Part shown: piece by piece, positions 1-64,000 of the stretch | How the letters are laid out: every line of letters starts with the position of its first letter | Numbering within the stretch: position 1 is the first letter of the stretch | NCBI GenBank assembly: GCA_963794735.1 | Contig: CAWCFE010000002.1 | Coordinates: forward strand, 2,374,141-2,438,140 | Origin: Vulcanimicrobiota bacterium | Lineage (GTDB): Bacteria; Vulcanimicrobiota; Vulcanimicrobiia; Vulcanimicrobiales; Vulcanimicrobiaceae | DNA length: 64,000 nt | Reading direction: 5' to 3' | Translations under genes and position numbers: made by a program | The notes under the pieces: model-generated | Database searches by the model: none | What the model saw: only the letters and a program-made list of their open reading frames with translations | Told to the model about the DNA's origin: nothing

Positions 1-1
1 C

Positions 2-1024
2 GCGTGCGCCGATCCGTATACAACGATGATTGGCTACTTCAGTTCGCTTCGAGAGCTCGCGGGCATGCGCCGCCTCATAGACGACGACGTCAAGCAGCGC
101 ATCTGGGCCGCCGAGCGCCGTGGCCTAGCCGGTCGCAAGCGCATCAACGTTGCCGAGCTCACGAGTCGTGTGCGCTCGGAGCGCATTCCGCGCTTGCTGG
201 ATGGCCTGGGTCTCCCTCGAGTGCCGAGCGACCCCGCACATCCGGACGGCCCCTTCGACGTCGTGCTGGCAACGAATATGATCTCCGTCGGAGTCGACGT
301 GCAGCGCCTCGGCCTGATGCTCGTCGTCAGCCAGCCAAAGTCCACGGCGGAGTACATTCAGTCCACTAGCCGTGTGGGTCGCAGCAAAGAAGGCCCGGGC
401 ATCGTATTCACGCTCTATAACTGGACGCGCCCACGCGATCTCTCACACTACGAGCGCTTCAGCTATGATCACGCAACGTTCTATCGCCAAGTTGAGCCGC
501 TCTCGATCACGCCGTTCTCGGAGCGCGCCTTGGATCGCGGACTCACCGCCGTATGCGTATCATTAGTGCGCCATCTCGAAGCGGCAACTGGCCTCGAACG
601 CGAGGTCAATCCCGAACCTGCAGCACAGATCGCTCCGGTGGACGCTGCCGTTGGCAGGGCTGTCGTGGCGAGCATATTCGAACGCGTCCAAAAGGTTCTC
701 GGCGATGCATCGCGAGCAAGGCAGATCGAGTCACGAGCGCAACGACTCTTCGACCTCTGGTTCAAGCGACAACGATTCCAACGACAGCATTCGGCGCCGC
801 TGACGTATAAGGGCCGCGGCAGCAGCGTCGCGTTACTTAAACCGCCGTCTCTGGACTCGTGGGACATGTGGACGGCGCCGACTTCAATGCGGGAGACTGA
901 GAACCAGATCAATCTCTTGCTGTCGAGCGCGGCAATACCCGAAGCTCCGGCACGTCAGCTCATCGCGACGACTATCGCTAGCGTAGCGACTATCGAATCA
1001 GAGGACGACGATGCCGAAGCGTAA
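2..1024 (+). CDS. SF2 helicase, C-terminal portion (5-prime end lies upstream of the window); DrmA-like
   Basis: The frame is open from the window edge. Helicase C-terminal-domain motifs VLATNMISVGVDV and QSTSRVGR are present. It overlaps the next gene by 14 nt. Confidence 0.7.
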   Translation, partial: ACADPYTTMIGYFSSLRELAGMRRLIDDDVKQRIWAAERRGLAGRKRINVAELTSRVRSERIPRLLDGLGLPRVPSDPAHPDGPFDVVLATNMISVGVDVQRLGLMLVVSQPKSTAEYIQSTSRVGRSKEGPGIVFTLYNWTRPRDLSHYERFSYDHATFYRQVEPLSITPFSERALDRGLTAVCVSLVRHLEAATGLEREVNPEPAAQIAPVDAAVGRAVVASIFERVQKVLGDASRARQIESRAQRLFDLWFKRQRFQRQHSAPLTYKGRGSSVALLKPPSLDSWDMWTAPTSMRETENQINLLLSSAAIPEAPARQLIATTIASVATIESEDDDAEA

Positions 1025-2840
1025 CCGCGATCTCGTTGGATCGGCTCGTACCAGCCAACTCCTTTACACCTACGGCGTGGGATCGCTTATCGATCTCCCG
1101 CACATCTCGGCCACGGTACTCGGTCTGCAAGCGTGGGGAAATCCAACCGCGGACATCGACGAACCCCGTCTCCTTGCGAAAGTCCAGCGCGATCTCCATC
1201 CCGACGTTGCGCGGCTAGTCGCGATGCCGTGGATCGAGGGCGCAAACTTCGGTCTCGACGAGTCGACGACTGTGGGCGTGCCGGTGATGGCATTTCCGCG
1301 CTGGTTGCGCTGCAGTGGCTGCAACGTCATCGCAGACATTGACGGCGACATGTTCAAGCTGAAGACGGATGCCTATCGCGTCGATCGGACTCGTTACGTA
1401 CATGAAGGCTGCCGCCCGGGCCGAAACGCCCCGGACGCCATCCCTGTTCGCTTCGTGCTAGCGTGCACCAATGGGCATCTCGACGACTTTCCGTGGAAGG
1501 AGCACGTACACAAATACCTTCCGTGCCCCGAGGGCGGTGGCACGCTACTTCTTCGTGAACGTGGAACGGGAACACGTTCCACCGACTTGCAGATCGAATG
1601 CTCAGCGTGCAAGAAAACGCGATCGCTCGGTGACGTCTTCGACGCCAAATCCGGAGAAGCGCCGAGGTGCCGCGGGTTTCATCCGCACCTTCGCACCTTC
1701 GAGGAGTGCGCATTACCCGCGCGTACGCTGCTGCTCGGTGCCTCGAACACTTGGTTTGCAGTCTTGCGTCGCGCGCTGTGGGTTCCGGAGGTGCATACCG
1801 AGGATCCGCTGGCGCAGGCCATTCAGACACACTGGGCGCTGCTTAACATACCCGAAATAGCCAGCTCCGACGACCTGGTAGGGGCGCTGAAGTACAACCC
1901 GGCAATCGCCGATCTGCGCGCCTTCGACGTCGAGCAAGTATGGGCGGCAATCTGCGCGCGCCGCGATCCACCATCGGGGCCGGGTAGCGATGAGGACCTT
2001 AAGATCGAGGAGTGGCGGCGGTTTACCGACGCGGAGAAGCCGCGGGCTGGCATCGACTTCACGATCGAGTCGGTCGAAACGCCGGCCAAATTAGTCGAAC
2101 ATATCTCAAACGTTGTCGCGGTGACGCGCCTACGGGAGACGGCGGCAATCATAGGATTCGCGCGCGTCGACGCCCCGGACCCGACATTTACCGGCGAGGT
2201 GGAAGATGACGACATCAAAGTCGTTCGCCTATCGACGCAGCCGATTCATTGGGTTCCTGCAACAACGGCTCGTGGCGAGGGCATTTTCCTGCGCTTCCCC
2301 GAGGAACGGCTGCTCGCGTGGGAACTCGCAGCCGACAAAAATCTCCGTGTCGGCGCGTTACGAGAGGCGACCGTTAGACGGCATTCACCCTCGGCGTGGC
2401 CCGGCTCGCGCTATGTGCTGCTTCATTCGTTTGCGCACTTGCTTATCAATGAGCTCGCGCTGGAGAGCGGCTATAACGCCGCATCCTTGCGGGAGCGTCT
2501 TTATTCAACGATCCCTGGTACCGATGAAGCGATGGCCGGCGTGCTCATTTACACCGCAGCGTCAGACTCCGAGGGCACGCTCGGAGGCCTTGTGGCGATG
2601 GCTGATCCTAAGATACTCGGACGCGTCATCGAGTCCGCGCTGCGGCGCGCGACGTTCTGCAGCTCCGATCCACTATGCGCCGAGCATGTGCCGACACCGC
2701 AGGACCTCACCCAACACGCCGCAGCATGCCATAGCTGTCTGTTTGTGCCTGAGACAAGCTGCGAACGGAACAATCGACTTCTTGATCGTGCCACGCTCGT
2801 CGACACACTTGGCAGTACGGGACTCGGCTACTTCACATGA
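1011..2840 (+). CDS. DUF1998-domain protein (DrmB-like)
   Basis: Cys/His clusters CSGC..HEGC..CTNGH and C-terminal AACHSCLFVPETSCERNN are typical of the DUF1998/MrfA-type Zn-binding domain. ATGA overlap with the next gene. Confidence 0.7.
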   Translation: MPKRNRDLVGSARTSQLLYTYGVGSLIDLPHISATVLGLQAWGNPTADIDEPRLLAKVQRDLHPDVARLVAMPWIEGANFGLDESTTVGVPVMAFPRWLRCSGCNVIADIDGDMFKLKTDAYRVDRTRYVHEGCRPGRNAPDAIPVRFVLACTNGHLDDFPWKEHVHKYLPCPEGGGTLLLRERGTGTRSTDLQIECSACKKTRSLGDVFDAKSGEAPRCRGFHPHLRTFEECALPARTLLLGASNTWFAVLRRALWVPEVHTEDPLAQAIQTHWALLNIPEIASSDDLVGALKYNPAIADLRAFDVEQVWAAICARRDPPSGPGSDEDLKIEEWRRFTDAEKPRAGIDFTIESVETPAKLVEHISNVVAVTRLRETAAIIGFARVDAPDPTFTGEVEDDDIKVVRLSTQPIHWVPATTARGEGIFLRFPEERLLAWELAADKNLRVGALREATVRRHSPSAWPGSRYVLLHSFAHLLINELALESGYNAASLRERLYSTIPGTDEAMAGVLIYTAASDSEGTLGGLVAMADPKILGRVIESALRRATFCSSDPLCAEHVPTPQDLTQHAAACHSCLFVPETSCERNNRLLDRATLVDTLGSTGLGYFT

Positions 2841-3604
2841 CGCTGGCAGGCCGAATCGCGCACATTGTGTCGGTGCTATCTCTCGATCACGTCGAAATGT
2901 TTAGCCGTTGTCTGGAGCGAGCGCACAGCCTCACCGATCTCACACCTGCCATGCTTAGTCTAGATATTCTCGACCCCGCGAGCGTACGGCTCTTTACCGA
3001 GCTTGTCAACGACCTTGCGGCGAGAGGCTATTCGCCGGCGGCACTCGCGCTTGCGTTACGCAGCGCGGCACAAACATTCGGCGACCGGGAGGCTGACGAA
3101 CGCATAGAGGTAGTGTGGACGGGGCCCGACTCGGGCACCTTCCCGTCACGCCAGACTGCCGCCGTACTATTCGAGACGCTGAAGAGCGCTCGCAGGAGCC
3201 TCGTGCTGGTGTCCTATGCGGCAAACGCCATTGGCGACTTTACCAATGCGCTGACATCTAAAGCTGACGAAGGCGTCGAAATCAGGTGCGTCTTTGAGTC
3301 GAGCGATGAAAGCGAGAACTTCAAGGCGTCACGCATGAGTCTAATCGCGTTAGCCAAGCAGCTGCCGCTCATCCGCTTCTACGTATGGCCGAAAGAACGA
3401 CGCCCGAAGTGGGCTTCGCTCCATGCCAAGGTCGTGATCGCCGATCGTGAGACGGCCTTCGTCACGAGCGCAAATCTTACCGAAAGCGCGATCACGGATA
3501 ACGTCGAGCTCGGTCTACTCGTGCGAGGTGGCGATGCTCCGGCCAGAATCCATGACCACATCGTAGCCCTTATCCAAGCGGGTGAATTCGTATCTGTAGT
3601 CTAG
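2837..3604 (+). CDS. phospholipase D-family (HKD) nuclease-like protein (DrmC-like)
   Basis: Single HKD motif HAKVVIADRETAFVTSANLT. Translationally coupled to the DUF1998 gene. Confidence 0.75.
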   Translation: MTLAGRIAHIVSVLSLDHVEMFSRCLERAHSLTDLTPAMLSLDILDPASVRLFTELVNDLAARGYSPAALALALRSAAQTFGDREADERIEVVWTGPDSGTFPSRQTAAVLFETLKSARRSLVLVSYAANAIGDFTNALTSKADEGVEIRCVFESSDESENFKASRMSLIALAKQLPLIRFYVWPKERRPKWASLHAKVVIADRETAFVTSANLTESAITDNVELGLLVRGGDAPARIHDHIVALIQAGEFVSVV

Positions 3605-3644
3605 CTGTTTGCGGGCGGAGGCGGGGCGCCCGCGCATGCCCTAG

Positions 3645-4373
3645 CTAGACCCTCGAAACGATATGGTCCATTTTTGTGAGAAATTGAACTCGCAAATCCA
3701 CGTTACGAGGGCTCTCAAGATCCTCAATGTAACTTTGGAACTCTTTGAGCAGAGCAGACACGAACAGACTCCTGTTCAATACTAATTGATCCCCTTCTCG
3801 TCCGACTATATGTCCCACAGGCTCTTCGCGCCAGATGGTCCATCCTCGCGTTTCCGCATTATGGAGGATGCCGTTGCGCACGCCATTCACAAACCTTGCA
3901 GCGATATCACCGTCAAAAGCGGAGTTGAAGGCAGATCTCTGTAGAAACCGCTGGATTCGCTGGGACGTGCCCATTGGCATCGGCCGGGTGCAGGGACCTG
4001 AGGGGTAGGAGCACGGTTGAATGGGTGCTGGTTTCTCTGGTTCTTCGGTCTCGCGGAATGTTGAGAGCGTTTCCAAGAGCAAGCAGCAAAGGCCGACAAT
4101 TGCAAAGCCTGGCACAAGGGCGGACGACTCAGCGGGCAGCATTGACAAAGCTACTTCAACATCTTCGTCGACGCCTACGTCGAGTCGATGATCAGCAAGT
4201 TCAAGTGCTTCGATACAGAAAAAATATCGCTCACTCATCCTGCGTCGGAATACTTCGATGGCAAGTTCCCAACTGGCCCCAACCGCCCCTTCGCTTGATA
4301 TTAGGAGCTTTGGGCGCAGTTGTTGCCAGTGGACATCGGTAAACCCTCGGCAGAGTTGAACGCTCACAGTCAT
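3645..4373 (-). CDS. hypothetical protein
   Basis: 242-codon ORF with ordinary amino-acid composition, convergent with the PLD gene. No motif recognised. Confidence 0.45.
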   Translation of the reverse strand: MTVSVQLCRGFTDVHWQQLRPKLLISSEGAVGASWELAIEVFRRRMSERYFFCIEALELADHRLDVGVDEDVEVALSMLPAESSALVPGFAIVGLCCLLLETLSTFRETEEPEKPAPIQPCSYPSGPCTRPMPMGTSQRIQRFLQRSAFNSAFDGDIAARFVNGVRNGILHNAETRGWTIWREEPVGHIVGREGDQLVLNRSLFVSALLKEFQSYIEDLESPRNVDLRVQFLTKMDHIVSRV

Positions 4374-4440
4374 CTCCTACGGAGGATGGTTCAGAATCCC
4401 CACATGCGTGCTGCAGCGACCGGCATGCGTGACGATCCGG

Positions 4441-5394
4441 TTATTTGTCGCCATCCTGTGGCTCATGCAGGTCAGAGTCGAGGTTTTCTATCGTCAAAGA
4501 TTCTGGATCGAGGCTTAGAGCCGGGAACACGCGTTCTTGAATGCCGATTCTGTGCTGGACCATAATCTCAAGTAGCTTTGCTCCATCGATGAGACCGATG
4601 GGGGTCTTTCCCGCTTCCTGTGCCTCTGTGACCGCCGATGCGGTGAAAGTCCCCGAGGATACAATTAGCCCGAGTTGTCTATTGGTCAGCGATCCCCGCA
4701 CGTTTTGAATCGTCGGCCGATCGACGCTGGCCGTCCTCTTCGCCTGTATAGCAACGTCAACGGGCGTCGCACCGCCGACATCAAAAACCGCCGTAGCATC
4801 AATCCCCTTGTCGCCGCTATAGCGGGTAACGGCGACGCTTCGGTAGCCGAGGGCGATCAGAATTCGCTTAACGAGGAATTCGAACGCGCGGGGGTCCATC
4901 GACTGTACAAGAGCGCGCAATTCGGCTTTAACCTTAAGGTTGCTTTTGCTGATCGCTTCACCTAAATCGTGAACGTTTTCGTACGTGCGCCCAGCACCGT
5001 TCGAGCGTGGCTTTAGTCTGCCGCTAAGTAGAACATCTAATGCTCTTGCCTGCTCATCCGACAGGCGGAAATTGGTACCCTGCCATCCCTGAAATACTGC
5101 CACCTCCGAAAGCGTAAGATCGCTGCGAACCTCATCACGTCGCAGTTCTGGCTCGACGAACGCATCGTACAATACATCAACCTTGAACTTTCCAAAGTTG
5201 GATGCATCTTCGTACACTGGAGATGATACGTGGCCTATAGCCGTAAGCGATGCGTTCGATCCAGAGCGCCAAAAGTAGATACGATCTCCAACAGAAACGC
5301 TTTCGCGATTCTGGTTCATGGCCCACCAATCGGTTGATGCCGTCGCTGTGAGCTGATCCCAACGTCGCGGATTGTATTGAAAAACCCAATTCAT
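4441..5394 (-). CDS. EVE (PUA-like) domain fused to Mrr-type restriction endonuclease domain
   Basis: The N-terminus MNWVFQYNPRRWD..GDRIYFWRSG is EVE-like. The C-terminus GYRSVAVTRYSGDKGIDATAV..VAIQAKR is an Mrr-cat D..(Q/E)xK core. Start placed at the internal ATG 5394 (the ORF is open to 5442). Confidence 0.7.
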   Translation of the reverse strand: MNWVFQYNPRRWDQLTATASTDWWAMNQNRESVSVGDRIYFWRSGSNASLTAIGHVSSPVYEDASNFGKFKVDVLYDAFVEPELRRDEVRSDLTLSEVAVFQGWQGTNFRLSDEQARALDVLLSGRLKPRSNGAGRTYENVHDLGEAISKSNLKVKAELRALVQSMDPRAFEFLVKRILIALGYRSVAVTRYSGDKGIDATAVFDVGGATPVDVAIQAKRTASVDRPTIQNVRGSLTNRQLGLIVSSGTFTASAVTEAQEAGKTPIGLIDGAKLLEIMVQHRIGIQERVFPALSLDPESLTIENLDSDLHEPQDGDK

Positions 5395-5815
5395 TTGTTC
5401 CGCTGCCTCATCGCGATCTATGCCGCATGTTCTGCGTCTCAATCGCCAATAGATACCTGTACGCCTGCACCTCCGGTGAGCGCCAGCTCCCGCTTCGATG
5501 CCGAATCAGCAGTGGAGATTGACCATCCCTCATCGATCAGGTCTCCCGTAGTGCCGAAAGGTCATCTACACCCCGGAAAAGTCCGGGTTGCCAACACGTC
5601 ACTTCGCTATTCCGGCCGCGCGCTCCCCACCGGATGAACCAAGGAAGCGGGTTGGTGTGTCGCAACTGTCGAGTCGGTGGATAATCGGCTTCGCGAGTAT
5701 TGCCAAAGCTCTGGACTCATCTAATCAGACGCTCTGAAAGAATCGCGAAAACACGGATGCTCAGGTTCGCAGGAGCTTTGCAGCGATCGGTCCGGTCGAG
5801 CCAGAATACCGTAAC

Positions 5816-6805
5816 GTGCCTGAGCGATACGTGGTGCTGTCCCAGCGCCCGCACGGCTTCTCGTCGTATAACGATGAAGAGTGGGTGATCTACCACTTCC
5901 CCGATCGCTATCGGCGGTCGTTAGAGCGGCCGTTTACCCGCTTCATCTATTATCGCCCGACGGAGGGTGCCCATCCATCAGAGGCGCGCCGTTACTTCGG
6001 CCACGGCGTTCTCGGTGAGATCTTCCCCGATTCGCGCGAGGCGGGGAAGTGGTATGCGCCGATTCTTACCGGCGAGCAGAGGCTCCGAAACCCTGTGCCG
6101 ATCCGCGACGCAAGCGGAATCTACTACGAGACCGGGTCTGCTGACAAGGTACCACAGTTTCAGTTCTATGCTGTTCGCGAGATCGGTGAGATCGAATATC
6201 AACGGATTTTGATTGCGGGCGGCATAACCTCGTCTACCCAAGTTTCTCCGTTGATCACGACGGAGACAGTTTTGGCGACCGGGTACGTGCCAGGGCTCAA
6301 GCCGCCAACTGATGCTTTGCGGGAGATACTCGAGATCCCGAAAGGAACGGGTTACACTCCGTCGGGGAAAGAGCCGCCGAGTATCTATGAATCGGCAAAC
6401 CTTCAGGAGAGAGCGCGGAAGGATCATCAGGACACGCTGGAGTTGATTCGGCGGGCGACCGCCCGTTTAGGGGGATCGACGTTTTATAACAACTATCTCG
6501 ATCTGTATCTCCGTATCGGAGAGCGCAGATACTTCATCGAGGCCAAGAGCCTGAACAATCCTCAGGCGGCAGTGGACCGTATGCGCTACGGCATGGGTCA
6601 GCTTTTTGACTACCGCGTGCGTCTTGAGGCTGAGATCGCAGGCGCCGCTCCGGTGCTGGCGTTCGGCCGAGTCCCGCCGAGCGAGGTGTCGTGGATCGGT
6701 GAAATCCTCGAAGGGAATGGCGTCGCTTTCATCGCCGCTCAGCAAGAGCGCGTTGTCGCACTGAATGCAAGTGCACGCTCCTTGCCGTTTGCTGAGCCAC
6801 TCTAA
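5816..6805 (+). CDS. PD-(D/E)xK nuclease-domain protein with uncharacterised N-terminal domain (putative type IV restriction enzyme)
   Basis: C-terminal DLYLRIGERRYFIEAKS..GQLFDY is a D..ExK..Q pattern. The N-terminal 200 aa are unassigned. GTG start; 14 nt upstream of the DpnI-like gene. Confidence 0.5.
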   Translation: MPERYVVLSQRPHGFSSYNDEEWVIYHFPDRYRRSLERPFTRFIYYRPTEGAHPSEARRYFGHGVLGEIFPDSREAGKWYAPILTGEQRLRNPVPIRDASGIYYETGSADKVPQFQFYAVREIGEIEYQRILIAGGITSSTQVSPLITTETVLATGYVPGLKPPTDALREILEIPKGTGYTPSGKEPPSIYESANLQERARKDHQDTLELIRRATARLGGSTFYNNYLDLYLRIGERRYFIEAKSLNNPQAAVDRMRYGMGQLFDYRVRLEAEIAGAAPVLAFGRVPPSEVSWIGEILEGNGVAFIAAQQERVVALNASARSLPFAEPL

Positions 6806-6819
6806 GGGAGAGCTAAGTA

Positions 6820-7572
6820 ATGCCTACCGAACGGACTTGGAAGGAGGTAGTCAGAGAGATCGTTCAGAGACTGCCAAGAGAGTTTTCGTTGGCACGAGTG
6901 CTCGCGTATCACGACGAGCTACAGGAGCAGTTCCCGAATAATCGGTTCGTCGACGCGAAGATTCGCCAGAGCTTGCAGGTGCTTCGAGACCAGGGGCTGC
7001 TGCAATTCCTACGTCCAGGTCTATATCGGCGGCTAGACGTCGCCCCGGCCTTTAGCCCGCTAATCGATTTTACGCTGGCACAGCGCTTCGTTAGTTCAGC
7101 GCAAGCGGCGCGCGTCGCGCTGGAAACCTGGGCGTCGTTCAACCTCTACTGCTTGGCTTGCGAAAGTGAAGCGCTCGATCGTCTTCCCGATAATACGCCC
7201 GTGGCCGACTTCAAGTGCTTCGCCTGCGAACGAATGTATCAGCTCAAGGGCAAGAACGGCCGCTTTGGCGCTCGTATCGCGGGCGCAGCCTACCGTCCCA
7301 CCGTTGAAGCGATCCGATCCGATAAGATGCCGGAGCATGTTTTGGTAGAGTTTGACACCCGTTTCGGCACCGTCGTATTCGTTGATGCCGTTCCCGGTCG
7401 CCTAATTACAGAAGAGCGGGTCATAGCGCGAAAGCCACTGTCAGCTTCTGCGCGCCGTGCCGGCTGGCAGGGCTGCAACATTGTGGTTGCGGGGCTGCCC
7501 ATGGTGCGAATGGTGGCGCCAGCAGGGCTCGATCGGAGCGCGGTGCGCGAAGAGTGGGGCCGAGTTACGTAG
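6820..7572 (+). CDS. DpnI-like (Dam-replacing family) methyl-directed restriction endonuclease homologue, permuted domain order
   Basis: LYCLACE..PVADFKCFACERMYQLKGKNG..RKPLSASARRAGWQGCNI matches the DpnI catalytic domain as I recall it. AKIRQSLQVLRDQGLLQFLRPGLYRRL matches the DpnI winged helix. Confidence 0.7.
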   Translation: MPTERTWKEVVREIVQRLPREFSLARVLAYHDELQEQFPNNRFVDAKIRQSLQVLRDQGLLQFLRPGLYRRLDVAPAFSPLIDFTLAQRFVSSAQAARVALETWASFNLYCLACESEALDRLPDNTPVADFKCFACERMYQLKGKNGRFGARIAGAAYRPTVEAIRSDKMPEHVLVEFDTRFGTVVFVDAVPGRLITEERVIARKPLSASARRAGWQGCNIVVAGLPMVRMVAPAGLDRSAVREEWGRVT

Positions 7573-7623
7573 GGCCGTCGATGTCGTCAGAAAACTGAAA
7601 GGACTGCTCGGCAGTGCGCACGG

Positions 7624-7881
7624 CTAGCGTTGGTGCCGCAGTGCTAACATGTAAAGCCGACGTAGCCAAGAAACCGTTGGGCGCGGAGGGCGCGGGAAAA
7701 GTGTTCTGACGATCTCGGAGTACGTGTCGCCACGCTCCAACATCTTACCGATTTCTCGGGCATTCGCGAGAACCGTGCCGTAGTACAGTGACTCAAGTGG
7801 ATCAGGCGGCGTGGCGGCCAAGTTACGTAGCTGAACGCGAGCATTGTCGACCATTCGCACACTAGTCGATGTCCGTGGCAT
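7624..7881 (-). CDS. hypothetical protein
   Basis: 85-codon ORF directly downstream of and co-oriented with the relaxase-like operon. Confidence 0.35.
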   Translation of the reverse strand: MPRTSTSVRMVDNARVQLRNLAATPPDPLESLYYGTVLANAREIGKMLERGDTYSEIVRTLFPRPPRPTVSWLRRLYMLALRHQR

Positions 7882-7886
7882 GGGTC

Positions 7887-8159
7887 CTATTTGCGCTTCT
7901 GGCGCTTGGCCCGTTGTAGGACGCTCTTTACGGTATGGGCGGTTGTCTTGAGCTCCTTGGCCACGAGTTCATAGACCTTTCCGACGTGGTGGCCATTCTC
8001 GATTGCCGCGTCGATGTCGGACCTGAGAGCCAAAATAGCATCGGCGACAGTCGGAAACTCCGGCTCTAAATTTGCAAGAATCCCTCTAGCCTTTTCAACC
8101 TGGCTGGTTTTCCGTGAAGAGCCGCCTTTAAGGCGTTGGCGCGTGGAAGCCATCGACAC
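7887..8159 (-). CDS. hypothetical small basic protein
   Basis: 90-codon ORF, co-oriented, 65 nt downstream of the relaxase-like gene. Confidence 0.4.
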   Translation of the reverse strand: MSMASTRQRLKGGSSRKTSQVEKARGILANLEPEFPTVADAILALRSDIDAAIENGHHVGKVYELVAKELKTTAHTVKSVLQRAKRQKRK

Positions 8160-8224
8160 CGATTACGGCAAGCCGTTGCTGGTCGCCTGTCCCGTGGCGG
8201 ACGCAAGGAGGAGGCATTCGGGCA

Positions 8225-9403
8225 CTAGTAGCGGCCGCGGCGTTTCCGAGGGCGCAGCGGGCGAGCCTGGACGCGTGACTCCGCTTCGGTACGTGGCGTC
8301 GATTTAGCTCGCGAAGGTGACTTGCCGTCGCGCTCCAATCGAGCCAGCGCGTAGGGGTCTCCAACCTTAAGCTTCAGATCGCGAGCGGCTCGCTCGAGCG
8401 AGTCGCGCTCGGCCGGTGTCCAGGGGCGCAGCAAGAGTGCGTCGTCGAGTTGCCTTACGACCCTCGCGCCGAACCGTTGGCTGAACTCCGCCACCACATC
8501 CGCCGGTCCAGAAACCCATAGAAGTTCCTTGTATGGCGGCAAGGGTGTCTTCGGCGCCGCCGCGCGCTCAAGTGACCGGGTAAGTGACGGGATCGTTGTT
8601 CGCAGTATGCCCTGGATCTGGGTGGCTATACGAACATCTTCTTGGTAGTAGTCCGTGCCATCGTCCGTCTGAACAGCACGTGCCTTGGCGAGTCGGAGAG
8701 TTGCCTCAGAAGTCATCGGGGGGAGAACCGGCGGCCGATGCGTTAGCCATCGCCCGATCGTTCTTGCCGGCGCCCGTTCGTGCGCGGCATAAACCGCCCC
8801 GCGCTCCGTAAACCACCGTTCCTTGATCCGAGCTTTGGCCCGCCGGATGATCTGCAGAGTGGCGAGCTCGTGCTCAGCGCGCTGAACAGGATCTGATAAG
8901 GTTCTCGCCCGCTGCTGCAACAGGGTCTTGACGTCGTCGGCGATCTTCAGCCGCTGGCGATATCGCTGATCGGCGTCGGACAATTCGGCCAGTACTTTGG
9001 GCTGGACATGCTCTCGATAGTGGCGCCGTGCTTCTTCGTAAGCGGCCCATTGCTGGGCGCTGAACCGATCGTTTCGCAGTCCGCCCTTGTACCCACAAGT
9101 GGTCGGCCTTTCTTTCGATGGCGTGAAGGCTTCATGCAGCGATGCTTCAAGCGTTTTAAGCTTAAGCCGTGAATCAATTTTGGAAGCCGCAACGGCCCAG
9201 CGCCCATCAGCAGACGTGATGATGCCGTTTCCAAACCTGTCTACCGCGTATCTCAATCCTGTGACATTTAGCCACATGTGAAGTGATTGCCAAGAGGCGA
9301 CGATTCTGCCATCCGGCTTTGTTTCCAGAAGATGCTGCAGCTGCGCTCGGACGTACTGCCGGAACGTGAGAGTGCCCTGCTGCTCCTCGAGTACGGCCAA
9401 GCG
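8225..9403 (-). pseudogene. relaxase-like gene, C-terminal part (separated from its N-terminal part by the IS21 insertion)
   Basis: The frame is open up to the IS boundary and continues in frame from 11348 once the IS and one AAGCG copy are removed. Confidence 0.6.
9399..9403. repeat. target-site duplication AAGCG (left copy)
   Basis: Identical 5-mer abuts both ends of the IS. Confidence 0.75.
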
Positions 9404-9483
9404 TGTTGAGCGTCTTCCAAAATTGACCCACCCGCGTCGTTGAAAATTGACCCACCTGACCCGATCGCGAACATCTGTTTGCG

Positions 9484-11294
<1,811 letters not shown>

Positions 11295-11342
11295 ACGACG
11301 CATTCGCGGCCAAAGTGGGTCAGTTTTCGGCGACGTTTAACA

Positions 11343-11347
11343 AAGCG
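11343..11347. repeat. target-site duplication AAGCG (right copy)
   Basis: Identical 5-mer abuts both ends of the IS. Confidence 0.75.
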
Positions 11348-11860
11348 ATTTGTGGCACTACGCGCGCCGCCAGATTGGGCTTCTTGTTGTCGTTGGGATG
11401 TGGGAGGCTTTTGAGCATCGGTTTTTTGGAAACCGCGAGAGTTCCAGCGCTCCTGGAGGAACGAAAGGATGCGACGGTGAGGGATGGGTTCCCTCGATGC
11501 GATGATCGCGTGAACGTGCCGCATCGTATCTTCCTGCGGTAATCCATGTGCAACCAAAATCGCCGCTCTGACGTCACAGCCTGACGCACGAAGACTGTCT
11601 CGAACTGTCCGTAGTGCTGAAAGTGCCGCGGCCCGTTTGTCGCCCCACGATGCGACAAGCGTCGTTACGTGAATGTCCTCTAAGGTGCTCGCGAGCGTAT
11701 CAATGGCGGCGGCCTCTTTGTCGAGGCTTTCTCCATTCCAGACTAGCAAAGCCGCGTGGCGGCCATCGCGCTGCAAGTAGCGCAGGTGGCGAATAAACGG
11801 CCGTCGTTCGAGGCTTCGAATTCGCCCTACGTATACTCTGGACGCCCTAGCACTGCTCAT
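11343..11860 (-). pseudogene. relaxase-like gene, N-terminal part (MobA/VirD2-type His motif)
   Basis: AILVAHGLPQEDTMRHVHAIIAS resembles the relaxase HxDxxxxHxH motif. The last 18 codons of the listed ORF are read out of IS sequence. Confidence 0.5.
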
Positions 11861-11888
11861 AACGAGGCCTTATTTTCTAATTCAGGCA

Positions 11889-11903
11889 ATAGTCCTAGAC
11901 TAT
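11889..11903. promoter_or_regulatory. palindrome ATAGTC-CTA-GACTAT in the divergent relaxase promoter region (candidate operator or oriT element)
   Basis: Perfect 6-bp arms in an AT-rich 97-nt gap between divergent genes. Confidence 0.25.
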
Positions 11904-11957
11904 AGGCGTGGAAGAGATAATAGGAGGGCGATTGAGTTCAACGACGAAAATGCCGTC

Positions 11958-12296
11958 ATGAAGCCAAAGGTGACTCCAGAAAAGCTCGAGGAGCTAAGAC
12001 GTGCGGTGGAATCTTTCGAACCGCCGGACACCTCCGCGCTCGAGGAACAGCTCGTCGGATTCATCAGGTCACTGCTCAAGAAAAAAGCCAAGGACGAGCA
12101 TGTAATTGCGCTGTTTTCCGCCCACGAGATTAAAGTTTCCCAGCGCTGGATTAAGCAAAAAATACGATCGGTGCGTTCACGGCAGACAACTTCATCCGAT
12201 GCAAGAAACGAAAGCAAGGCGCCACGCTCAAGGCCCCGGAAAGAAGAGATCACTCCAAAGCCGCCCAGTAAGCGCTCTGAAGGCGACGGGTTCTAG
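11958..12296 (+). CDS. hypothetical Lys/Glu-rich protein
   Basis: 112-codon ORF divergent from the relaxase-like gene. Confidence 0.4.
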   Translation: MKPKVTPEKLEELRRAVESFEPPDTSALEEQLVGFIRSLLKKKAKDEHVIALFSAHEIKVSQRWIKQKIRSVRSRQTTSSDARNESKAPRSRPRKEEITPKPPSKRSEGDGF

Positions 12297-12418
12297 TCTC
12301 CAGGCGGCGTCGAAGTTACTCCGCTCGTATACGCCGATGGGTCGCGACCATCTCTTCCCCAACACGCGGCCTTTCAGGCGACGGGGCACCCGTGTTACAC
12401 TCGGAACGGAGAAATATC

Positions 12419-12694
12419 ATGGCAGGAGTCAATCGCAAAGGGAGTCACCGAGTTTTCATCAGTGCAGCGCTCCGCCGACTCGGCCAGCGCTACGCCAAGG
12501 AAACGGGGATCCCACCGATGGGCCCTGCCGATCCCGAGACCGGGCTGTACCGGCCGCGTGACTTCTACTCGTATGACGAGCAAAAAGGCAAGCCGGTTCT
12601 CTCGGACGAGGAAGCTGCTGCGGCACAGCGAGACCTCGAACGCCGTGCGGCGATCGCGGAAGAGAACGAGCGACGGCCGGCTACCGCAGAGTAA
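12419..12694 (+). CDS. hypothetical protein
   Basis: ATG preceded by GGAG at 7-nt spacing. 91 codons. Confidence 0.4.
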   Translation: MAGVNRKGSHRVFISAALRRLGQRYAKETGIPPMGPADPETGLYRPRDFYSYDEQKGKPVLSDEEAAAAQRDLERRAAIAEENERRPATAE

Positions 12695-12749
12695 CGCGAA
12701 GCGACCGGTTGAGCGCCGAACACCGGACACGCAAAAGGAGCACTCGACC

Positions 12750-12872
12750 ATGTGGCTCGACCGCCTCAGCGATTGGATTGTCAGCGTTCTCGCCCCGATA
12801 ACGGGCGTGCGGGTAGGTCCGCCGTTAGAGGAAACGATTCGCGAACTTCGCGAGAGCGGAGAACTGGACTAA
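12750..12872 (+). CDS. hypothetical 40-aa protein
   Basis: ATG preceded by AAGGAG at 7-nt spacing. Below the ORF-track size cut as a separate gene. Confidence 0.3.
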   Translation: MWLDRLSDWIVSVLAPITGVRVGPPLEETIRELRESGELD

Positions 12873-12932
12873 AGGCAACGGGTCTACTTATCGTCATCCG
12901 ACGAGCTAAGCTCAATCGTGAAGCGCTTTCGC

Positions 12933-13340
12933 CTAGTCCCTCTGGGATGTCCGCGCAGTCCGCTGGCTCCGTCGACGCTTGATACGCGTCGGTAGTAAAG
13001 GCTTTGCGAGCTCGTCTAGAAGCTCGACAGTGCGACGCGCCGTCGTACGTGCTTCTTCAAAGGCGACGAGCCGCTTCGTATCAATCTGACTTTCGAAGGT
13101 GGCTGAAGCGAGCTGCGGGCCAACCATGCTTTGAACCGCCTCGTCTAGAGATAGGCCAAGCGCAACGGCAATGCGCACGACCGTCCCGAAGGACGGATCC
13201 GGCCGCATACTGCGCTCCACTTTTGATATCTGTGACGCGCTAAATCCCGTCATCCTCTCGAGGTCCTTAAGGGAAAGTCCCGAGCGTTCACGGGCGTCCC
13301 GTAGCACAGCGCCGATAACGCGTTTCTGCTCTCGTGCCAT
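12933..13340 (-). CDS. XRE-family HTH transcriptional regulator
   Basis: LRDARERSGLSLKDLERMTGFSASQISKVERSMR is a classic Cro/C1 HTH. Confidence 0.8.
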   Translation of the reverse strand: MAREQKRVIGAVLRDARERSGLSLKDLERMTGFSASQISKVERSMRPDPSFGTVVRIAVALGLSLDEAVQSMVGPQLASATFESQIDTKRLVAFEEARTTARRTVELLDELAKPLLPTRIKRRRSQRTARTSQRD

Positions 13341-13387
13341 TTAGCGGCTGATTCGTGAGGGGAAGGGGCGGCACGGCTGTCCAAATG

Positions 13388-13416
13388 ACCATAGTTATGG
13401 TGGTCAAGTGGCCACT
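13388..13416. promoter_or_regulatory. two palindromes (ACCATA-GT-TATGGT and AGTGGCCACT) upstream of the XRE gene
   Basis: Read directly from the sequence, 48-76 nt upstream of the XRE start. Confidence 0.3.
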
Positions 13417-13465
13417 GCTTGGATCGTTAAATTTTCCAGGTGCGCGGGAGATGGAGCTTAGCTAA

Positions 13466-13933
13466 ATGGGCGGGCGCGACGGAGGCCAGGTGGGCGGCAA
13501 GCCAGCTACGCATGCAGAGTTTGCACTTGCGGCGCCTCAAATAGAGTTTCTCGAGGGCGTTGGTTCGTGGGTTAGCGCCGATGCCGAACACGGCGATGGC
13601 TTTGGATACGATCCCGCTTGGAGTCAACTTCCCAAGCAAGTAGCTGTTTGGGATCCACTCCTAAAGACAGGTCGCCACGGCCCCTATCAAGCGTCGCTCG
13701 CCCGCGTGGATATCAATGTTCCGCTCGCGAGCGAGTTCTCAATCTTTATCGTCTATGGTTGGGATGTCACCGGGCCGCGCATGCACTTAACGACGAGCGC
13801 ACAAGGCGCCCGATACCTGCTCGGCAAGTTGGGAGCCGGCAAGATATTCGAAGTATCCAACAAGAGCCTCTGGTCGGCAATCGCCGAGGATTTGATCGAG
13901 CAGCGTCCGCGTGGAGCGCAGAACGATGCGTAG
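13466..13933 (+). CDS. hypothetical protein
   Basis: 155-codon ORF; start uncertain. Confidence 0.35.
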   Translation: MGGRDGGQVGGKPATHAEFALAAPQIEFLEGVGSWVSADAEHGDGFGYDPAWSQLPKQVAVWDPLLKTGRHGPYQASLARVDINVPLASEFSIFIVYGWDVTGPRMHLTTSAQGARYLLGKLGAGKIFEVSNKSLWSAIAEDLIEQRPRGAQNDA

Positions 13934-15143
13934 ACTCGCGGTAATCGCCGTATGCATCGTTTTTGCTGCTTCAGGATGTTCTCCGAGTCCCGCTGACATC
14001 GCCTCGCTGAATCTTCCACAGGGAATTCCGGCAACGATCAAAGCTGATTCCGCAGCGCCGAGCGTTACACTAAGCTACTACGACGTTGCTCCCAAGACGA
14101 GCCAAGCAGAATACTATGCAAGGGGTTTGGCTATTGGGTCGGATGGCAACGTCTGGTTCGACGTCACGACGCAAAACTATATGTCCTCCGAGTTCTTAAG
14201 GGTCTCTCCAAGCGGCACAGTGCTGGGCAGTTATCCCCTATCTGGAAGTTGTGCTGGCCAACTCAATTGCAGGGGCGTGGTCGCCGGCCCAGATACCGCG
14301 ATATGGTTCACGTACACAGTCCCATTAGCGCCGTACGGCCGCTCATGGAAAATCGGCCGGCTTAGCACTGCGACTGGAACGCTAGGACAACTGAGCAAGT
14401 ATAGTGTCGCGCGCGTCTTTTCAAGTACTTACGGCACCTCCGCAATGACCGTTGGCTCCGATGGAGCTGTCTGGGCGTTGGAAAACCGCCCGAATCTTGC
14501 GAGAACGGCAACGGGCGGCGCCAGCGGTCCTGTCGGCAAGTCAAGTCAGTTCGCAATCCATTTTTCGCATCAGGTTGCGCAATTCGATCCGCCGATCGTG
14601 TCCGGCCCCGACGGTGCGCTTTGGTACTCGTTGCCGGCGGTCCCGCCGCCCTCGGGTCCTAAATGCTCGATACCTTACGTCGGCAGAACGACGACTAGCG
14701 GCGCCACGACGACCTATGCAATTCCACCGGGCCGATTCGGGCCAGGCTGCGACGGGGTACTGCTTGCATCGGGATCCGATGGGAACGTGTGGTACGCCGA
14801 CGACTACAACTACGATTTCTGCCGAATGACGACGGCGGGCGTAACCAAGAAGTGCTACTTCTACGGCAATACGTTTTGGGGCAAAATCGACTCAAATTTC
14901 TTCGATCTCACAGTCGGATCGGACGGAGCGTTTTGGGGAATCACGCATAACGGCTATTGCCAAAACTATCTCGTCAGGGTTACGACTAGCGGCTCATTCT
15001 CGTCGTATCGGCTCAAAGGCGTATTCCCAACCGCGATCGTGAAAGGCGGGGCGAACGATCTCTGGATTGCAGACCAGGACCAAGCCGGCGAATGCAACAG
15101 CGGAGGCGGCGAGAGCGCCGGTTTGGTTCACGCGGTACTATAG
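13926..15143 (+). CDS. secreted lipoprotein with Vgb-like (streptogramin-lyase-type) beta-propeller repeats
   Basis: Lipobox FAASGC. Repeated GSDGNVWF / GPDTAIWF / GSDGAVWA / GPDGALWY / GSDGNVWY / GSDGAFWG. Confidence 0.65.
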   Translation: MRRLAVIAVCIVFAASGCSPSPADIASLNLPQGIPATIKADSAAPSVTLSYYDVAPKTSQAEYYARGLAIGSDGNVWFDVTTQNYMSSEFLRVSPSGTVLGSYPLSGSCAGQLNCRGVVAGPDTAIWFTYTVPLAPYGRSWKIGRLSTATGTLGQLSKYSVARVFSSTYGTSAMTVGSDGAVWALENRPNLARTATGGASGPVGKSSQFAIHFSHQVAQFDPPIVSGPDGALWYSLPAVPPPSGPKCSIPYVGRTTTSGATTTYAIPPGRFGPGCDGVLLASGSDGNVWYADDYNYDFCRMTTAGVTKKCYFYGNTFWGKIDSNFFDLTVGSDGAFWGITHNGYCQNYLVRVTTSGSFSSYRLKGVFPTAIVKGGANDLWIADQDQAGECNSGGGESAGLVHAVL

Positions 15144-15180
15144 GGTCCCGCACCTGAAAAACTCGTCGCGCGAACGCGCA

Positions 15181-15201
15181 GGTCGGGAAACTTTCCGGAC
15201 C
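15181..15201. promoter_or_regulatory. imperfect palindrome GGTCGGGAAACTTTCCGGACC, 34 nt before the hicB-like start
   Basis: A second copy sits at the identical distance from the next gene. Confidence 0.45.
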
Positions 15202-15235
15202 TGAGGGACTTGTTCTGATCCGAAAGAGGGATCGA

Positions 15236-15586
15236 GTGAGATACACCGTTGTGTTTGAAACCGTGGACGGCTCTGTCAGCGCGTTTCTTCCCGACATGCC
15301 CGGTGTGGGTGTCGTCGGCGGATCTCGCCTGGAAGCGCTCCAGCTCCTGGATAAAGCGGTGCAATGGCACGTCGAAGACCTCATTCGTCGCGGCGATCCC
15401 ATCCCGGAGCCGAGCTCCGCCGACCTGCCCGTGGGAACGGTAACTGTTCAGATCAATCGCACCTTCGTCCAGAGCGTGGCCGAAGGGCTGCAAACGTATG
15501 TGAACGCGCCGCCGACCGAAAGCGCGGTGTTCGCTGCCGTTAGCATGCGTTTGTCGGCTCTGCGAATCGTCGCGCGCGATGCGTAG
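15236..15586 (+). CDS. HicB-family antitoxin-like protein (no hicA partner found)
   Basis: MRYTVVFETVDGSVSAFLPDMPGV..EALQLLDKAVQWHVEDLIRRGDPIPEPS matches the HicB N-terminal fold pattern. GTG start. Confidence 0.7.
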   Translation: MRYTVVFETVDGSVSAFLPDMPGVGVVGGSRLEALQLLDKAVQWHVEDLIRRGDPIPEPSSADLPVGTVTVQINRTFVQSVAEGLQTYVNAPPTESAVFAAVSMRLSALRIVARDA

Positions 15587-15665
15587 AACGCTAGCGCACA
15601 TATACTTGGGCTAAAACGTCGGTGCGGCCGGAAACTAACGGACGATCTGGCGAAACGTCAAGCCA

Positions 15666-15687
15666 GGTTCGGAAAACTTTCCCGACC
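15666..15687. promoter_or_regulatory. imperfect palindrome GGTTCGGAAAACTTTCCCGACC, 34 nt before the phosphatase-like start
   Basis: Second copy of the 15181 motif. Confidence 0.45.
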
Positions 15688-15721
15688 TCGGCGTGTTCAA
15701 TTCGGTGGAGAAAAAACTCTC

Positions 15722-16156
15722 ATGCTCAAGCGCGTGATCGTCGGATCCGATGAAGCTGCGGAGATCTTCAACTCCGATGAACCGTACGCTGTCATCTCCT
15801 TCGTCGACTCTTGGCACGGGCGACGCCCTACGCGAATCCAACACCCTCCAACCTTGCTGGGCCGTATTGTGGTGCGCGCGGATGACTGCGAACCCGGCGC
15901 TAATCTGACCAATCTGCCCGACTTGATTGCGTTATCAGAGAAGGACGCCCGTCGCGTAGCTCGCTTCGTGCGCCGCCTTGCGCCCCAGATTGAAACCCTG
16001 CTCATCCATTGCCGTCACGGTCTCGGGCGCTCTCCGGGGGCGGCGATCGCCGTCGCCAGAGCCTATGGCCTCCCCCGAAAAGGTCTCGCCGCCTGGCCGC
16101 GTTGGCCGAATCCGCACGTACGACGGTTGTTGGCACGCGCGTTAAGAGCGCTCTAA
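15722..16156 (+). CDS. Cys-based protein phosphatase-like protein (HCX5R signature)
   Basis: HCRHGLGRS P-loop signature. Confidence 0.6.
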   Translation: MLKRVIVGSDEAAEIFNSDEPYAVISFVDSWHGRRPTRIQHPPTLLGRIVVRADDCEPGANLTNLPDLIALSEKDARRVARFVRRLAPQIETLLIHCRHGLGRSPGAAIAVARAYGLPRKGLAAWPRWPNPHVRRLLARALRAL

Positions 16157-16237
16157 GGCTGCAGCGCCGGCTTTAGTGTGTGCGTCCGCGAGCGTCCGCG
16201 GCCGTCCGGGCTTGTCCACCCCTGGCCTCTGACCTGG

Positions 16238-16306
16238 TTGGGATGCAGCCAGAGGATCGAACAGAAGGAGTAAGGATGCGTGTGATCCAATGCTGGCTGT
16301 CCCAAT
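16238..16306. other. long imperfect inverted repeat (TTGGGA(TG)CAGCCAG ... CTGGCTGTCCCAA) enclosing a T-arm-like GGATCGAAC
   Basis: 13-bp arms with a 2-nt bulge. Lies between the phosphatase-like gene and the integrase module. Confidence 0.4.
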
Positions 16307-16817
16307 GATCCGGGGGATAGGAGCCCACTCGGCAATGGACGATCAACTTAATCCGCTAGCGGCGCTGCAACCGTGCGTGTACCGCATTCGAATATTCGAG
16401 TTTCGAGCGGTGGTCAGCCACAAAAACAAAGATGCCGCTCCCGGCGCCCATTTCGATATGAACATAGAAAACATCGGCCTCATTCGCCTACTACAGTTGA
16501 TTCGTGCGGATTGGGACAATCGGCGTATTTTCTATAGAAATGAGCACACCGGTGACAAAAACGCTCGCGAGCCTTTACGGCCGCTCCCTTTCGATGAGTT
16601 AAACGAATTCGCAAGCATGATAATCTGTAAAATTCTTGACGCCGGCGGACCTTACGAAAAAGAGTACGTCATAGAATTCCCGACGGGCAGAATCTTTGCG
16701 ACGTGCTGGCACGATCGCGCTGCTTTGCGAGAAATCAATCCAGGCGTTAGGTCAAAGAGTTCGCCGCGCGACCGCAACTCTTCCAATGAACAACCCTTAC
16801 TTCGAGCTGTGGAGTAA
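16290..16817 (+). CDS. hypothetical protein, first gene of the xis-int module
   Basis: 175-codon ORF ending 5 nt before the excisionase-like gene. Start uncertain (alternative ATG at 16335). Confidence 0.45.
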   Translation: MLAVPMIRGIGAHSAMDDQLNPLAALQPCVYRIRIFEFRAVVSHKNKDAAPGAHFDMNIENIGLIRLLQLIRADWDNRRIFYRNEHTGDKNAREPLRPLPFDELNEFASMIICKILDAGGPYEKEYVIEFPTGRIFATCWHDRAALREINPGVRSKSSPRDRNSSNEQPLLRAVE

Positions 16818-16822
16818 AACCA

Positions 16823-16993
16823 ATGGAACGCTATCTATCGATCGAGGAAGCCTGCGAAATTTTGCGGTGCGGCCGTTCAAAAACTTACGATCTAATGTAT
16901 ACCGGCAAGCTTCGGTGGTCTAAGCCAGCTGGGCACCGAATTATTGCCGAGGCTGAGATTCAAGCGTACATCGAAAGCTGCCAACATTGTTAG
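16823..16993 (+). CDS. excisionase/AlpA-type HTH DNA-binding protein (56 aa)
   Basis: Hand translation gives MERYLSIEEACEILRCGRSKTYDLMYTGKLRWSKPAGHRIIAEAEIQAYIESCQHC. Below the ORF-track size cut. 24 nt upstream of the integrase. Confidence 0.7.
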   Translation: MERYLSIEEACEILRCGRSKTYDLMYTGKLRWSKPAGHRIIAEAEIQAYIESCQHC

Positions 16994-17017
16994 CAATCAC
17001 GGAAGAGACGAGCATAA

Positions 17018-18250
17018 ATGGCTAAACGACGACGAGTCAAAGGCGAAGGCACGATCGTCAAACGCAAAGACGGCCGCTTCGAGTCGAAAATCTCGCTTGG
17101 AATCGTAAACGGCAAACGAATCCGTAAGACTGTTTACGGAAAATCTCAAGCCGAGGCGCTCAAGAAGAAGCGAGAACTGGAAGCGCGCGCGGGTCGCAAC
17201 GTGCCAGATGGCAGGCTAAGCGAGTACCTCGAGCAATGGCTCCGTGACGGCAAGTCTCGCTGGGAACCGCAAACGTATCGAACGTATCTTGCATGGTTAA
17301 GGAATCACGTCTTGCCGTATTTCGGCTCGCGAAGGATAGCCTCATTGACCTCACAGGACATCCGGGTCTGGCTCCGGCAGCTCGAGGACAACGACGTTGG
17401 GCCAGTTACAAGAAAGCGTTCCTTGTCGACGTTGAAGTCCGCCCTAAAGCAGCTCGTCGACGAGGAGCTGCTCCCCAGAAACCCATGCAATCCTGTAAAG
17501 CCGCCAGTAGTTAGACGTCGCGAGTTTTACGTTCCGAAACCCGATGAGATCAAAGTCCTCTTGCACGTCGCGCAGCCGTACTGGTTCTTTGTGTTGGTTC
17601 TTGTCGCGTTCACGTGCGCTATGCGCGAGGGAGAGATCTTCGCGCTTTATTGGAGTCAGGTCGATCTCAAAGAAGGTAGCGTTTTGGTCGATCGCAGCTT
17701 GGGCGAGGACTGGAATGGCAAGCCGATTCGAAAAGAACCTAAAAACAAGTACTCGCGCAGGGTCCTGTATGTGCCACCCGTTACCGTGGCTGCTCTGCGA
17801 AAGCTCAAGGAAGAGCAGGTCAACGCCGGTTACCTTGGTCCGTGGGTCTTCCGAGATGAAGAAGGCGGACCGCTTCGGAAAAGCAATTTTATCAGGAGAC
17901 TTTGGAAGCCCCTTATCGACACCGCTGGCCTACCGTACTTCAAGTTTCACGCTGCGCGGCACGCTAGCAATTCGATCTTGATCGCGCAGGGCGAGAATCC
18001 ACTCGCAATCGCGCGCCGTATGGGTCACGCCGATACGCGCATGACGTTCGATACATACGGGCATTTTTTTGAAAATGGGGCAGTGGCTGCAAGCAAGGTC
18101 GGCCGCGCTCTGGATGAGGCCGGTGTAAATGTTGAGGCGTTCGGACTTGGTGAGCCGTTGAAAACGCGCCCAGCCACGGCGCAAGACAATAAGCGACAAC
18201 TGCCGTCGTCGAAACCCGTTTCTAGGCCCTCGCAGGGTCGAAGAAGATGA
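17018..18250 (+). CDS. int: tyrosine recombinase / phage-type integrase
   Basis: Catalytic pattern AMREGE (R), HAARHAS (HxxR), GHADTRMTFDTYGH (H..Y). Confidence 0.9.
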   Translation: MAKRRRVKGEGTIVKRKDGRFESKISLGIVNGKRIRKTVYGKSQAEALKKKRELEARAGRNVPDGRLSEYLEQWLRDGKSRWEPQTYRTYLAWLRNHVLPYFGSRRIASLTSQDIRVWLRQLEDNDVGPVTRKRSLSTLKSALKQLVDEELLPRNPCNPVKPPVVRRREFYVPKPDEIKVLLHVAQPYWFFVLVLVAFTCAMREGEIFALYWSQVDLKEGSVLVDRSLGEDWNGKPIRKEPKNKYSRRVLYVPPVTVAALRKLKEEQVNAGYLGPWVFRDEEGGPLRKSNFIRRLWKPLIDTAGLPYFKFHAARHASNSILIAQGENPLAIARRMGHADTRMTFDTYGHFFENGAVAASKVGRALDEAGVNVEAFGLGEPLKTRPATAQDNKRQLPSSKPVSRPSQGRRR

Positions 18251-18381
18251 GCGTTCTACTGTCTGGCTTGCGTGGCGCAACGTAACGATGGTCGAGCCGG
18301 GCCGTATCTGCGGCAGAGTGTTCGAGGCGTCGATTTTAACTAGACAGTGAAACCGGCGGCCAGCGAGAATCAATCAAGCGC

Positions 18382-21270
18382 GTGGACGATTCCTTAAAAC
18401 TACTAGAACCGCTTATCAAAACGCTCGCCGAGACCCTCGGGCGACACTTTGGTGGGCAGGTCCAATGGATTAGTTCTCCCGCGAAACACCGCCTTCGTGA
18501 CTCGGGACTCTGCCTGCGAGTCGACATAGATTCTGAAAACTGGCGTGGGGCCTTAACCCTGGCTCAAAGCATAAGCGCCTTGGGAATCCGAGAAATTGCG
18601 AAGCGAAAGCGAAAGTCGCCGTGGTCAGAAATCGTCGTATGCTTGGAAGCCGATAAAGCAGCAATCGCTGCCAGCCGAGAATATTTTATTCGCCTCTATG
18701 AGCTAGTTCAAAATGAGCCGATTAAAGTTTTTGTAACCCTTGAACGTTCGATCGCGCAGTTCAGTATCACGGCTTTCGGATTTCAGCTTGCCGAGGGAGT
18801 TCTGGCTGTATATGACGAGCAAACCGTTACTAGGCAGTTAGTTCGAGACGCCCGCGATATCATAGTTCGAGGGCCAGCAGAGATCCCCGTAACGCTGCAC
18901 AGTTACATCGGAAAGATTCTGGATGAAAGCCCAATTGATATTGATTTGGCCCCGGTCGGCGGAACTATCGAGTTGCCGAGGGGAACGCTGATAACGATTC
19001 CAGATTCGACGCTTGGTCCATTGCCAATCCTCAATCTTGACATGGCAGTGATGAGGCGTTCGCGCCCGGACAGTTTCGCATTTACTTACGATGATCCGCT
19101 TTTATTCAAACTTTCCAATCGCGACGGATCAGGCCTGGACCTCGACATCCTTCAAGATAGGTCGGCAGTGCCCTCGCTCGATCGTCGTGGTCGCGCTATT
19201 TGCCCAATATGCTGGTCATTGCATCAAAAAAGAGACGATTCAAGCGACGCTAGCGAGCCTTCAAATGGCCAGAGTCCTGGAGCTCGCATAACGTTTGCCC
19301 TATCTGACGGAAGTAACGCAATCGAGGAGGACGTCCCGTGCCCAAATTGCTTTGACGCGTTAACTCGCAGCGACCATCCGATCCTGCTCTCGACGATCGC
19401 GCGTGTGTTGCGAACAATTCCGGGGGAACTATCAGACTGGCATCTACTGGTGGCTGAGCGTATACGTGCCATCTGTCGAAGACTTGACCCGAAGTTCCCA
19501 GCGCTCGCCGGCAAGGAAGCAAGCCGAATCGAGGAGCTTGAGTGGCGCCTTCGCGAGAGCATTTCCGGGCTCAAAACTGAGGATGTTGTGGGGTACTTTA
19601 GACCCCTACTGGAGCTCGGTCGAGACGAGCTGGCGATTCAACACGGTCTACACTCGGCATTCAAGGAGTATTTCTATCTGCTTGGGTTGCTGGCGTCAAC
19701 ACAAGAACCGTCAGACCCCGCGATCCTAGACGGAACCAAACGTTGGCATATTAAACTTTGCTTGGAGTCACTTATCGAAGCTCATGTATCTCCCTACGGG
19801 CCGGGCTTCGGCGAGCAGTTCGATTCCCTACGGAGTGAGCAAAGAACGTTACTGAGCGCCGCCGCCTTCATTGAGGGATACTGCAACCTTCCAGCTCAGA
19901 CAACGCAGAGCGCGGTTGAAAGATTATTTAATACGGCGCTGTGGCAGGCGCGGGACCTTCCCAAGCTCATCGGCATGTCGCTTAAGGAGCTTCTCCTTGC
20001 GACGTTACACGCAATTCGGCAATCGCCTCGGCCGCCGACTGACGGCGTAGCAGCGTTATGTTGGGCCATCGATCTTACGGATTCGAGTCCTCCGATATCG
20101 AAGTACCATCGATTGTTCGATTTGGATCATCACATTACTTCGCCCGGCGAGGTGGAGTCTTCCATTGTCACGCGTTTCCACGATCGCTTTGGGATACGCC
20201 GAGGATCACATGATGGACCTCTGGCATTTGTTCAACAAAACCCCGCCGAGATGAAGCCCGTATTCTTGATGCCCGACGGAGTAGCCGTTTATCCAGAGCC
20301 AGCGGCCCTTCTTCAGTTGCTGGAGCGATGCATTGAAGGAACGTATAGAGGCACCTTTCGGAAATATTTGAATCGTCGGGGCGACCTTCTTGAATATCAA
20401 GTTGAGCGTGCCTTACAGCTACTCACACCATCCGGGTATTACAAAGACGTATTCCTTCGGCTCGGCGAGTTTCAACGCGATTTTGTCGTGGTTAGTCGAG
20501 TTGCAACGCTGTGCATTGAAGCCAAGGCCGTACTCCGGAAGTTGCAGCGGACTTCAATGCGGGAAGCCCTCTTTGACTTGAGAGATAACTTTAGGGATGG
20601 GCCAGAATTTGCCCTCGCGCAAGCTTACGACATGTCGAAAGCCCTAGAGGACCACTTTACAAACGATCACCCCTTGTACGACAGCGAAGGGTCTCAAATA
20701 TCAATCGAGCCGCTGCAAGAAGTCCGTACATACGTCCACATCGCCGTAACCAGCGAAGAATATGAAATCATGGCGGAGCGTCCGCACCTCCTCGATCGAT
20801 CGCTTCCTCCCAATAGTGTAATTGTTGCTGGCCATGAGTTCGAGTTTATCGTGGACGTCATGAATCGACTGCAGCTCGGGGTCGACGGTCTTGCAAAGTT
20901 CTTTGAGCAAAGAGCACGATTCGCGCACCTCATCCAGGCTGACCATATATATGGATGGCTTGCCGGATTCATAAAAGGCCATGGTACGTTGGAACCATTT
21001 GCCGTTGAAGGCGGCATGCGGTTCCTTCGCGGTGGCTATGAGTTTGTGAATGCGATGCAGCGAGTGTTATTCGCTAATGACTGGTCCGAGTTTGATGAAT
21101 TTATGGAGCGGGAGATCCCGGAAGAGGCACTCGCCCCGATGTGGGTAGCGTCCTGGGATGCTGCTACGATCGTTCCAACCGAGCCGTGCCCTTGTGGTTC
21201 GGGCCGAACAGCGCAAGAGTGCCATCTAGCGGCGAACCTCGCTGAGCCAGCTCCAAAAGACCGTGGATGA
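18382..21270 (+). CDS. 962-aa protein with Zn-finger pairs, a NERD-like PD-(D/E)xK core and a C-terminal SEC-C motif
   Basis: CPICWSLH..CPNCFDAL; EYQVERAL..RDFVVVSRVATLCIEAKAV; C-terminal CPCGSGRTAQECH. GTG start. Confidence 0.6.
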   Translation: MDDSLKLLEPLIKTLAETLGRHFGGQVQWISSPAKHRLRDSGLCLRVDIDSENWRGALTLAQSISALGIREIAKRKRKSPWSEIVVCLEADKAAIAASREYFIRLYELVQNEPIKVFVTLERSIAQFSITAFGFQLAEGVLAVYDEQTVTRQLVRDARDIIVRGPAEIPVTLHSYIGKILDESPIDIDLAPVGGTIELPRGTLITIPDSTLGPLPILNLDMAVMRRSRPDSFAFTYDDPLLFKLSNRDGSGLDLDILQDRSAVPSLDRRGRAICPICWSLHQKRDDSSDASEPSNGQSPGARITFALSDGSNAIEEDVPCPNCFDALTRSDHPILLSTIARVLRTIPGELSDWHLLVAERIRAICRRLDPKFPALAGKEASRIEELEWRLRESISGLKTEDVVGYFRPLLELGRDELAIQHGLHSAFKEYFYLLGLLASTQEPSDPAILDGTKRWHIKLCLESLIEAHVSPYGPGFGEQFDSLRSEQRTLLSAAAFIEGYCNLPAQTTQSAVERLFNTALWQARDLPKLIGMSLKELLLATLHAIRQSPRPPTDGVAALCWAIDLTDSSPPISKYHRLFDLDHHITSPGEVESSIVTRFHDRFGIRRGSHDGPLAFVQQNPAEMKPVFLMPDGVAVYPEPAALLQLLERCIEGTYRGTFRKYLNRRGDLLEYQVERALQLLTPSGYYKDVFLRLGEFQRDFVVVSRVATLCIEAKAVLRKLQRTSMREALFDLRDNFRDGPEFALAQAYDMSKALEDHFTNDHPLYDSEGSQISIEPLQEVRTYVHIAVTSEEYEIMAERPHLLDRSLPPNSVIVAGHEFEFIVDVMNRLQLGVDGLAKFFEQRARFAHLIQADHIYGWLAGFIKGHGTLEPFAVEGGMRFLRGGYEFVNAMQRVLFANDWSEFDEFMEREIPEEALAPMWVASWDAATIVPTEPCPCGSGRTAQECHLAANLAEPAPKDRG

Positions 21271-21419
21271 GCACGGAATCGCGTCTCAGTTGTCCATCGA
21301 GCCGAGCCGACGAGCTTTTCGATCTCGGTCATGTCATTATGCGAGTGTGATGTGCAGCAGTTTTTGCGGAGGGCATGCATGTTGCGCTGCCAGCGATCTT
21401 CAGGCGCTACCAGCCTTTC

Positions 21420-21968
21420 TCAAGACGCAATCTTCTGTCGAAGGAGCGACTCAAGACGCTGCTTTTCAATCAGCTCTCGGAAGCGCAGTTCAAGACGATT
21501 CCAAAGGTTGATCGGAATCGGTTTGGGCCGGCGCCCAATCCGTATGCTCCTTTTCATACGGTTGCCAACCAATGGAGCAATGAAGTCGGACCAAACGAGC
21601 TCGCGCACTTGCGATTCGTTGAATCCCTCCAGTCGCAACAGATCGAAAAGACTGGGGCTTCTGCCCGTGGCATCGCGCGAATATTTTGTGCGGTAAACCG
21701 GATCATATGGAATGCGTCCGCTTTCCAACGCAAATCTAAAAAAATGGCCTAAGGCCGTGACCATACGCTTTCGCACCGATCCAGATAACGAAGCCTTGTA
21801 GATTTCAATCGTTGTTTCGGTCATTACGGCTACCGGAATAGAAGCATGATCCCTTAGGAAGCGTGCCACGTCTGATCCGTACAACGAAGCGCTTCGCCCC
21901 GGCGAGTTCGATAGCCAGAGCCAATAAAGATCGGAATCAGGATGCTCAACCTTGCGCGAACGGGGCAT
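21420..21968 (-). CDS. integrase N-terminal (SAM-like core-binding) domain protein, lacks a catalytic domain
   Basis: TTIEIYKASLSGSVRKRMVTALGHFFRFALESGRIPYDPV resembles the tyrosine-recombinase core-binding domain. No R-H-R-Y region. Confidence 0.45.
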   Translation of the reverse strand: MPRSRKVEHPDSDLYWLWLSNSPGRSASLYGSDVARFLRDHASIPVAVMTETTIEIYKASLSGSVRKRMVTALGHFFRFALESGRIPYDPVYRTKYSRDATGRSPSLFDLLRLEGFNESQVRELVWSDFIAPLVGNRMKRSIRIGRRPKPIPINLWNRLELRFRELIEKQRLESLLRQKIAS

Positions 21969-22069
21969 TCGCTGTAGTATGAAAGATACATGTATCGTTT
22001 CCTGCTATTGCTGAGAACCTCGCCCGATGGCGATTGAATCGTTACAGAGATGGAAAGGGGGCTGACACC

Positions 22070-22321
22070 GTGGCCAAGGAACAGAACCGGGACAAGTCGA
22101 CCACCAACCCGCCGGCTGTAGAGCCTTCCGAGGCCGGAGGAATGAGCATTGTGGATCAGGACACGCTGGTCAGAGAATCCGTAGATTTAAGCGAGTTTGT
22201 GAGGTTGAGCCAGGAGATCGACCCGATCGCCTTGGCCAACGAGCTTGACCAGGAGCTTGAACAGTCTTTGCGCGAGCATCGCATGCCGCCGGGGAAACTC
22301 GAGCTGGCCGTCAGCGTGTAA
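22070..22321 (+). CDS. small acidic hypothetical protein
   Basis: GTG preceded by AAGGGGG (alternative TTG at 22034). Ends 21 nt before the 530-aa gene. Confidence 0.45.
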   Translation: MAKEQNRDKSTTNPPAVEPSEAGGMSIVDQDTLVRESVDLSEFVRLSQEIDPIALANELDQELEQSLREHRMPPGKLELAVSV

Positions 22322-22342
22322 AACCGGCTCGTTCAGCGGACC

Positions 22343-23935
22343 GTGGCTATGCGGGTATGGCCCATCACCGACGCGGATAAATTCTTCGAAGCCTTCTCAA
22401 ACCGCTGGATTACGGGTGAAGAGGTTCAGCGACGGTCGAGACAGGCAAAATATCTCTACAAGTATCTGCAAAACGCGGATGTTGACGCTAAATCGTTTAT
22501 CGTCGAGGACCAATACGTCGACGGCGACTATCTGGAAGATTTCGCATCCTTCTACGTAAGCAGCTTCCCACCTTATGGGCGCTACTGCAAACGCATTCAC
22601 TTCTTCAATCAAGCACTGACTCAAGCCGAAGTGGAAGGTGTATTTTCAGGCGACGATCCAAAGGGTTCAAAAGTACTTGTAGATTCGTATGTCGGTTTTA
22701 TCGTGGCAAGACCGCTTCCCCAAGCGGTCGTTGGACGCACCGTTCTTCGGACTTACGGCGAGATCGAAGATAAGCGATGCTATCCGACTATCCGAGAGTA
22801 CAGTCCGTGCCTAAACGGCATTTCTCTTCGCGTGAAGAGTCTGGCGTTTGAGGAGCAAGACACCTCAGTGGCCGCGTGCGCCACAGTGGCACTTTGGTCG
22901 GCATTTCATAAGACCCATGACCTCTTTGGGAGCCAACGTCCGCGCCCCGCGGCGATAACTCGTGCCGCGAACATCGTTCGCTCTTTTGGTCGCGCCGTGC
23001 CCTCCGGTGGTCTTAATGCCATGCAGATGGGGGAGGCTATCAGAGCCGTCGGCCTGGAGCCTGAATATTATTCGATCACTCCGGATACGCCCGCGATGTC
23101 CTTGATCTACTCATACGTTTCTGCCGGTATCCCGGTCATTCTGGGGTGCTTCATAGAAGAATTGGGATTCCACGCCATCACGATAACTGGCTTCGCATTA
23201 TCGGCCCCAGCGGCGGCTCATCCAGAGGTGAAGTACAATCGCGTCGTATCCCGCCCCGGCATCCGGGTTGAGAAGCTGTATGCGCACGACGATGGCGTCG
23301 GCCCTTTTGCGAGTCTACCGGTACATGCGACACCTCCAGGCATATTGGATCCCTTAGGCAATCCGCTCAATCCACCGTTCGCCTTGCTTTCCGATTGGGA
23401 ATTGCCGACAGCAAAAGGCGTCCGAAGCCAAGCGTACCTTCTTCCGGACTCGGTCATCGTTCCAGCGTACGCCAAGATGCGCGTTTCCTATCTCGCCGCT
23501 CACTCGCTCGTCGCGCGTTTGATGGAGATGCTTGAGAAATTGGCTCCAGCCTTTGTAGCGCAGGGGCTCGACGTAACCAAGGTAAGCTGGGACATCAAGA
23601 TGGCTATCGTGAACCCGTTCAAAGCTTGGCTCCGCGAGAAATGTTGGGCTAACAAGGAAGCCCGCGATCTAGCCGGCGATCCGCTCCCACGTTTCCTCTG
23701 GACGTCCACAATGTACCTTGAAGATGATCCCACCTTACTGTTAGTTTCGGACGCGACCGATACGGAGCGAACTTGCCCGCTTCTACGCACCTTATGGCTC
23801 GACAGCAAGTATCGCACGCTGTTTGAAGCCATGTTTTCCGACGCGGCAATCGAAAAGCAGTGGCGCATACCCCTCACGCCGCGTTTCTATGACACTCTCA
23901 AGACGGGGCAGGCGGAATTTCTACGCAATGTCTAG
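22343..23935 (+). CDS. 530-aa protein with a papain-like Cys-peptidase signature
   Basis: EEQDTSVAACATVALWSAF (Gln then Cys), ELGFHAITITGF (His), YAHDDGVGPF (Asp), in papain-fold order. Confidence 0.5.
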   Translation: MAMRVWPITDADKFFEAFSNRWITGEEVQRRSRQAKYLYKYLQNADVDAKSFIVEDQYVDGDYLEDFASFYVSSFPPYGRYCKRIHFFNQALTQAEVEGVFSGDDPKGSKVLVDSYVGFIVARPLPQAVVGRTVLRTYGEIEDKRCYPTIREYSPCLNGISLRVKSLAFEEQDTSVAACATVALWSAFHKTHDLFGSQRPRPAAITRAANIVRSFGRAVPSGGLNAMQMGEAIRAVGLEPEYYSITPDTPAMSLIYSYVSAGIPVILGCFIEELGFHAITITGFALSAPAAAHPEVKYNRVVSRPGIRVEKLYAHDDGVGPFASLPVHATPPGILDPLGNPLNPPFALLSDWELPTAKGVRSQAYLLPDSVIVPAYAKMRVSYLAAHSLVARLMEMLEKLAPAFVAQGLDVTKVSWDIKMAIVNPFKAWLREKCWANKEARDLAGDPLPRFLWTSTMYLEDDPTLLLVSDATDTERTCPLLRTLWLDSKYRTLFEAMFSDAAIEKQWRIPLTPRFYDTLKTGQAEFLRNV

Positions 23936-24067
23936 CGTTCTGGATCTTTGAACGCACAGGAGTATGGCCTTCGAGAAAATCCGAATGTAGGGCCTCTTCG
24001 AGAGGTTTCGGCACATTGCTGAGACTTCGATCGGCTGCTCCTACTCTGAGGAAACTTAAGCGACTAT

Positions 24068-24096
24068 TTGACATCTATTCTCCACTTCTGTAAGCT
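24068..24096 (+). promoter_or_regulatory. sigma70-like promoter TTGACA-N17-TAAGCT upstream of the XRE-ImmA pair
   Basis: Read directly from the sequence; 14 nt before ATG 24110. Confidence 0.3.
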
Positions 24097-24109
24097 TACG
24101 GATAAAGAA

Positions 24110-24448
24110 ATGAAGACATTTGGTGAGAGAATAAGGGAACTAAGAGAACAACAGGACTTGTCACTTCGAGAGCTTGCAAGACTCGTTGGAACCTCGGCCG
24201 CCTTTCTTTCGGACGTCGAACTTGGCAGGCGACATCCATCCCCGGAAGTCCTGAAAAGCATAGCTCAGAAGCTGCGAACGACCGCGAAGGACCTCCAGGA
24301 GTACGATCAACGACCGCCGATAAAAGATCTGCAGCGTCGAGCAGCGGCCAACCCTGTATATGGCACGTTATTCAGAAAAGTTCTGGAGCATGACGACCCC
24401 CAAGCGCTAATCGACTTCCTAGACCGTCGAGAACGAAAGAAGCGATGA
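24110..24448 (+). CDS. XRE-family HTH transcriptional regulator
   Basis: FGERIRELREQQDLSLRELARLVGTSAAFLSDVELGRR. ATGA overlap with the next gene. Confidence 0.8.
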   Translation: MKTFGERIRELREQQDLSLRELARLVGTSAAFLSDVELGRRHPSPEVLKSIAQKLRTTAKDLQEYDQRPPIKDLQRRAAANPVYGTLFRKVLEHDDPQALIDFLDRRERKKR

Positions 24449-25146
24449 AGACGCGCCGCACAAATATCGGACCGTTCAAGGAGCGGCCCTTCTACTCTCT
24501 TGAAGAAATTGAACGGATGTGCTCCGACGAACTTCAGAGTGTCGGCCTTTATCCAACCAGCCCTGCTCCCATTCGAATCGACAGATTTCTCGAAAAGCGC
24601 TTCAAGATAAACGTTTCATACGAAGACCTGCCGCGAGGGATCCTTGGCTTTACCGAATTCGGCAGTAAAGGGCCCGCCGCGATTGTTGTTTCGAAATCGC
24701 TAGATGATGGCAAGCAGAGTTCGGAGCGCCGGATTCGCACTACTTTAGCGCATGAAGGTGGGCACGGTCTGCTCCACGCGCACCTGATGGTCATGGCTCC
24801 CCAAACAATCACTCTCTTCGAAGGGGACCGTGGCACGCAGCGTCCCAAGATTCTGTGTCGCGAGGACGGGCCCTCGAACGTGCGAAGCGCGAAATACGAC
24901 GGCAAATGGTGGGAATTCCAGGCCAATCAGGCAATGGGGGCGTTGTTGCTTCCAAGAAGCCTTGTCGAGGAAGCATTGCGCGAGTTACTGGTCTCGTCCG
25001 GGTCCTTTGGGAGGTCTACAATCGCGCCGGCGCAGCGCGCGGTAGCCGCGGAAATTCTTTCGCAAACATTCGAAGTCAACCAAGTTGCGGCTCGCCTCCG
25101 CCTGGACACGATTTTGCCCAGCGCCGACAGGCAGTTGACACTCTAA
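24445..25146 (+). CDS. ImmA/IrrE-family zinc metallopeptidase
   Basis: HExxH motif in TLAHEGGHGLLHAH. Coupled to the XRE gene. Confidence 0.75.
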   Translation: MKTRRTNIGPFKERPFYSLEEIERMCSDELQSVGLYPTSPAPIRIDRFLEKRFKINVSYEDLPRGILGFTEFGSKGPAAIVVSKSLDDGKQSSERRIRTTLAHEGGHGLLHAHLMVMAPQTITLFEGDRGTQRPKILCREDGPSNVRSAKYDGKWWEFQANQAMGALLLPRSLVEEALRELLVSSGSFGRSTIAPAQRAVAAEILSQTFEVNQVAARLRLDTILPSADRQLTL

Positions 25147-25235
25147 AAAATTTTGCTAGGCTGTAAGCCTACAGCGGCTGACAGGGCTGACACCAGCCTA
25201 CGGCCAGCCCTCGCCGTAGGTCGAAGGAGGTCCAA

Positions 25236-25370
25236 ATGAAGTTTAGGCAAGTTGCCGTCGCCATCGTCGCCGTCGGTTCCACGGCGTTAGCGGTCGAAGC
25301 TTTTTACGAGCACCCAACGTTCGGTAGAGGGATCCAGGCGTTGCTCGCAGTTCTGGGGCTGCGTGGATAG
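25236..25370 (+). CDS. 44-aa hydrophobic peptide
   Basis: GGAGG 5 nt before the ATG. MKFRQVAVAIVAVGSTALAVEAFYEHPTFGRGIQALLAVLGLRG. Not in the ORF track. Confidence 0.4.
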   Translation: MKFRQVAVAIVAVGSTALAVEAFYEHPTFGRGIQALLAVLGLRG

Positions 25371-25371
25371 A

Positions 25372-25572
25372 ATGAGCAAATTCAAAGGTCGCCATCGGGA
25401 CGAAGACGGTGAAGCGAGCCGCAAGCACGGCAATACTCAAGTGGGCAACCTTCGAAAGACGTATGGGGACGACTTCGCCAAGGACTATCGAAGCGACGCC
25501 CACCTCAAGACCGTCCTTAACGATTCCGGCGCTTCCTCGCTCTCGGACTATCTTAGGAAGCATCGCAAGTAA
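25372..25572 (+). CDS. 66-aa basic hypothetical protein
   Basis: ATG 1 nt after the stop of the 44-aa ORF. Confidence 0.4.
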   Translation: MSKFKGRHRDEDGEASRKHGNTQVGNLRKTYGDDFAKDYRSDAHLKTVLNDSGASSLSDYLRKHRK

Positions 25573-25588
25573 CTCGCTCGCTTCGAGT

Positions 25589-25609
25589 GTCTAAACTGTG
25601 GCGCATCAG
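25589..25609. repeat. GTCTAAACTGT + GGCGCATCAG motif pair upstream of the DUF1883-like gene
   Basis: The 11-mer recurs inverted at 25930-25940. The 10-mer recurs direct at 25964-25973. Confidence 0.6.
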
Positions 25610-25630
25610 GCAAGAGGGAGGTAATAGACT

Positions 25631-25900
25631 TTGGACTTCATCCACGCCCGCGAATATCTTCAGGGGGGTGACGTCGTGATCGTCAACTGTTCGCACCAAT
25701 GCAACGCACTTCTTACAGACGACTTCAATTTTTCTTCATATCAAAGCGGCGGGCAGTTCCATTACTACGGCGGCCACTACAAACAGTTTCCAGTCCGGAT
25801 TGTAGTTCCGTCGGCGGGGTTCTGGAACGTAACGATCGATCTCGGCGGGGGGGCCGCGCAGATTCGCTATAACATCTCGTACCTCAAGAAGGCCAGCTAA
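25631..25900 (+). CDS. DUF1883-like protein
   Basis: GDVVIVNCSHQCNALLTDDFNFSSYQSGGQFHYYGG..VPSAGFWNVTIDLGG fits my recollection of DUF1883. TTG start after GGGAGG. Confidence 0.5.
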   Translation: MDFIHAREYLQGGDVVIVNCSHQCNALLTDDFNFSSYQSGGQFHYYGGHYKQFPVRIVVPSAGFWNVTIDLGGGAAQIRYNISYLKKAS

Positions 25901-25929
25901 TACACAAACCGGATCCTCATTACTGCTCA

Positions 25930-25973
25930 ACAGTTTAGACGCCGCCTAGATACGCTCGAAAGCGGCGCATCAG
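25930..25973. repeat. ACAGTTTAGAC (inverted copy) ... GGCGCATCAG (direct copy) upstream of the Ubl gene
   Basis: Partners of 25589-25609. Confidence 0.6.
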
Positions 25974-25991
25974 TTGCAAACAAGGTGTAGC

Positions 25992-26306
25992 ATGGAACAA
26001 GAACGTCAAGCCAAAGATGCACGGCTCCTCGGAGTCGCAGTCATCACTCCTTCAGGAACCTTTCCTGGCGAAAATGATCTACGCAAGGCCGAGCCCGACG
26101 AGAAGGTAGAGGTCGTCCTCAAAGCAGCTGCGGAGGCCCTGGGGCTTACTAACACCTCGGACTGGGTCGCATCCGTTGACGAGCGAGACATTAATCCATC
26201 GCATACCTTTCGAGAAGAAGGGTTAACTTGCGTCGTCGAGATTGAATGGCACAAACGGGAGGGCGGCGGTGGCTCATCCGGAAATATCGAAGCGGCTCTT
26301 CGATAA
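25992..26306 (+). CDS. ubiquitin-like (beta-grasp) protein, BilA-like, with GGGG plus a 10-aa C-terminal tail
   Basis: 104 aa ending ..IEWHKREGGGGSSGNIEAALR. Sits directly upstream of the E2/JAB/E1 genes. Confidence 0.65.
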   Translation: MEQERQAKDARLLGVAVITPSGTFPGENDLRKAEPDEKVEVVLKAAAEALGLTNTSDWVASVDERDINPSHTFREEGLTCVVEIEWHKREGGGGSSGNIEAALR

Positions 26307-26700
26307 GGACGTCGCCGCCCTCACGGAGGAAGCCGCCAAGAGTCTTCGGTTCGCCGTCAATTCCAAGGAGTTTCCGACGCTCGATGTCACCGTCGAGCAC
26401 TCGAAGCCGATTCGGTTGCGCTTCCAGTGCGAGGACTGGGACGACCAGCCGCCATCAATAGAGTTACTCAATCCAGACGGAACGGCATACGACGGAACGA
26501 TGCCGTCAAATAACGTCTTCAATGGCGCCGCCCACCCCAAAACCGGCAGGCGATTCGTCTGCATGCGGGGATCGCGAGAGTATCACACGCATCCGAGCCA
26601 CGTGAACGAATCGTGGGGCGCCTATCGCGGGCAAGACGGCATGAACGTTTGCGGAATTCTTATGCAACTGGCTCGGTCCTGGCGAAAAGGTATCGCATGA
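26269..26700 (+). CDS. prokaryotic E2-like ubiquitin-conjugating protein, BilB-like
   Basis: AAHPKTGRRFVCMRG (HP..loop + Cys) and WDDQPPSIELLNPDG. GTG 26269 lies 6 nt after GGGAGG (alternative TTG at 26242). Confidence 0.7.
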   Translation: MAHPEISKRLFDKDVAALTEEAAKSLRFAVNSKEFPTLDVTVEHSKPIRLRFQCEDWDDQPPSIELLNPDGTAYDGTMPSNNVFNGAAHPKTGRRFVCMRGSREYHTHPSHVNESWGAYRGQDGMNVCGILMQLARSWRKGIA

Positions 26701-27167
26701 GAAAGGTCCTATGCCGTGGCGCAATAATCGAAGAAACTTTAGAGAGTCTCCGTTCCGCGGGAAACCATGGCACCGAAGGCGTTGTCATGTGGCTGTCCAA
26801 CGGAATCCAAAGTCCGATATCCATCGCCGAGATCTTTGTCCCTCAGTACAGTGCCGGGGAACTATATTTCGAAATACCACCAGATGGAATGCGGGGGCTT
26901 ATGCGGTATTTGAGGGCGAAGCGGCTTGCCTTAGCCGTTCAAGTCCACTCGCATCCTCGTCGTGCCTTCCACTCCTGGTTCGATGATCGTGATGCTGTAC
27001 CCAGGCACGTTGGCGCCCTATCAATAGTGGTACCGCGATTTGCCAATCACGTGAGCATAAACAACTTTAAACGCGTATGCGCTTTCTATCGCCTGAGCGG
27101 CGATAACCATTGGCTGCGAATTCTCCGAAACGATTTGTCGGACTACTTCGAGATTGAAACGCCATGA
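26697..27167 (+). CDS. JAB/MPN (JAMM) metallopeptidase, BilC-like
   Basis: TEGVV (Glu) and HSHPRRAFHSWFD (HxHx7Sx2D). ATGA overlaps on both sides. Confidence 0.85.
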   Translation: MRKVLCRGAIIEETLESLRSAGNHGTEGVVMWLSNGIQSPISIAEIFVPQYSAGELYFEIPPDGMRGLMRYLRAKRLALAVQVHSHPRRAFHSWFDDRDAVPRHVGALSIVVPRFANHVSINNFKRVCAFYRLSGDNHWLRILRNDLSDYFEIETP

Positions 27168-28507
27168 ATCCGCAGCGAGAGAATCATCTAACCGTCGCAA
27201 AACTCCTCGGTATTGCCGAAGACGAGGCGACCGAGCGACTTTCCCGCCGAGTCGTCATCACTGGTACGGAAGATTCAAGAACGTTATGCACCGAATTGCG
27301 CGATCAACTCGAACGCACGCTGACTATAGTTGAGGGGATTGATGCAGACGTGGAGGTGGTTCTTGGTGACGAACCGAGAACAAACGCGCGTACGATCTTG
27401 TACGTCAGGATCTCGTATGACGGCGTGACCGTTGCTAGTCAAGGACCGGCTACTATGGAGCAAGGCGTTCATCCGCTTCTAGTAGCGATTGGCGCCTGCT
27501 ACGTCGCGTCGAGTGTCACAGAAGCCGCGGTAGGCATTGGCAAGGGTGCGGGCCTGCCACTCAATATCCAGTTCGCGGATCTTGGAGTCAGCAACGAACT
27601 GCTCGCAGTGCCGGTATTTCTTCGCGACGCCGCGCTTGCGGGAGCCGGAGCGGTTGGCAATGCCTTTCTACGAGCCCTCCGTCACCTCAAACCCTCCGGG
27701 TCCCTAACCGTCGCCGATCCTAAGCGCGTAGCGCCCGGAAATCCAAATCGCTGCCTCTACTTCGACAATGCTAGCGTGGGCAAATGGAAGGCCGAGGAAC
27801 TCTGCGAGCGGGCGAAGGCTGATTTGTTCGAGCTTAAGCTGGAGCCATTCGTCGGTACGCTTACAGACTTGGCGAGAAGACTGGGTCGAGTTCGCCGAGT
27901 CATAGTAGGGACGGACAGCCGCCGCGTAAGGCGCACTATTCAAAGCGAAATTCCGTTGGAGGTTTTGGACGCCTCTACGACCGGAGTCGACGAGGTCATT
28001 GTCCATTCGCACAGGCAACCCACCGGGGCGGCTTGCCTCTCCTGCATCTACCGGCACGTCGACGAAGAGAACGCTCTTGAAAAGGATATTGCCGAAGGTT
28101 TAGGCATCGACGTATCCGATATTGAAAAGGGACTTATTGATGAAGAAGTCGCCAACAAAATTATTGCAAGCCACCCCGGCCTAGAAAAGAACGAAATCAT
28201 AGGCGTGGCATTCGACAGTCTATTTCGCCGTGTTTGTGCCGCTGCGGCTCTTAAACTTCCAACTGGCGATCAGGTGTTCGCGCCGTTCGCCTTTGTTTCG
28301 AGCCTCGCGGGAGCGCTGTTGGCAATAGAGCTGCTAAGATTCGACTCCGAAGTGCCGCCGAACACGAATTACTTCGTTGCTAACCCATGGCGGCCGCCAA
28401 ACCCGATGATGCGGCGGAGACGACCCAAGGTGCCCGACTGCGTGTTCTGTTCACGACCTGAGATTATCGAGGCCATGAACTGCGTATGGGCGGACGTACT
28501 ACAATAA
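27164..28507 (+). CDS. E1-like ThiF-family adenylyltransferase, BilD-like
   Basis: LAGAGAVGNAF Rossmann loop, GNPNRCLYF, GTDSRRVRR, and CLSC / CVFC pairs. Confidence 0.8.
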   Translation: MNPQRENHLTVAKLLGIAEDEATERLSRRVVITGTEDSRTLCTELRDQLERTLTIVEGIDADVEVVLGDEPRTNARTILYVRISYDGVTVASQGPATMEQGVHPLLVAIGACYVASSVTEAAVGIGKGAGLPLNIQFADLGVSNELLAVPVFLRDAALAGAGAVGNAFLRALRHLKPSGSLTVADPKRVAPGNPNRCLYFDNASVGKWKAEELCERAKADLFELKLEPFVGTLTDLARRLGRVRRVIVGTDSRRVRRTIQSEIPLEVLDASTTGVDEVIVHSHRQPTGAACLSCIYRHVDEENALEKDIAEGLGIDVSDIEKGLIDEEVANKIIASHPGLEKNEIIGVAFDSLFRRVCAAAALKLPTGDQVFAPFAFVSSLAGALLAIELLRFDSEVPPNTNYFVANPWRPPNPMMRRRRPKVPDCVFCSRPEIIEAMNCVWADVLQ

Positions 28508-28511
28508 AACG

Positions 28512-28874
28512 ATGCTAAAGCTCATCGCCGATCTCTGGAAGGCGCTGCTCGATTTTGCCCTAGGTCTATTAGGCGCTGGAGCAAAAAGCCCGACGATCGG
28601 CGCCCGGCGCACCGTCACGATCGCGAAGTTTGATCGAATCACACCGGATCCACCGCCGATGCACTGGTCGCCGTGTCACCCGTCGACGATTCAACGGTTC
28701 AAAGCGTCCATGACCTGCCCACGCGGACACAGTCTGACACTGAAAAGCCATTCCATCCTCGTCGACGGCCGTGTTCAGCCGAGCGTGATCTGTCCTCATC
28801 GCGGCTGCGATTTTCACGAGTTCATTCGGCTCGAAGGATGGGATTATTCTGTACCGCTCCAGGGTCGTTACTGA
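28512..28874 (+). CDS. 120-aa protein with an N-terminal hydrophobic helix and a Cys/His cluster
   Basis: Starts 4 nt after the E1 stop. MLKLIADLWKALLDFALGLLGAG; CPRGH..CPHRGC. Confidence 0.5.
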   Translation: MLKLIADLWKALLDFALGLLGAGAKSPTIGARRTVTIAKFDRITPDPPPMHWSPCHPSTIQRFKASMTCPRGHSLTLKSHSILVDGRVQPSVICPHRGCDFHEFIRLEGWDYSVPLQGRY

Positions 28875-29065
28875 GTTGCGTTCCAGCGCCGCACGTTTTC
28901 TTTCGGATATCAATTGTGGCGGGCCATTTGCCTGCCACCGTTAAGCAGGTCGCTCGCGGCCGGCCAAGCGCACCAGCGGAAGGTGGCGCTCCTCGATGGT
29001 TAAGACCGAACACTGCTTAGTCGCGCGCCTAAATGAGCGGTTTGGCGAACCCCCAGAGGGTGAAC

Positions 29066-29097
29066 TTGGCGTCATTGGTCGTCAATTTGGTCGTCAA
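29066..29097. repeat. three tandem TTGG(T)CGTCA(A) units
   Basis: TTGGCGTCA, TTGGTCGTCAA, TTGGTCGTCAA with a 12-nt period, 70-100 nt from the tRNA 3-prime end. Confidence 0.6.
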
Positions 29098-29129
29098 ACC
29101 GCCGGATTGCGGTGCTGGCGCCGGGCATG

Positions 29130-29163
29130 AAAAACGCCGCTAAGCCTTATGGCAGCGGCGTTT
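29130..29163 (-). terminator. rho-independent terminator of the tRNA-Ala gene
   Basis: 10-bp stem AAACGCCGCT/AGCGGCGTTT with a 12-nt loop, followed by a T5 run on the minus strand. Confidence 0.7.
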
Positions 29164-29168
29164 CCAAT

Positions 29169-29244
29169 TGGTGGAGATGAGGAGACTCGAACTCCTGACC
29201 CCTTACATGCGAAGCAAGTGCTCTACCAGCTGAGCTACATCCCC
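29169..29244 (-). tRNA. tRNA-Ala (anticodon CGC), CCA encoded
   Basis: The reverse complement is GGGGATGTAGCTCAGCTGGTAGAGCACTTGCTTCGCATGTAAGGGGTCAGGAGTTCGAGTCTCCTCATCTCCACCA. It folds as a cloverleaf with a G3:U70 pair and anticodon loop TTCGCAT. Confidence 0.95.
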
Positions 29245-29390
29245 ATGGGTCACCCTTGCAAAGGGCAGTCCGAAGGATTATACGTGCCGGGTTCGGTCCC
29301 TCTCAACCGCATCGGTCGGGCCTGGGCCGCCAGCCGAGCGACCTGGAGACATCGGACGCTTCTCGGACAGCTCTTGCCTACGCTCGGCGC

Positions 29391-31250
29391 ATGCATCATG
29401 CGCTTCGGGCTAGGCTCCTCACCACCGCTCTGGCGGCGATCCTCACCAGCTGCTCCGTCGCCGCCCCAGGCGGACTGCTGCCGGCCCCCACTGCCACAAC
29501 GAACACCGAGCGGGCAGCCACGGTACGCTTCGCCATCGCGATCCCACGCCGCCGAGCTCACCGCCGCCGCCCGGGCTTCGTCTCCCCCAGCACGCAGAGC
29601 ATGTCGATCGCGATCGCCCCAGCCGCCGGCGGGCCGCCCGTGGTCACCGGAAAGCTGAACCTCGCCCCCACGAGCAACGGCTGCGCGACCTCCTCAGGCT
29701 CGACCGTCTGCCGCTTCACCCTCGCCCTAGCCCCCGGCGCCTACCTCGCCGCCGTCGCCACCTACGATGCCCTGAACGAAGGCGGCAGCGTCCTCTCGCT
29801 CGGCGAGTCGCTCCCCGTGCACGTCGTCGCCGGCGCAGCCAACGCCGTCGGCCTCACGCTCGGCGGCGTCCCCCACACCCTCACGATCTCGCCCGGCGCC
29901 GCCACCGTCACCGCCGCCCAAGCCGGCGGCTTCGACTTCTCCGGCAGCGGAGCGCTCCTGGTCACCGCCACCGACGCCGACGGCAACGCCATCGTCGGTC
30001 CCGGCACGCCCTACACCGCCGCCGTCGTCGCCGGCAGCGGCTGGACCGTGCAATCCAAGCCCGGCGCCAAATCCCCGAACCGCTTCAACGTCACCCCCGG
30101 CCCGAACAAATCCACAGCGACAATCCGCCTCTCCGTCGCCTACGATGCCGCAACGTGCGCCGCACCCGGCGTCGTTTGTTCCACGACCGTCTCCGTGACC
30201 AGCAAGTCGATTCAGTACCTCTTCGTCGCCGATTGCGAGCGCGGCTGCAATCAGTCGGCGCTCTCCGACGCCATCGACGTTTACGCCCCGCCCTACACCG
30301 GCGCGCCGATCGCAACGATTACCACCGGCATCCTCAACCCGGTCGCGCTGGCCGTCGACGGCACCGGCAAGCTCGACGTCGCCAGCTGCGGCACGTGCAC
30401 GCACAAAGGCATCGACAGCATCACCGAGTACGCACCGCCGTTCACCAACGCCAGCGCCCCCGCCGCAACGCTCGTCGACGGCATCCTCCACCCCGTGTCG
30501 ATCGCGCTGAACTCCGCCAACGATCTCTTCGCCTTCAACTGCGCGGCCACGTGCGGCCTCTCCGGAACCGATACGATCGAACGTTTCGCATCGCCGTTCG
30601 CGAACTCGAGCGAGCCCGCAACCACGATCTTCCCGGGCATTCACGTCAGCACGATCGCCGTCGATTCCAACGACACGCTGCTTGCCCTCGCCTGCCCGTA
30701 CTTGGGCTGCTACGCCGTCGGAACCAATCCGGCATCGGTCCTCGCCTACGCGCCGCCGTACGACGGAACGCCCGTCGCCGTCAGCAAAGGGATCGGGAAT
30801 CCGCTCGCGCTCGCGGTCGACGCCAACGGGCACATGTTCGTTGCGAGTCAAGACGTGTGCGCACTGCCGCCGTGCACCACGTATTCCATCGCGGCCTATG
30901 CCGCGCCGTACTCGGCAAGCTCCACGCCCTTTGCGACGATCAGCAACGGCCTGCACTATCCCGAGTCGATGGCCTTCGACGCGTCGGGCAATCTCTACGC
31001 CGTCAACGGCAACGGAACGACCGGCGACGTCACCGAGTACGGCGCGCCGAACTTCAGCGACGCTTCGCCCACGACGCTGTTCGCATCGACGCCGGCATTG
31101 TTCCAGTCGGGGCAGCTGGCGGTCGACGGCTCCAGCGATATCATCGTAGCGACCGGTAAAGCCGTGTACGCAAGCGCGCCGCCGTACGCTGGGCTCACGC
31201 AGATCGCCAGCGGCCTAGGGTTCACTTCGGCGATTGCACTGAGCCCCTAA
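29391..31250 (+). CDS. secreted lipoprotein with NHL-like beta-propeller repeats
   Basis: Lipobox ILTSC. Seven repeats of the type YAPPYTGAPIATITTGILNPVALAVDGTGKL. Confidence 0.65.
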   Translation: MHHALRARLLTTALAAILTSCSVAAPGGLLPAPTATTNTERAATVRFAIAIPRRRAHRRRPGFVSPSTQSMSIAIAPAAGGPPVVTGKLNLAPTSNGCATSSGSTVCRFTLALAPGAYLAAVATYDALNEGGSVLSLGESLPVHVVAGAANAVGLTLGGVPHTLTISPGAATVTAAQAGGFDFSGSGALLVTATDADGNAIVGPGTPYTAAVVAGSGWTVQSKPGAKSPNRFNVTPGPNKSTATIRLSVAYDAATCAAPGVVCSTTVSVTSKSIQYLFVADCERGCNQSALSDAIDVYAPPYTGAPIATITTGILNPVALAVDGTGKLDVASCGTCTHKGIDSITEYAPPFTNASAPAATLVDGILHPVSIALNSANDLFAFNCAATCGLSGTDTIERFASPFANSSEPATTIFPGIHVSTIAVDSNDTLLALACPYLGCYAVGTNPASVLAYAPPYDGTPVAVSKGIGNPLALAVDANGHMFVASQDVCALPPCTTYSIAAYAAPYSASSTPFATISNGLHYPESMAFDASGNLYAVNGNGTTGDVTEYGAPNFSDASPTTLFASTPALFQSGQLAVDGSSDIIVATGKAVYASAPPYAGLTQIASGLGFTSAIALSP

Positions 31251-31313
31251 CTCAAGCCCGCGCCGGCGCCCGCGAAGGAATATCCAAGCCCGGGTAGGCA
31301 CCTTCACGGTACG

Positions 31314-31973
31314 ATGAAGTCGTTGCTCGCGGCCCTCCTTTTGGCGGTCCTGGCCCTCGCCATACCGCTGCCCGGAAACGCTCAAGGGAAGAGGGTCGCC
31401 GGCGTGCCGGCGCGCTGCAACGCGCAGATGCTCAACGAGCTGCAGGAGCAGGTGCGCAACGACGACCGGCACGGGCCGGGCGGCTCCGCGGCCGACGCGC
31501 AGAAGCGCTACGCCGAGCTCGCGCAGATCCTCAATAGCCTGAGCGAAGAGCGCGGCATTCTCGAGAACGTCTGCCAAACCGACGCCGAGAAGGCGCCGCT
31601 GTTTGGCCAGTTGGGCGCCACGGCGGGCTGGACGCTCGCGTTGGCCAGCGACCTGGTGCCGCGCCTGCTCACCTGCCCGGCAGCCATCCACGGCCTGCAG
31701 AGCACGATGCTGGGCCAAGCCTGGCTCAATCTCGCGACGGTGGTGAATCACGATACCGGCGGCACGGTGCCGCCGTCGATCGCCGAGGTGCAGCCCAAGA
31801 TCGAATCGCGGGCCAAAACGGTCGACCTCACGCTGCCCAGCCTCAAAGACACCTCGGCCTACTGGCTGAGCCAGCTCACGCGGCAGGGCCAGCTCGAAGC
31901 CGGCACCTGCCCGAGCCCCTCGCCCAGCCCGGGCGCTAGCGCGAGCCCCGCACCGGCCCTCTCGCCGCCCTAG
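31314..31973 (+). CDS. secreted hypothetical protein
   Basis: Signal peptide MKSLLAALLLAVLALAIPLPGNAQG and a Pro/Ser-rich C-terminus. Confidence 0.55.
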   Translation: MKSLLAALLLAVLALAIPLPGNAQGKRVAGVPARCNAQMLNELQEQVRNDDRHGPGGSAADAQKRYAELAQILNSLSEERGILENVCQTDAEKAPLFGQLGATAGWTLALASDLVPRLLTCPAAIHGLQSTMLGQAWLNLATVVNHDTGGTVPPSIAEVQPKIESRAKTVDLTLPSLKDTSAYWLSQLTRQGQLEAGTCPSPSPSPGASASPAPALSPP

Positions 31974-31979
31974 CAGGTT

Positions 31980-31998
31980 TTTGCAAACGATTCGCAAA
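31980..31998. promoter_or_regulatory. Fur/Zur-box-like palindrome TTTGCAAAC-G-ATTCGCAAA
   Basis: 7/9 matching half-sites, 13 nt upstream of the fur-family start. Confidence 0.4.
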
Positions 31999-32011
31999 TA
32001 GACGGGCCGAT

Positions 32012-32404
32012 ATGGCCGTCAGGGCAGAGTACGTCACACGGGCGCGGGAGCAGATTCTGGGCGTCTTGCGACGCGAGAAGCGCTTTCTCTCCGCAGCCGA
32101 GATCCATCACGAGCTCGACGCCGAGCGCGCCAAAGTCTCCCTCTCCACCGTGTATCGCACGCTCGATCGCCTCCAGGCCAAAGGCGACGTTACGGCGCGC
32201 CAAGACGCGCAGGGCGAATCGGCGTTCATGCTGTGCGAGCCGGATCATCACCACCATCACGCCATCTGCACGGTCTGCGGGCACGTCGACGATGTCGATT
32301 GCGACGCGATCGATCGCTTCGCCGAATCGCTGCGCACGCACAACGGCTTCGCGCTGAGCGGACACAAGATGGAGTTCTTCGGAAAGTGCAAAGCCTGCCA
32401 ATGA
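32012..32404 (+). CDS. zur: Fur-family metalloregulator (probably Zur)
   Basis: LSTVYRTLDRL, HHHHH, CTVCGH..C..C, KCKAC. Heads the znu operon. Confidence 0.8.
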   Translation: MAVRAEYVTRAREQILGVLRREKRFLSAAEIHHELDAERAKVSLSTVYRTLDRLQAKGDVTARQDAQGESAFMLCEPDHHHHHAICTVCGHVDDVDCDAIDRFAESLRTHNGFALSGHKMEFFGKCKACQ

Positions 32405-33294
32405 GGCACCGCCTTCTCGCCACGCTCTCACTCGTGGCCCTCGTCGCTACCGCCGCATGCTCGCATGCGACGGGCGCCGCCGGGCAACCCACCGCAGGCG
32501 CGGCCAAGGTCGAGGTCGTTACCACGATCTCGACGCTCAACTCGTTCGTGCAAGGCGTCGGCGGCGATCTGGTGCACGTGCAGAACATCGTGCCGATCGG
32601 CGCGTCGCCGGAAACGTTCCAGCCGGCGCCGCAAGACGTCGCGACGCTCTCGGGCGCGCAACTGCTCGTCGAGAACGGTGCGGGGCTGGAAGATTGGCTC
32701 GATCGCATGCTCTCGCAGAGCAATAATGCGTCGCTGCGACGCGTCGTCTGCACCGACGGCCTGCCGGTGCAGAATCTCAACCCCCATCTCTGGATGGATC
32801 CGCAGCTCGCCAAGCAGTACGTGCTCAAGATTCGCGACGGCCTGATCGCCGTCGATCCGCACGATGCCGCCGCCTTCAAAGCCAACGCCGCCGCTTACAA
32901 TGCCAAACTCGACAAGCTCACGCGCGATATCCAGGCGCAGATCGATACGATTCCCCCGGCGCAGCGCTTCATGGTCGTCTTCCACAACGCGTGGTTCTAC
33001 TACAACGAGCGCTTCGGCATCACGACGCTCGGTTTCGTCGAGCGCAATCCCGGCCAGGAGCCGAATCCGCAGCAGATCGCACAGCTGATCGATGTCGCCA
33101 GGCAGCATCACGTGCACGGCGTCTTCAGCGAGCCCGAGTACAGCCCGAAGATCCTGCACACGATCGCGCAGGGCGCCGGCATCGGCGTCGTCGAGAATCT
33201 CTACGACGATTCGGTCGGCACCAATCCGCAGGTCGCCGATTACATCGGCATGCTCACCTACGATACCGCCGCGATCGTCAAAGCGCTGAAATGA
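32401..33294 (+). CDS. znuA: metal (Zn/Mn) ABC transporter substrate-binding lipoprotein
   Basis: Signal/lipobox VATAAC. TroA-family motifs HLWMDP and FHNAWFYY. ATGA overlaps on both sides. Confidence 0.8.
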   Translation: MRHRLLATLSLVALVATAACSHATGAAGQPTAGAAKVEVVTTISTLNSFVQGVGGDLVHVQNIVPIGASPETFQPAPQDVATLSGAQLLVENGAGLEDWLDRMLSQSNNASLRRVVCTDGLPVQNLNPHLWMDPQLAKQYVLKIRDGLIAVDPHDAAAFKANAAAYNAKLDKLTRDIQAQIDTIPPAQRFMVVFHNAWFYYNERFGITTLGFVERNPGQEPNPQQIAQLIDVARQHHVHGVFSEPEYSPKILHTIAQGAGIGVVENLYDDSVGTNPQVADYIGMLTYDTAAIVKALK

Positions 33295-34079
33295 GCCAAC
33301 CCGCGGTCGTCACCCGCGATCTCGTCGTTCGCTACGACGATTTCACGGCGCTGGAGGGTGCGACGATCGACGTCGAGTTCGGCGAGGCGCTCGGCGTCGT
33401 CGGGCCCAACGGTTCGGGCAAATCGACGCTGCTGAAAACCATCTGCGGCTTGCTGACCCCAGCGAGCGGCGAGCTGCGCGTGCTCGGCGGCGATCCGCGC
33501 AAGTTGCCGCCGGGATCGATCGCGTACGTGCCGCAGATCGAGGCCGTCGATTGGTCGTTTCCGGCGACGGTGAAAGACGTCGTTTCGATGGGGCGCTTCT
33601 CGCGGTTGCCGTTTTGGCGGCCCTTCGGCGCGCACGATCGCGAGATGGTGATGCGCGCGCTCGACGCGGTGAATATGGCGCCGCTCGCGGGGCGGCATAT
33701 CGCCAATCTCTCGGGCGGCCAGCAGCAGCGCGTCTTCGTCGCGCGCGCGATCGCGCAGGAGCCCAAGCTGCTGTTGCTCGACGAACCGACCACCGGCGTC
33801 GACGCGGCGACGGAAGAAGCGCTGCGCAAGGTCGTGCGCAAGCTCGTCGCCGGCGGCATGCCGGTGATCATGACCACGCACGATCTCGATCGCGTCGACG
33901 TGTGGTTCGACCGGCTGCTGGTGCTCGACCGGCGCGTGCTCGCGCTCGGTACACCGCAGCAAGTCGTCGAGTCAGGCGCGTACGCGGCGATTCGCGAGCA
34001 CACGCACACGCACGGACACTTGCGCAGCGACCATCCGCCTCACGCCGAGCACGCCGCGCATCCGGAGATCCGCCCGTGA
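33291..34079 (+). CDS. znuC: metal ABC transporter ATP-binding protein
   Basis: Walker A GPNGSGKST, signature LSGGQQQR, Walker B LLLLDEP. Confidence 0.85.
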   Translation: MSQPAVVTRDLVVRYDDFTALEGATIDVEFGEALGVVGPNGSGKSTLLKTICGLLTPASGELRVLGGDPRKLPPGSIAYVPQIEAVDWSFPATVKDVVSMGRFSRLPFWRPFGAHDREMVMRALDAVNMAPLAGRHIANLSGGQQQRVFVARAIAQEPKLLLLDEPTTGVDAATEEALRKVVRKLVAGGMPVIMTTHDLDRVDVWFDRLLVLDRRVLALGTPQQVVESGAYAAIREHTHTHGHLRSDHPPHAEHAAHPEIRP

Positions 34080-34942
34080 GCTTCGAGAGCCTGGTCGAGC
34101 CGTTCCACTACGCTTTCATGCAGCGCGCCTTCGTGGCGGCGCTGGCGGTCGGGCTGCTCTGCTCGACGATGGGCACCTACGTGGTGCTGCGCAAGCTCTC
34201 GTTCATCGGCGACGGCATCGCGCACGCCTCGTTCGCCGGCATCGTGATCGCCTATCTCAAGGGCGCGAACTATTACGTCGGCGCCGCGGCGGTCGCGGTG
34301 GTGACGGCGGTCGGCATCGGCTACGTCCATCGCCGCGGCAGGATCTCGCTCGACACGACGATCGGCGTGCTCTTCACCGGCATGTTCGCGCTCGGCGTCT
34401 TTCTCATGAGCCAGCAGCGCAACTACGCGGTCGATCTCCAGAGCTTCCTCTTCGGCGACATCCTTGCCGTGCAGCCGCAAGATTTGTATCTCATCGTCGC
34501 GCTCAGCGTCGCCGTGGCGGCTACGCTCGTCGTCCTCTTTCGCGGGATGCTCTATACCTCGTTCGATCCCGTCGTCGCGCAGGCGAGCGGCATCAACGCG
34601 CCGCTTTATGAGTACGCGCTGCTCGTGATGCTCGCGCTCACGATCGTCATCGCACTGCAGGCGGTCGGCATCGTGCTCGTTGCTGCCCTGCTCGTCACGC
34701 CGGCGGCGGCCGCGTATCAGCTCACTTCGAGGTTCAATCCGATGATGGTGCTTGCTGCGGCCTTCGGGGCGATCAGCACGGTCGGCGGCCTCTATCTCTC
34801 GTACTACCTGCGGGCCTCGAGCGGTGCGACCATCGTGCTGCTGGCGACGGTGCTGTTTTTTGCCGCGATCGCGCTCAAAACCGTCCTTCGCTCGAAGAAC
34901 CGCATCGCGAGCCTCGCGTCCCGGCCCGGTCCGCATGAATGA
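34076..34942 (+). CDS. znuB: metal ABC transporter permease
   Basis: Polytopic membrane protein with the ABC-3 family pattern. GTGA overlap with znuC. Confidence 0.8.
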   Translation: MSFESLVEPFHYAFMQRAFVAALAVGLLCSTMGTYVVLRKLSFIGDGIAHASFAGIVIAYLKGANYYVGAAAVAVVTAVGIGYVHRRGRISLDTTIGVLFTGMFALGVFLMSQQRNYAVDLQSFLFGDILAVQPQDLYLIVALSVAVAATLVVLFRGMLYTSFDPVVAQASGINAPLYEYALLVMLALTIVIALQAVGIVLVAALLVTPAAAAYQLTSRFNPMMVLAAAFGAISTVGGLYLSYYLRASSGATIVLLATVLFFAAIALKTVLRSKNRIASLASRPGPHE

Positions 34943-35029
34943 GCGTAAGGTCTGCCGCCGACCGAAGAGCGGCGCTGCGGACGCCAGCTTCGCGCTTTAG
35001 ATTCGGAGCCTTGCGGGGAGAAGCTGGGC

Positions 35030-36037
35030 ATGGACGCATTTGAAATCTTCAAAGGGAAGACGTTTGGCCTGGGCGGCGTGCCGTTCGGGAACGAGTTCGC
35101 ATACGTGACCGACGAGATCGCCTACGCGACCATCGAAGCGGCTTGGGAAGCCGGTGTGCGCTATTACGACACGTCGCCGTGGTATGGGCTGGGCCTCGCG
35201 GAGCGCCGCCTGGGCAGTTTTTTGCACAAGCAGAGGCGCGACGAATACGTGCTCTCCTCTAAGGTCGGAAAGCTGCTGACGGCGGCGCGCGACAACAACG
35301 CGAAAGCGTACTTTCCGTTTACGCCTTCGCCCAACAATCTGCGCTACGATTACACCGCCGACGGCGTCAAGCGCTCGATCGAAGACAGCCTGCAGCGAAT
35401 GGGCGTCGACGCCATCGATATCGTCTTCGTGCACGATCTCTCGCCGGATAACCCGTGGCTTCCCGGCCCGTGGGAAGAGCAGTTCGAGATCGCTCGCACC
35501 GGCGCGTTTCCGGCGCTGAGCAAGATGCGCGACGAGGGCACGATTAAGGCCTGGGGGCTGGGCGTGAACTCGCCCGAGCCAATTCTCAAGCTCATGGATG
35601 TAAGCGATGCTAACGTGTGCCTGCTCGCGCGTCAGTATTCGCTGATCGATCACGAGCGCGCGCTGCACGAGTTGTTTCCCAAGGCGCGCGAACGCGGCAT
35701 GGCGTTCGTCGTCGGTTCGTCGCTCAATGCGGGGTTCATCAGCGGCAGCCCGCGCTACAACTACGGCAAAGAGAACTACGAGATCCCGGCCGAGGCGATC
35801 GAGAAGCGCGAACGGCTGCGCGCGATCGCGGCGCGATACGGCGCCGATCTTCGCACGGCGGCGCTGCAGTTCTCGGCGGCGCCCGACGTCGCGGCCGCGC
35901 TGGTGGTCGGCTGCGCGAGCCCGCAACAGGTTCTCGCCGACTACACGTCGCTCCAGACGAACGTCCCGGAGGGTTTCTGGTCGGAGCTTCGAGCGGAAGG
36001 CTTGATCGAGAACGACGCCGCAACGCCTGATAGGTGA
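35030..36037 (+). CDS. aldo/keto reductase
   Basis: GVRYYDTSPWYGLGLAERRLG and AKR-like spacing of conserved residues. Confidence 0.75.
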   Translation: MDAFEIFKGKTFGLGGVPFGNEFAYVTDEIAYATIEAAWEAGVRYYDTSPWYGLGLAERRLGSFLHKQRRDEYVLSSKVGKLLTAARDNNAKAYFPFTPSPNNLRYDYTADGVKRSIEDSLQRMGVDAIDIVFVHDLSPDNPWLPGPWEEQFEIARTGAFPALSKMRDEGTIKAWGLGVNSPEPILKLMDVSDANVCLLARQYSLIDHERALHELFPKARERGMAFVVGSSLNAGFISGSPRYNYGKENYEIPAEAIEKRERLRAIAARYGADLRTAALQFSAAPDVAAALVVGCASPQQVLADYTSLQTNVPEGFWSELRAEGLIENDAATPDR

Positions 36038-36642
36038 CCGGCACCGCCTTCATCCATTCCGTCCCGCTCGTCTACGTGTGGCCCTACGCCCTCGCGTTCT
36101 GGGCGACGTTCGTGTGGGTGTTCGTGCCCGAGTCGGCGCTGGTCGCCCGCACGCAGCAAGCGACGACGCCGCCCCACGACGCGCGATCGTTGCCGGTGCT
36201 CTTGGCCGGCCAGTTCGGCGCGATGGTGGCCGGAATTGCCCTGGCACTGCTGCTGCCCGTCGGAGCGCTCGCGCCGGCGCCGCTATGGTTCTGGCTCGGC
36301 GTGCTCACGACGATCGCCGGCGGCTTGCTGCGCCGGCATTGCCGCCGAATGCTCGGCTCGAGCTTCACCGCCGCCGTGATCGTGCGCTCCGGCCACGAGG
36401 TGATCGAGCGCGGAGCGTACCGCTACGTGCGGCATCCCTCGTACACCGCCGGAACGCTCATCTTTCTGGGCATCGGGCTTGCGCTCGGGAACTGGATCTC
36501 CGCCGTGGTGATGACGGCGGCGGTAGCGCTGATCTACTGGTTCCGCGTGAGCGTCGAGGAGCGCGCCCTGCTTTCGGTGATCGGCGAACCGTACCGCGCC
36601 TACATGAAGCGCACGAGGCGCTTCATCCCGTATCTGTTCTAA
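36034..36642 (+). CDS. isoprenylcysteine carboxyl methyltransferase (ICMT/PEMT) family membrane protein
   Basis: GAYRYVRHPSYTAGTLIFLG motif. GTGA overlap. Confidence 0.7.
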   Translation: MTGTAFIHSVPLVYVWPYALAFWATFVWVFVPESALVARTQQATTPPHDARSLPVLLAGQFGAMVAGIALALLLPVGALAPAPLWFWLGVLTTIAGGLLRRHCRRMLGSSFTAAVIVRSGHEVIERGAYRYVRHPSYTAGTLIFLGIGLALGNWISAVVMTAAVALIYWFRVSVEERALLSVIGEPYRAYMKRTRRFIPYLF

Positions 36643-36657
36643 GCGTGTCCGCCGGAA

Positions 36658-36936
36658 TTACGGCTGGGTCAGCCACTTCTTGACGTCGTCGGGGAGGATA
36701 ATCGCGAGCATCTCGTTGACGAGCTTAGTAGCCTCCGTGTCGACGGCGTTGCGGGCGTCTTCCAGCGAATCGAAGGTGCCGATCTCGAACGGTTCGAGCC
36801 GCGCCCTAAAACGAGCCGCGCCGCTTGACGCTTCGGATGCGCGCACGCTGCCGGCGATCGAACCGCCGAGCAGCGACATCGTCTCGATTCCGGGTTGAGC
36901 CGCGGCGCTCCAAGGAAAGCGGTATTTCACGAGCAT
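36658..36936 (-). CDS. hypothetical protein
   Basis: 92-codon ORF; start uncertain. Confidence 0.3.
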   Translation of the reverse strand: MLVKYRFPWSAAAQPGIETMSLLGGSIAGSVRASEASSGAARFRARLEPFEIGTFDSLEDARNAVDTEATKLVNEMLAIILPDDVKKWLTQP

Positions 36937-36942
36937 TTCTCC

Positions 36943-37590
36943 CTATTCAAGCGTAAACGAGACGATGGCGTGGTTGTTGCGATCGGCGGTCCAGAAGCGC
37001 TCGCCGTCGAACGCCACGCTGCGCGGCTTGAACGCAAACGAGCGGAGTACTTGGCTCGAGGAGGCGTCGTCGCCGATGCGCAGGCGTTCCAAGCGCCCGT
37101 CGCCCCACTCCTCGTCCACAGTCGCGAGATAGAACGCGCCGTCGACGATCGTCATGCCGACCGGGCGGCGCGTCAACTGCACGTAGCGGACGGCAGCGCC
37201 GGATGCGTCGAGCTCGACGAGCCGCTTATCCCAGGCTTGCGAGAGGTAGAGCGTCCCGTTCGCATAGGCCAGAAACGAACCCGAGTTGTCCGGGCAGACG
37301 AAACGTTCGGCGAACCCCGTCTCGGGCGAAAACGCGTACACGTAGCGATGATCGAGCTCGAGATCAGGCTCTTCGATCTGCGGCGCGAGCACGAGCTGAA
37401 AATCGGTGCCGGTGCAGGCGATGCCCAACGCCTCCGCCGGCGGAACGAACTCGTGCCGGACGCGCCACGTCTGCGGATCGACGGCATACAGATGCCCGTC
37501 GGCGGCGCTCGTGATCCACATCGTCTCGCCGTCCCACGCAAGGCCTTGCGGGCCTTGCACGGGCGACGCGTATCGCGTTAGCTCGCTCAT
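36943..37590 (-). CDS. beta-propeller protein (glutamine-cyclotransferase-like)
   Basis: MSELTRYASPVQGPQGLAWDGETMWITSAADGHLYAVDPQTW. ATGA overlap with the upstream hydrolase gene. Confidence 0.45.
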   Translation of the reverse strand: MSELTRYASPVQGPQGLAWDGETMWITSAADGHLYAVDPQTWRVRHEFVPPAEALGIACTGTDFQLVLAPQIEEPDLELDHRYVYAFSPETGFAERFVCPDNSGSFLAYANGTLYLSQAWDKRLVELDASGAAVRYVQLTRRPVGMTIVDGAFYLATVDEEWGDGRLERLRIGDDASSSQVLRSFAFKPRSVAFDGERFWTADRNNHAIVSFTLE

Positions 37591-39053
37591 CGGCCGGCGA
37601 CGCAGCGCACGTCGGGCGCGTTGGGATGCAGCAAGAACGACCTCATCACCGATCGAGCGCACGCCGAGGCGGTCACGACGCCGTGACCGAGCCCCGGAAA
37701 GACCACGACGCGCGAATTCGTCAGTGTCGCAGCCGCGGCGCGGGCCCAGCTCGTGCTCGTAATGGCGTCGTAACTGCCCGACAACAGCAGCGTCGGAATC
37801 GGGCTGCGCACCGGCTCGCGCAGCAGTGCGGGGGCGCGCGGCACGTTCCAAACGCGGCAATCGTCGCTCAAGTACGTGAACTGCGGCGCTTGCTCCAGCA
37901 CGGCATCGGGATAGCCCGGGAGCACGCGCCGTCCTTCGGCCAACACGGCCGCGCGATCGAAGGGATACCACTCGCTGCAGATCACGCCGAAGGTCAAGCC
38001 GTAGCCGATCAAGCCAGGCGGCGTAATTACCGACAACCGCGACGAGGCGATGGCCGCGGAGTTTCCGGCGGAGAGCTGGGCGAGCCACGCCGGCACTTCG
38101 TCGAAGCGCGGCGGCGAAACGGAGCTCATGCCGACCAGCCAGTTTGCCAGCGCGCCGCCGTCGGTATTCACCGTCACGCTGCGTCCGGTCGCGGGATCGG
38201 GCACGTTCGCTATCGCCGGACGCACCTCGAGCGCCCGCACGAGTGCGGCGAAGCGCTCGCGCAGTGCCGGGCTCATCAGCGCATAAAAGCCGTTGCGCGC
38301 TTGCGTCCAAAATGCCGGCAGCGCGACCAGATTCGGCGGCTCGGTCGAATCGAGCACGACGCTGCGTATGCCGCCGGGATCGGCGCGCATCAGCGTCAGC
38401 GCGAGGTTCGTCCCGTACGACACGCCGTAGACGTTCCATTGCTTGTAGCCGAGCACGCGCCGCAAATCGGCGAAATCTTGGGCGCTCTCGGTCGTGTTGA
38501 AATCGGCGAGGTTCGCGCCGGTCGCGAGAAACCGGTCGCGGCAGGCACGCACGGCCGCAACGTGCTCGCGGCGGGTGGAATCGGCATCGTACACCAAGCC
38601 GAGCACGCGCAGGAAGAACCGGTCGAGCACCGGGCACGTCAGCGCCGGCTGCGAGTAGTACGTGCCGCGCTGGTCGACCAGAATGAGATCGCGATCGGCG
38701 TTGAATCCGGCGCCGGTCAAGAAACCAGGCGAGAGCAGCGAAGCGCCGCCGGGGCCGCCGTCGAGATAGACCAGCGGTAGCGAGCCGGGACGTTTCGACA
38801 CCGCAGGAACGATGCCGACGGCGAGCCGGACGGTCGCGGCGCCGTTCGATGCATGCCGTTCTCGAACGACGAGAAATCCGCATCGATCGTTCGAGGAGAG
38901 CTTGAACTGGGCGCACGCGACGGGTTCGAAACGAGGTACGATGGCGTTGCCGGCGGCGGCCCGCGCCGCAAAAGGCCACCCGGCGCATGCGGCCAGGAGC
39001 GCGACCGCGACGGCAGAGCGCCGAAGCGATGCGCTGAAAACGGCGTTACGCAT
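37587..39053 (-). CDS. secreted alpha/beta hydrolase (S33 aminopeptidase-like)
   Basis: Signal peptide, GGPGGAS, and nucleophile elbow GVSYG. Start placed at the internal ATG 39053. Confidence 0.7.
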   Translation of the reverse strand: MRNAVFSASLRRSAVAVALLAACAGWPFAARAAAGNAIVPRFEPVACAQFKLSSNDRCGFLVVRERHASNGAATVRLAVGIVPAVSKRPGSLPLVYLDGGPGGASLLSPGFLTGAGFNADRDLILVDQRGTYYSQPALTCPVLDRFFLRVLGLVYDADSTRREHVAAVRACRDRFLATGANLADFNTTESAQDFADLRRVLGYKQWNVYGVSYGTNLALTLMRADPGGIRSVVLDSTEPPNLVALPAFWTQARNGFYALMSPALRERFAALVRALEVRPAIANVPDPATGRSVTVNTDGGALANWLVGMSSVSPPRFDEVPAWLAQLSAGNSAAIASSRLSVITPPGLIGYGLTFGVICSEWYPFDRAAVLAEGRRVLPGYPDAVLEQAPQFTYLSDDCRVWNVPRAPALLREPVRSPIPTLLLSGSYDAITSTSWARAAAATLTNSRVVVFPGLGHGVVTASACARSVMRSFLLHPNAPDVRCVAGR

Positions 39054-39209
39054 ACGAATCCTTTCCCGGTGGCGAAGCGAACCCGCCGATCTTTTTATGC
39101 GTCGCGGCCGTTCGATCATGCGCTTGGCGCAAAAAGCCGAGCGGGCACGGAACTCCGGCCGGCCCGTCGAACGTTCCCTCGCTGTACGGCTGAGCGTTAG
39201 GAGAACTCG

Positions 39210-40460
39210 ATGCGGACGGTTTTTGCATTACCGGTTCTGATTGTAGGCATGGCCTTGGCGGCTTGCTCGAGCACGTCTACGACCCCGCCAACGCCCGTGC
39301 CGACGACGGTCGCCGCACAGGTCGCCGACGTCTACCGGTTTCTGCAGAAGGAGAACCGCGGCACGTATCCCGTAGCGCCGCTGGTTTCGTACGGTTCCGA
39401 GCTCTACGGGACGACGCTCTATAAGCTCAACCGGCTGTGCTGCGGCAGCGTCTACGCCGTCACCCCCGCCGGAGGGTATCGCCTGCTGCATTCGTTCGGC
39501 CGCGGCAACGATGGGCAGTACCCGTATGCCGGAATGATCGTCTTCAACAATCAGCTTTGGGGGACGACCGGCAACGGCGGAGGCGCCGGCTGCACCATCG
39601 GCTGCGGCACGGTCTTTTCCATCGATCCAACCAGCGGCGCTGAAACCATGCAGTATGCGTTCAAGGGCACCAGCAACGACGGCGCCTATCCCGAAGGCGG
39701 CCTCGTCGCCTATAACGGCAAGCTCTACGGCACGACGGTCAATGGCGGCGTCGGCTGCTTTCCGAAAGGCTGCGGAACGGTCTTCGAGTTCGATCCGGCG
39801 ACGAAGACGGAACGGATGATCTACGCATTCCGCGGCAGCGAAGGCGCGTATCCGCACGCCGGGCTCATCGTGCACGGCGGAAATCTCTACGGCACCACCG
39901 TCAACGGCGGAACGGCGTGCGGCGGGACCGGCTGCGGCACGGTGTTCGAGATCCATCCCACGCAGCGCAGCGAGCGCGTCGTCTACAACTTCAAAGGCGG
40001 TTCGAAGGACGGCGACCATCCGTACTCCGATCTGCTGCTGCTCGGCGATCGCTTGTGGGGCACGACGGTCGACGGCGGCTATTCCGGCCGCGGGACGGTC
40101 TTCGCGGTCGATATCCGCAGCCAAAAAGAAGTCGAGCACTACCACTTCAAGGGCGGCAGCGACGGCGCGCATCCGCGTTCGGGCCTGATCTACGCGAACG
40201 GACTGCTCTACGGCGCGACGTGGCGCGGCGGCGGCGCGTGTTTCGTCGTCTTCGGGTGCGGCACGGTCTTCTCGCTCGATCCGTCGAACGGCTCGGAGAC
40301 GGTGCTGCACGCATTCACCGGCGATCCAGATGGGAGCGCTCCAATGGCGGGATTGACGAACGTTTCCGGCACGTTCTACGGCACGACCGAAGACGGCGGC
40401 GAAGGGCCGCCCAACGGCTGCCTCCACGGCTGCGGCACGGTCTACTCGGTGAAACCGTGA
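39210..40460 (+). CDS. lipoprotein with GloVer-type tandem repeats
   Basis: Lipobox LAAC. Repeated LYGTT..GG..GCGTVF units. Confidence 0.7.
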   Translation: MRTVFALPVLIVGMALAACSSTSTTPPTPVPTTVAAQVADVYRFLQKENRGTYPVAPLVSYGSELYGTTLYKLNRLCCGSVYAVTPAGGYRLLHSFGRGNDGQYPYAGMIVFNNQLWGTTGNGGGAGCTIGCGTVFSIDPTSGAETMQYAFKGTSNDGAYPEGGLVAYNGKLYGTTVNGGVGCFPKGCGTVFEFDPATKTERMIYAFRGSEGAYPHAGLIVHGGNLYGTTVNGGTACGGTGCGTVFEIHPTQRSERVVYNFKGGSKDGDHPYSDLLLLGDRLWGTTVDGGYSGRGTVFAVDIRSQKEVEHYHFKGGSDGAHPRSGLIYANGLLYGATWRGGGACFVVFGCGTVFSLDPSNGSETVLHAFTGDPDGSAPMAGLTNVSGTFYGTTEDGGEGPPNGCLHGCGTVYSVKP

Positions 40461-41761
40461 TGAAGAACGTGCGATGGTGCCTTTTGGCCGTAGCGCTGGT
40501 CGCGGGTTGCCGCGGCGCCGGCCCGATCGGAAACGCCATTCCGGCAGCCGGTGACGGCGCGGCGCTTCCCGCAATCGCGGGGAACGCCGTCAACACCGCA
40601 TTCACCGTCAGCGGCCGCGCCATCTTGCTCGGCGGCAAGCCGTTCTTCGTCAAGGGCATCGCGTACTCGCCGACGCCGATCGGCCGAACGGTCGGCGACC
40701 TGCCGCTGCTCGACGATCCGCTGCGCAACGCCAACAAGCCGATTTGGTCGCGCGATCTTCCGCGCTTGCGAGCGATGGGCGTCAACGCGATCCACGTGTA
40801 CAACGTCGTGCCGCCGGGCTGGGCGCAGAAGACCGGGCCGATCGTGCAGTTTCTCAACGCCGCCTGGAACGGCGGACGCAAGCCGATCTTCGTGCTGATG
40901 AGCGTCTACTTCCCGCCCGAAGGGCTCGACAACGCGGCGCAAGTGGCGTTGCTGGCCAGGAAATATCGCGCGCTCGGAAAGGCCTACGCGCGCTTTCCGG
41001 CGGTCATGGGCGTGACGATCTCCAACGAGATCATGCTCCCGCAGAACGTTTCGAATCCCACCTGGTGGAAGAACTTCAACACCGTCGCCAACGCGGCCCG
41101 GCAAGGCTTCATCGACGGCGGTACGCGCAACAAGTTGATAACCACCTCGGAAGTCGATTACGATCTCGCGCCGGTGCAGAAGGGCGAAGAGTACAAAGCG
41201 GCGATCGACGTGTGGGGGCTCAACATCTACCGGGGCCGCTCGTTCACCTCGCTCTTCACGCAAATCCGCCAAGACACCAAGAAGCCGGTGATGCTCACGG
41301 AATACGGCGCCAGCGCCGCGCGCCACCAGAAGCTGAAGAACACCTATTCGTGGGTCAACACGCCTACGGGCACCGGCGTCTGCGCGCCGACCGACATCAG
41401 CGGCCAGCTGGTGACCAACGACGTCGTGCAGTTGCCGCCGACCGGGAACCCGCGCATGGGCGGCCTCACCGATCTCGTGACCAACACCACCAAGCTGCTC
41501 TACACGGGCTACAAGCAAGATAAGGTCGTCTCGGGCGGCTTCTACTTCGAGTGGAACGACGAGTGGTGGAAGGGCAACCCGGCGACGCCCGGCGTGCACT
41601 CGGGGAGCATCAACTTCAAGAACTACTATCCGGGCTGCAACGAGGATCAGGGCTGGTTCGGCCTCAACGCGGTGCGCAAGGGCACCGGCACGGTCGACGT
41701 GCTCGTGCCGCGCCCGCCGTTCACCGCCATCAAGAACGTCTGGGCGAACGAGAGCCCGTAG
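40460..41761 (+). CDS. secreted clan GH-A (TIM-barrel) glycoside hydrolase, GH72-like motif order
   Basis: Lipobox LVAGC. FFVKGIAYSP, GVNAIHVYN, ISNEI, MLTEYG. Confidence 0.55.
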   Translation: MKNVRWCLLAVALVAGCRGAGPIGNAIPAAGDGAALPAIAGNAVNTAFTVSGRAILLGGKPFFVKGIAYSPTPIGRTVGDLPLLDDPLRNANKPIWSRDLPRLRAMGVNAIHVYNVVPPGWAQKTGPIVQFLNAAWNGGRKPIFVLMSVYFPPEGLDNAAQVALLARKYRALGKAYARFPAVMGVTISNEIMLPQNVSNPTWWKNFNTVANAARQGFIDGGTRNKLITTSEVDYDLAPVQKGEEYKAAIDVWGLNIYRGRSFTSLFTQIRQDTKKPVMLTEYGASAARHQKLKNTYSWVNTPTGTGVCAPTDISGQLVTNDVVQLPPTGNPRMGGLTDLVTNTTKLLYTGYKQDKVVSGGFYFEWNDEWWKGNPATPGVHSGSINFKNYYPGCNEDQGWFGLNAVRKGTGTVDVLVPRPPFTAIKNVWANESP

Positions 41762-41767
41762 CGGCCG

Positions 41768-42496
41768 CTAGGCTCCTAACGCGGCGGCCGCGAGCTCGTC
41801 GAGCTGCGAGTCGGTGGTGAAACTCGGGCGCGAAAGATGCTCGCAGAGCGTGACGCGCGTGCCGCCGACGACGGCGGACTGGAACCGTGCGGCGCTCTCC
41901 CATCGCGCCTCGGGAAAGAGGCGTTTGAAGCGCTTCCAATCGCCGCGCCCGTAGCAGACGATCGCACGCCGCGGTGCGGCGCCGAGCGCATCGCGCACCA
42001 GCGCAATCCGCTCGTCTAAGACGGCCGCTTCGTACGCTTGACGCGTGGGATGCCGGCCGTACGGAGCGTAGAGCCACTGTTTGACGTTGGCGTGCGGATA
42101 CGGCAGCAGATCGATCAGCAGCGACTCACCGCCGGCGCGCCCCAGGCGCTGCGAGCGATACCGTTGGCGATCGGTCGCGCGCTCCGCGCCTTCGCGCAGC
42201 GGCGCGTTCTCGTGGTGCAGCATGAGGTCGGCCATCACCGCCCACGTGCGGTGCGGGCGCGGGCGATCGGTGAAGAGCTGCGGGCCTTTCGCGAGGTCGC
42301 GATGCGCCACTTCGGCGTCCATCACGGGAGCGAAGCGCGAGCGCGCCAACACGTCGGCGTGCACCTTCGTCGCATCGGGCAGCGGCGGCTCCAGCCCAAT
42401 GAAGACGACCGGCGCGCGCAAGTTTCCGAAACCGATAAAGCGTTCGAGCGCCGTCCAATCGACGTCGCGCGAAGCCTCATAGGCCGCGCGGTTCAC
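41768..42496 (-). CDS. hypothetical protein
   Basis: Only the C-terminal about 240 codons of the listed 525-aa ORF fall outside the upstream gene. The GTG start at 42496 is a guess. Confidence 0.35.
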   Translation of the reverse strand: MNRAAYEASRDVDWTALERFIGFGNLRAPVVFIGLEPPLPDATKVHADVLARSRFAPVMDAEVAHRDLAKGPQLFTDRPRPHRTWAVMADLMLHHENAPLREGAERATDRQRYRSQRLGRAGGESLLIDLLPYPHANVKQWLYAPYGRHPTRQAYEAAVLDERIALVRDALGAAPRRAIVCYGRGDWKRFKRLFPEARWESAARFQSAVVGGTRVTLCEHLSRPSFTTDSQLDELAAAALGA

Positions 42497-42573
42497 CGCG
42501 CTCGCAGCTCTGACGCGCTCGCGTTGCTCGGGGCTGGGAACCTCGGCGCCGCGCGCCGGGCCGTCCCCGGCGT

Positions 42574-43467
42574 TTACTGCGCCACCAGCGTAAACGGTGC
42601 GGTGTAGGTGTTTTGGTCGGCGCCGCCTTTGAACTGCAGCCAGAGCTTGTAGGTACCGGCCGGCAGCGCTGGGAGCTGCATTTGCATGAACGGCCCCGCC
42701 TTCGAGTTGCTCTCCATCTGATCGATCGCTTGGCCCGCGGTCATCACCTGGCCGGTATTCATCTTCTGGCCTTTGAGCGTCGGATGAAGGTGCACGTACT
42801 GCAGCGTCGAGGTGTTGATGAAGACGGCGTGCGCGGCGGCGCCGAGATACGGCACGAGATCGCTCGCCGGGTCGTCGCCCTTGACGACCGTGACGTAGAG
42901 CAGCTGCGGCGAGTTCGCACGGACGGTGGTCTTGGCGAGAACGACGGTGTACGGCCCGGCTTTCGCATCGGGCGACGAGGCCGCCAGCGAGGGCGACGAC
43001 GCGGCCAGCGGTCCGTCGCTCTCCATCGTGAAGCGGAAGACTTGCTGGCCGATGCCGTTGGGCATGCTGTCGGCGTACACGTAGTACCGGTGGTTCGCCG
43101 CCTTGGTGAACGTCGCGCTGAAGGTGCCGGTTTCGGCGTCGAGAGCCGGGTGCAAGTGCGAGAAGGTGGCGAAATCGTCGCGAACCACGACCATGTGCAT
43201 GTACTTCTGCATGTCGATATCGTAGTTGGTGATCGACTTGCCGTTCTTCTTGAACTGACGCACCTTGAGCGTCGCCGTGAGGCCGTTGGCGTGATCGGCC
43301 CAGAACTTGGAGACGATCTGCGGCGTGCCGCCGAGCAGCGCCCACACGCCGGTTTGCTGCGGATCTCCAGCCGACGCGCGGCCGGCCACCACCGTTGCGG
43401 CGACCGACGCGAGCAGCGCGAACGTCAACAAAATTCCGCTCAATCCGCGGCGCGCAGGACCTTCCAC
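42574..43467 (-). CDS. secreted protein with duplicated H..HLHP motifs (possible metal binding)
   Basis: Signal peptide. HMVVVRDDFATFSHLHP and HAVFINTSTLQYVHLHP. Confidence 0.5.
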   Translation of the reverse strand: MEGPARRGLSGILLTFALLASVAATVVAGRASAGDPQQTGVWALLGGTPQIVSKFWADHANGLTATLKVRQFKKNGKSITNYDIDMQKYMHMVVVRDDFATFSHLHPALDAETGTFSATFTKAANHRYYVYADSMPNGIGQQVFRFTMESDGPLAASSPSLAASSPDAKAGPYTVVLAKTTVRANSPQLLYVTVVKGDDPASDLVPYLGAAAHAVFINTSTLQYVHLHPTLKGQKMNTGQVMTAGQAIDQMESNSKAGPFMQMQLPALPAGTYKLWLQFKGGADQNTYTAPFTLVAQ

Positions 43468-44543
43468 GTTTCCCCTCCAGTCGTTTCCAGATAGCCGGCG
43501 GCGGCTAAGGCATCGAAGACGTCGTGCAACGCCGCCCGTTCGTTCTTATTCGGCATTCCCGCCCAGCGCATCGCCACCTCGTTGAGATCGAGCGTTGCGC
43601 CCGGTTCGAGCACCTCACGGATGAAGGTTGGCTGCAGCTTCACGCGTTCCATGCGGCGAGCGACCGGTTCGAGCGCCGCGGCGAGGCCGCCCGGCGCCGC
43701 AGCGGCCGGAACCTCGGCAGGCGCGTCACCGGCAGCCGACGCGGTGCGACGTTTCTCTGACGGCAGCCGCTTTGGGGCCATCTTGATGAGCGCCGAATCG
43801 GCCAGCGTCGCCGACCACTCGCCGATCATCGTGCCGAAGGTTTGCCAGGGCGTGCCGTTGGCGGTGGCCGAGCGGCGCTCGATGGCGCGCAGAATCGCGC
43901 GCGCGACGCGCTCGGGAGGCGCGGGCGGCACCTCGTTGGAGCGTTCGATGCCCATCGCGTCGTGAAACTCGGTGGCGACCAATCCCGGATCGACGTACGT
44001 TACGGCGATGCCCTCGGATCTGAGCTCGCGGCGCAGCTGAATTGCGGCCGCGCGGATCGCCGCCTTCGCCGGCGCGTAAGCGCCGTAATGCGGCAGCGGA
44101 ATGCGCGCGATGCCGGAGCCGACGAAGAGCAGCTGCCCGCGATTGCGGCGCAGCTCCGGTAATGCGGCGCGTGCGATGCGCAGCGCCGAGGCGACGTTGA
44201 GCTGCCACTGCGCTTCGATGGCGGCGTCGCTCTGCTCGAGCAGCGGGCCGTACGCGCCGCCGCCGGCGTTGTTGCAGACCGCGTCGATGCGCCCGAAGGC
44301 CTGCAGCGCCGTCTCGACGATGCGCGCCGGCGCGTCGCGCGCGGTAACGTCGATCGCGAGCGTCGCGCAGCGGCCGCCGGCGGCGCGAATCTCGGCGGCC
44401 GCAGCGTCGAGACGATCGCCGCGCCGCGCGACCAGCGTCACGGCAAAGCCGTCGCGTGCGGCGAGCACGGCCAGCGCGCGGCCGATGCCGGAGCTCGCGC
44501 CGGTGACGATCAATCCGCGCGCGTCAGTCGTGGTAGTAGGCAC
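43440..44543 (-). CDS. short-chain dehydrogenase/reductase with a C-terminal extension
   Basis: TGASSGIGRA cofactor loop, Y..K region (YAPAK), plus about 100 extra C-terminal residues. Confidence 0.75.
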   Translation of the reverse strand: MPTTTTDARGLIVTGASSGIGRALAVLAARDGFAVTLVARRGDRLDAAAAEIRAAGGRCATLAIDVTARDAPARIVETALQAFGRIDAVCNNAGGGAYGPLLEQSDAAIEAQWQLNVASALRIARAALPELRRNRGQLLFVGSGIARIPLPHYGAYAPAKAAIRAAAIQLRRELRSEGIAVTYVDPGLVATEFHDAMGIERSNEVPPAPPERVARAILRAIERRSATANGTPWQTFGTMIGEWSATLADSALIKMAPKRLPSEKRRTASAAGDAPAEVPAAAAPGGLAAALEPVARRMERVKLQPTFIREVLEPGATLDLNEVAMRWAGMPNKNERAALHDVFDALAAAGYLETTGGETWKVLRAAD

Positions 44544-45762
44544 AGTACTCCTCGTAGAGCCGGCCGATGCCGGCCGGCAGCGAAGCGTAATACGCCGCTT
44601 CGCTCGCGACCACCGGCCGCGGAGCCGGCGGCCGCACGCGCCGCGCTTCGCGGGCGAGCCGTGCGAGCGCGTGCGCGACCGGCTTGAACGTGCCGTCGGC
44701 GCGCACGATGCCGAAGCTCAGCTCGTGCGGCGCGCGGTCGAACGGGGGCCAGCCGCGCAGCGCGGGCGCGTAATCGGCCCAGCACCACCAGAACGCGCCG
44801 ATCGCCCCGCGCGCGTGCAGACGGTCGATCGTTTCGTACGCGTAGCCGGCCATCTCGTCTTCGGTGAGGCACGCGTAGGGCGCCGCATTCTTCGGCACGC
44901 CGTTGCGATGCACGGTCTGCCCGGGCAGGGGCACGCGCTCGAACGGCGAGACCGTGCCGGGCGGGCACGTCGGGTTGCCGAGCTCGGTGAAGAGGACGCG
45001 CTTGCCCGAACACGCTTCCGTGACGGCCATGAGAAACGGCACGACGTTGGCGTCGCGGCGCCCGCGCGAGAACCAGCTATACACCGGATACCCGTGCATC
45101 GAAGCGAAGGCCCACGGCTGCGCGATGCTCGACGGGCGAATGCCGCGGTCGCGTTCGAGATCTTCGCCGTGCGTTCCGCCGGTCGACGGCGCGCCCGAGG
45201 TTTCGTGCAGCGCGGCGGTGAGGCGGGCGCTCCACTGCGCCGCGTCGCGCGGGCGCGCGGGCTCGCGCATGTTCGAAAACTCGTTGCCGAGATCCCATGC
45301 GTAGAGCGCCGGGTGCGCGCGCACGCGTTCGCCGGCCGCGCGCGCGAACCGCAGCTGCGCCGCGAGCAGCGTGGGGTCGGCGTAGAAATCGCCGACGCCA
45401 AAGGGCGACGTGTGGCCGTCGGCAATGGTGCGGAAGCGGCCGTGCCGCGTGCCCGGATCGAGCGCCCACGGGGGCAGCCAGTTGACGCCGCTCATGTGGC
45501 CGCAGAAGAGCGCCGGCATGCCGCGCAGCCCGGCGCCGGCAAGCGCGTCCATCACCGCGGCGAAGCGGTCGAGGGCGCGCGCGTCGACGCGATCGGGTGC
45601 CGGCGAAAAGACGCGCCACGTAAGGAAGAAGCGCACGACGTCGAGGCCGAGCCCCTTGATGCGCGCGAAATCTTCCCGCATCTCGCCCAGATCGAAGCGC
45701 TCCCATGCGTACATCGCGCTCCGAACCGGCCAATAGTTGATGCCTAACAGAAAGCGCGCCAT
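44524..45762 (-). CDS. clan GH-A glycoside hydrolase (GH5-like)
   Basis: [31 protein letters not shown]. Start at ATG 45762; the longer listed ORF runs antisense into purE. Confidence 0.6.
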
Positions 45763-45823
45763 GCTCGAGCCCTTGGCCTCGCCCGGCATGACAACCTCTG
45801 CCGCGGCGCGAAGCGCCTCGCCA

Positions 45824-46315
45824 ATGACGCAAGCAGGCACCAAACCGCTCGTGGGCATCATCATGGGAAGCCGCTCCGATTGGGAGACGCTGCTGCCCGC
45901 GCGCGAAACCCTCGACCGGCTCGGCATCGCGTGCGAGATGCGCGTCGTCTCGGCGCACCGCATGCCCGACGAGATGTTCGCATACGCCGCGACGGCGCAC
46001 GAACGCGGCCTCCAGGCGATCGTCGCCGGGGCGGGCGGCGCGGCGCATCTGCCCGGAATGACGGCCGCCAAGACGCTCGTGCCGGTGATCGGCGTGCCCG
46101 TCCAATCCAAGGCGCTCAACGGCATCGATTCGCTGCTATCGATCGTGCAGATGCCGCCCGGCGTGCCGGTGGCGACGATGGCGATCGGCGGTGCGGTGAA
46201 CGCGGCCCTGTTTGCGGCGCGCATCGTCGCGCTGCACGATCCCGAGGTGGCGCGCCGTCTCGAGGCTTACGTCGCCGAGATGCACCACAACGCCACGAAG
46301 AGCACCCCCGAATGA
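45824..46315 (+). CDS. purE: N5-carboxyaminoimidazole ribonucleotide mutase
   Basis: [31 protein letters not shown]. Confidence 0.9.
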
Positions 46316-47469
46316 CGCTTCCCACCAGAGGCGTTCGAGCGATCGGCGTGATCGGCGGCGGCCAGCTCGGCCGCATGCTCACGCTCGACGCCAAGCGCAT
46401 GGGCTACCACGTGGTGGTGCTCGATCCGCAGGAACACTCGCCGTGCGGCCAGGTCGCCGACGAGCAGATCGTCGCCTCGTACGACGATATCGCCGCGATC
46501 GAAGAGCTCGGGCGCAAAACCGACGTCGTCACCTACGAATTCGAGAACATCGCGATCGCCTCGGTGCAGCATCTCGAGCAGCTCGGCTTTCACGTAACGC
46601 CCACCAGCAACGTCTTAAAAATCACGCAAGACCGCATCCTCGAGAAGAACTTCGTGCGCGAGTGCGGCGTGCCGACGGCCGACTACGCCAAGGTCGACCG
46701 GATCGACGATCTCTCGGAAGCCGCGATGACGGTCGGCTTCCCGGCGGTGCTGAAAACCGTGCGCGGCGGCTACGACGGCAAGGGCCAGTGGCGCGCGAAC
46801 TCGCTCAACGAGGCCAAGATGGCCTTCGCCGCCGGCAAGGGCGCGACGCTGATCTTCGAGCGTCTCATTTTCTTCACCAAAGAGCTGAGCGTGATCGCCA
46901 CGCGCAACGCCAAAGACGAAGTCGTCACCTACCCGCCGACCGAGAACGTGCACGACGCCGGCATTCTCGTGATGTCGATCGCGCCCGCGCGCGTCGAGAA
47001 GAAGGTCGCGACGCGCGCGGCCGCGATGGCCGAGACGATCGGGCGCAAGCTCGGAATCGTCGGCACCTATTGCGTCGAGTTCTTCCTCACCAACGAAGAG
47101 GAACTGCTCGTCAACGAAATCGCTCCGCGTCCGCACAACAGCGGGCACTATACGATCGACGTCACGCCGTGCTCGCAGTACGAGCAGCACGTGCGCGCGA
47201 TTTGCGAGCTGCCGCTCTCCGCGCCGCGGATGCTCTCCAATGCGGTGATGATGAACATCCTCGGCGACGGCAAGGGCGATCATCTCGCGGGCATTCCCGC
47301 GCTGCTGAGCGATCCGGCGGTGGTGCTGCATCTGTACGGCAAGAAGCACGCGGTTCCGCGCCGCAAGATGGGCCACTTCACGATGCTGGTCGACGGGCCG
47401 ATCGGCGAATACGCGCTGGCCGAAGCGCGCGGCGCGCTCAAAAAACTCGGCTGGACGCCGGTTCAGTAG
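46312..47469 (+). CDS. purK: N5-carboxyaminoimidazole ribonucleotide synthase
   Basis: [12 protein letters not shown] and an ATP-grasp pattern. ATGA overlap with purE. Confidence 0.9.
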
Positions 47470-47486
47470 GCGCGGCGGGACGCAGC

Positions 47487-48371
47487 GTGGTCGTCTTCAA
47501 GGGTCCCAACGGGTTGCGCGCCGGATGGCGCGCGGCTGGGTTCTTCGTCCTCTCGCTCGCGCTCGTGCTGGGGATCCAAACCTACGTCGCCTGGCCCATT
47601 GCGACGCGCCTGCATCTGAGCCACACCACGATCAACGCGCCCGAACAGCTCGAGAGCGAGTTCGGCATCTTGCTGGCCGTCATGCTCGCGACCGCGCTGT
47701 GCGCGTGGGCGGAAGGCCGCCGCGTCGACGAGTACGGGCTTCCGCGCAATGCCGCGTTCGGGGCGAAGTTCTGGGAGGGCGTTGCGGTCGGCGTGGTCGC
47801 GGCGGGCGCCGTAGCGGCGGGAATGTACGCGCTTGGCGGGTTCGTCATCGCCGGATTCGGGCTGCAGGGCGCGCAATGGATCGTGCAGCCGCTGCTCTGG
47901 GCCGCTTCGGCGGTGCTCATCGGCATCGCCGAGGAATATTGGCTGCGCGGCTATTTTCTGCAGTCGCTCGCGCGCGGCATCGGCTTTTGGCCGGCGGCAG
48001 TCGTCTCGACGCTGCTCTTCGGCGCGCTGCACCTCTTCAAGAACGGCGAAAACGCCGTCGACATCTTCAACATCATGGCACTCGGGCTGTTCCTGTGCCT
48101 CACGCTGCAGCGCACCGGCAACTTATGGCTGGCCGTCGGTTTCCACGCCGCCTTCGATTTCATGCAGTTCTTCGCCATCGGCACGCAAAACGGCGGCGCG
48201 TCGCCGGTGGGTACGCTCTTTCGCGCGACGTTTCCGGGCCCGGCGTGGGTAAACGGCGGCATGCTCGGAACCGAGGCGAGCTACTTCATGTTTCCGGTGA
48301 TCGCCGCGCTCTACGCCTACGTGTTGCTGCGCTACCCGAAGAGCCGTTTGGCTTTGCCCGGGCGAGCCTGA
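47487..48371 (+). CDS. CPBP-family intramembrane glutamic endopeptidase
   Basis: EEYWLRG, FGALH and HAAFD motifs. GTG start. Confidence 0.7.
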   Translation: MVVFKGPNGLRAGWRAAGFFVLSLALVLGIQTYVAWPIATRLHLSHTTINAPEQLESEFGILLAVMLATALCAWAEGRRVDEYGLPRNAAFGAKFWEGVAVGVVAAGAVAAGMYALGGFVIAGFGLQGAQWIVQPLLWAASAVLIGIAEEYWLRGYFLQSLARGIGFWPAAVVSTLLFGALHLFKNGENAVDIFNIMALGLFLCLTLQRTGNLWLAVGFHAAFDFMQFFAIGTQNGGASPVGTLFRATFPGPAWVNGGMLGTEASYFMFPVIAALYAYVLLRYPKSRLALPGRA

Positions 48372-48372
48372 C

Positions 48373-48783
48373 TCACGCCGGCCGCTTAGCCACCGGAATG
48401 ACGAACCGCGTGGCCGCGTGCGTGTCGCTGTAGGCGCTAATTTTATTGTCGACCAGTCCGGCGGCGATGCCGGCGGCGCGCACGGCGGCGTCGGGCGGGT
48501 TCGCGCCGCGGCCTTTCGGATGAATCACCCAGAGGCTGCCGTTCGGCTTGAGATGGGGCGCGGCTTTGGCGATGCGCGCGAGATCGGCGGGCGCGTCGAC
48601 GCGCAGAAAGATGAGATCGTACTGCGTGCGCAGCAGCTGCGACGCCGCTTTGGCCAGCCGCGCGTTGAGATCGCCGGCGAACCAGGCGTCGTGCGCGCCG
48701 CAGATCGCCACGTGCGCCTCCGCGGTAACGCCGAGCTTGTCGAAGAGCGTGCGGTGCGAGTAATCGCGGTCGGCCTGGCTCAT
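48373..48783 (-). CDS. DUF3052-like protein
   Basis: 136 aa. Start overlaps the stop of the upstream glycosyltransferase gene. Confidence 0.45.
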   Translation of the reverse strand: MSQADRDYSHRTLFDKLGVTAEAHVAICGAHDAWFAGDLNARLAKAASQLLRTQYDLIFLRVDAPADLARIAKAAPHLKPNGSLWVIHPKGRGANPPDAAVRAAGIAAGLVDNKISAYSDTHAATRFVIPVAKRPA

Positions 48784-49922
48784 GAGAAGTGGAGGCTCCT
48801 CGGCTTGGGAGGCAGTTCGGTGAAGGCCATCGGGCGATCCCACCAATCGTGGGCGCGTGCCGCCATCGTACCCGCCGAAGGCGCCGGCGGCAAACGAAGG
48901 TCGAGGGCTCGCTCGTAAGCGGCGAGGTAGCGATCGATCATGCGCTCGACCGTGAACTCCGCCTCGACGCGCGCGCGGCAGGCGCGCCGGTCGAGCGCCG
49001 CCAGCGACGGCACCTTCGCGACCGCATCGTCGACGCCGTCGCAGAGAAAGCCGGTCTCGCCGTCGACGACGATCTCGGGAATCGATCCCATGCGCGCGCC
49101 GAGAACCGGCGTGCCGCACGCCATCGCTTCGACCATCGTGAGCCCGAAGCGTTCCGGCCGCGTCGTCATGTGCACCAGCGCGAGCGCGTTGGAGAGCAGT
49201 TCGTCGCGTGCTTCGCGTTCGACCGCACCGAGAAACTGCACGCGGTCGCCGTCGATGTGCGGCTCGATTTCCTCGCGAAAGTACCGCTCGTCTTGCGGAA
49301 TCGCCGCCATCTTTAGGCGCACGCCCGCGCGTTTGGCGATCTCGATGGCGAGGTGGGTGCCCTTCTCGGGATGGAAGCGGCCGAGAAAGACGAGATACTC
49401 GCCGGGCCGGTCGCGAAACGTGAACTCGCCGGGATCGATGCCGTTGTACGTGGTGGCCAGATACTCGAGCCCCGGATCGCGATCGGCATCGGAGATCGAG
49501 CAGAAGAAGCTGCGCCCCGCGCAGGCGTAATAGGCCGCCAAAATTTGCGGCGACGAAAAGCCGTGCACGGTGGTGATCAGCGGCGGCGACGCGGTCGCGA
49601 GCGCGTACGTCATCGGCTTCCAGTCGAAGTTGTTATGGATGAGATCGAACTCGCTCGCCCGCCGGAAGAGCTCGCCGATATGCAGCGAGGTGTAGACTTC
49701 GCCCGAGAACGCCGGATCTTCGTTGAGCCCGACCGGAATCACCGATGCCAGCGAGCCTTCGAACTGCGAGTCGCCCGGCGCGAAGAGCGTGACGTCGGCG
49801 CCGCGGCGCCGTATGCCGTCGGCGATGTTGAACGCGACTTGCTCCCACGGGCCGTAGCCCTTCGGGGGCACGGGCCACGAGATGGGCGCGAGCACGGCTA
49901 AACGCAATCCGTCGAGCTTCAC
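48780..49922 (-). CDS. GT4-family glycosyltransferase
   Basis: ERFGLTMVEAMACGTPVLG (E-x7-E region). Confidence 0.75.
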   Translation of the reverse strand: MKLDGLRLAVLAPISWPVPPKGYGPWEQVAFNIADGIRRRGADVTLFAPGDSQFEGSLASVIPVGLNEDPAFSGEVYTSLHIGELFRRASEFDLIHNNFDWKPMTYALATASPPLITTVHGFSSPQILAAYYACAGRSFFCSISDADRDPGLEYLATTYNGIDPGEFTFRDRPGEYLVFLGRFHPEKGTHLAIEIAKRAGVRLKMAAIPQDERYFREEIEPHIDGDRVQFLGAVEREARDELLSNALALVHMTTRPERFGLTMVEAMACGTPVLGARMGSIPEIVVDGETGFLCDGVDDAVAKVPSLAALDRRACRARVEAEFTVERMIDRYLAAYERALDLRLPPAPSAGTMAARAHDWWDRPMAFTELPPKPRSLHFS

Positions 49923-49962
49923 GCGAGCGCCTTCGTTCTAAGGGCGCCCGCGGCCCGCCCGG

Positions 49963-51852
49963 TTAGACGAAGTCGCGCAGCACGAACGCGACCGAGCGCT
50001 TCGCTCCATCTTTGCCGGCGAGCTCGAGCTTTACGGTGGTTCCGGCCGGCTGCATGAAGACCGCGCGAATCTCGCCGAGGGTCATCGTGGCGGTCGAGAC
50101 GCCGTTGACGGCGGTGATGACGTCGCCTTTGACGACGCCGGCTTCGGCGGCCGGCGTTCCCGGGCGGGAATCGACGACCGCGATCGCACCGGCGCGGTTG
50201 ATGAGGAAGAGCCCGGCGCGTTCGTACGCGTCGCGTTCCGCGAAATCGGCGTTGGGAACGAGCGTCATCGTTTCGTTGCCGTAGTCGAAGGTCACGGTGA
50301 AGCGTCGCAGCAGGCCGCCGCCGATGTTGGCCGCGACGAAGGGCGCAGCGAACGCGCCGGCCGTTTGCACGGAGTAATCGGCGACGAGATCGGGCAGGTG
50401 CAAGCCGTCGATGCCGACGTCGCTCACCCGGCCGAGCCTTCCCAGTGCGGCGCCGCCGAAGCCGAATCCGTCGACGCCCACGGCGGTGAGCTTGGCCGGG
50501 ACGATCGAGGGGTGCGATGCAATGAACGGCGTCACGAAGCCGATCGTGTCGCGCGCCCCGGTATCGATCGTACACTCGGCGGGAATGGCGTCGATCGTGC
50601 ACGCGATTTGCGGCTGCGTTCCGTACAGCACGAACGGTACCACGTGGCCGCCGGCGGGCGGCTGCGCCGTACCGGGAAGGGCGAGGGTCACGGTTTTACC
50701 GGCGTAATCGAAGGTGGTGACGTACCGCGCCAGCACCTCCCAGCCGATCAATCCGTCGACCCGGCTCCCGGCCGACATGCCGAAGCCTTGCCGCGTTGGT
50801 GCGACGGCGAAGAGCTGATCTTTGAGCAGCGCGTCGCCGACCTGCAGCGCCGAGACCTTCGCGAAGCTGAAGCCCTCGGTCTGCGAACCCACGCCGCTGC
50901 CCTGCGCGGAGCCCGTGCCGAACGCGCCGATCTCTTGCGCGACCGCAGGGTCGATCAGGTTTTGGCCGCCCGTATCGAAGATGAAGCGGTAGGGGCCTTT
51001 GCCGTCGAGCATGACGTTGAGATAGACGTGATTCTCGGCCAGCGACACCGGAACGGTGGTCGACGTTTTTCCGCCGAGGATTGAAAAATCGTTGGGTTTG
51101 GTTTGCGGGCGGCCGAGCATGGCGAGCGTTCCGGGCGCGTCGAAGGTCACGCCGGTCACCGTGGTATCGGAGTCGTTGCCGTCGGAGGCCTTGAGGTGGC
51201 TCTTCCAGGCGACGAGGGCGCCGCCGGCGGGCCGGTAGTCGGCGTAAGTCGTGACGGACTGCGTGATGTCGTTCTGCATGATGGCGCGCGCTGGCAGATG
51301 TGACGTTTGGTCGAACCAGAGTTCGAACGGCACGAGCGAACCGGCCGGCGTGATGCGCAACGCGTCGTACGCGTGTCCGCCGTCGGTCTTGGTGCCGAGC
51401 CACTCGACGGCCGCACCGCCGGCGTTGGGTTGCCACAACGCGTAGGTCGCAAGATATGCCTGGCCGATCTCCCACGATCGGGCACTATCGCCGCCGATCG
51501 TCCAAACGAGCTTCGAGCCGTCGGCGCTCCACGCGGTCGTTCCGTCGTAGCCGTCGAGTTGGAGCAGCGGCCCGAGCGTGACCGACTCGGCGAACCGTCC
51601 GTCGCGCAGCCCGGCGTACTGCACGGCCGTGCCCTTCAATCCGATCGCGGCGACGGTCGCATCGATCTGCATCGTTCGGTATGCGTGCAGGGCGTCGATG
51701 CCTTGCGCTTTTCCGGATTGCGCGATGAGCTGCGCGGCGCGCGGATCGAGCGCGGCCGCCTGCAACGGTGCGAGCGGAGCGAGAAAGAGCGCAGCCGCGA
51801 CGAGCGCGCTGCCGGCAGAGCGTCCGAAGTTCATGCCCCCCATACGGTGCAA
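49963..51852 (-). CDS. secreted retropepsin-like aspartic peptidase with a C-terminal PDZ domain
   Basis: Two DTG motifs (FIFDTGGQ, TIDTGARD). PDZ-like GTPAAEAGVVKGDVITAVNG. Confidence 0.65.
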   Translation of the reverse strand: MHRMGGMNFGRSAGSALVAAALFLAPLAPLQAAALDPRAAQLIAQSGKAQGIDALHAYRTMQIDATVAAIGLKGTAVQYAGLRDGRFAESVTLGPLLQLDGYDGTTAWSADGSKLVWTIGGDSARSWEIGQAYLATYALWQPNAGGAAVEWLGTKTDGGHAYDALRITPAGSLVPFELWFDQTSHLPARAIMQNDITQSVTTYADYRPAGGALVAWKSHLKASDGNDSDTTVTGVTFDAPGTLAMLGRPQTKPNDFSILGGKTSTTVPVSLAENHVYLNVMLDGKGPYRFIFDTGGQNLIDPAVAQEIGAFGTGSAQGSGVGSQTEGFSFAKVSALQVGDALLKDQLFAVAPTRQGFGMSAGSRVDGLIGWEVLARYVTTFDYAGKTVTLALPGTAQPPAGGHVVPFVLYGTQPQIACTIDAIPAECTIDTGARDTIGFVTPFIASHPSIVPAKLTAVGVDGFGFGGAALGRLGRVSDVGIDGLHLPDLVADYSVQTAGAFAAPFVAANIGGGLLRRFTVTFDYGNETMTLVPNADFAERDAYERAGLFLINRAGAIAVVDSRPGTPAAEAGVVKGDVITAVNGVSTATMTLGEIRAVFMQPAGTTVKLELAGKDGAKRSVAFVLRDFV

Positions 51853-51888
51853 CGCGCCGGCTTGTTTCGCAGGCGGGCGGGGCGCGCG

Positions 51889-53211
51889 CTAGCGGTCGTC
51901 GTCGACGGGGTGGGTGTCCTTAAAGCTCAGCGCTTCGTTCCAGTGCGTGCGTTCGATCATCCCGCGCATCGCCAGCGGAGGGATCGGCGCCACCGGCGCG
52001 GCTTGCGCGTAATCGAACATGTCCGAAAGGTCGTCGCCCGAGGCGTCGCGCTGGCCGAGCGTGCCCAGCGCCCAGTTCTTCTCGATAAAGCGCACGATCG
52101 ACGTGCTCTCCCGTTGCACGTGGGAAACGTAGCCGGAGCGCGCCCACGGCGAAATGGCGACGATCGGCACGCGGAAGCCCCAATGCGTGCCGTCGGGGGC
52201 GGCGGGCGGCGGCACGTGATCGTACCATCCGCCGGAATCGTCCCAGGTGAGAATCATCGCGGTGTTGCCGTAGTAGCGGCAGGCGGAATTCGCCGAGCGT
52301 TCGCTCTGCTCGATCGCCATGTAGAGCGATCCCACCCAGGCCGGTCCGCCGTTGCTCAAATCGCCGGCGTGATCGGAGTTCACCCAAGTCGGCGTCACGT
52401 ACGCGACCTGCGGCAGGCGACAGTTCTGAATGTCGGAGAGCACGTCGGACATCGGCGTGTCGACGTTGCGCGTCCAATCCGGGCCGTACCGGATGTGGCG
52501 CATCGCGTCGAACACGTTCACCCACGCATCCGCGACCGCATCGGCCGCTCCCGTGTAGTATTTCCACGAAACGCCGGCACGGTCCATGAGATCGCCGATG
52601 GTGAGATCGTCGAAGCACGGAAAGATGCCCGGAGCATCGACCGCTTCGCCTGCCGCAAAGATGTTGACGGTCGTGCCTGGTTTCGAATCGCAGCCCCAGG
52701 TGAGCGGATCGGTCGGATCGTCGGCGGCTTGGCTCTGCGCCGCAACCAGAAAGACGTGCCCGGGAAACGTCGGCACGAGCCGAGGCGAGAAGTTCTCGTC
52801 GGCGAGCGCGTAGTGCCGCGCGAGGCGATGGTAGATGAGCGTCTCGTCGGGCGGCACGTAGGCGATCGGAACGTCCGGCGGCGGCGACGGAAAGCCGGCG
52901 TTGCCGTAGACGCGATCGGTCGCGAAGCCGTCCATCTTTCCGCCATTCCACTCGGCGACGAGCGACGCGTGCGTGTGCGAGGGATCGGCCGGAAATTCGA
53001 ACGGCGTCGGGCGCAGCGCGATGCGGCGCCCGTCGATCGTGGCGACCTGCGTGGTGTCCGCGCCGGGAAAGCCGTTGCCGCCGTTGAGGATCGACGAGGC
53101 GAACAAGTTGTCGAAGGTGCGGTTTTCTTGAATGACCACGATCACGTGCGCGATCGGGCTGCCGGCAATCTGCGTTGCCGCCGCGGCGGCGGCCAGTACG
53201 AGATGCAGCAT
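51889..53211 (-). CDS. phosphoesterase-family protein (phospholipase C / acid phosphatase type)
   Basis: HVIVVIQENRTFDNLF N-terminal signature. Confidence 0.75.
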   Translation of the reverse strand: MLHLVLAAAAAATQIAGSPIAHVIVVIQENRTFDNLFASSILNGGNGFPGADTTQVATIDGRRIALRPTPFEFPADPSHTHASLVAEWNGGKMDGFATDRVYGNAGFPSPPPDVPIAYVPPDETLIYHRLARHYALADENFSPRLVPTFPGHVFLVAAQSQAADDPTDPLTWGCDSKPGTTVNIFAAGEAVDAPGIFPCFDDLTIGDLMDRAGVSWKYYTGAADAVADAWVNVFDAMRHIRYGPDWTRNVDTPMSDVLSDIQNCRLPQVAYVTPTWVNSDHAGDLSNGGPAWVGSLYMAIEQSERSANSACRYYGNTAMILTWDDSGGWYDHVPPPAAPDGTHWGFRVPIVAISPWARSGYVSHVQRESTSIVRFIEKNWALGTLGQRDASGDDLSDMFDYAQAAPVAPIPPLAMRGMIERTHWNEALSFKDTHPVDDDR

Positions 53212-54362
53212 CAGGCGACCGCTTCGCCGCCCTTGAGCACGGCGTCGATTTCGCGCAGGGCACGCACGTCGGCGCCCGGATCGGCACGCAGCAGCAGCAG
53301 ATCGGCGGGTTCGCCGATGGCGACGATGCCGTTATGCAATCCCACGAGCTCGGCCGCGACCGCGGTCGCCGCGTGCAGCGCCTGCTGCGGCGTCATGCCG
53401 AGGAGCGACCACATCAGCTCCACCTCGTAGGCGTAGTTCTCGTGATAGTTGTACGGCGTGCCGGCATCCGAACCGCCGGCGATGCGCACGCCGGCTTGGT
53501 AGGCCTTCCCAATGTTCTTCGTCATCGCTTCGTTCACGGTGCGCGCTTTATCGACCACGAACTGCGGCTGCCGCCCGCCCGCGAGATTGTTGAGAATGCA
53601 CGCCGGCGCGGTGAGGGTCGGCACGAGGAACGTGCGGCGTTCTTTGAAGAGCGCGATCGCCTCGTCGTCGAGCAGCGACCCGTGCTCGATCGAATCGACG
53701 CCGGCGCGCAACGCGTTCTTGATGCCTTGCGTGCCGATGGCGTGCGCGGCGACGCGCAGGCCGTGGCGGTGGGCTTCGTCGACGGCGGCGGCGAGCTCGT
53801 CGGGCGTGAGCTGCGCGTTGCCCGGAACGGCGCCTTTGGTGAGCACGCCGCCGGTCGCGATGAGCTTGATGCAGTCGGCTCCCGCCCACAGCTGCTCGCG
53901 GACGGCCTTGCGCGCCTCCCAGGGCGAATCCACCATGCGTCCGATCGGCCAGCCGTGGCCGCCGGTCATGCAGAGCACCGCGCCCGCGGCGCGCATGCGC
54001 GGCCCCGGAATGCGGCCGGCGTTGATGGCGTCGCGGAGATCGGGGGCGATCGCGTTCGAGCTGCCGACGTCGCGAACGGTCGTGACGCCGCCCGCGAGCG
54101 ACTTGCGCGCGTTCTCCACCGCGTGCAGCATGCGCTGATTCGGCGTCGTCTCGTTATACGAGCCCATCATGTCGGGCTGTCCGCTGGCCTCGAGATGCAC
54201 GTGCGCGTTCACCAGCCCGGGCGTCACGTACGCGGCCTCCCGATCGCATTCGCCGCTCGCCGCCCGGATGGTGGCGACGCGCCCATCGGTAATTTCGATG
54301 TCCACGTTCCGCTTCGCCGGCTCGAGCGTTCCGTCGTATAGGAGTCCCGCACGTACGATCAT
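53211..54362 (-). CDS. amidohydrolase-family metallohydrolase
   Basis: PGLVNAHVHLE and later His/Asp ligands. Start at the internal ATG 54362. Confidence 0.75.
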   Translation of the reverse strand: MIVRAGLLYDGTLEPAKRNVDIEITDGRVATIRAASGECDREAAYVTPGLVNAHVHLEASGQPDMMGSYNETTPNQRMLHAVENARKSLAGGVTTVRDVGSSNAIAPDLRDAINAGRIPGPRMRAAGAVLCMTGGHGWPIGRMVDSPWEARKAVREQLWAGADCIKLIATGGVLTKGAVPGNAQLTPDELAAAVDEAHRHGLRVAAHAIGTQGIKNALRAGVDSIEHGSLLDDEAIALFKERRTFLVPTLTAPACILNNLAGGRQPQFVVDKARTVNEAMTKNIGKAYQAGVRIAGGSDAGTPYNYHENYAYEVELMWSLLGMTPQQALHAATAVAAELVGLHNGIVAIGEPADLLLLRADPGADVRALREIDAVLKGGEAVA

Positions 54363-54447
54363 CGCTCGTCTATTCTGCCTCGCGGATGCCGGCTCCCGGA
54401 TGTCCCAGTAACGAAGGTGGCGTGGAGTTTCGTCGAACGGAGGCGCG

Positions 54448-55509
54448 ATGAAGTCAACGCTCTTCACGCTCGTCTCCATCGCGTTGGTTGCGTTCGTCAG
54501 CGCGTGCGCGCAGCCGAGCCAATCGTTGGTGCCGGGGGCGATCGGAGCGCAGGCGGAGACCGCCGCAACCGCGCGAGCACGTTTCATCTACTTTGCCGGC
54601 ATCCAAAGCGCCAGCGGGGGCGGCGGCTTCCTCGGTCCGGGCGAACTCGGCGTCTACCCGGCTACGGCCAACGGGAACGTCGCTCCGCTGCACGTCATCG
54701 CAGGCCGCAACACCGGGCTCTTCGAGGGGGGCGGGTGCTGCGTGCCGCAGAGCGCGTGGTTCGACGCGGCGGACGGCTCGATATGGACCTGTCGCACGTT
54801 TAGTACGCTCGTTTCCAGGTTTGCGACGAATCGCGGGAGGCGTTCGTGGGGAAACGTGAAGCCGAGCGGTACGCTCGTGATTTCGCCCAAAACGGTTTCC
54901 TGCGGAGGCGTAGCGGTCGCTAAGAACGGCGACGTGGTGGCCGACGACATCAACGCGGCGTTCGTCGCCACGTGGCGTGCCGGTGCTACCGGTGGCGCCG
55001 CCCCGATCCGAACGATTGCGGGCCCCGCTACCGGCCTCTTCCTGCCCTCGCAAATCACCTTCGACGACGAGGGCAACTCTATCGTGAGCGACCGATGCAC
55101 GCCGCCCAAGTGTTCGAGCGATGAGGGCGGCGAGATCCTCACGTTCGGCGCAAACGCGAAAGGGAACGCTTCGCCGCTGCGCGTGTTGGCCGGTGCCAAG
55201 ACGCAGCTCTCCGGGCCGAACCGGGTGGCTTTCGATGCAGTGCACGACACGATCTACGTAGCGAACATTTACACGAGCACGATTACGGGCTATCCTCATG
55301 GCAGCAAGACGCACTTGTGGAATCCCGACGCCATCGCCGTCGACAAGGCCGGCTACCTGTACGTCGGCAACGAGCCGATCGTGCCGGGGCCTCCGCCGGC
55401 CTCGATCGTCGTCTTTGCGCCCGGTGCCAACGGGAACGTCGCTCCCGTCCAGATCATCGAGGGCTCGAAGACGCAGCTCGCCGAAGTCAACGGCCTGTCG
55501 GTGTATTGA
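54448..55509 (+). CDS. secreted beta-propeller lipoprotein
   Basis: Lipobox FVSAC. Repeated ..GNVAP(L/V).I.G..T.L units. Confidence 0.55.
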   Translation: MKSTLFTLVSIALVAFVSACAQPSQSLVPGAIGAQAETAATARARFIYFAGIQSASGGGGFLGPGELGVYPATANGNVAPLHVIAGRNTGLFEGGGCCVPQSAWFDAADGSIWTCRTFSTLVSRFATNRGRRSWGNVKPSGTLVISPKTVSCGGVAVAKNGDVVADDINAAFVATWRAGATGGAAPIRTIAGPATGLFLPSQITFDDEGNSIVSDRCTPPKCSSDEGGEILTFGANAKGNASPLRVLAGAKTQLSGPNRVAFDAVHDTIYVANIYTSTITGYPHGSKTHLWNPDAIAVDKAGYLYVGNEPIVPGPPPASIVVFAPGANGNVAPVQIIEGSKTQLAEVNGLSVY

Positions 55510-55536
55510 GTGCATCTTCCCGAGGATGGACGACGA

Positions 55537-58044
55537 ATGCCCGTTTCGTATCGGCTTGCGACGATGGCCTTCGTCGTCGTCGCCGCCGTTGTTGCCGCGT
55601 GCAGTTCGCAGAGCTCGACTCCCTACGTGCCCCCGGCTGCGGCCTCATTGAACCCAGTCGACGTCTACGATTTCAAGGGAACGCCGTTTGGCGCCGAACC
55701 GAAAGGTCCGCTGGTTGCCGCCGGTTCGATGCTCTACGGCACCACGTACTGGGGCGGAGTCAACGACGAGGGCTCGATCTTTTCGCTCGATCCGCGCGGA
55801 AACGTAAAAACGATTCACAGTTTCGGCGGAACCGACGGCAGCCATCCGATCGCGGGACTCACGAGTGCGGGTCCGTTTTTGTACGGCACGGCCTACTGGG
55901 GCGGGCATAGGAGCGCGGAATGCCTTTCCGGATGCGGGACGGTGTACCGGTACGATGTCGCCGGGCACCGATTGTTGTTGCTGCACTTCTTCGGGGGCCG
56001 GTCGCACGCGGAGAATCCTTACGCGGGCGTCATCGACGCCGGCGGAACGCTCTACGGCACGACCGATGCGATCCACACCTTCGGGACGGTGTACGAACTG
56101 AAAGACGACGGCACCGGGTTTTCCGTCATTCACGAGTTCCAAGGCAACAGACACGACGACGGAAGTACCCCCAAGGGGGACCTCGTTTACAGCGACGGCA
56201 CGTTTCTCGGAACGACGCAGTACGGCGGAAGCGTAGCGGATCGGGGATACGGCGTGATCTACCGTTTCCGCGCGACGAACCCGAATTTCGGCATCATCCA
56301 CAAGTTTCTCGGCTGGCCCTCGACGCTTCCGCGGCACCCGGTGGGCGGGCTCTTCAAGTACGGCGACACCTACTACGGCACGGCCTCTTCCGGCGGGACG
56401 TACGGTTGCGGCGGCGTCTACAGCTTGGGCCCGAAGGGCTTTGCGGTCTTGCACGAGTTTGCGTGCGCCCCGTCCGACGGGAACGAACCATTTTCGAAGC
56501 TGACCGCGGCGAACGGCCTGCTGTATGGCACGACGTACAAGGGCGGCACCGACAATATCGGAACCGTTTTCGCAGTGTCGACCGATGGCAAGATCTACAC
56601 GAGCTATGGCCTCCCGAACGCGGACGGCAAGCGGCCTCACGGCGCCTATCCGTACGCTGGACTGGTGTTGCACGATGGCACGCTCTACGGAACCACGCAA
56701 AACGGCGGAACGTACGACAAGGGAACCATATTTCGCGTCGCTCCCCTCCCCGGGAATCCCACGCCGACGCCATCGGCGTCCCCGACGGCGACCCCGTCGC
56801 CAACGCCTTCGCCTACGCCGTCAACCCCGCCGTCGACGGCGCCCACCTTCGCCACCGTGCATCTTTTCACGGGAGGCCACGGCGGAGCCAATCCGGTCGC
56901 GCCTCTCACCGCTGCCAACGGGAATCTCTACGGCACGACGTACAACGGGGGCGTTTTAGATTCGGGGACGTTTTACGAGGTCGGCAAGCATGGATTCCAG
57001 GTGCTGTACTTATTCAACCCGCTCAAAGGCGTGCATCCGCATAGCAACCTCATCGTGCGCCAAGACCGGCACGGAGTCTCTTTCTACGGCACGACGGAAT
57101 CGGGTGGGGATGCCTTGTGTCATCTCATTGGGTGCGGCGTCATCTTCGAAATGGCCGTCACTTCGGAACACGTGGGCCCGTACGATCTGCACCATTTTAG
57201 CGATGGCGACGGCGACCGGCCGATCGGCGATATCGTCGAGTCGGGCCGTTATCTCTACGGAACCACGTTCATCGGCGGCGCGAGCGTGTTTACGAACTCG
57301 AGGCCGCTGACGGAGCCTCCGTGCCCTCCCGAATGTGGGACGGAATGTCCGGCCGGCTGCGGCGTCGTGTGGAGTCTCGACCGGACGAATAACGCGTTGA
57401 ACGTGCTCCACGCATTCAAGTTCAACGTGCATCGCGCCCTCTACGACGGCGCGTACCCGAAAGCGGGACCGTTACTCGTAGGCCACTATCTGTACGGAAC
57501 GACGGCAGGCGGCGGACGTGCGAGGAACGTGACCGACCACGACGGGACGATCTACCGAATCGACCTCACGAACAACCACTACGAGCTGCTGCACAGCTTC
57601 AACGGCGGGAGCGGCGGTTCGTTTCCGGAAGCGTCGCTGGTAACCATCGGTGGCAACCTCTACGGCGTCGCGCAGAGTGGCGGGCGGGGCTGTGGCGTTC
57701 GCGGGTGCGGCGTCGTCTTCGAAATCGATCTGTCGGGTCCCCGAGCTGTAGAGCGCGTGCTCTATAGCTTTGGCGGAAAACCGGACGGCGCGTACCCGCT
57801 GGCCGGCCTGGTCTACTCTGGCGGCTGGCTCTACGGCACGACGTCGGTGGGCGGAAAGAACGACTACGGCACGGTCTTCCGAATCTCACCCGCCGGCCTC
57901 GGCTATGGCATCGTTCACTCGTTCGATGGAAAAGATGGAGCAAATCCGATGGCGAGCCTCGTGGTCTCGGGTACAACGATCTACGGAACGACCGACAAAG
58001 GCGGCGTAAACGACAACGGCACCGTCTTCGCCCTCAGGTTCTAA
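55537..58044 (+). CDS. large GloVer-repeat protein with an internal Pro/Thr/Ser linker
   Basis: More than 12 LYGTT..GG..G.GTVF units. PT-rich linker encoded at about 56744-56846. Confidence 0.7.
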   Translation: MPVSYRLATMAFVVVAAVVAACSSQSSTPYVPPAAASLNPVDVYDFKGTPFGAEPKGPLVAAGSMLYGTTYWGGVNDEGSIFSLDPRGNVKTIHSFGGTDGSHPIAGLTSAGPFLYGTAYWGGHRSAECLSGCGTVYRYDVAGHRLLLLHFFGGRSHAENPYAGVIDAGGTLYGTTDAIHTFGTVYELKDDGTGFSVIHEFQGNRHDDGSTPKGDLVYSDGTFLGTTQYGGSVADRGYGVIYRFRATNPNFGIIHKFLGWPSTLPRHPVGGLFKYGDTYYGTASSGGTYGCGGVYSLGPKGFAVLHEFACAPSDGNEPFSKLTAANGLLYGTTYKGGTDNIGTVFAVSTDGKIYTSYGLPNADGKRPHGAYPYAGLVLHDGTLYGTTQNGGTYDKGTIFRVAPLPGNPTPTPSASPTATPSPTPSPTPSTPPSTAPTFATVHLFTGGHGGANPVAPLTAANGNLYGTTYNGGVLDSGTFYEVGKHGFQVLYLFNPLKGVHPHSNLIVRQDRHGVSFYGTTESGGDALCHLIGCGVIFEMAVTSEHVGPYDLHHFSDGDGDRPIGDIVESGRYLYGTTFIGGASVFTNSRPLTEPPCPPECGTECPAGCGVVWSLDRTNNALNVLHAFKFNVHRALYDGAYPKAGPLLVGHYLYGTTAGGGRARNVTDHDGTIYRIDLTNNHYELLHSFNGGSGGSFPEASLVTIGGNLYGVAQSGGRGCGVRGCGVVFEIDLSGPRAVERVLYSFGGKPDGAYPLAGLVYSGGWLYGTTSVGGKNDYGTVFRISPAGLGYGIVHSFDGKDGANPMASLVVSGTTIYGTTDKGGVNDNGTVFALRF

Positions 58045-58059
58045 ATTGAAGAGGCAGAT

Positions 58060-59490
58060 ATGATCGCCATTTTACGTTCCGCGGGCGCCGCCGCGCTCGC
58101 CGTTTCGCTGTTGGCCCCCATCGCCGCGCCGGCGCAGACCGCGAGCGATACCCTGGCCGCCGCCACGGTCGCGCAGATCGACTCGGTCGCCACCAAGGCC
58201 GTCACCGCGGGTCACGTCGCGGGCATGTCGCTCTCCGTCGCGCGCGACGGATCGATCGCCTACGAGCGAGGCTACGGCTTCGCCAACCTCGCCCACCGGG
58301 TTAAGGCGACGCCGGAGACGCACTACGAGATCGGTTCGATCACCAAGCAGTTCACCGCAACCGCCGTCCTGCAGCTCAAAGAGGCCGGCAAGCTGTCGTT
58401 GAGCGATACGCTGGCGCGGTGGATTCCGGAATACAAACGCGGCGCCGCTATTACGATTAAAGAGCTGCTCCAACAGACGACCGGCGTCCCCGACTACACC
58501 GACGTCAATCACTTCGAAAAGATCGCGGGCACGCAGCAGCCGAGCTTTGCCAAGATGCTCGCGCTCGTCGCAGACAAGCCGCTGGCCTTTACGCCCGGCA
58601 GCAAGTTCGCCTATAGCAACACCAACTACATTCTGCTCGGCGAGATCGTGGAGCGCGCATCCGGCACCACGTGGGAGCGCTACGTCCGCGCGCACTTGTT
58701 CGCACCGGCGGGTATGACGCAGAGCGGCTTCATCGACGACGAAGCCAAGCTGCAGCCAATGGCGACCGGCTACCAAATGACGAAATCGGGGATCAAGGTG
58801 GCTCCGCCGCTGCTCTCCGGCTGGGCCTGGTCGGCCGGAGCGATCGTCTCGACGGTCGGGGACATGCAGGCCTGGGATGCGGCCCTGCTGCGCGGAAAGC
58901 TCGTCAATCAAACCGATCTCGCCGCAATGTTTTCGCCCGGTAAGCCCGCGTTCGACAAGGGTTCGTTCTATGCGTTCGGCTGGGTCGTCGACAGCGCCGA
59001 CGGCCACAAGCGCATCTGGCACAACGGCGGTACGTTCGGGTTCACGTCATCGAACCTGCTCTTCCCGCGCGACCGTCTGGCGATCGTCGTGCTGCAGAAC
59101 ACCGTTTCGATGGTAGACCCCGATTCCACCGCGATGCGCGTGTTCGAGGCGCTCGTACCGTCCGCGGCCGTCGTCGCGTCTGCGAAAGGCGAGGATCCCG
59201 CCGTGACGGCGCGGGTCCGCAGCGTCATCGCGCAGCTCGAAAGCGGGACGCTCGATCAATCGCAATTGACGCCCGACCTGAGCGAAAAGCTGACGCCCGC
59301 GCTCCTCGCCGACGTCAAAGCGCAATTCGGGCCGCTCGGTGCGCCGCAACAACTGATCTTTCTTTCGAAGCGGCAGACCCCCAAAGGCACGCTGTATACG
59401 TACAAAGCCGTGTTCGCCGCCGCCACCTTGAACGCGCATCTGGGCATCAGCCCCGCCGGCAAAATCGCAGGCTTCAATCTGACGCCGTAA
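58060..59490 (+). CDS. serine hydrolase, beta-lactamase (class C/PBP4-like) family
   Basis: Signal peptide, SITK (SxxK), YSNTNY (YxN). Confidence 0.75.
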   Translation: MIAILRSAGAAALAVSLLAPIAAPAQTASDTLAAATVAQIDSVATKAVTAGHVAGMSLSVARDGSIAYERGYGFANLAHRVKATPETHYEIGSITKQFTATAVLQLKEAGKLSLSDTLARWIPEYKRGAAITIKELLQQTTGVPDYTDVNHFEKIAGTQQPSFAKMLALVADKPLAFTPGSKFAYSNTNYILLGEIVERASGTTWERYVRAHLFAPAGMTQSGFIDDEAKLQPMATGYQMTKSGIKVAPPLLSGWAWSAGAIVSTVGDMQAWDAALLRGKLVNQTDLAAMFSPGKPAFDKGSFYAFGWVVDSADGHKRIWHNGGTFGFTSSNLLFPRDRLAIVVLQNTVSMVDPDSTAMRVFEALVPSAAVVASAKGEDPAVTARVRSVIAQLESGTLDQSQLTPDLSEKLTPALLADVKAQFGPLGAPQQLIFLSKRQTPKGTLYTYKAVFAAATLNAHLGISPAGKIAGFNLTP

Positions 59491-59652
59491 CGAGAAAACC
59501 GCTGAATCGGAGTCATGCGGCGCAACGGGGCCGCGATCTGCGAGAGGGCGTCACTCCGCCCCACAGCAAGCCGTTGTTAGCGCCGGAGTAAAATTGACCC
59601 ACCCCGCCGGTCGAAAATTGACCCACCTGAACCCTCGGCGAACTAGGTTCGC

Positions 59653-60077
59653 GTGCTGCAAAAGGAGCTTCAGGTGGAGACTCAGGTCTTGCATCGGCAG
59701 GGCAAGAGCATTCGCGATCGCGCGCGAGGCGCGAGCGCAGACCAAAGGAAAAATCGAGCGGTTTCATCGGTACCTGCGGGAATCGTTCTTCAATCCGCTG
59801 CAGGCAGCGCAGACTGATCTCGTTGACGTCGCCCTGGCAAATCGAGAGGTACGGCCGTGGCTAGACGAAGTCGCCAACTGCCGCCTTTACGCCACCCTCA
59901 AGGAGCACCCGGTGGACCGGCTCGCCATCGAACGGCAATCATTGCGGCCGCTGCCGCTACCGTACGGCGGTCGGCAGCCCGTTATACCCAGGGGACTTGT
60001 CTTCACGTTCCGATGCCGACAGAATCGCTGCAGCATCCACTTTCGGTCTACGAACGTGTTGCTGAGGAGATCGGCGC

Positions 60078-60081
<4 letters not shown>
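59653..60081 (+). pseudogene. istA: istA remnant (internal deletion of about 600 bp plus frameshifts)
   Basis: The N-terminal LQKELQVETQVLHRQGKSIRD is joined out of frame to AQTKGKIERFHRYLRESFF. A second frameshift precedes [15 protein letters not shown]. Confidence 0.8.
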
Positions 60082-60882
<801 letters not shown>

Positions 60883-60903
60883 TCCGGAGATTTGATTGAA
60901 CCT

Positions 60904-61317
60904 ATGGAGCCCCTCGAACTTGCACTCAAGACGTACCAGGAACTAAGCCCTGTAAGCTACTTGCAGCACACACACGATTCTCGCGTTCACGACATCGCCT
61001 ATGATGGGAAAACTCTCGTGCTTGTGTCGGAGTCCTGGGTCGGCACCGATCCGATTAACCCTGTCTCAAACTTCTCCGTAATCTTTAGCCGTTACCGAGC
61101 CACGTTTTCTGGCGTAGAGAACTTCGAACTGGAAACGATCGACCGCGATGAGTATCCAGGCCCAGCGACCTTTACGGATTTCATAAAGGAGGAAATCCGA
61201 GAAGTAAGCGTAGCACTGCCAAACGTGACGATCGGAACAGACGGACACGAAATCCGATTTATTTGCCGATCCTTCGACGTTGAACGCTTCGCACCGACGA
61301 AAGACGACGTTAGGTAA
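60904..61317 (+). CDS. hypothetical protein carried inside the decayed IS (passenger)
   Basis: 137-codon ORF of ordinary composition, lying between the istB stop and the right-end TGGGTCA repeats. No counterpart in the intact copy. Confidence 0.45.
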   Translation: MEPLELALKTYQELSPVSYLQHTHDSRVHDIAYDGKTLVLVSESWVGTDPINPVSNFSVIFSRYRATFSGVENFELETIDRDEYPGPATFTDFIKEEIREVSVALPNVTIGTDGHEIRFICRSFDVERFAPTKDDVR

Positions 61318-61433
61318 CGGCCCGGCAAAGCGGGAGCCCGGGCGCCCGCCAGAAAACTGTAGCCAAGGTGGGTCACTTTTAAACGGGGACCCAGCGCCAA
61401 AGTGGGTCAGTGTTCGGCCGACGTTAACACCGT

Positions 61434-62885
61434 TCAACCAATCGAGTCCGCGATCGAGGCCGGAGGTCCGCCTGGTCGGGCGCGGATGCGGCCGGTCTCT
61501 CGATCTGCCGCCGTAGTGCCTAAAGCTGATTTGCGAAGACCAGCGCTCGAGCGCTTTGCCCGGCGTCGCAAAGTGCGGCGAGCCGCCCGGGCCAAAACGC
61601 GATGACTTGCACACCGCAGTCGACGATGCCCACCACGTTTGGCGTTCCGTCTGGCGCAAATCGAACCAAACGGGAACCAATTACTCGCATACTGCGAACC
61701 GTCGTCCGACTTTGCCACTGCCACATAGGTGTTCGGCCCGGTCAGGGTGAGTGGACGAGCGGGGCCCGGAAGAAGCGTCATTCGTAGCGTAGAGCGGCCT
61801 ACGCTCACGAGCGCGGCTCCTTTCGGCGTCTGCGCGAGGAAACGATTGAGGCCAAACCACGCAAGGGGCTGCATGTCGCGGAGCCACAAGGGCCTTTGAT
61901 TCTGCGCGTTTGGCGCTAACGAGTAGTAGAACCAGTATCCGGTGTCGCAGACGTAGGCGACAGTCTTCACGACCACCGCTTGGCGCCAGCAGCCTTGCTG
62001 AGGATCGCCCTTCCCGCTTTCGTCGTACGCTGAGTAGGGGCCGAACGGATACGTCGCTACGACGTGCCCGGAGGCCAGATTTACCTGCGAGATGACGACG
62101 GCGATGGAATCGGGATCGAAGAGCGCCCGCTCGTCGAAGTATACATCTCGTCCCTCAGATCCCATTATTCCGCCGTAGATGCCCTTTTGCCAAAGAGCGC
62201 GGCCCGTAGCGCGATCGTATGCCGTCAATACATCCCGCATCGGCTCTCCCGACGTCGTCTTCTGCAAGACGACGTCGCCGATCGACTGTGGAGGGTAAGC
62301 GAAAGACTCTCCCGCCACCTCGCCTGACTTCCATAGTTTTCGTAGCGTGCGTGCATCATATGCGGCGTAGCTCTGACTATCGACTCCGTAAAGAACGCCC
62401 CCAAGCACGCCGAGCGGGCGGATCGGCGCGGAGGCGGTAGGCTCCCCGGTGCTTATCGAGAGAGAACGATCGTCGAGGAACAGCCGGTCTGCAAACATGG
62501 GCAGACGGGCCGGCGGCCAAATCAAATTGGGGTGGACGGCGCGGCTCCAGAGCAATCGACCGTCATCGAGCTTTACGGCCTCGATCGAAGGCCCAACACC
62601 AAAAAGCCCGATCGGTCCGTCGTTTCCACCAAAGAAGTGCACGTCGATGTTGAATCCCAGATACGGGTGCGTCAGCGGTGGTCTTCCACTGCCGAGCGGC
62701 GGAGGCGTTTCGGAAACGACCGGGAGTTGCCGCCAGTGCTGGGTCGGAAGCGTTGTCGCGGTGGCTATTGCGAGGTTAAAACCTTTCATGTAGGCGCTCT
62801 GCGCCGGTGCTCTCGGAGTGCAGCCGCAAACGAGCAGTATCACCGCGAGGACCGTGCCGGCGGCTTCACGCGATTCGAGCGTCAC
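61434..62885 (-). CDS. PQQ-like/BamB-like beta-propeller lipoprotein, probable 3-prime frameshift
   Basis: Lipobox LLVCGC. Repeats DGRLLWS, RTLRKLWKS, GRALWQK. The tail turns Arg-rich after ..NWFPFGSI, while another frame continues protein-like to 61520. Confidence 0.5.
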   Translation of the reverse strand: MTLESREAAGTVLAVILLVCGCTPRAPAQSAYMKGFNLAIATATTLPTQHWRQLPVVSETPPPLGSGRPPLTHPYLGFNIDVHFFGGNDGPIGLFGVGPSIEAVKLDDGRLLWSRAVHPNLIWPPARLPMFADRLFLDDRSLSISTGEPTASAPIRPLGVLGGVLYGVDSQSYAAYDARTLRKLWKSGEVAGESFAYPPQSIGDVVLQKTTSGEPMRDVLTAYDRATGRALWQKGIYGGIMGSEGRDVYFDERALFDPDSIAVVISQVNLASGHVVATYPFGPYSAYDESGKGDPQQGCWRQAVVVKTVAYVCDTGYWFYYSLAPNAQNQRPLWLRDMQPLAWFGLNRFLAQTPKGAALVSVGRSTLRMTLLPGPARPLTLTGPNTYVAVAKSDDGSQYASNWFPFGSICARRNAKRGGHRRLRCASHRVLARAARRTLRRRAKRSSAGLRKSALGTTAADRETGRIRARPGGPPASIADSIG

Positions 62886-63562
62886 GGAACGAGCTCGAAT
62901 GTGAAAACCGCTCCTTCGGTGACGGTGGGACCCGAGTCTGGGACGTTCATCGTCGGGAACAACCGGTATGGCTGAGTAAGATAGTACTCTGGGAGAGGCG
63001 TCACGTTGATCAGCTTTCCGATATGGCGCCCATCGGCTTCCGCGATGGCGCTGGCGCGAGCGCGCGCAACCGCGACGGCGATCTTCAATGCGGCATCGGT
63101 CGCGGCGTCTGGGTTGAGCGGTTCGAGTTTAGAGTCCGGGTGGGTGGCCGCCCTCCAGCCGGTGGCTCGTATTGCAGAAAGGACGGCCGGCATTTTTGCT
63201 GGATCGACGAGCAGCTCTGCCTGAGCATCAGCACTAGCTACCATTCCATTGTGAAGTTGATCGGAATACGCTTCACCGTTGCAAACGGCGTTCACAAGTC
63301 CCATTTTTACCATCAGCGTTTCCAAGCCGGTCAAGGCCAAACGCGCGGCGGCGTTCGCCTCGGCGACGCTCGCAGCTTTATGCTGGTAGTACACGGGCGT
63401 CGCGACGACCCAATCGGCGACGGTAGTCGTTCCGGATGCAACGACGGTTATTCCGGGCGGAAAAGTGACGGCGTCACTCTTCACGTCGAACTGCTGCGCT
63501 GCGGCAGACATCGGAATCAGTGCAAGGGCTCCGGCCCAAAAAAGCGGACGTAACAAGATCAC
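62882..63562 (-). CDS. SIMPL/DUF541-like periplasmic protein
   Basis: Signal peptide. The Ala-rich helical core AIAEADGRHIGKLINV fits the family pattern. Confidence 0.45.
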   Translation of the reverse strand: MILLRPLFWAGALALIPMSAAAQQFDVKSDAVTFPPGITVVASGTTTVADWVVATPVYYQHKAASVAEANAAARLALTGLETLMVKMGLVNAVCNGEAYSDQLHNGMVASADAQAELLVDPAKMPAVLSAIRATGWRAATHPDSKLEPLNPDAATDAALKIAVAVARARASAIAEADGRHIGKLINVTPLPEYYLTQPYRLFPTMNVPDSGPTVTEGAVFTFELVP

Positions 63563-63963
63563 CCTCCTTCAGTTCGGCCGTTTTCTGCCGTCTCATGGTG
63601 CGTGTTAACCGGCGCGAAAAGCCAACGGGCGTCGACGGCTGGTTGCGCGTTCAACTGACCTTGGATGTAAATGTTTGCCTTCGGACGGGACGAAGCAACG
63701 TCCATGCAATTCGCTAAGGAAATATCGAGCAAGGCTGCGCGGACGCCCTCTTCGGTAGAGCATGCGAGCTCTTTTATGACGCTTTCCCGGATCGAAACGG
63801 ACCCAAGCCGCTCGAGAGCCAAGCGTTTGAAGTGTGACGCGGAACAGGTCCCAGGGTGTTGTTTGGTCCACGGTTCGTTTCTCAGCGACTCGAGTGTCGG
63901 CTTCTGAAGCAGCTCGGTGCGCGTCACGAGAGGGCAATACCACGCCAAGTAGCCGCAAGCCAA
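63559..63963 (-). CDS. hypothetical protein
   Basis: 134-codon ORF overlapping the next gene by 4 nt. Confidence 0.3.
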   Translation of the reverse strand: MACGYLAWYCPLVTRTELLQKPTLESLRNEPWTKQHPGTCSASHFKRLALERLGSVSIRESVIKELACSTEEGVRAALLDISLANCMDVASSRPKANIYIQGQLNAQPAVDARWLFAPVNTHHETAENGRTEGG

Positions 63964-64000
63964 TTCAGCCTTCAGAATAAGGAGCGCGCCCCAAGCATCT

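Follow-up and report, generated by a model that had tools for sequence, protein, structure and literature searches.

A predicted papain-fold cysteine peptidase and its small upstream-encoded partner, a candidate accessory arm of bacterial ubiquitin-like operons

Introduction

What could be the role of two adjoining genes, one coding for a small acidic protein and the other for a large protein with the catalytic signature of a cysteine peptidase, which lie in a genomic island beside a ubiquitin-like (Ubl) conjugation operon? The question is raised by a stretch of 64,000 nucleotides of Vulcanimicrobiota DNA (contig CAWCFE010000002.1), called the window in what follows. Bil, Bub and the Cap2/Cap3 proteins of CBASS are recently discovered bacterial ubiquitin-like pathways, and for Bub we know of neither the targets nor the output. 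An initial annotation made from the letters of the window had read the pair as a cysteine peptidase or transglutaminase-like effector with a papain-like signature and a small partner, and had raised the idea of a functional link to the neighbouring Ubl system. The present analysis supports this reading as a whole, and each part of it that could be checked held.

Results

The two genes and their family

The larger gene occupies 22343..23935 of the forward strand and codes for 530 aa from a GTG start at 22343; the database version of the protein has 528 aa, counted from the ATG at 22349. The small partner (22070..22321, +) has a pI of 4.3-4.5 and 83 aa when read from the GTG at 22070, which is preceded by a GGGGG stretch 8 nt on its 5' side. 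TTG 22034 (95 aa) and ATG 22142 (59 aa) are alternative starts. Its stop codon, TAA at 22319-22321, leaves the gap of 21 nt to the large ORF that had been noted before.

Both proteins gave no match in Pfam, NCBIfam, PADLOC and PHROGs, and PDB sequence and profile searches returned nothing. The earlier remark that no named defence system has such a layout agrees with PADLOC-DB v2, which holds no family for either of the two proteins, and the module is not described in the literature searched, which led only to papers on Bub and on CapK/CapS. The family to which the large protein belongs is nevertheless large, with 3,644 clusters at 50% identity, and is distributed patchily over many phyla; members were found in 2 of 61 related genomes. 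No phage homologues were found by tblastn, and BFVD yielded only generic papain/CHAP-like domains.

The large protein is predicted to have a papain-like fold

The order of Gln, Cys, His and Asp typical of the papain fold had been recognized in the sequence. Three motifs, located at positions 170, 273 and 313 in the numbering of the 530-aa form, carry Gln172 (codon 22856-22858), Cys179 seven residues further on (22877-22879), His277 (23171-23173) and Asp316/Asp317 (23288-23293, in YAHDDGVGPF), all encoded on the forward strand. It was found that the Gln, the Cys, the His and the Asp-Asp pair are invariant across 43 homologues, in an alignment spanning 36-55% identity, and the catalytic residues are kept too in distant plasmid homologues, one of which is 27% identical. 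The AlphaFold (AF2) model of the protein has a pLDDT of 92.4 and a pTM of 0.92. When the model was compared to the PDB with Foldseek, the best match was staphopain (1x9y, 1y4h, 1pxv; probability 1.0), and further matches were PCAT1 (1.0), IdeS (0.92-0.97), the Josephin protein BpJOS (0.91) and the C39 domain of ComA (0.85), together with AvrRpt2 and calpain. Because the model matches the folds of staphopain, IdeS, C39, Josephin and AvrRpt2, the large protein is read as a papain-fold cysteine peptidase. By its modelled fold and the ordered Gln, Cys, His and Asp residues it is a predicted member of clan CA. The sequence shows no evident signal peptide, and a cytoplasmic location is predicted.

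The papain-like core, at about aa 166-331 (22838..23335, +), is delimited by the Foldseek matches, by the invariant residues and by sub-threshold matches of relatives to Peptidase_C39_2. The N-terminal lobe (about aa 1-165; 22343..22837, +) is rich in invariant columns of the homologue alignment, with the motifs E..Y.D..YL.D, R.H-F-F and G-F..-R-P-L-P. The C-terminal lobe (about aa 332-530; 23336..23932, +) is a family-specific region, which differs in distant subfamilies. Beyond the core, neither lobe (~165 and ~200 aa) had a significant structural match in the PDB or BFVD. The product of the gene would be a cysteine peptidase or isopeptidase that is active in the cytoplasm. The catalytic core would be wrapped by the two family-specific lobes, and the enzyme would represent a new family of the papain superfamily with C39, C47 and C70 as its closest folds.

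Among sequence families the nearest is Peptidase_C39_2 (PF13529), whose likeness to the large protein lies in the papain-like fold (Foldseek matches to PCAT1 and ComA), in the Gln-x-Cys motif, which sits in the N-terminal helix (here C-A-T-V-A-L-W, and C-S-P-T-S-V-S-M in members) and in a His strand of the form G-H-a-h-h-h-x-G-F/Y followed by Asp. The protein of the window had no hit to PF13529 in Pfam at the gathering threshold of 24 bits, and a PF13529 search of its genome picks a different gene. Near-full-length matches below the threshold were seen in 7 of 43 and 4 of 10 relatives, the best scoring 20.4 against the required 24 bits, and hhalign against 14 PF13529 domains from related genomes gave a probability of 5% and aligned the His strand alone. 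The protein also differs from C39 in being three times bigger, in its two extra conserved lobes and in its obligate small partner. The traits of C39 bacteriocin systems are absent as well, there being neither a conserved ABC exporter among the neighbours nor a GG motif in the partner.

With staphopain (C47) and staphostatin the module shares a concept, that of a cysteine protease co-transcribed with a small cytoplasmic binder. Staphopain is secreted with a prodomain, and staphostatin is a beta-barrel inhibitor encoded downstream of it. In contrast, the enzyme described here has no signal peptide, and its partner is encoded upstream and is predicted to be helical with a C-terminal tail. The match is one of fold level, and the module falls outside the staphopain-staphostatin system.

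A small partner with a conserved C-terminal tail

Partner ORFs of 55-90 aa lie directly upstream of nearly every copy of the large gene, in line with the proposal that the two genes belong together. A tail-bearing small ORF was seen in ~73 of the 76 metagenome loci having upstream DNA, and likewise in most of the 48 genome loci; module neighbourhoods have no third conserved gene. In the window the tail is HRMPPGKLELAVSV followed by the stop codon (22277..22318, +; alignment A4), in which hydrophobic residues alternate and the ORF terminates at a fixed register. The final 12 residues of the partner ORFs share a pattern that is roughly V-S/T-Q-E-x-L-x-x-x-V/F-S-V and then stop. When the pattern is applied in its strict form, 22 of the 48 upstream ORFs match it as compared to 1 of 7,942 other ORFs, and the tail recurs in the metagenome set. 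Partner tails vary in step with the enzyme subfamily, and in the distant subfamilies they differ along with the C-terminal region of the enzyme. The small protein would seem to begin with a variable N-terminus, followed by a helical hairpin and a strand-like conserved tail, whose free carboxylate stands at a fixed register.

A read-through fusion, for which the two ORFs being in the same frame the stop was read as Gly, was modelled with 12 paired rows as a stand-in for the complex. In this model the partner helices have a pLDDT of 68-85, and the loop at aa 63-82 of the N-lobe, at 57-67 in the model of the enzyme alone, rises to 91-95. The tail itself stays below 50, a low value for which the linker of 8 residues could be responsible, and the model does not place it on the enzyme. 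In the covariation analysis (MI-APC) the top pairs join position -5 of the tail to residue 274 and position -3 to residue 266; in this numbering, that of the 528-aa version, the two residues flank or adjoin the catalytic His, His275. These statistics come from 82 related pairs and carry no phylogeny control. It could be that the enzyme and the protein encoded upstream of it act as an obligate pair, in which the partner docks with its helices on the N-lobe of the enzyme, and the tail adds a further strand close to the one that bears the His, or close to the substrate cleft. A tail docked in such a way could serve as inhibitor, cofactor or adaptor and thereby gate the peptidase or direct it. A comparable case is adenain, the cysteine protease of adenovirus, on which the C-terminal peptide cofactor pVIc docks as a strand. 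Another small protein, Pup, is mostly unfolded with a conserved C-terminus and is encoded beside an enzyme of ~500 aa (Dop/PafA). With both of these the pair has no relation in sequence or fold, and they are analogies only.

The resemblance to Pup suggests a different role for the small protein, namely that of a substrate or tag, a disordered or helical modifier like Pup or a peptide precursor whose tail the enzyme would trim, transfer or remove. By analogy, the length of 55-90 aa, the disordered N-terminus, the helix and the fixed-register C-terminus recall Pup beside Dop/PafA; papain-fold enzymes can be acyltransferases, and Peptidase_C39_2, the nearest Pfam model, has such members; E1 enzymes, moreover, are often close by. 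However, an ATP-using domain is absent from the pair and an E1 from most loci, the tail terminates in Ser-Val/Ile rather than Gly, and among the longer family members neither natural fusions of the small and the large protein nor evidence of processing was found. We consider this role very improbable. A transglutaminase-type reaction on a Gln of the tail is also unlikely, because the Gln at -10 is not conserved and is replaced by Pro in the window.

The island and its ubiquitin-like operon

The left end of the island is marked by a tyrosine integrase (17018..18250, +; Pfam Phage_integrase, 1.2e-15) and the right end by a tRNA-Ala (29169..29244, -), past which the GC content goes from ~0.54 to 0.65. 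A 182-aa ORF to the left of the module (21420-21968, -) had been called a truncated integrase-like gene. By eye it does look like a SAM-like integrase N-terminal domain; it has no Pfam match, and with E = 0.74 against the integrase of the island its origin from an integrase is not statistically confirmed. The XRE-ImmA pair annotated on the other side was borne out by Pfam and PADLOC as CapH/CapP-like. It begins 132 nt downstream of the module (24068..25146, +) and consists of a CapH-like XRE repressor (24068-24448, +; PADLOC capH, 3.5e-16) and a CapP-like M78 peptidase (24445-25146, +; PADLOC capP, 1e-9).

The Ubl conjugation operon follows at 25631..28874 (+), assigned from Pfam and from sequence tails, with genes for a DUF1883 protein, a 110-aa protein, Metal_CEHH, Prok-JAB, E1-N/ThiF and a Cys-rich protein of 120 aa. 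No E2 was identified in this operon. We take the 110-aa protein (25974-26306) to be a putative Ubl because its C-terminus is GGGG with a 10-residue extension; it had no family or fold match. The partner tail resembles neither this C-terminus nor those of the Ubls in linked operons elsewhere, which end in ...GGSS, ...DDNS, ...TIS and ...DKS, and mimicry of a Ubl tail by the partner was therefore rejected.

Linkage to ubiquitin-like operons across genomes

The idea of a link between the module and the Ubl system gained support from comparative genomics. Among the 48 loci whose flanks are long, 12 have an E1/ThiF operon within 4.5 kb of the module, against ~0.2 expected, and E1 operons are enriched ~50-fold near it. 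The distances are 0.4-3.9 kb, and the arrangements are fixed and operon-like: [HTH][small][big] divergent from the Ubl operon, [HTH][M78][small][big], and [E1][small][big]. The pair is often found 3' of a CapH-like repressor, with or without CapP. The linked operons are of four kinds, namely Bil-like, Type I Bub, Type II Bub and CEHH-JAB-E1, and on the tree the link to E1 requires at least 9 gains or losses. By this recurrent, closer-than-chance linkage the pair is a candidate accessory member of Ubl operons of the Bil/Bub/6E type. As about three quarters of the long-flank loci have no E1 nearby, the link is facultative, and part of it could be due to shared islands and shared CapH/CapP control.

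Peptidases are already at work in these pathways. JAB/JAMM proteins (BilC, BubC, Cap3) and BubE, a DUF6527 serine protease, are encoded in the same or adjoining operons, and the pair could act on Ubl precursors or conjugates as they do. It has no homology to them, however, and also occurs without a Ubl operon, while the linked operons retain their JAB and some their DUF6527 protein. Every linked operon encodes its own JAB peptidase with the JAMM motif H-x-H...S-x-x-D, carried in the linked cassettes by ~170-aa proteins and by the N-termini of E1 fusions. There is therefore no obvious vacancy for a further peptidase, and a role as a missing deubiquitinase was rejected as unlikely.

The facultative nature of the link brings up a stand-alone toxin-antitoxin or abortive infection system, in which a toxic peptidase would be held by a labile acidic inhibitor, the tail of which would block its cleft. 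With the inhibitor removed upon infection or damage, host or phage proteins would be cleaved, and linkage to Ubl operons would reflect nothing but shared islands and regulators. The genes do form a tight two-gene unit with the small gene first and are distributed patchily, and staphopain-staphostatin is a precedent for a co-encoded cytoplasmic inhibitor of an enzyme of this fold. Other neighbours of the module include Hachiman, MmeI, nSTAND, Cas1 and SLFN genes, and most copies have no E1 nearby but are carried by plasmids or surrounded by genes of Hachiman, RM, nSTAND and Cas1. Shared islands alone do not sit well with the strength of the E1 enrichment, the short distances, the fixed arrangements and the four kinds of Ubl system involved, and Pfam and library searches detected in the small protein no DNA-binding domain of the sort typical of type II antitoxins. 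We regard such a system as unlikely.

The regulatory genes suggest yet another function. CapH and CapP are controllers of the ImmR/ImmA type in CBASS, Bil and Bub, and the pair occupies the same genomic niche. CapH with CapP is present in 31% of Bub operons (PMC11601596), and the slot beside a CapH-like HTH gene is normally that of CapP (PMC11601596, PMC13373217). In several loci this slot, 3' of the CapH-like HTH gene and divergent from the Ubl operon, is filled by the pair. It could be possible that a gated peptidase, acting in the manner of CapP, cleaves the adjacent CapH-like repressor on stress and so turns the Ubl operon on. The order [HTH][small][big] is found in L015, L040, L089, L095, L118, L139 and L144, the unit is divergent from a Ubl operon in all of these but L144 (a 2.1-kb contig showing only the HTH gene and the module), and in none of the seven loci was an M78 peptidase found beside the HTH gene, the usual place of CapP. 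On the other hand, CapP belongs to the M78 zinc metallopeptidases and the enzyme, which has a partner, is predicted to be a Cys peptidase, for which Pfam and PADLOC gave no M78 match. A CapP-like M78 gene moreover accompanies the pair in the window and in L004, L063, L090, L098, L100, L101, L106 and L123; most loci have no HTH gene adjoining the module; and in L116, L132 and L133 the pair sits 3' of the E1 gene like a cargo. A regulatory role of this CapP-like kind is distinctly improbable.

Discussion

The explanation that we favour, tentatively and with a little less than even confidence, is that the large protein works as a peptidase together with an obligate partner that docks by its tail, and that the two form a mobile, co-regulated accessory arm of Ubl operons which also occurs as a stand-alone unit. 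The pair would be a cassette of defence islands that has joined Bil-like, Bub and CEHH-JAB-E1 operons repeatedly, often in one transcription unit with a damage-responsive CapH switch, with or without CapP. Its most likely part would be that of an accessory protease arm, which could act on one of the components of the Ubl pathway, on a conjugate or on a target, and it may function by itself too. The fold, the invariant catalytic residues, the pairing of the genes, the conserved tail and the genomic linkage are shown by the data; the complex of the two proteins, its docking site, the gating and the substrate are inferences from them. This suggests a protease arm of ubiquitin-like tagging systems that has so far gone unrecognised.

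A bolder extension, which we hold to be quite unlikely, is that the small protein is a pseudo-substrate or tag without a beta-grasp fold, whose free C-terminal strand is read by the peptidase, the whole being a protease switch wired to ubiquitin-like immunity. Modification or displacement of the partner by the Ubl machinery could free the peptidase, or a peptidase controlled by the partner could edit Ubl conjugates. If such a switch exists, bacterial Ubl pathways would gain an undescribed proteolytic effector or editing arm.

With the pair, a family of papain-fold peptidases would be defined that is new and has an obligate partner with a conserved tail. Should the pair instead be an independent module of defence or a protease-based toxin-antitoxin, it would be a new and widespread one all the same. 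An unnamed pair with thousands of members, joined to at least four kinds of Ubl operon and often placed under the same DNA-damage switch, is a concrete candidate for the missing effector, editor or regulator of the bacterial ubiquitin-like pathways.

The gene pair and the enzyme family

A small acidic ORF of 83 aa (computed pI 4.3-4.5) runs on the forward strand from GTG 22070 to the stop TAA at 22319-22321, and 21 nt separate it from a 530-codon ORF on the same strand (22343-23935), as described in the initial annotation. The GTG is preceded at 8 nt by a purine-rich GGGGG; alternative starts at ATG 22142 and TTG 22034 would give proteins of 59 and 95 aa. The papain-type motifs reported for the 530-aa protein were found in place (Gln172, Cys179, His277 and Asp316/Asp317). 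Across 43 aligned members, which are 36-55% identical to the window protein, no variation is seen at the Gln, the Cys, the His or the His-Asp-Asp triplet, and many further residues in the N-terminal 130 aa are invariant as well.

AlphaFold2 prediction from this alignment gave a single compact model (pLDDT 92.4, pTM 0.92). The Foldseek ranking against the PDB is headed by prostaphopain B and staphopain (probability up to 1.0), followed by IdeS/Mac-1, the C39 domains of PCAT1 and ComA, BpJOS (a Josephin-type ubiquitin clippase), AvrRpt2 and calpain. Because of these matches the core of the modelled enzyme, about residues 166-331, is assigned as papain-like, in line with the fold proposed from the motifs. 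For the lobes flanking the core, neither the PDB nor BFVD gave a significant match. Sequence searches with the two proteins found no match in the PDB, and no model in Pfam, NCBIfam, PADLOC or PHROGs matched either of them; the PADLOC result agrees with the earlier statement that no named defence system is known to have this layout. The nearest sequence model is Peptidase_C39_2, to which the best relative scores 20.4 bits, under the cut-off of 24, and in a profile-profile comparison with 14 true PF13529 domains the His strand alone was aligned (probability 5%). C39 membership was therefore rejected, and from sequence and model the enzyme is filed as a putative new family of clan CA.

An exhaustive HMMER search places 3,644 clusters (50% identity) in this family at E <= 1e-3, 1,246 of which reach E <= 1e-30, and every one of 304 word-sharing homologues is labelled 'hypothetical'. 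Among 61 related genomes just 2 carry the module; it also occurs on four plasmids, and is absent from the phage records searched.

The small partner

In almost all of 53 genome loci the large gene is preceded by an ORF of about 55-90 aa, the end of which lies 0-80 nt before it; the loci represent Acidobacteriota, Eremiobacterota, Planctomycetota, cyanobacteria, Pseudomonas, Stenotrophomonas, myxobacteria and one archaeon. In an independent replication with 80 metagenome loci, 76 had enough upstream DNA and about 73 of these carry such an ORF; the two genes co-occur as expected of a module. No third conserved gene stands beside the pair in the loci examined.

The small proteins have variable N-termini; their last 40 or so residues comprise a charged helical segment and then a conserved tail. 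Among 82 pairs the tail carries V/I at -12, S/T at -11, mostly Q at -10, E/D at -9, L at -7 (65/82), V/I/F at -3, S at -2 (61/82) and V/I/L at -1, with the stop codon directly after. A strict form of this pattern matches 22 of 48 upstream ORFs versus 1 of 7,942 other ORFs of at least 40 codons in the same loci. Close relatives, at 50-56% identity, have about 45 conserved residues in common with the small protein of the window. Enzyme subfamilies with a different C-terminal lobe have partners with other tails (...IRFR, ...KLVK, ...TCSL); since the tail changes along with this lobe in distant subfamilies, the sequences point to co-evolution of tail and enzyme. That the small protein is a Pup-like tag or a peptide precursor is considered very improbable. 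The conserved tail and the size of the enzyme family are new here.

The two ORFs share a frame in the window and 11 other loci, and their read-through translations could therefore be used as fusion models. The fusion was modelled as a single chain with the stop read as Gly (12 paired and 39 enzyme-only rows). The partner helices reach pLDDT 68-85, and for aa 63-82, a loop in the N-lobe of the enzyme, the value climbs from 57-67 alone to 91-95. The partner tail stays below 50; the 8-residue linker in this model may prevent it from docking. Simple covariation (MI-APC, 82 pairs) links tail positions -5 and -3 with enzyme residues 274 and 266, which adjoin the catalytic His (His275 in the 528-aa database form), and position -8 with residue 368. 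Fusion model and covariation are leads to a contact between the two proteins, not proof of it.

The island in the window

An island of about 12 kb, with GC below that of the flank, contains the pair; it is bounded by a tyrosine integrase (17018-18250) and tRNA-Ala (29169-29244). The XRE-ImmA pair noted beside the module proved to be of the CapH/CapP type (repressor and M78 peptidase) and starts 132 nt downstream. The island's ubiquitin-like (Ubl) operon encodes DUF1883, a putative Ubl, Metal_CEHH, Prok-JAB and E1-N/ThiF. The E1 gene is followed by that of a Cys/His-rich protein of 120 aa (28512-28874, forward), whose motifs CPRGH ... CPHRGC resemble a zinc ribbon; no family matched this protein, which may be the operon's last member.

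The same island holds a 962-aa protein (18382-21270, forward) with a weak match to the nuclease-related NERD domain (E = 0.0024) and a SEC-C motif at its C-terminus; no further family matched, and it is possibly another defence gene. A 182-aa ORF (21420-21968, reverse) reads as the N-terminal SAM-like domain of a tyrosine recombinase lacking the catalytic domain; it has no Pfam hit, gives E = 0.74 in tblastn against the island integrase and is possibly an integrase remnant. Just outside the island are a Vgb-lyase-family beta-propeller protein (13911-15143, forward) and a small protein with weak similarity to dual-specificity phosphatases (15722-16156, forward).

Linkage to ubiquitin-like operons

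On a P. aeruginosa plasmid the pair directly follows a Type II Bub operon under CapP/CapH control. Searches with HMMs derived from the E1, HTH and M78 genes of this analysis detected further linked loci. Of about 62 genome, plasmid and contig loci, the window counted, 9 have E1/ThiF close to the module; the link was replicated on a second data set, with 19 of 80 metagenome loci. When only loci flanked by 4.5 kb or more on each side are counted, E1 occurs within 4.5 kb in 6/36 and 6/12, together 12/48, versus about 0.2 loci expected by background, as the E1 HMM matches 2 ORFs in the window's 3.94-Mb genome. The module-to-E1 distance is 0.4-3.9 kb. Mapped on a tree of 89 enzymes, the E1 label takes 13 changes, versus 17.5 with shuffled labels, and at least 9 of the 13 are forced by well-supported branches; in the window's clade of 14 members, 9 have the link and 3 lack it. 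Hence the link is real and facultative, and it is either old or has formed anew repeatedly.

Operons of different kinds take part in the link. A CEHH-JAB-E1 operon stands beside the module in the window and locus L090, a Type I Bub operon in L040 and L118, and a Type II Bub operon in L063. Seven loci (L133, L116, L132, L101, L139, L100, L080) have a Multi_ubiq Ubl, a small E2-like protein and a JAB-E1 fusion without DUF6527. In L113 (2381-4225, reverse) one 614-aa JAB-ThiF-DUF6527 protein combines Bub peptidase, E1 and serine-protease (BubE-like) parts. L015, L021, L089, L095, L098 and others carry a recurrent four-gene cassette that encodes a Ubl, a protein of 110 aa, a JAMM protein (about 170 aa) and a ThiF (about 280 aa). 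In L015:3266-5317, L095:5102-7012 and L089:1275-3262 (all reverse) and L021:8463-10088 the Ubl-like protein has 85-128 aa and GGSS at its end, the first three genes have no Pfam match, and the cassette looks like an unannotated Bil-like branch. The Ubls of the linked Bub-like and Bil-like operons end in Ser, not Gly (...DDNS, ...GTIS, ...TPVS, ...GGSS, ...TDKS; L133:5409-5687, L063:1755-2504 and, in reverse, L101:6402-6743, L139:6601-6909, L095:6755-7012, L015:4931-5317). The partner tail as a mimic of Ubl tails was rejected, there being no resemblance.

Four arrangements recur: HTH-small-big divergent from the Ubl operon; HTH-M78-small-big; E1-small-big, all on the same strand, with a gap near 420 nt; and small-big-HTH followed at a distance by E1, as in the window. 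If the pair were a CapP-like regulator that cleaves the repressor, the HTH-small-big loci without M78 would be accounted for; however, CapP is often present as well and many module loci have no HTH gene at all, and such a role is judged distinctly unlikely. A simple 'replacement DUB' role for the enzyme is also unlikely, because the linked operons retain their own JAMM peptidases.

Loci without a nearby E1 have as neighbours Hachiman, an MmeI-type RM system, nSTAND, Cas1, SLFN/AlbA and UvrD/methylase. A self-contained toxin-antitoxin or abortive-infection pair is an unlikely reading. The literature compared on known systems does not mention the cysteine peptidase pair; the linkage rate against a background estimate and the catalogue of module-Ubl arrangements are new here.

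Our leading reading, which is tentative, is that the enzyme would be an active cysteine peptidase or isopeptidase on which an obligate partner docks through its tail. The pair would travel as a mobile cassette and be co-regulated with ubiquitin-like operons as their accessory protease arm, and could also act without them. In the window the putative Ubl (110 aa, 25974-26306, forward), which had no match to any family or fold, ends in ...REGGGG followed by the 10-residue extension SSGNIEAALR. If this protein is the Ubl, it would start out as a precursor whose Gly C-terminus has to be exposed by a peptidase.

Follow-up and report, generated by a model that had tools for sequence, protein, structure and literature searches.

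The closest described relative of the locus analyzed here is the Type II BilABCD operon of Ensifer aridi TW10 (Chambers et al., bioRxiv 10.1101/2023.09.26.559546; PDB 8TYX, 8TYZ, 8TZ0), which encodes, in this order, a ubiquitin-like protein (Ubl), a CEHH-type E2, a JAMM deubiquitinase (DUB), and a multidomain E1. In vitro, Type II Bil needs no E3-like or adaptor factor for conjugation, and CapH/CapP accompanies 15% of the operons of this type (Chambers et al., bioRxiv 10.1101/2023.09.26.559546). Antiphage activity and targets of Type II Bil are not established in the literature searched. The same four functions occur in the same order in Type I BilABCD (Collimonas; Millman 2022, Hör et al. 2023), an antiphage system for Ubl conjugation. 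However, its Ubl has two β-grasp domains, and it shares the CEHH motif only at the cysteine and the last histidine. BubE (DUF6527, PF20137) of the Bub (6E) operons is a protein of ~110 residues that combines a structural zinc site of the C4 type with a Ser/His dyad and carries a hydrophobic extension at one terminus (Ye et al., bioRxiv 10.1101/2024.11.21.623953).

The window, a stretch of 64,000 nucleotides from a Vulcanimicrobiota bacterium, harbors a locus of an already known kind, a Type II Bil ubiquitin-like operon with a CapH/CapP switch. The reading favored here, with a probability of roughly 0.6, is a CapH/CapP-controlled Type II BilABCD of a short-E1 subclade that is always accompanied by a fifth gene, most likely for a BubE/DUF6527-like peptidase, with a DUF1883 gene as a passenger. 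The subclade is marked by a short, 447-residue E1, a Ubl ending in an invariant GGGG, and the constant presence of the fifth gene. A preliminary description had listed six same-strand genes with almost no intergenic space. All six ORFs are indeed found on the plus strand, as are the motifs quoted from them (FVCMRGSREYHTHPSH, HSHPRRAFHSWFD, GAGAVGN, NRCLYF, CLSC, CVFC, and CPRGH...CPHRGC). The tight packing holds from bilA through the fifth gene, with ATGA overlaps of bilB and bilC (26697–26700) and of bilC and bilD (27164–27167) and a 4-nt gap after the TAA stop of bilD, but not for the DUF1883 gene, which ends 91 nt from bilA.

Profile matches and alignment identify the four core genes as a Type II BilABCD operon (formerly CEHH or 6C). 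Their only significant sequence relatives in the PDB are the E. aridi BilB, BilC, and BilD (8TYX/8TYZ), with which the E2 C/E/H/H motif, the JAMM Glu/HxH/S/D motif, and the E1 catalytic cysteine, that is, all assigned catalytic residues, align. Family identity, conservation of the catalytic residues, and gene linkage are thus shown directly, whereas all biochemical activities are inferred by homology. The earlier proposal of a Bil system in bilA-B-C-D order is borne out, except that the locus is Type II and the conjugation to phage structural proteins (tail fibre) cited with the proposal belongs to Type I.

bilA (25992–26306, +) encodes a predicted Ubl precursor of 104 residues with the C-terminus ...HKREGGGG plus 10 residues. 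The GGGG at 91–94 is invariant and common to 15 orthologues. A tail after the conserved glycine is shared with E. aridi, where its published length is “up to nine”; the 10-residue tail of the present protein would have to be removed. The Methylobacterium orthologue matches Pfam Multi_ubiq, and 6 of the 15 family members give weak TUG-UBL1 matches. bilB (26269–26700, +) has a GTG start, which is also called in an independent assembly. Its product matches Pfam Metal_CEHH (2e-7) and the E. aridi E2 (8TYZ_C, 1.2e-4), with C98, E104, H106, and H111 aligning on C138, E144, H146, and H151, respectively.

bilC (26697–27167, +) encodes a JAMM/JAB deubiquitinase-like peptidase that matches the E. aridi DUB (8TYX_B, 3.3e-15), Pfam Prok-JAB, and PADLOC BilC (6.9e-9). 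Its E27 is aligned to E33 of 8TYX_B, and the HSHP...S..D motif is kept. bilD (27164–28507, +) encodes the E1, of 447 residues compared with 535 in E. aridi. It is composed of an inactive (E1-N, Pfam 8.9e-19) and an active (ThiF, 3.9e-12) adenylation domain. The similarity to the E. aridi protein is distant (8TYZ_A, 1.9e-11), with the catalytic C358 aligned to C417; CxxC pairs lie at C291/C294 and C426/C429, and the family alignment contains invariant columns. A further difference from Type I Bil lies in the PADLOC Bil models, which are weak on BilB (0.003) and BilC and match neither the Ubl nor the E1 of the locus.

Directly 5′ of the block, on the same strand, lie capH and capP, both of which had been missed. 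capH (24068..24448, +) encodes an XRE-type HTH repressor whose likely start is ATG 24110, giving a protein of 112 residues that is also called in the independent assembly and matches Pfam HTH_3 (3.3e-14) and PADLOC capH (3.5e-16). capP (24445..25146, +) overlaps capH by 4 nt and encodes an M78/IrrE-type metallopeptidase of 233 residues with HEGGH (HExxH) at residue 103. It matches PADLOC capP (1e-9), an HMM built from Bil-linked CapP proteins (P = 1.3e-6), and Pfam Peptidase_M78 at 5.8e-4, which is under the family cutoff. An overlapping pair of an HTH repressor and an HExxH M78 peptidase beside an immune operon is shared with the CapH/CapP, IrrE/DdrO, and ImmA/ImmR DNA-damage switches. In contrast to the CapH/CapP pairs of Type II Bil, which are divergent in all but one case (Chambers et al., bioRxiv 10.1101/2023.09.26.559546), the present pair is co-directional with its operon. 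In addition, the described CapH/CapP module consists of two proteins, whereas relatives of the locus add a third gene coupled after capP.

This third gene is the fifth Bil gene (nicknamed bilE-like), which in the window lies 3′ of bilD (28512–28874, +) and encodes a protein of 120 residues. Every locus of the BilD subclade contains it, with 20 distinct proteins represented: all BilD-anchored relatives carry it (9 genome loci and 3 plasmids), and all loci anchored on it carry Bil (L001–L005 and 16 further metagenome loci). Its position varies, usually third in a capH-capP-X operon and sometimes after bilD or before bilA, yet the linkage is kept. In the loci compared, Type II Bil operons that are of the E. 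aridi type or WYL-regulated lack it. No description of a fifth Type II Bil gene was found in the literature searched, and it is apparently a conserved, undescribed partner of Type II Bil. The preliminary description was correct in suspecting such a partner; the evidence favors a BubE/DUF6527-like peptidase over the roles that it suggested (sensor, target specifier, membrane effector).

The usual third place in capH-capP-X would be explained if the fifth protein were part of the CapH/CapP regulatory module, as a small zinc-ribbon partner for sensing or binding nucleic acid or for modulating the cleavage of CapH by CapP. In most distinct loci, the gene starts a few nucleotides from the end of the M78 gene, often with a 4-nt overlap, and it is missing where Type II Bil occurs without CapH/CapP (NGR234, R. 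etli, and the WYL-regulated Bradyrhizobium sp. 184). Many of the linked CapP proteins have a short chain of 178 residues, as opposed to the 288-residue E. coli CapP with HTH and GAF domains. The best BFVD fold matches, MqsA, Ogr/Delta, and the NrdR N-terminus (E 0.03–0.14), are zinc-ribbon regulators, although they rest on a low-confidence model. This role is nevertheless doubtful. The gene is kept in loci without an HExxH CapP (L001, L007–L013, and L081), and in three distinct loci of this kind it stays with bilABCD, following bilD or preceding bilA. In the window, the whole operon stands between capP and the fifth gene, and a 2026 CapP preprint mentions no third component. Finally, a pure zinc ribbon would leave an invariant Pro-Ser-Val and Phe-His unexplained.

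On the basis of its sequence, the fifth protein probably serves as a second peptidase that cleaves the Ubl; it would be of the BubE/DUF6527 type, zinc-stabilized, and employ S91 and H102. Among 20 distinct proteins, C55, C69, H73, H80, P90-S91-V92, C99, F101-H102, and W110 are invariant, and C94 is nearly so (31 of 32). Besides the predicted zinc-binding core, the protein has an amphipathic N-terminal helix (residues 2–21) in the AF2 model, whose pLDDT is 63 and falls below 50 for the conserved residues 23–64; a fold search with this weak model returns only generic zinc-ribbon matches. In hhalign, CPxG[H/C], PSV, and GCxxH fall in register with DUF6527 (P = 0.002), and the score of 22.4 exceeds all 200 of 200 column shuffles, although the reported probability is only 10–13% and HMM cross-scores are 5–9 bits. 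Members of the fifth-protein superfamily account for 1.45% of the background ORFs (n = 6670) and for 43 of the 100 top DUF6527-HMM matches.

The published BubE features map on C69, H73, S91, C99, H102, and helix 2–21 in the profile alignment, and both families share their small size, the active-site stretch Ser...Cys-x-x-His (PSV...GCxxH[F/Y/E][F/W][I/V]), membership in a Ubl-E1-E2 operon, often with CapH/CapP, and the lack of a solved-structure relative. The Ser-to-Cys spacing equals that of E. coli BubE and is one residue off that of Citrobacter BubE. The two differ in that one zinc cysteine is a histidine in the fifth-protein family (C/H/C/C versus C4), its core lacks ~13 BubE residues between the zinc knuckle and the Ser strand, and it accompanies thioester-type Bil enzymes with their own JAMM DUB, whereas BubE belongs to oxyester-type Bub enzymes. 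Pfam DUF6527 matches neither the fifth protein nor ten relatives, even at E ≤ 0.1–1. Shorter homologues (“minis”) are common in phage contigs; two of them match phrog_15183, the best PHROG of BubE, at E ≤ 0.1 only one of 79, and in L032 a mini gene directly adjoins a DUF6527-like gene. Statistical support for the homology that we infer is modest. Against a peptidase, the capP coupling in most distinct loci would also fit a regulatory role, as would the lack of the gene in a WYL-regulated operon whose BilD is similarly distant.

An E3-like adaptor, target specifier, or membrane effector, as first suggested, is improbable. Bil operons contain no recognised E3, and the fifth protein combines predicted zinc binding, as in RING and treble-clef E3s, with an N-terminal hydrophobic helix and strict linkage to the operon. 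However, it has a single zinc-ligand set rather than a binuclear RING pattern, and the helix, with D, K, and W among its residues, is amphipathic and, across homologues, short or variable, which speaks against a conserved transmembrane segment. That the gene is expressed from the regulator operon and that phages encode short homologues suits an antagonist better than an effector, and the in vitro conjugation by Type II Bil proceeds without such a factor.

In the mechanism proposed for the peptidase reading, DNA damage or infection would activate CapP, which would cleave the CapH repressor and thereby induce the operon. BilC would trim the BilA precursor after Gly94, BilD would adenylate the exposed glycine and then hold BilA as a thioester on C358, and BilA would be passed to C98 of BilB and on to lysines of target proteins, which are probably phage proteins by analogy with Type I Bil. 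The fifth protein may cleave BilA fusions or conjugates, restraining or recycling the system, and its N-terminal helix may keep it at the membrane. Most relatives have the fifth gene in a divergent regulator operon, where its translation is coupled to that of capP, an arrangement in keeping with a basal “safety” deconjugase.

The DUF1883 gene (25631–25900, +) has a TTG start preceded by a GAGGGAGG ribosome-binding site, and its product matches Pfam PF08980 (E = 5.6e-25, profile positions 1–88 of 89) and PDB 2B1Y (8.5e-6). The preliminary description had treated all six genes as one architecture, with DUF1883 as a possible sensor or specifier. The gene shares the strand of bilA and lies just 5′ of it, and DUF1883 is elsewhere fused to or beside TIR domains and can therefore be immunity-related. 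Such a single six-gene system is nonetheless very improbable, because DUF1883 shows no link to Bil in the loci compared: none of ~35 related Bil loci scanned contains a match, homologues with 66–69% identity adjoin IS1595 transposases without Bil genes, and the three contexts inspected among 108 plasmid records are all unrelated to Bil. An inverted 11-mer (25589–25599 and 25930–25940) and a duplicated 10-mer bracket the gene, as expected of an inserted cassette. The gene is thus a passenger between capP and bilA, outside the system, and the conserved unit is bilABCD with the 120-residue gene, often with capH-capP.

Also overlooked at first were two tiny coupled ORFs (25237–25572, +), encoding 44 (hydrophobic) and 66 (basic) residues, the latter with no homologue in the other Bil loci scanned, and the end of the island at tRNA-Ala(CGC) (29169–29244, −; ARAGORN). 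The Bil locus is the last cargo of a stretch of 52–56% GC, and at the tRNA the GC content rises to 64–68% (a step from 0.56 to 0.68). The tRNA marks the right end of a lower-GC island, in agreement with the earlier placement of the Bil core as cargo of an integrase-bearing island.

The Bil locus of the window comprises six open reading frames on the plus strand: a DUF1883 gene (25631-25900), bilA (25992-26306), bilB (26269-26700), bilC (26697-27167), bilD (27164-28507), and a gene for a 120-aa protein (28512-28874), referred to here as the fifth gene. The ORF map confirms that all six are real at the coordinates given in the preliminary description. Direct reading of the sequence shows both ATGA overlaps and the 4 nt that separate the bilD stop from the fifth gene, and gene calls on an independently made metagenome assembly of this DNA are the same.

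The order Ubl, CEHH/E2, JAB DUB, and E1, established from the ORF map, the overlaps, and the domain assignments, fits Type II BilABCD, a class that Chambers et al. defined (bioRxiv 10.1101/2023.09.26.559546) and that earlier went by the name "CEHH/6C". Pfam assigns E1-N (8.9e-19) and ThiF (3.9e-12) to the 447-aa BilD, Prok-JAB to the 156-aa BilC, and Metal_CEHH (2e-7) to the E2, BilB. The sole significant relatives among all PDB sequences are the Type II Bil proteins of Ensifer aridi, with matches of the E1 to 8TYZ_A (1.9e-11), the E2 to 8TYZ_C (1.2e-4), and the DUB to 8TYX_B (3.3e-15). The PADLOC Bil models match only BilB (0.003) and BilC (6.9e-9), and weakly; those for BilA and BilD have no match in the window, and the locus does not class as Type I Bil. 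With the PADLOC models weak or absent and the E. aridi and Pfam matches in hand, the four-gene core is therefore almost certainly Type II BilABCD. The Bil-type core of the preliminary description is thus upheld as an already known kind of system.

The E2 cysteine, the JAMM motif, and the E1 motifs, which the preliminary description had picked out for comparison, all align with the family catalytic positions in the E. aridi Bil structures. Residues C138, E144, H146, and H151 of the E. aridi E2 correspond to C98, E104, H106, and H111 of the window protein. In BilC, E33 of 8TYX_B corresponds to E27, and HSHPRRAFHSWFDD of the window protein is aligned to HSHPGRAYHSTTDD, such that the Glu, HxH, Ser, and Asp of the JAMM motif are present, with HSHP...S..D aligned. 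The window E1 consists of an N-terminal inactive adenylation domain and an active ThiF domain with the catalytic cysteine in a helical insertion, where C417 of the multidomain E. aridi BilD (8TYZ_A) has its counterpart in C358. The catalytic Cys, the Gly-rich loop, the NR motif, and the two CxxC pairs of BilD are invariant within the subclade, the marks of which are co-directional CapH/CapP genes, a GGGG Ubl with a 10-residue tail, and a short E1. Both ATP-dependent conjugation of the Ubl to lysine and antiphage activity are putative functions of the window operon.

The C-terminal GGGG is invariant in fifteen BilA orthologues. In the window BilA it is followed by ten further residues, and processing is therefore needed. 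The beta-grasp fold of BilA is putative. Pfam Multiubiquitin (Multi_ubiq) is found on the Methylobacterium orthologue, TUG-UBL1 or Ufm1 matches are weak in the family (TUG-UBL1 in 6 of 15 members), and neither phmmer nor the family profile matches a solved Ubl in the PDB. No link to the E. aridi BilA is obtained with hhalign, and the single-sequence AF2 model (pLDDT 60) has no ubiquitin match. Seven Methylobacterium/Methylorubrum species (loci L007-L013) have an identical Type II Bil element in common, in which BilA has three Multiubiquitin domains, the fifth gene lies upstream, and CapP is missing; its occurrence in seven species implies recent horizontal spread.

Upstream of the operon are genes for CapH and CapP, absent from the preliminary description: capH (24068/24110-24448; PADLOC 3.5e-16, HTH_3) and capP (24445-25146; PADLOC 1e-9, HEGGH at residue 103) form an adjacent pair of an XRE HTH protein and an M78 HExxH peptidase with a 4-nt overlap. 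According to a published survey, 15% of Type II Bil operons have CapH/CapP as neighbors, with a divergent orientation in all but one case (bioRxiv 10.1101/2023.09.26.559546). The window pair does not have the divergent, promoter-sharing arrangement and is co-directional and upstream; in most relatives of the window locus, capH-capP is divergent from the bil operon. Directly upstream of capH, a 530-aa ORF (22343-23935) is matched by neither Pfam nor PADLOC, lacks homologues in all related Bil loci, and is thus an orphan of the island. The interval between capP and the DUF1883 gene contains two tiny coupled ORFs (25237-25572). The first encodes a 44-aa hydrophobic peptide with the ribosome-binding site GAAGGAGG, and the second, starting 1 nt past its stop, a 66-aa basic protein without homologues in related loci.

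The 120-aa protein has eleven close homologues, all metagenomic, and bilABCD is present in every context. Conversely, a BilD-anchored search recovers the fifth gene in nine of nine genome loci (Bradyrhizobium and seven Methylobacterium/Methylorubrum species sharing one element) and in each of the three plasmids in which an operon of the BilD subclade is intact; these relatives were obtained by an alignment-based scan of genome contigs, a scan with BilD as a single protein having returned nothing. The alignment of short homologues of the 120-aa protein ("minis", 66-95 aa) is too divergent for locus searches, and a degenerate DNA motif used instead identifies 16 more Bil-linked metagenome loci with the fifth gene. 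The resulting set contains 20 distinct proteins (<90% identity). The 32 Bil-linked proteins do not vary at C55, C69, H73, H80, P90-S91-V92, C99, F101-H102, or W110, and 31 of them have C94. The gene is absent from the E. aridi-type operons of pNGR234a and R. etli p42a as well as from a WYL-regulated Bradyrhizobium operon. Of the two accessory genes proposed in the preliminary description, the 120-aa gene is co-conserved with Bil in both directions of search, and its conserved linkage with the Bil subclade is held with high confidence.

In the literature searched, Bil is described with four genes, and no component like the fifth gene is mentioned; as far as we could find, this strictly linked gene is undescribed and is the real point of interest of the locus. 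Annotation misses it systematically: two of the three plasmids, B. barranii pBb1S5b (locus L015, 2395-2754) and an R. leguminosarum plasmid (CP049733.1, 32526-32807), have no annotation for it, and its exact product is missing from the NCBI calls for the source genome. It could therefore have escaped published surveys that relied on inspection by eye. As the system is described with four genes, strict linkage of a fifth alters what to clone and test, and constructs without it may be toxic, hyperactive, or inactive.

The fifth gene is read here as encoding a BubE-like peptidase with putative Ubl-specific activity, at a probability of about 0.5-0.55. The protein belongs to no Pfam, PADLOC, or PHROG family and has no PDB relative, the sequence-profile search giving noise. 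Its AF2 model (pLDDT 63) has a helix at residues 2-21 (pLDDT 76-87) and a C-terminal beta region; Foldseek finds nothing in the PDB for this weak model and only generic Zn ribbons in BFVD (E>=0.03). The conserved pattern, TCPxGH...H.I..dG.V.PSV.CP..GC.FHEF.RL..W, resembles that of BubE/DUF6527. This second peptidase of Bub operons, which removes Ubl conjugates, is described as a compact beta-sandwich that has a dyad of Ser92 and His102, a C4 zinc site (C57/C59/C61/C99), and a hydrophobic terminal extension (bioRxiv 10.1101/2024.11.21.623953).

For the comparison of the two families, the two BubE sequences published in Table S2 of bioRxiv 10.1101/2024.11.21.623953 were supplemented with 120 further DUF6527 proteins. 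Both published proteins match PF20137 at about 1e-20; the Pfam DUF6527 profile has no match to the window protein (E<=1) or to ten relatives (E<=0.1). Alignment of 161 against 122 sequences with hhalign spans 59 columns and brings CPxG[H/C], PSV, and GCxxH into register, with a score of 22.4, P=0.002, and a probability of 13%. None of 200 column-shuffled controls reaches this score (mean 11.7, max 20.7), and extra divergent DUF6527 sequence gives no better result. In the profile alignment, S92, H102, C57, C61, and C99 of BubE correspond to S91, H102, C69, H73, and C99 of the fifth protein, with C94 as the likely fourth zinc ligand. The hydrophobic terminal extension of BubE has its counterpart in helix 2-21, and the N-termini of the homologues are amphipathic and rich in W, L, and F. 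When the DUF6527 HMM is run over the 6670 ORFs of all fetched loci, the fifth-protein superfamily supplies 9 of the 20 best hits and 43 of the best 100, against only 1.45% of the ORFs themselves. Two minis match phrog_15183, the best PHROG of BubE, one of them viral (0.0035) and the other being one of 79 minis (0.04); these matches stand among many equally weak ones to other families and are suggestive only. Taken as a suggestion and not as proof, these similarities point to a remote homology of the fifth protein to BubE/DUF6527.

The position of the fifth gene varies as its linkage to bilABCD is kept. It lies downstream of bilD in the window and in the related loci L001 and L081, and upstream of bilA in the Methylobacterium element and in locus L099. 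Most commonly it is the third gene of a capH-capP-X operon divergent from bilABCD, where it frequently overlaps the M78 peptidase gene by 4 nt, and it is kept in three distinct loci without an HExxH CapP. A less likely alternative to the peptidase reading is a regulatory role, with the protein as a Zn-ribbon partner of CapP. If the protein is instead a BubE-like peptidase, it ties the Bil (thioester) and Bub (oxyester) pathways together via a shared second deconjugase.

An HMM search of 1.84 billion representatives with the 120-aa superfamily, which has no Pfam or PHROG family, returns 1511 clusters (50% identity) at E<=1e-3. Most of these are the 66-95-aa minis, which lack the N-terminal helix, are in no Pfam family, and keep the Ser and His nearly invariant. 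Bil genes are not detectable in the mini-carrying loci, many of whose contigs are short. Eleven of these loci are IMG/VR viral contigs, and the neighbors in five inspected loci include the terminase large subunit, the major head protein, and helicases. Minis are found in phage-like viral and metagenome contigs (L021-L031, L063, L083, and L094); tblastn of one mini against deposited phage genomes returned nothing, and minis are seen in IMG/VR and metagenome contigs only. On another collected contig, L032 (1332-1894), the gene right behind a mini (1332-1580) is DUF6527-like (about 1580-1894; 27 bits with the DUF6527 HMM), such that the two families stand in tandem, which is a further hint of the homology to BubE/DUF6527.

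If the domain is a Ubl peptidase, the minis are, speculatively, candidate phage counter-defence enzymes. As a large group encoded by phages, these short homologues are a concrete candidate for counter-defence against ubiquitination that can be tested. The fullest form of this proposal is doubtful, namely that the 120-aa protein founds an unnamed minimal DUF6527-like family of Ser/His zinc-dependent Ubl peptidases, acting as "BilE", the built-in deconjugase of a Type II Bil subclade, with the minis stripping bacterial Ubl conjugates as a phage counter-defence. Were it true, the minis would be a prokaryotic parallel to viral deISGylases and deubiquitinases.

The DUF1883 gene, the other accessory candidate of the preliminary description, has a full-length Pfam match (5.6e-25), and its product is related to Atu1913 (PDB 2B1Y). 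No homologue is present in any collected related Bil locus, an outcome that the description itself had named as telling against an accessory role, and the contexts of its relatives are different ones. Homologues with 66-69% identity adjoin IS1595 transposases in unrelated surroundings, and the domain occurs in a further 108 plasmid records, three of which were inspected for context: a plasmid of 7 kb, one from Bradyrhizobium, and a copy linked to Tn3 beside a TIR gene. The gene is flanked (25589-25609 and 25924-25973) by the only two window copies of ACAGTTTAGAC, in inverted orientation, and by the duplicated GGCGCATCAG, about 20-30 nt ahead of each start codon; these repeats are either an insertion scar or a duplicated operator. 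We read the gene as an inserted passenger, incidental to Bil. YjzC and DUF1883 genes form an apparent pair in Bradyrhizobium; a corresponding conserved pair of the 66-aa ORF and the DUF1883 gene was considered and rejected for lack of similarity. On E. coli pKPC-b33e (L112, 8638-10188), a Tn3-family element adjoining blaKPC-2 contains a divergent gene pair for a DUF1883-domain protein of 255 aa and a TIR-domain protein, which may represent a separate DUF1883-TIR module.

The Bil locus forms the right end of a 52-56% GC stretch of the window, which ends with a step up to 64-68% at tRNA-Ala(CGC) (29169-29244, minus strand). An att-like direct repeat of the tRNA end was looked for and not found, and neither a sigma-70-like promoter nor a convincing terminator was found in 23.8-29.3 kb. 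The lower-GC stretch contains a tyrosine integrase (17018-18250), about 11 kb from the tRNA-Ala end, and IS21 istA/istB (9484-11294). The integrase is followed by a 962-aa protein (the two spanning 17018-21270), in which a SEC-C motif at the C-terminus is all that can be recognized. An EVE-Mrr_cat fusion protein encoded farther to the left in this stretch (4441-5442, minus strand) is likely a modification-dependent restriction enzyme.
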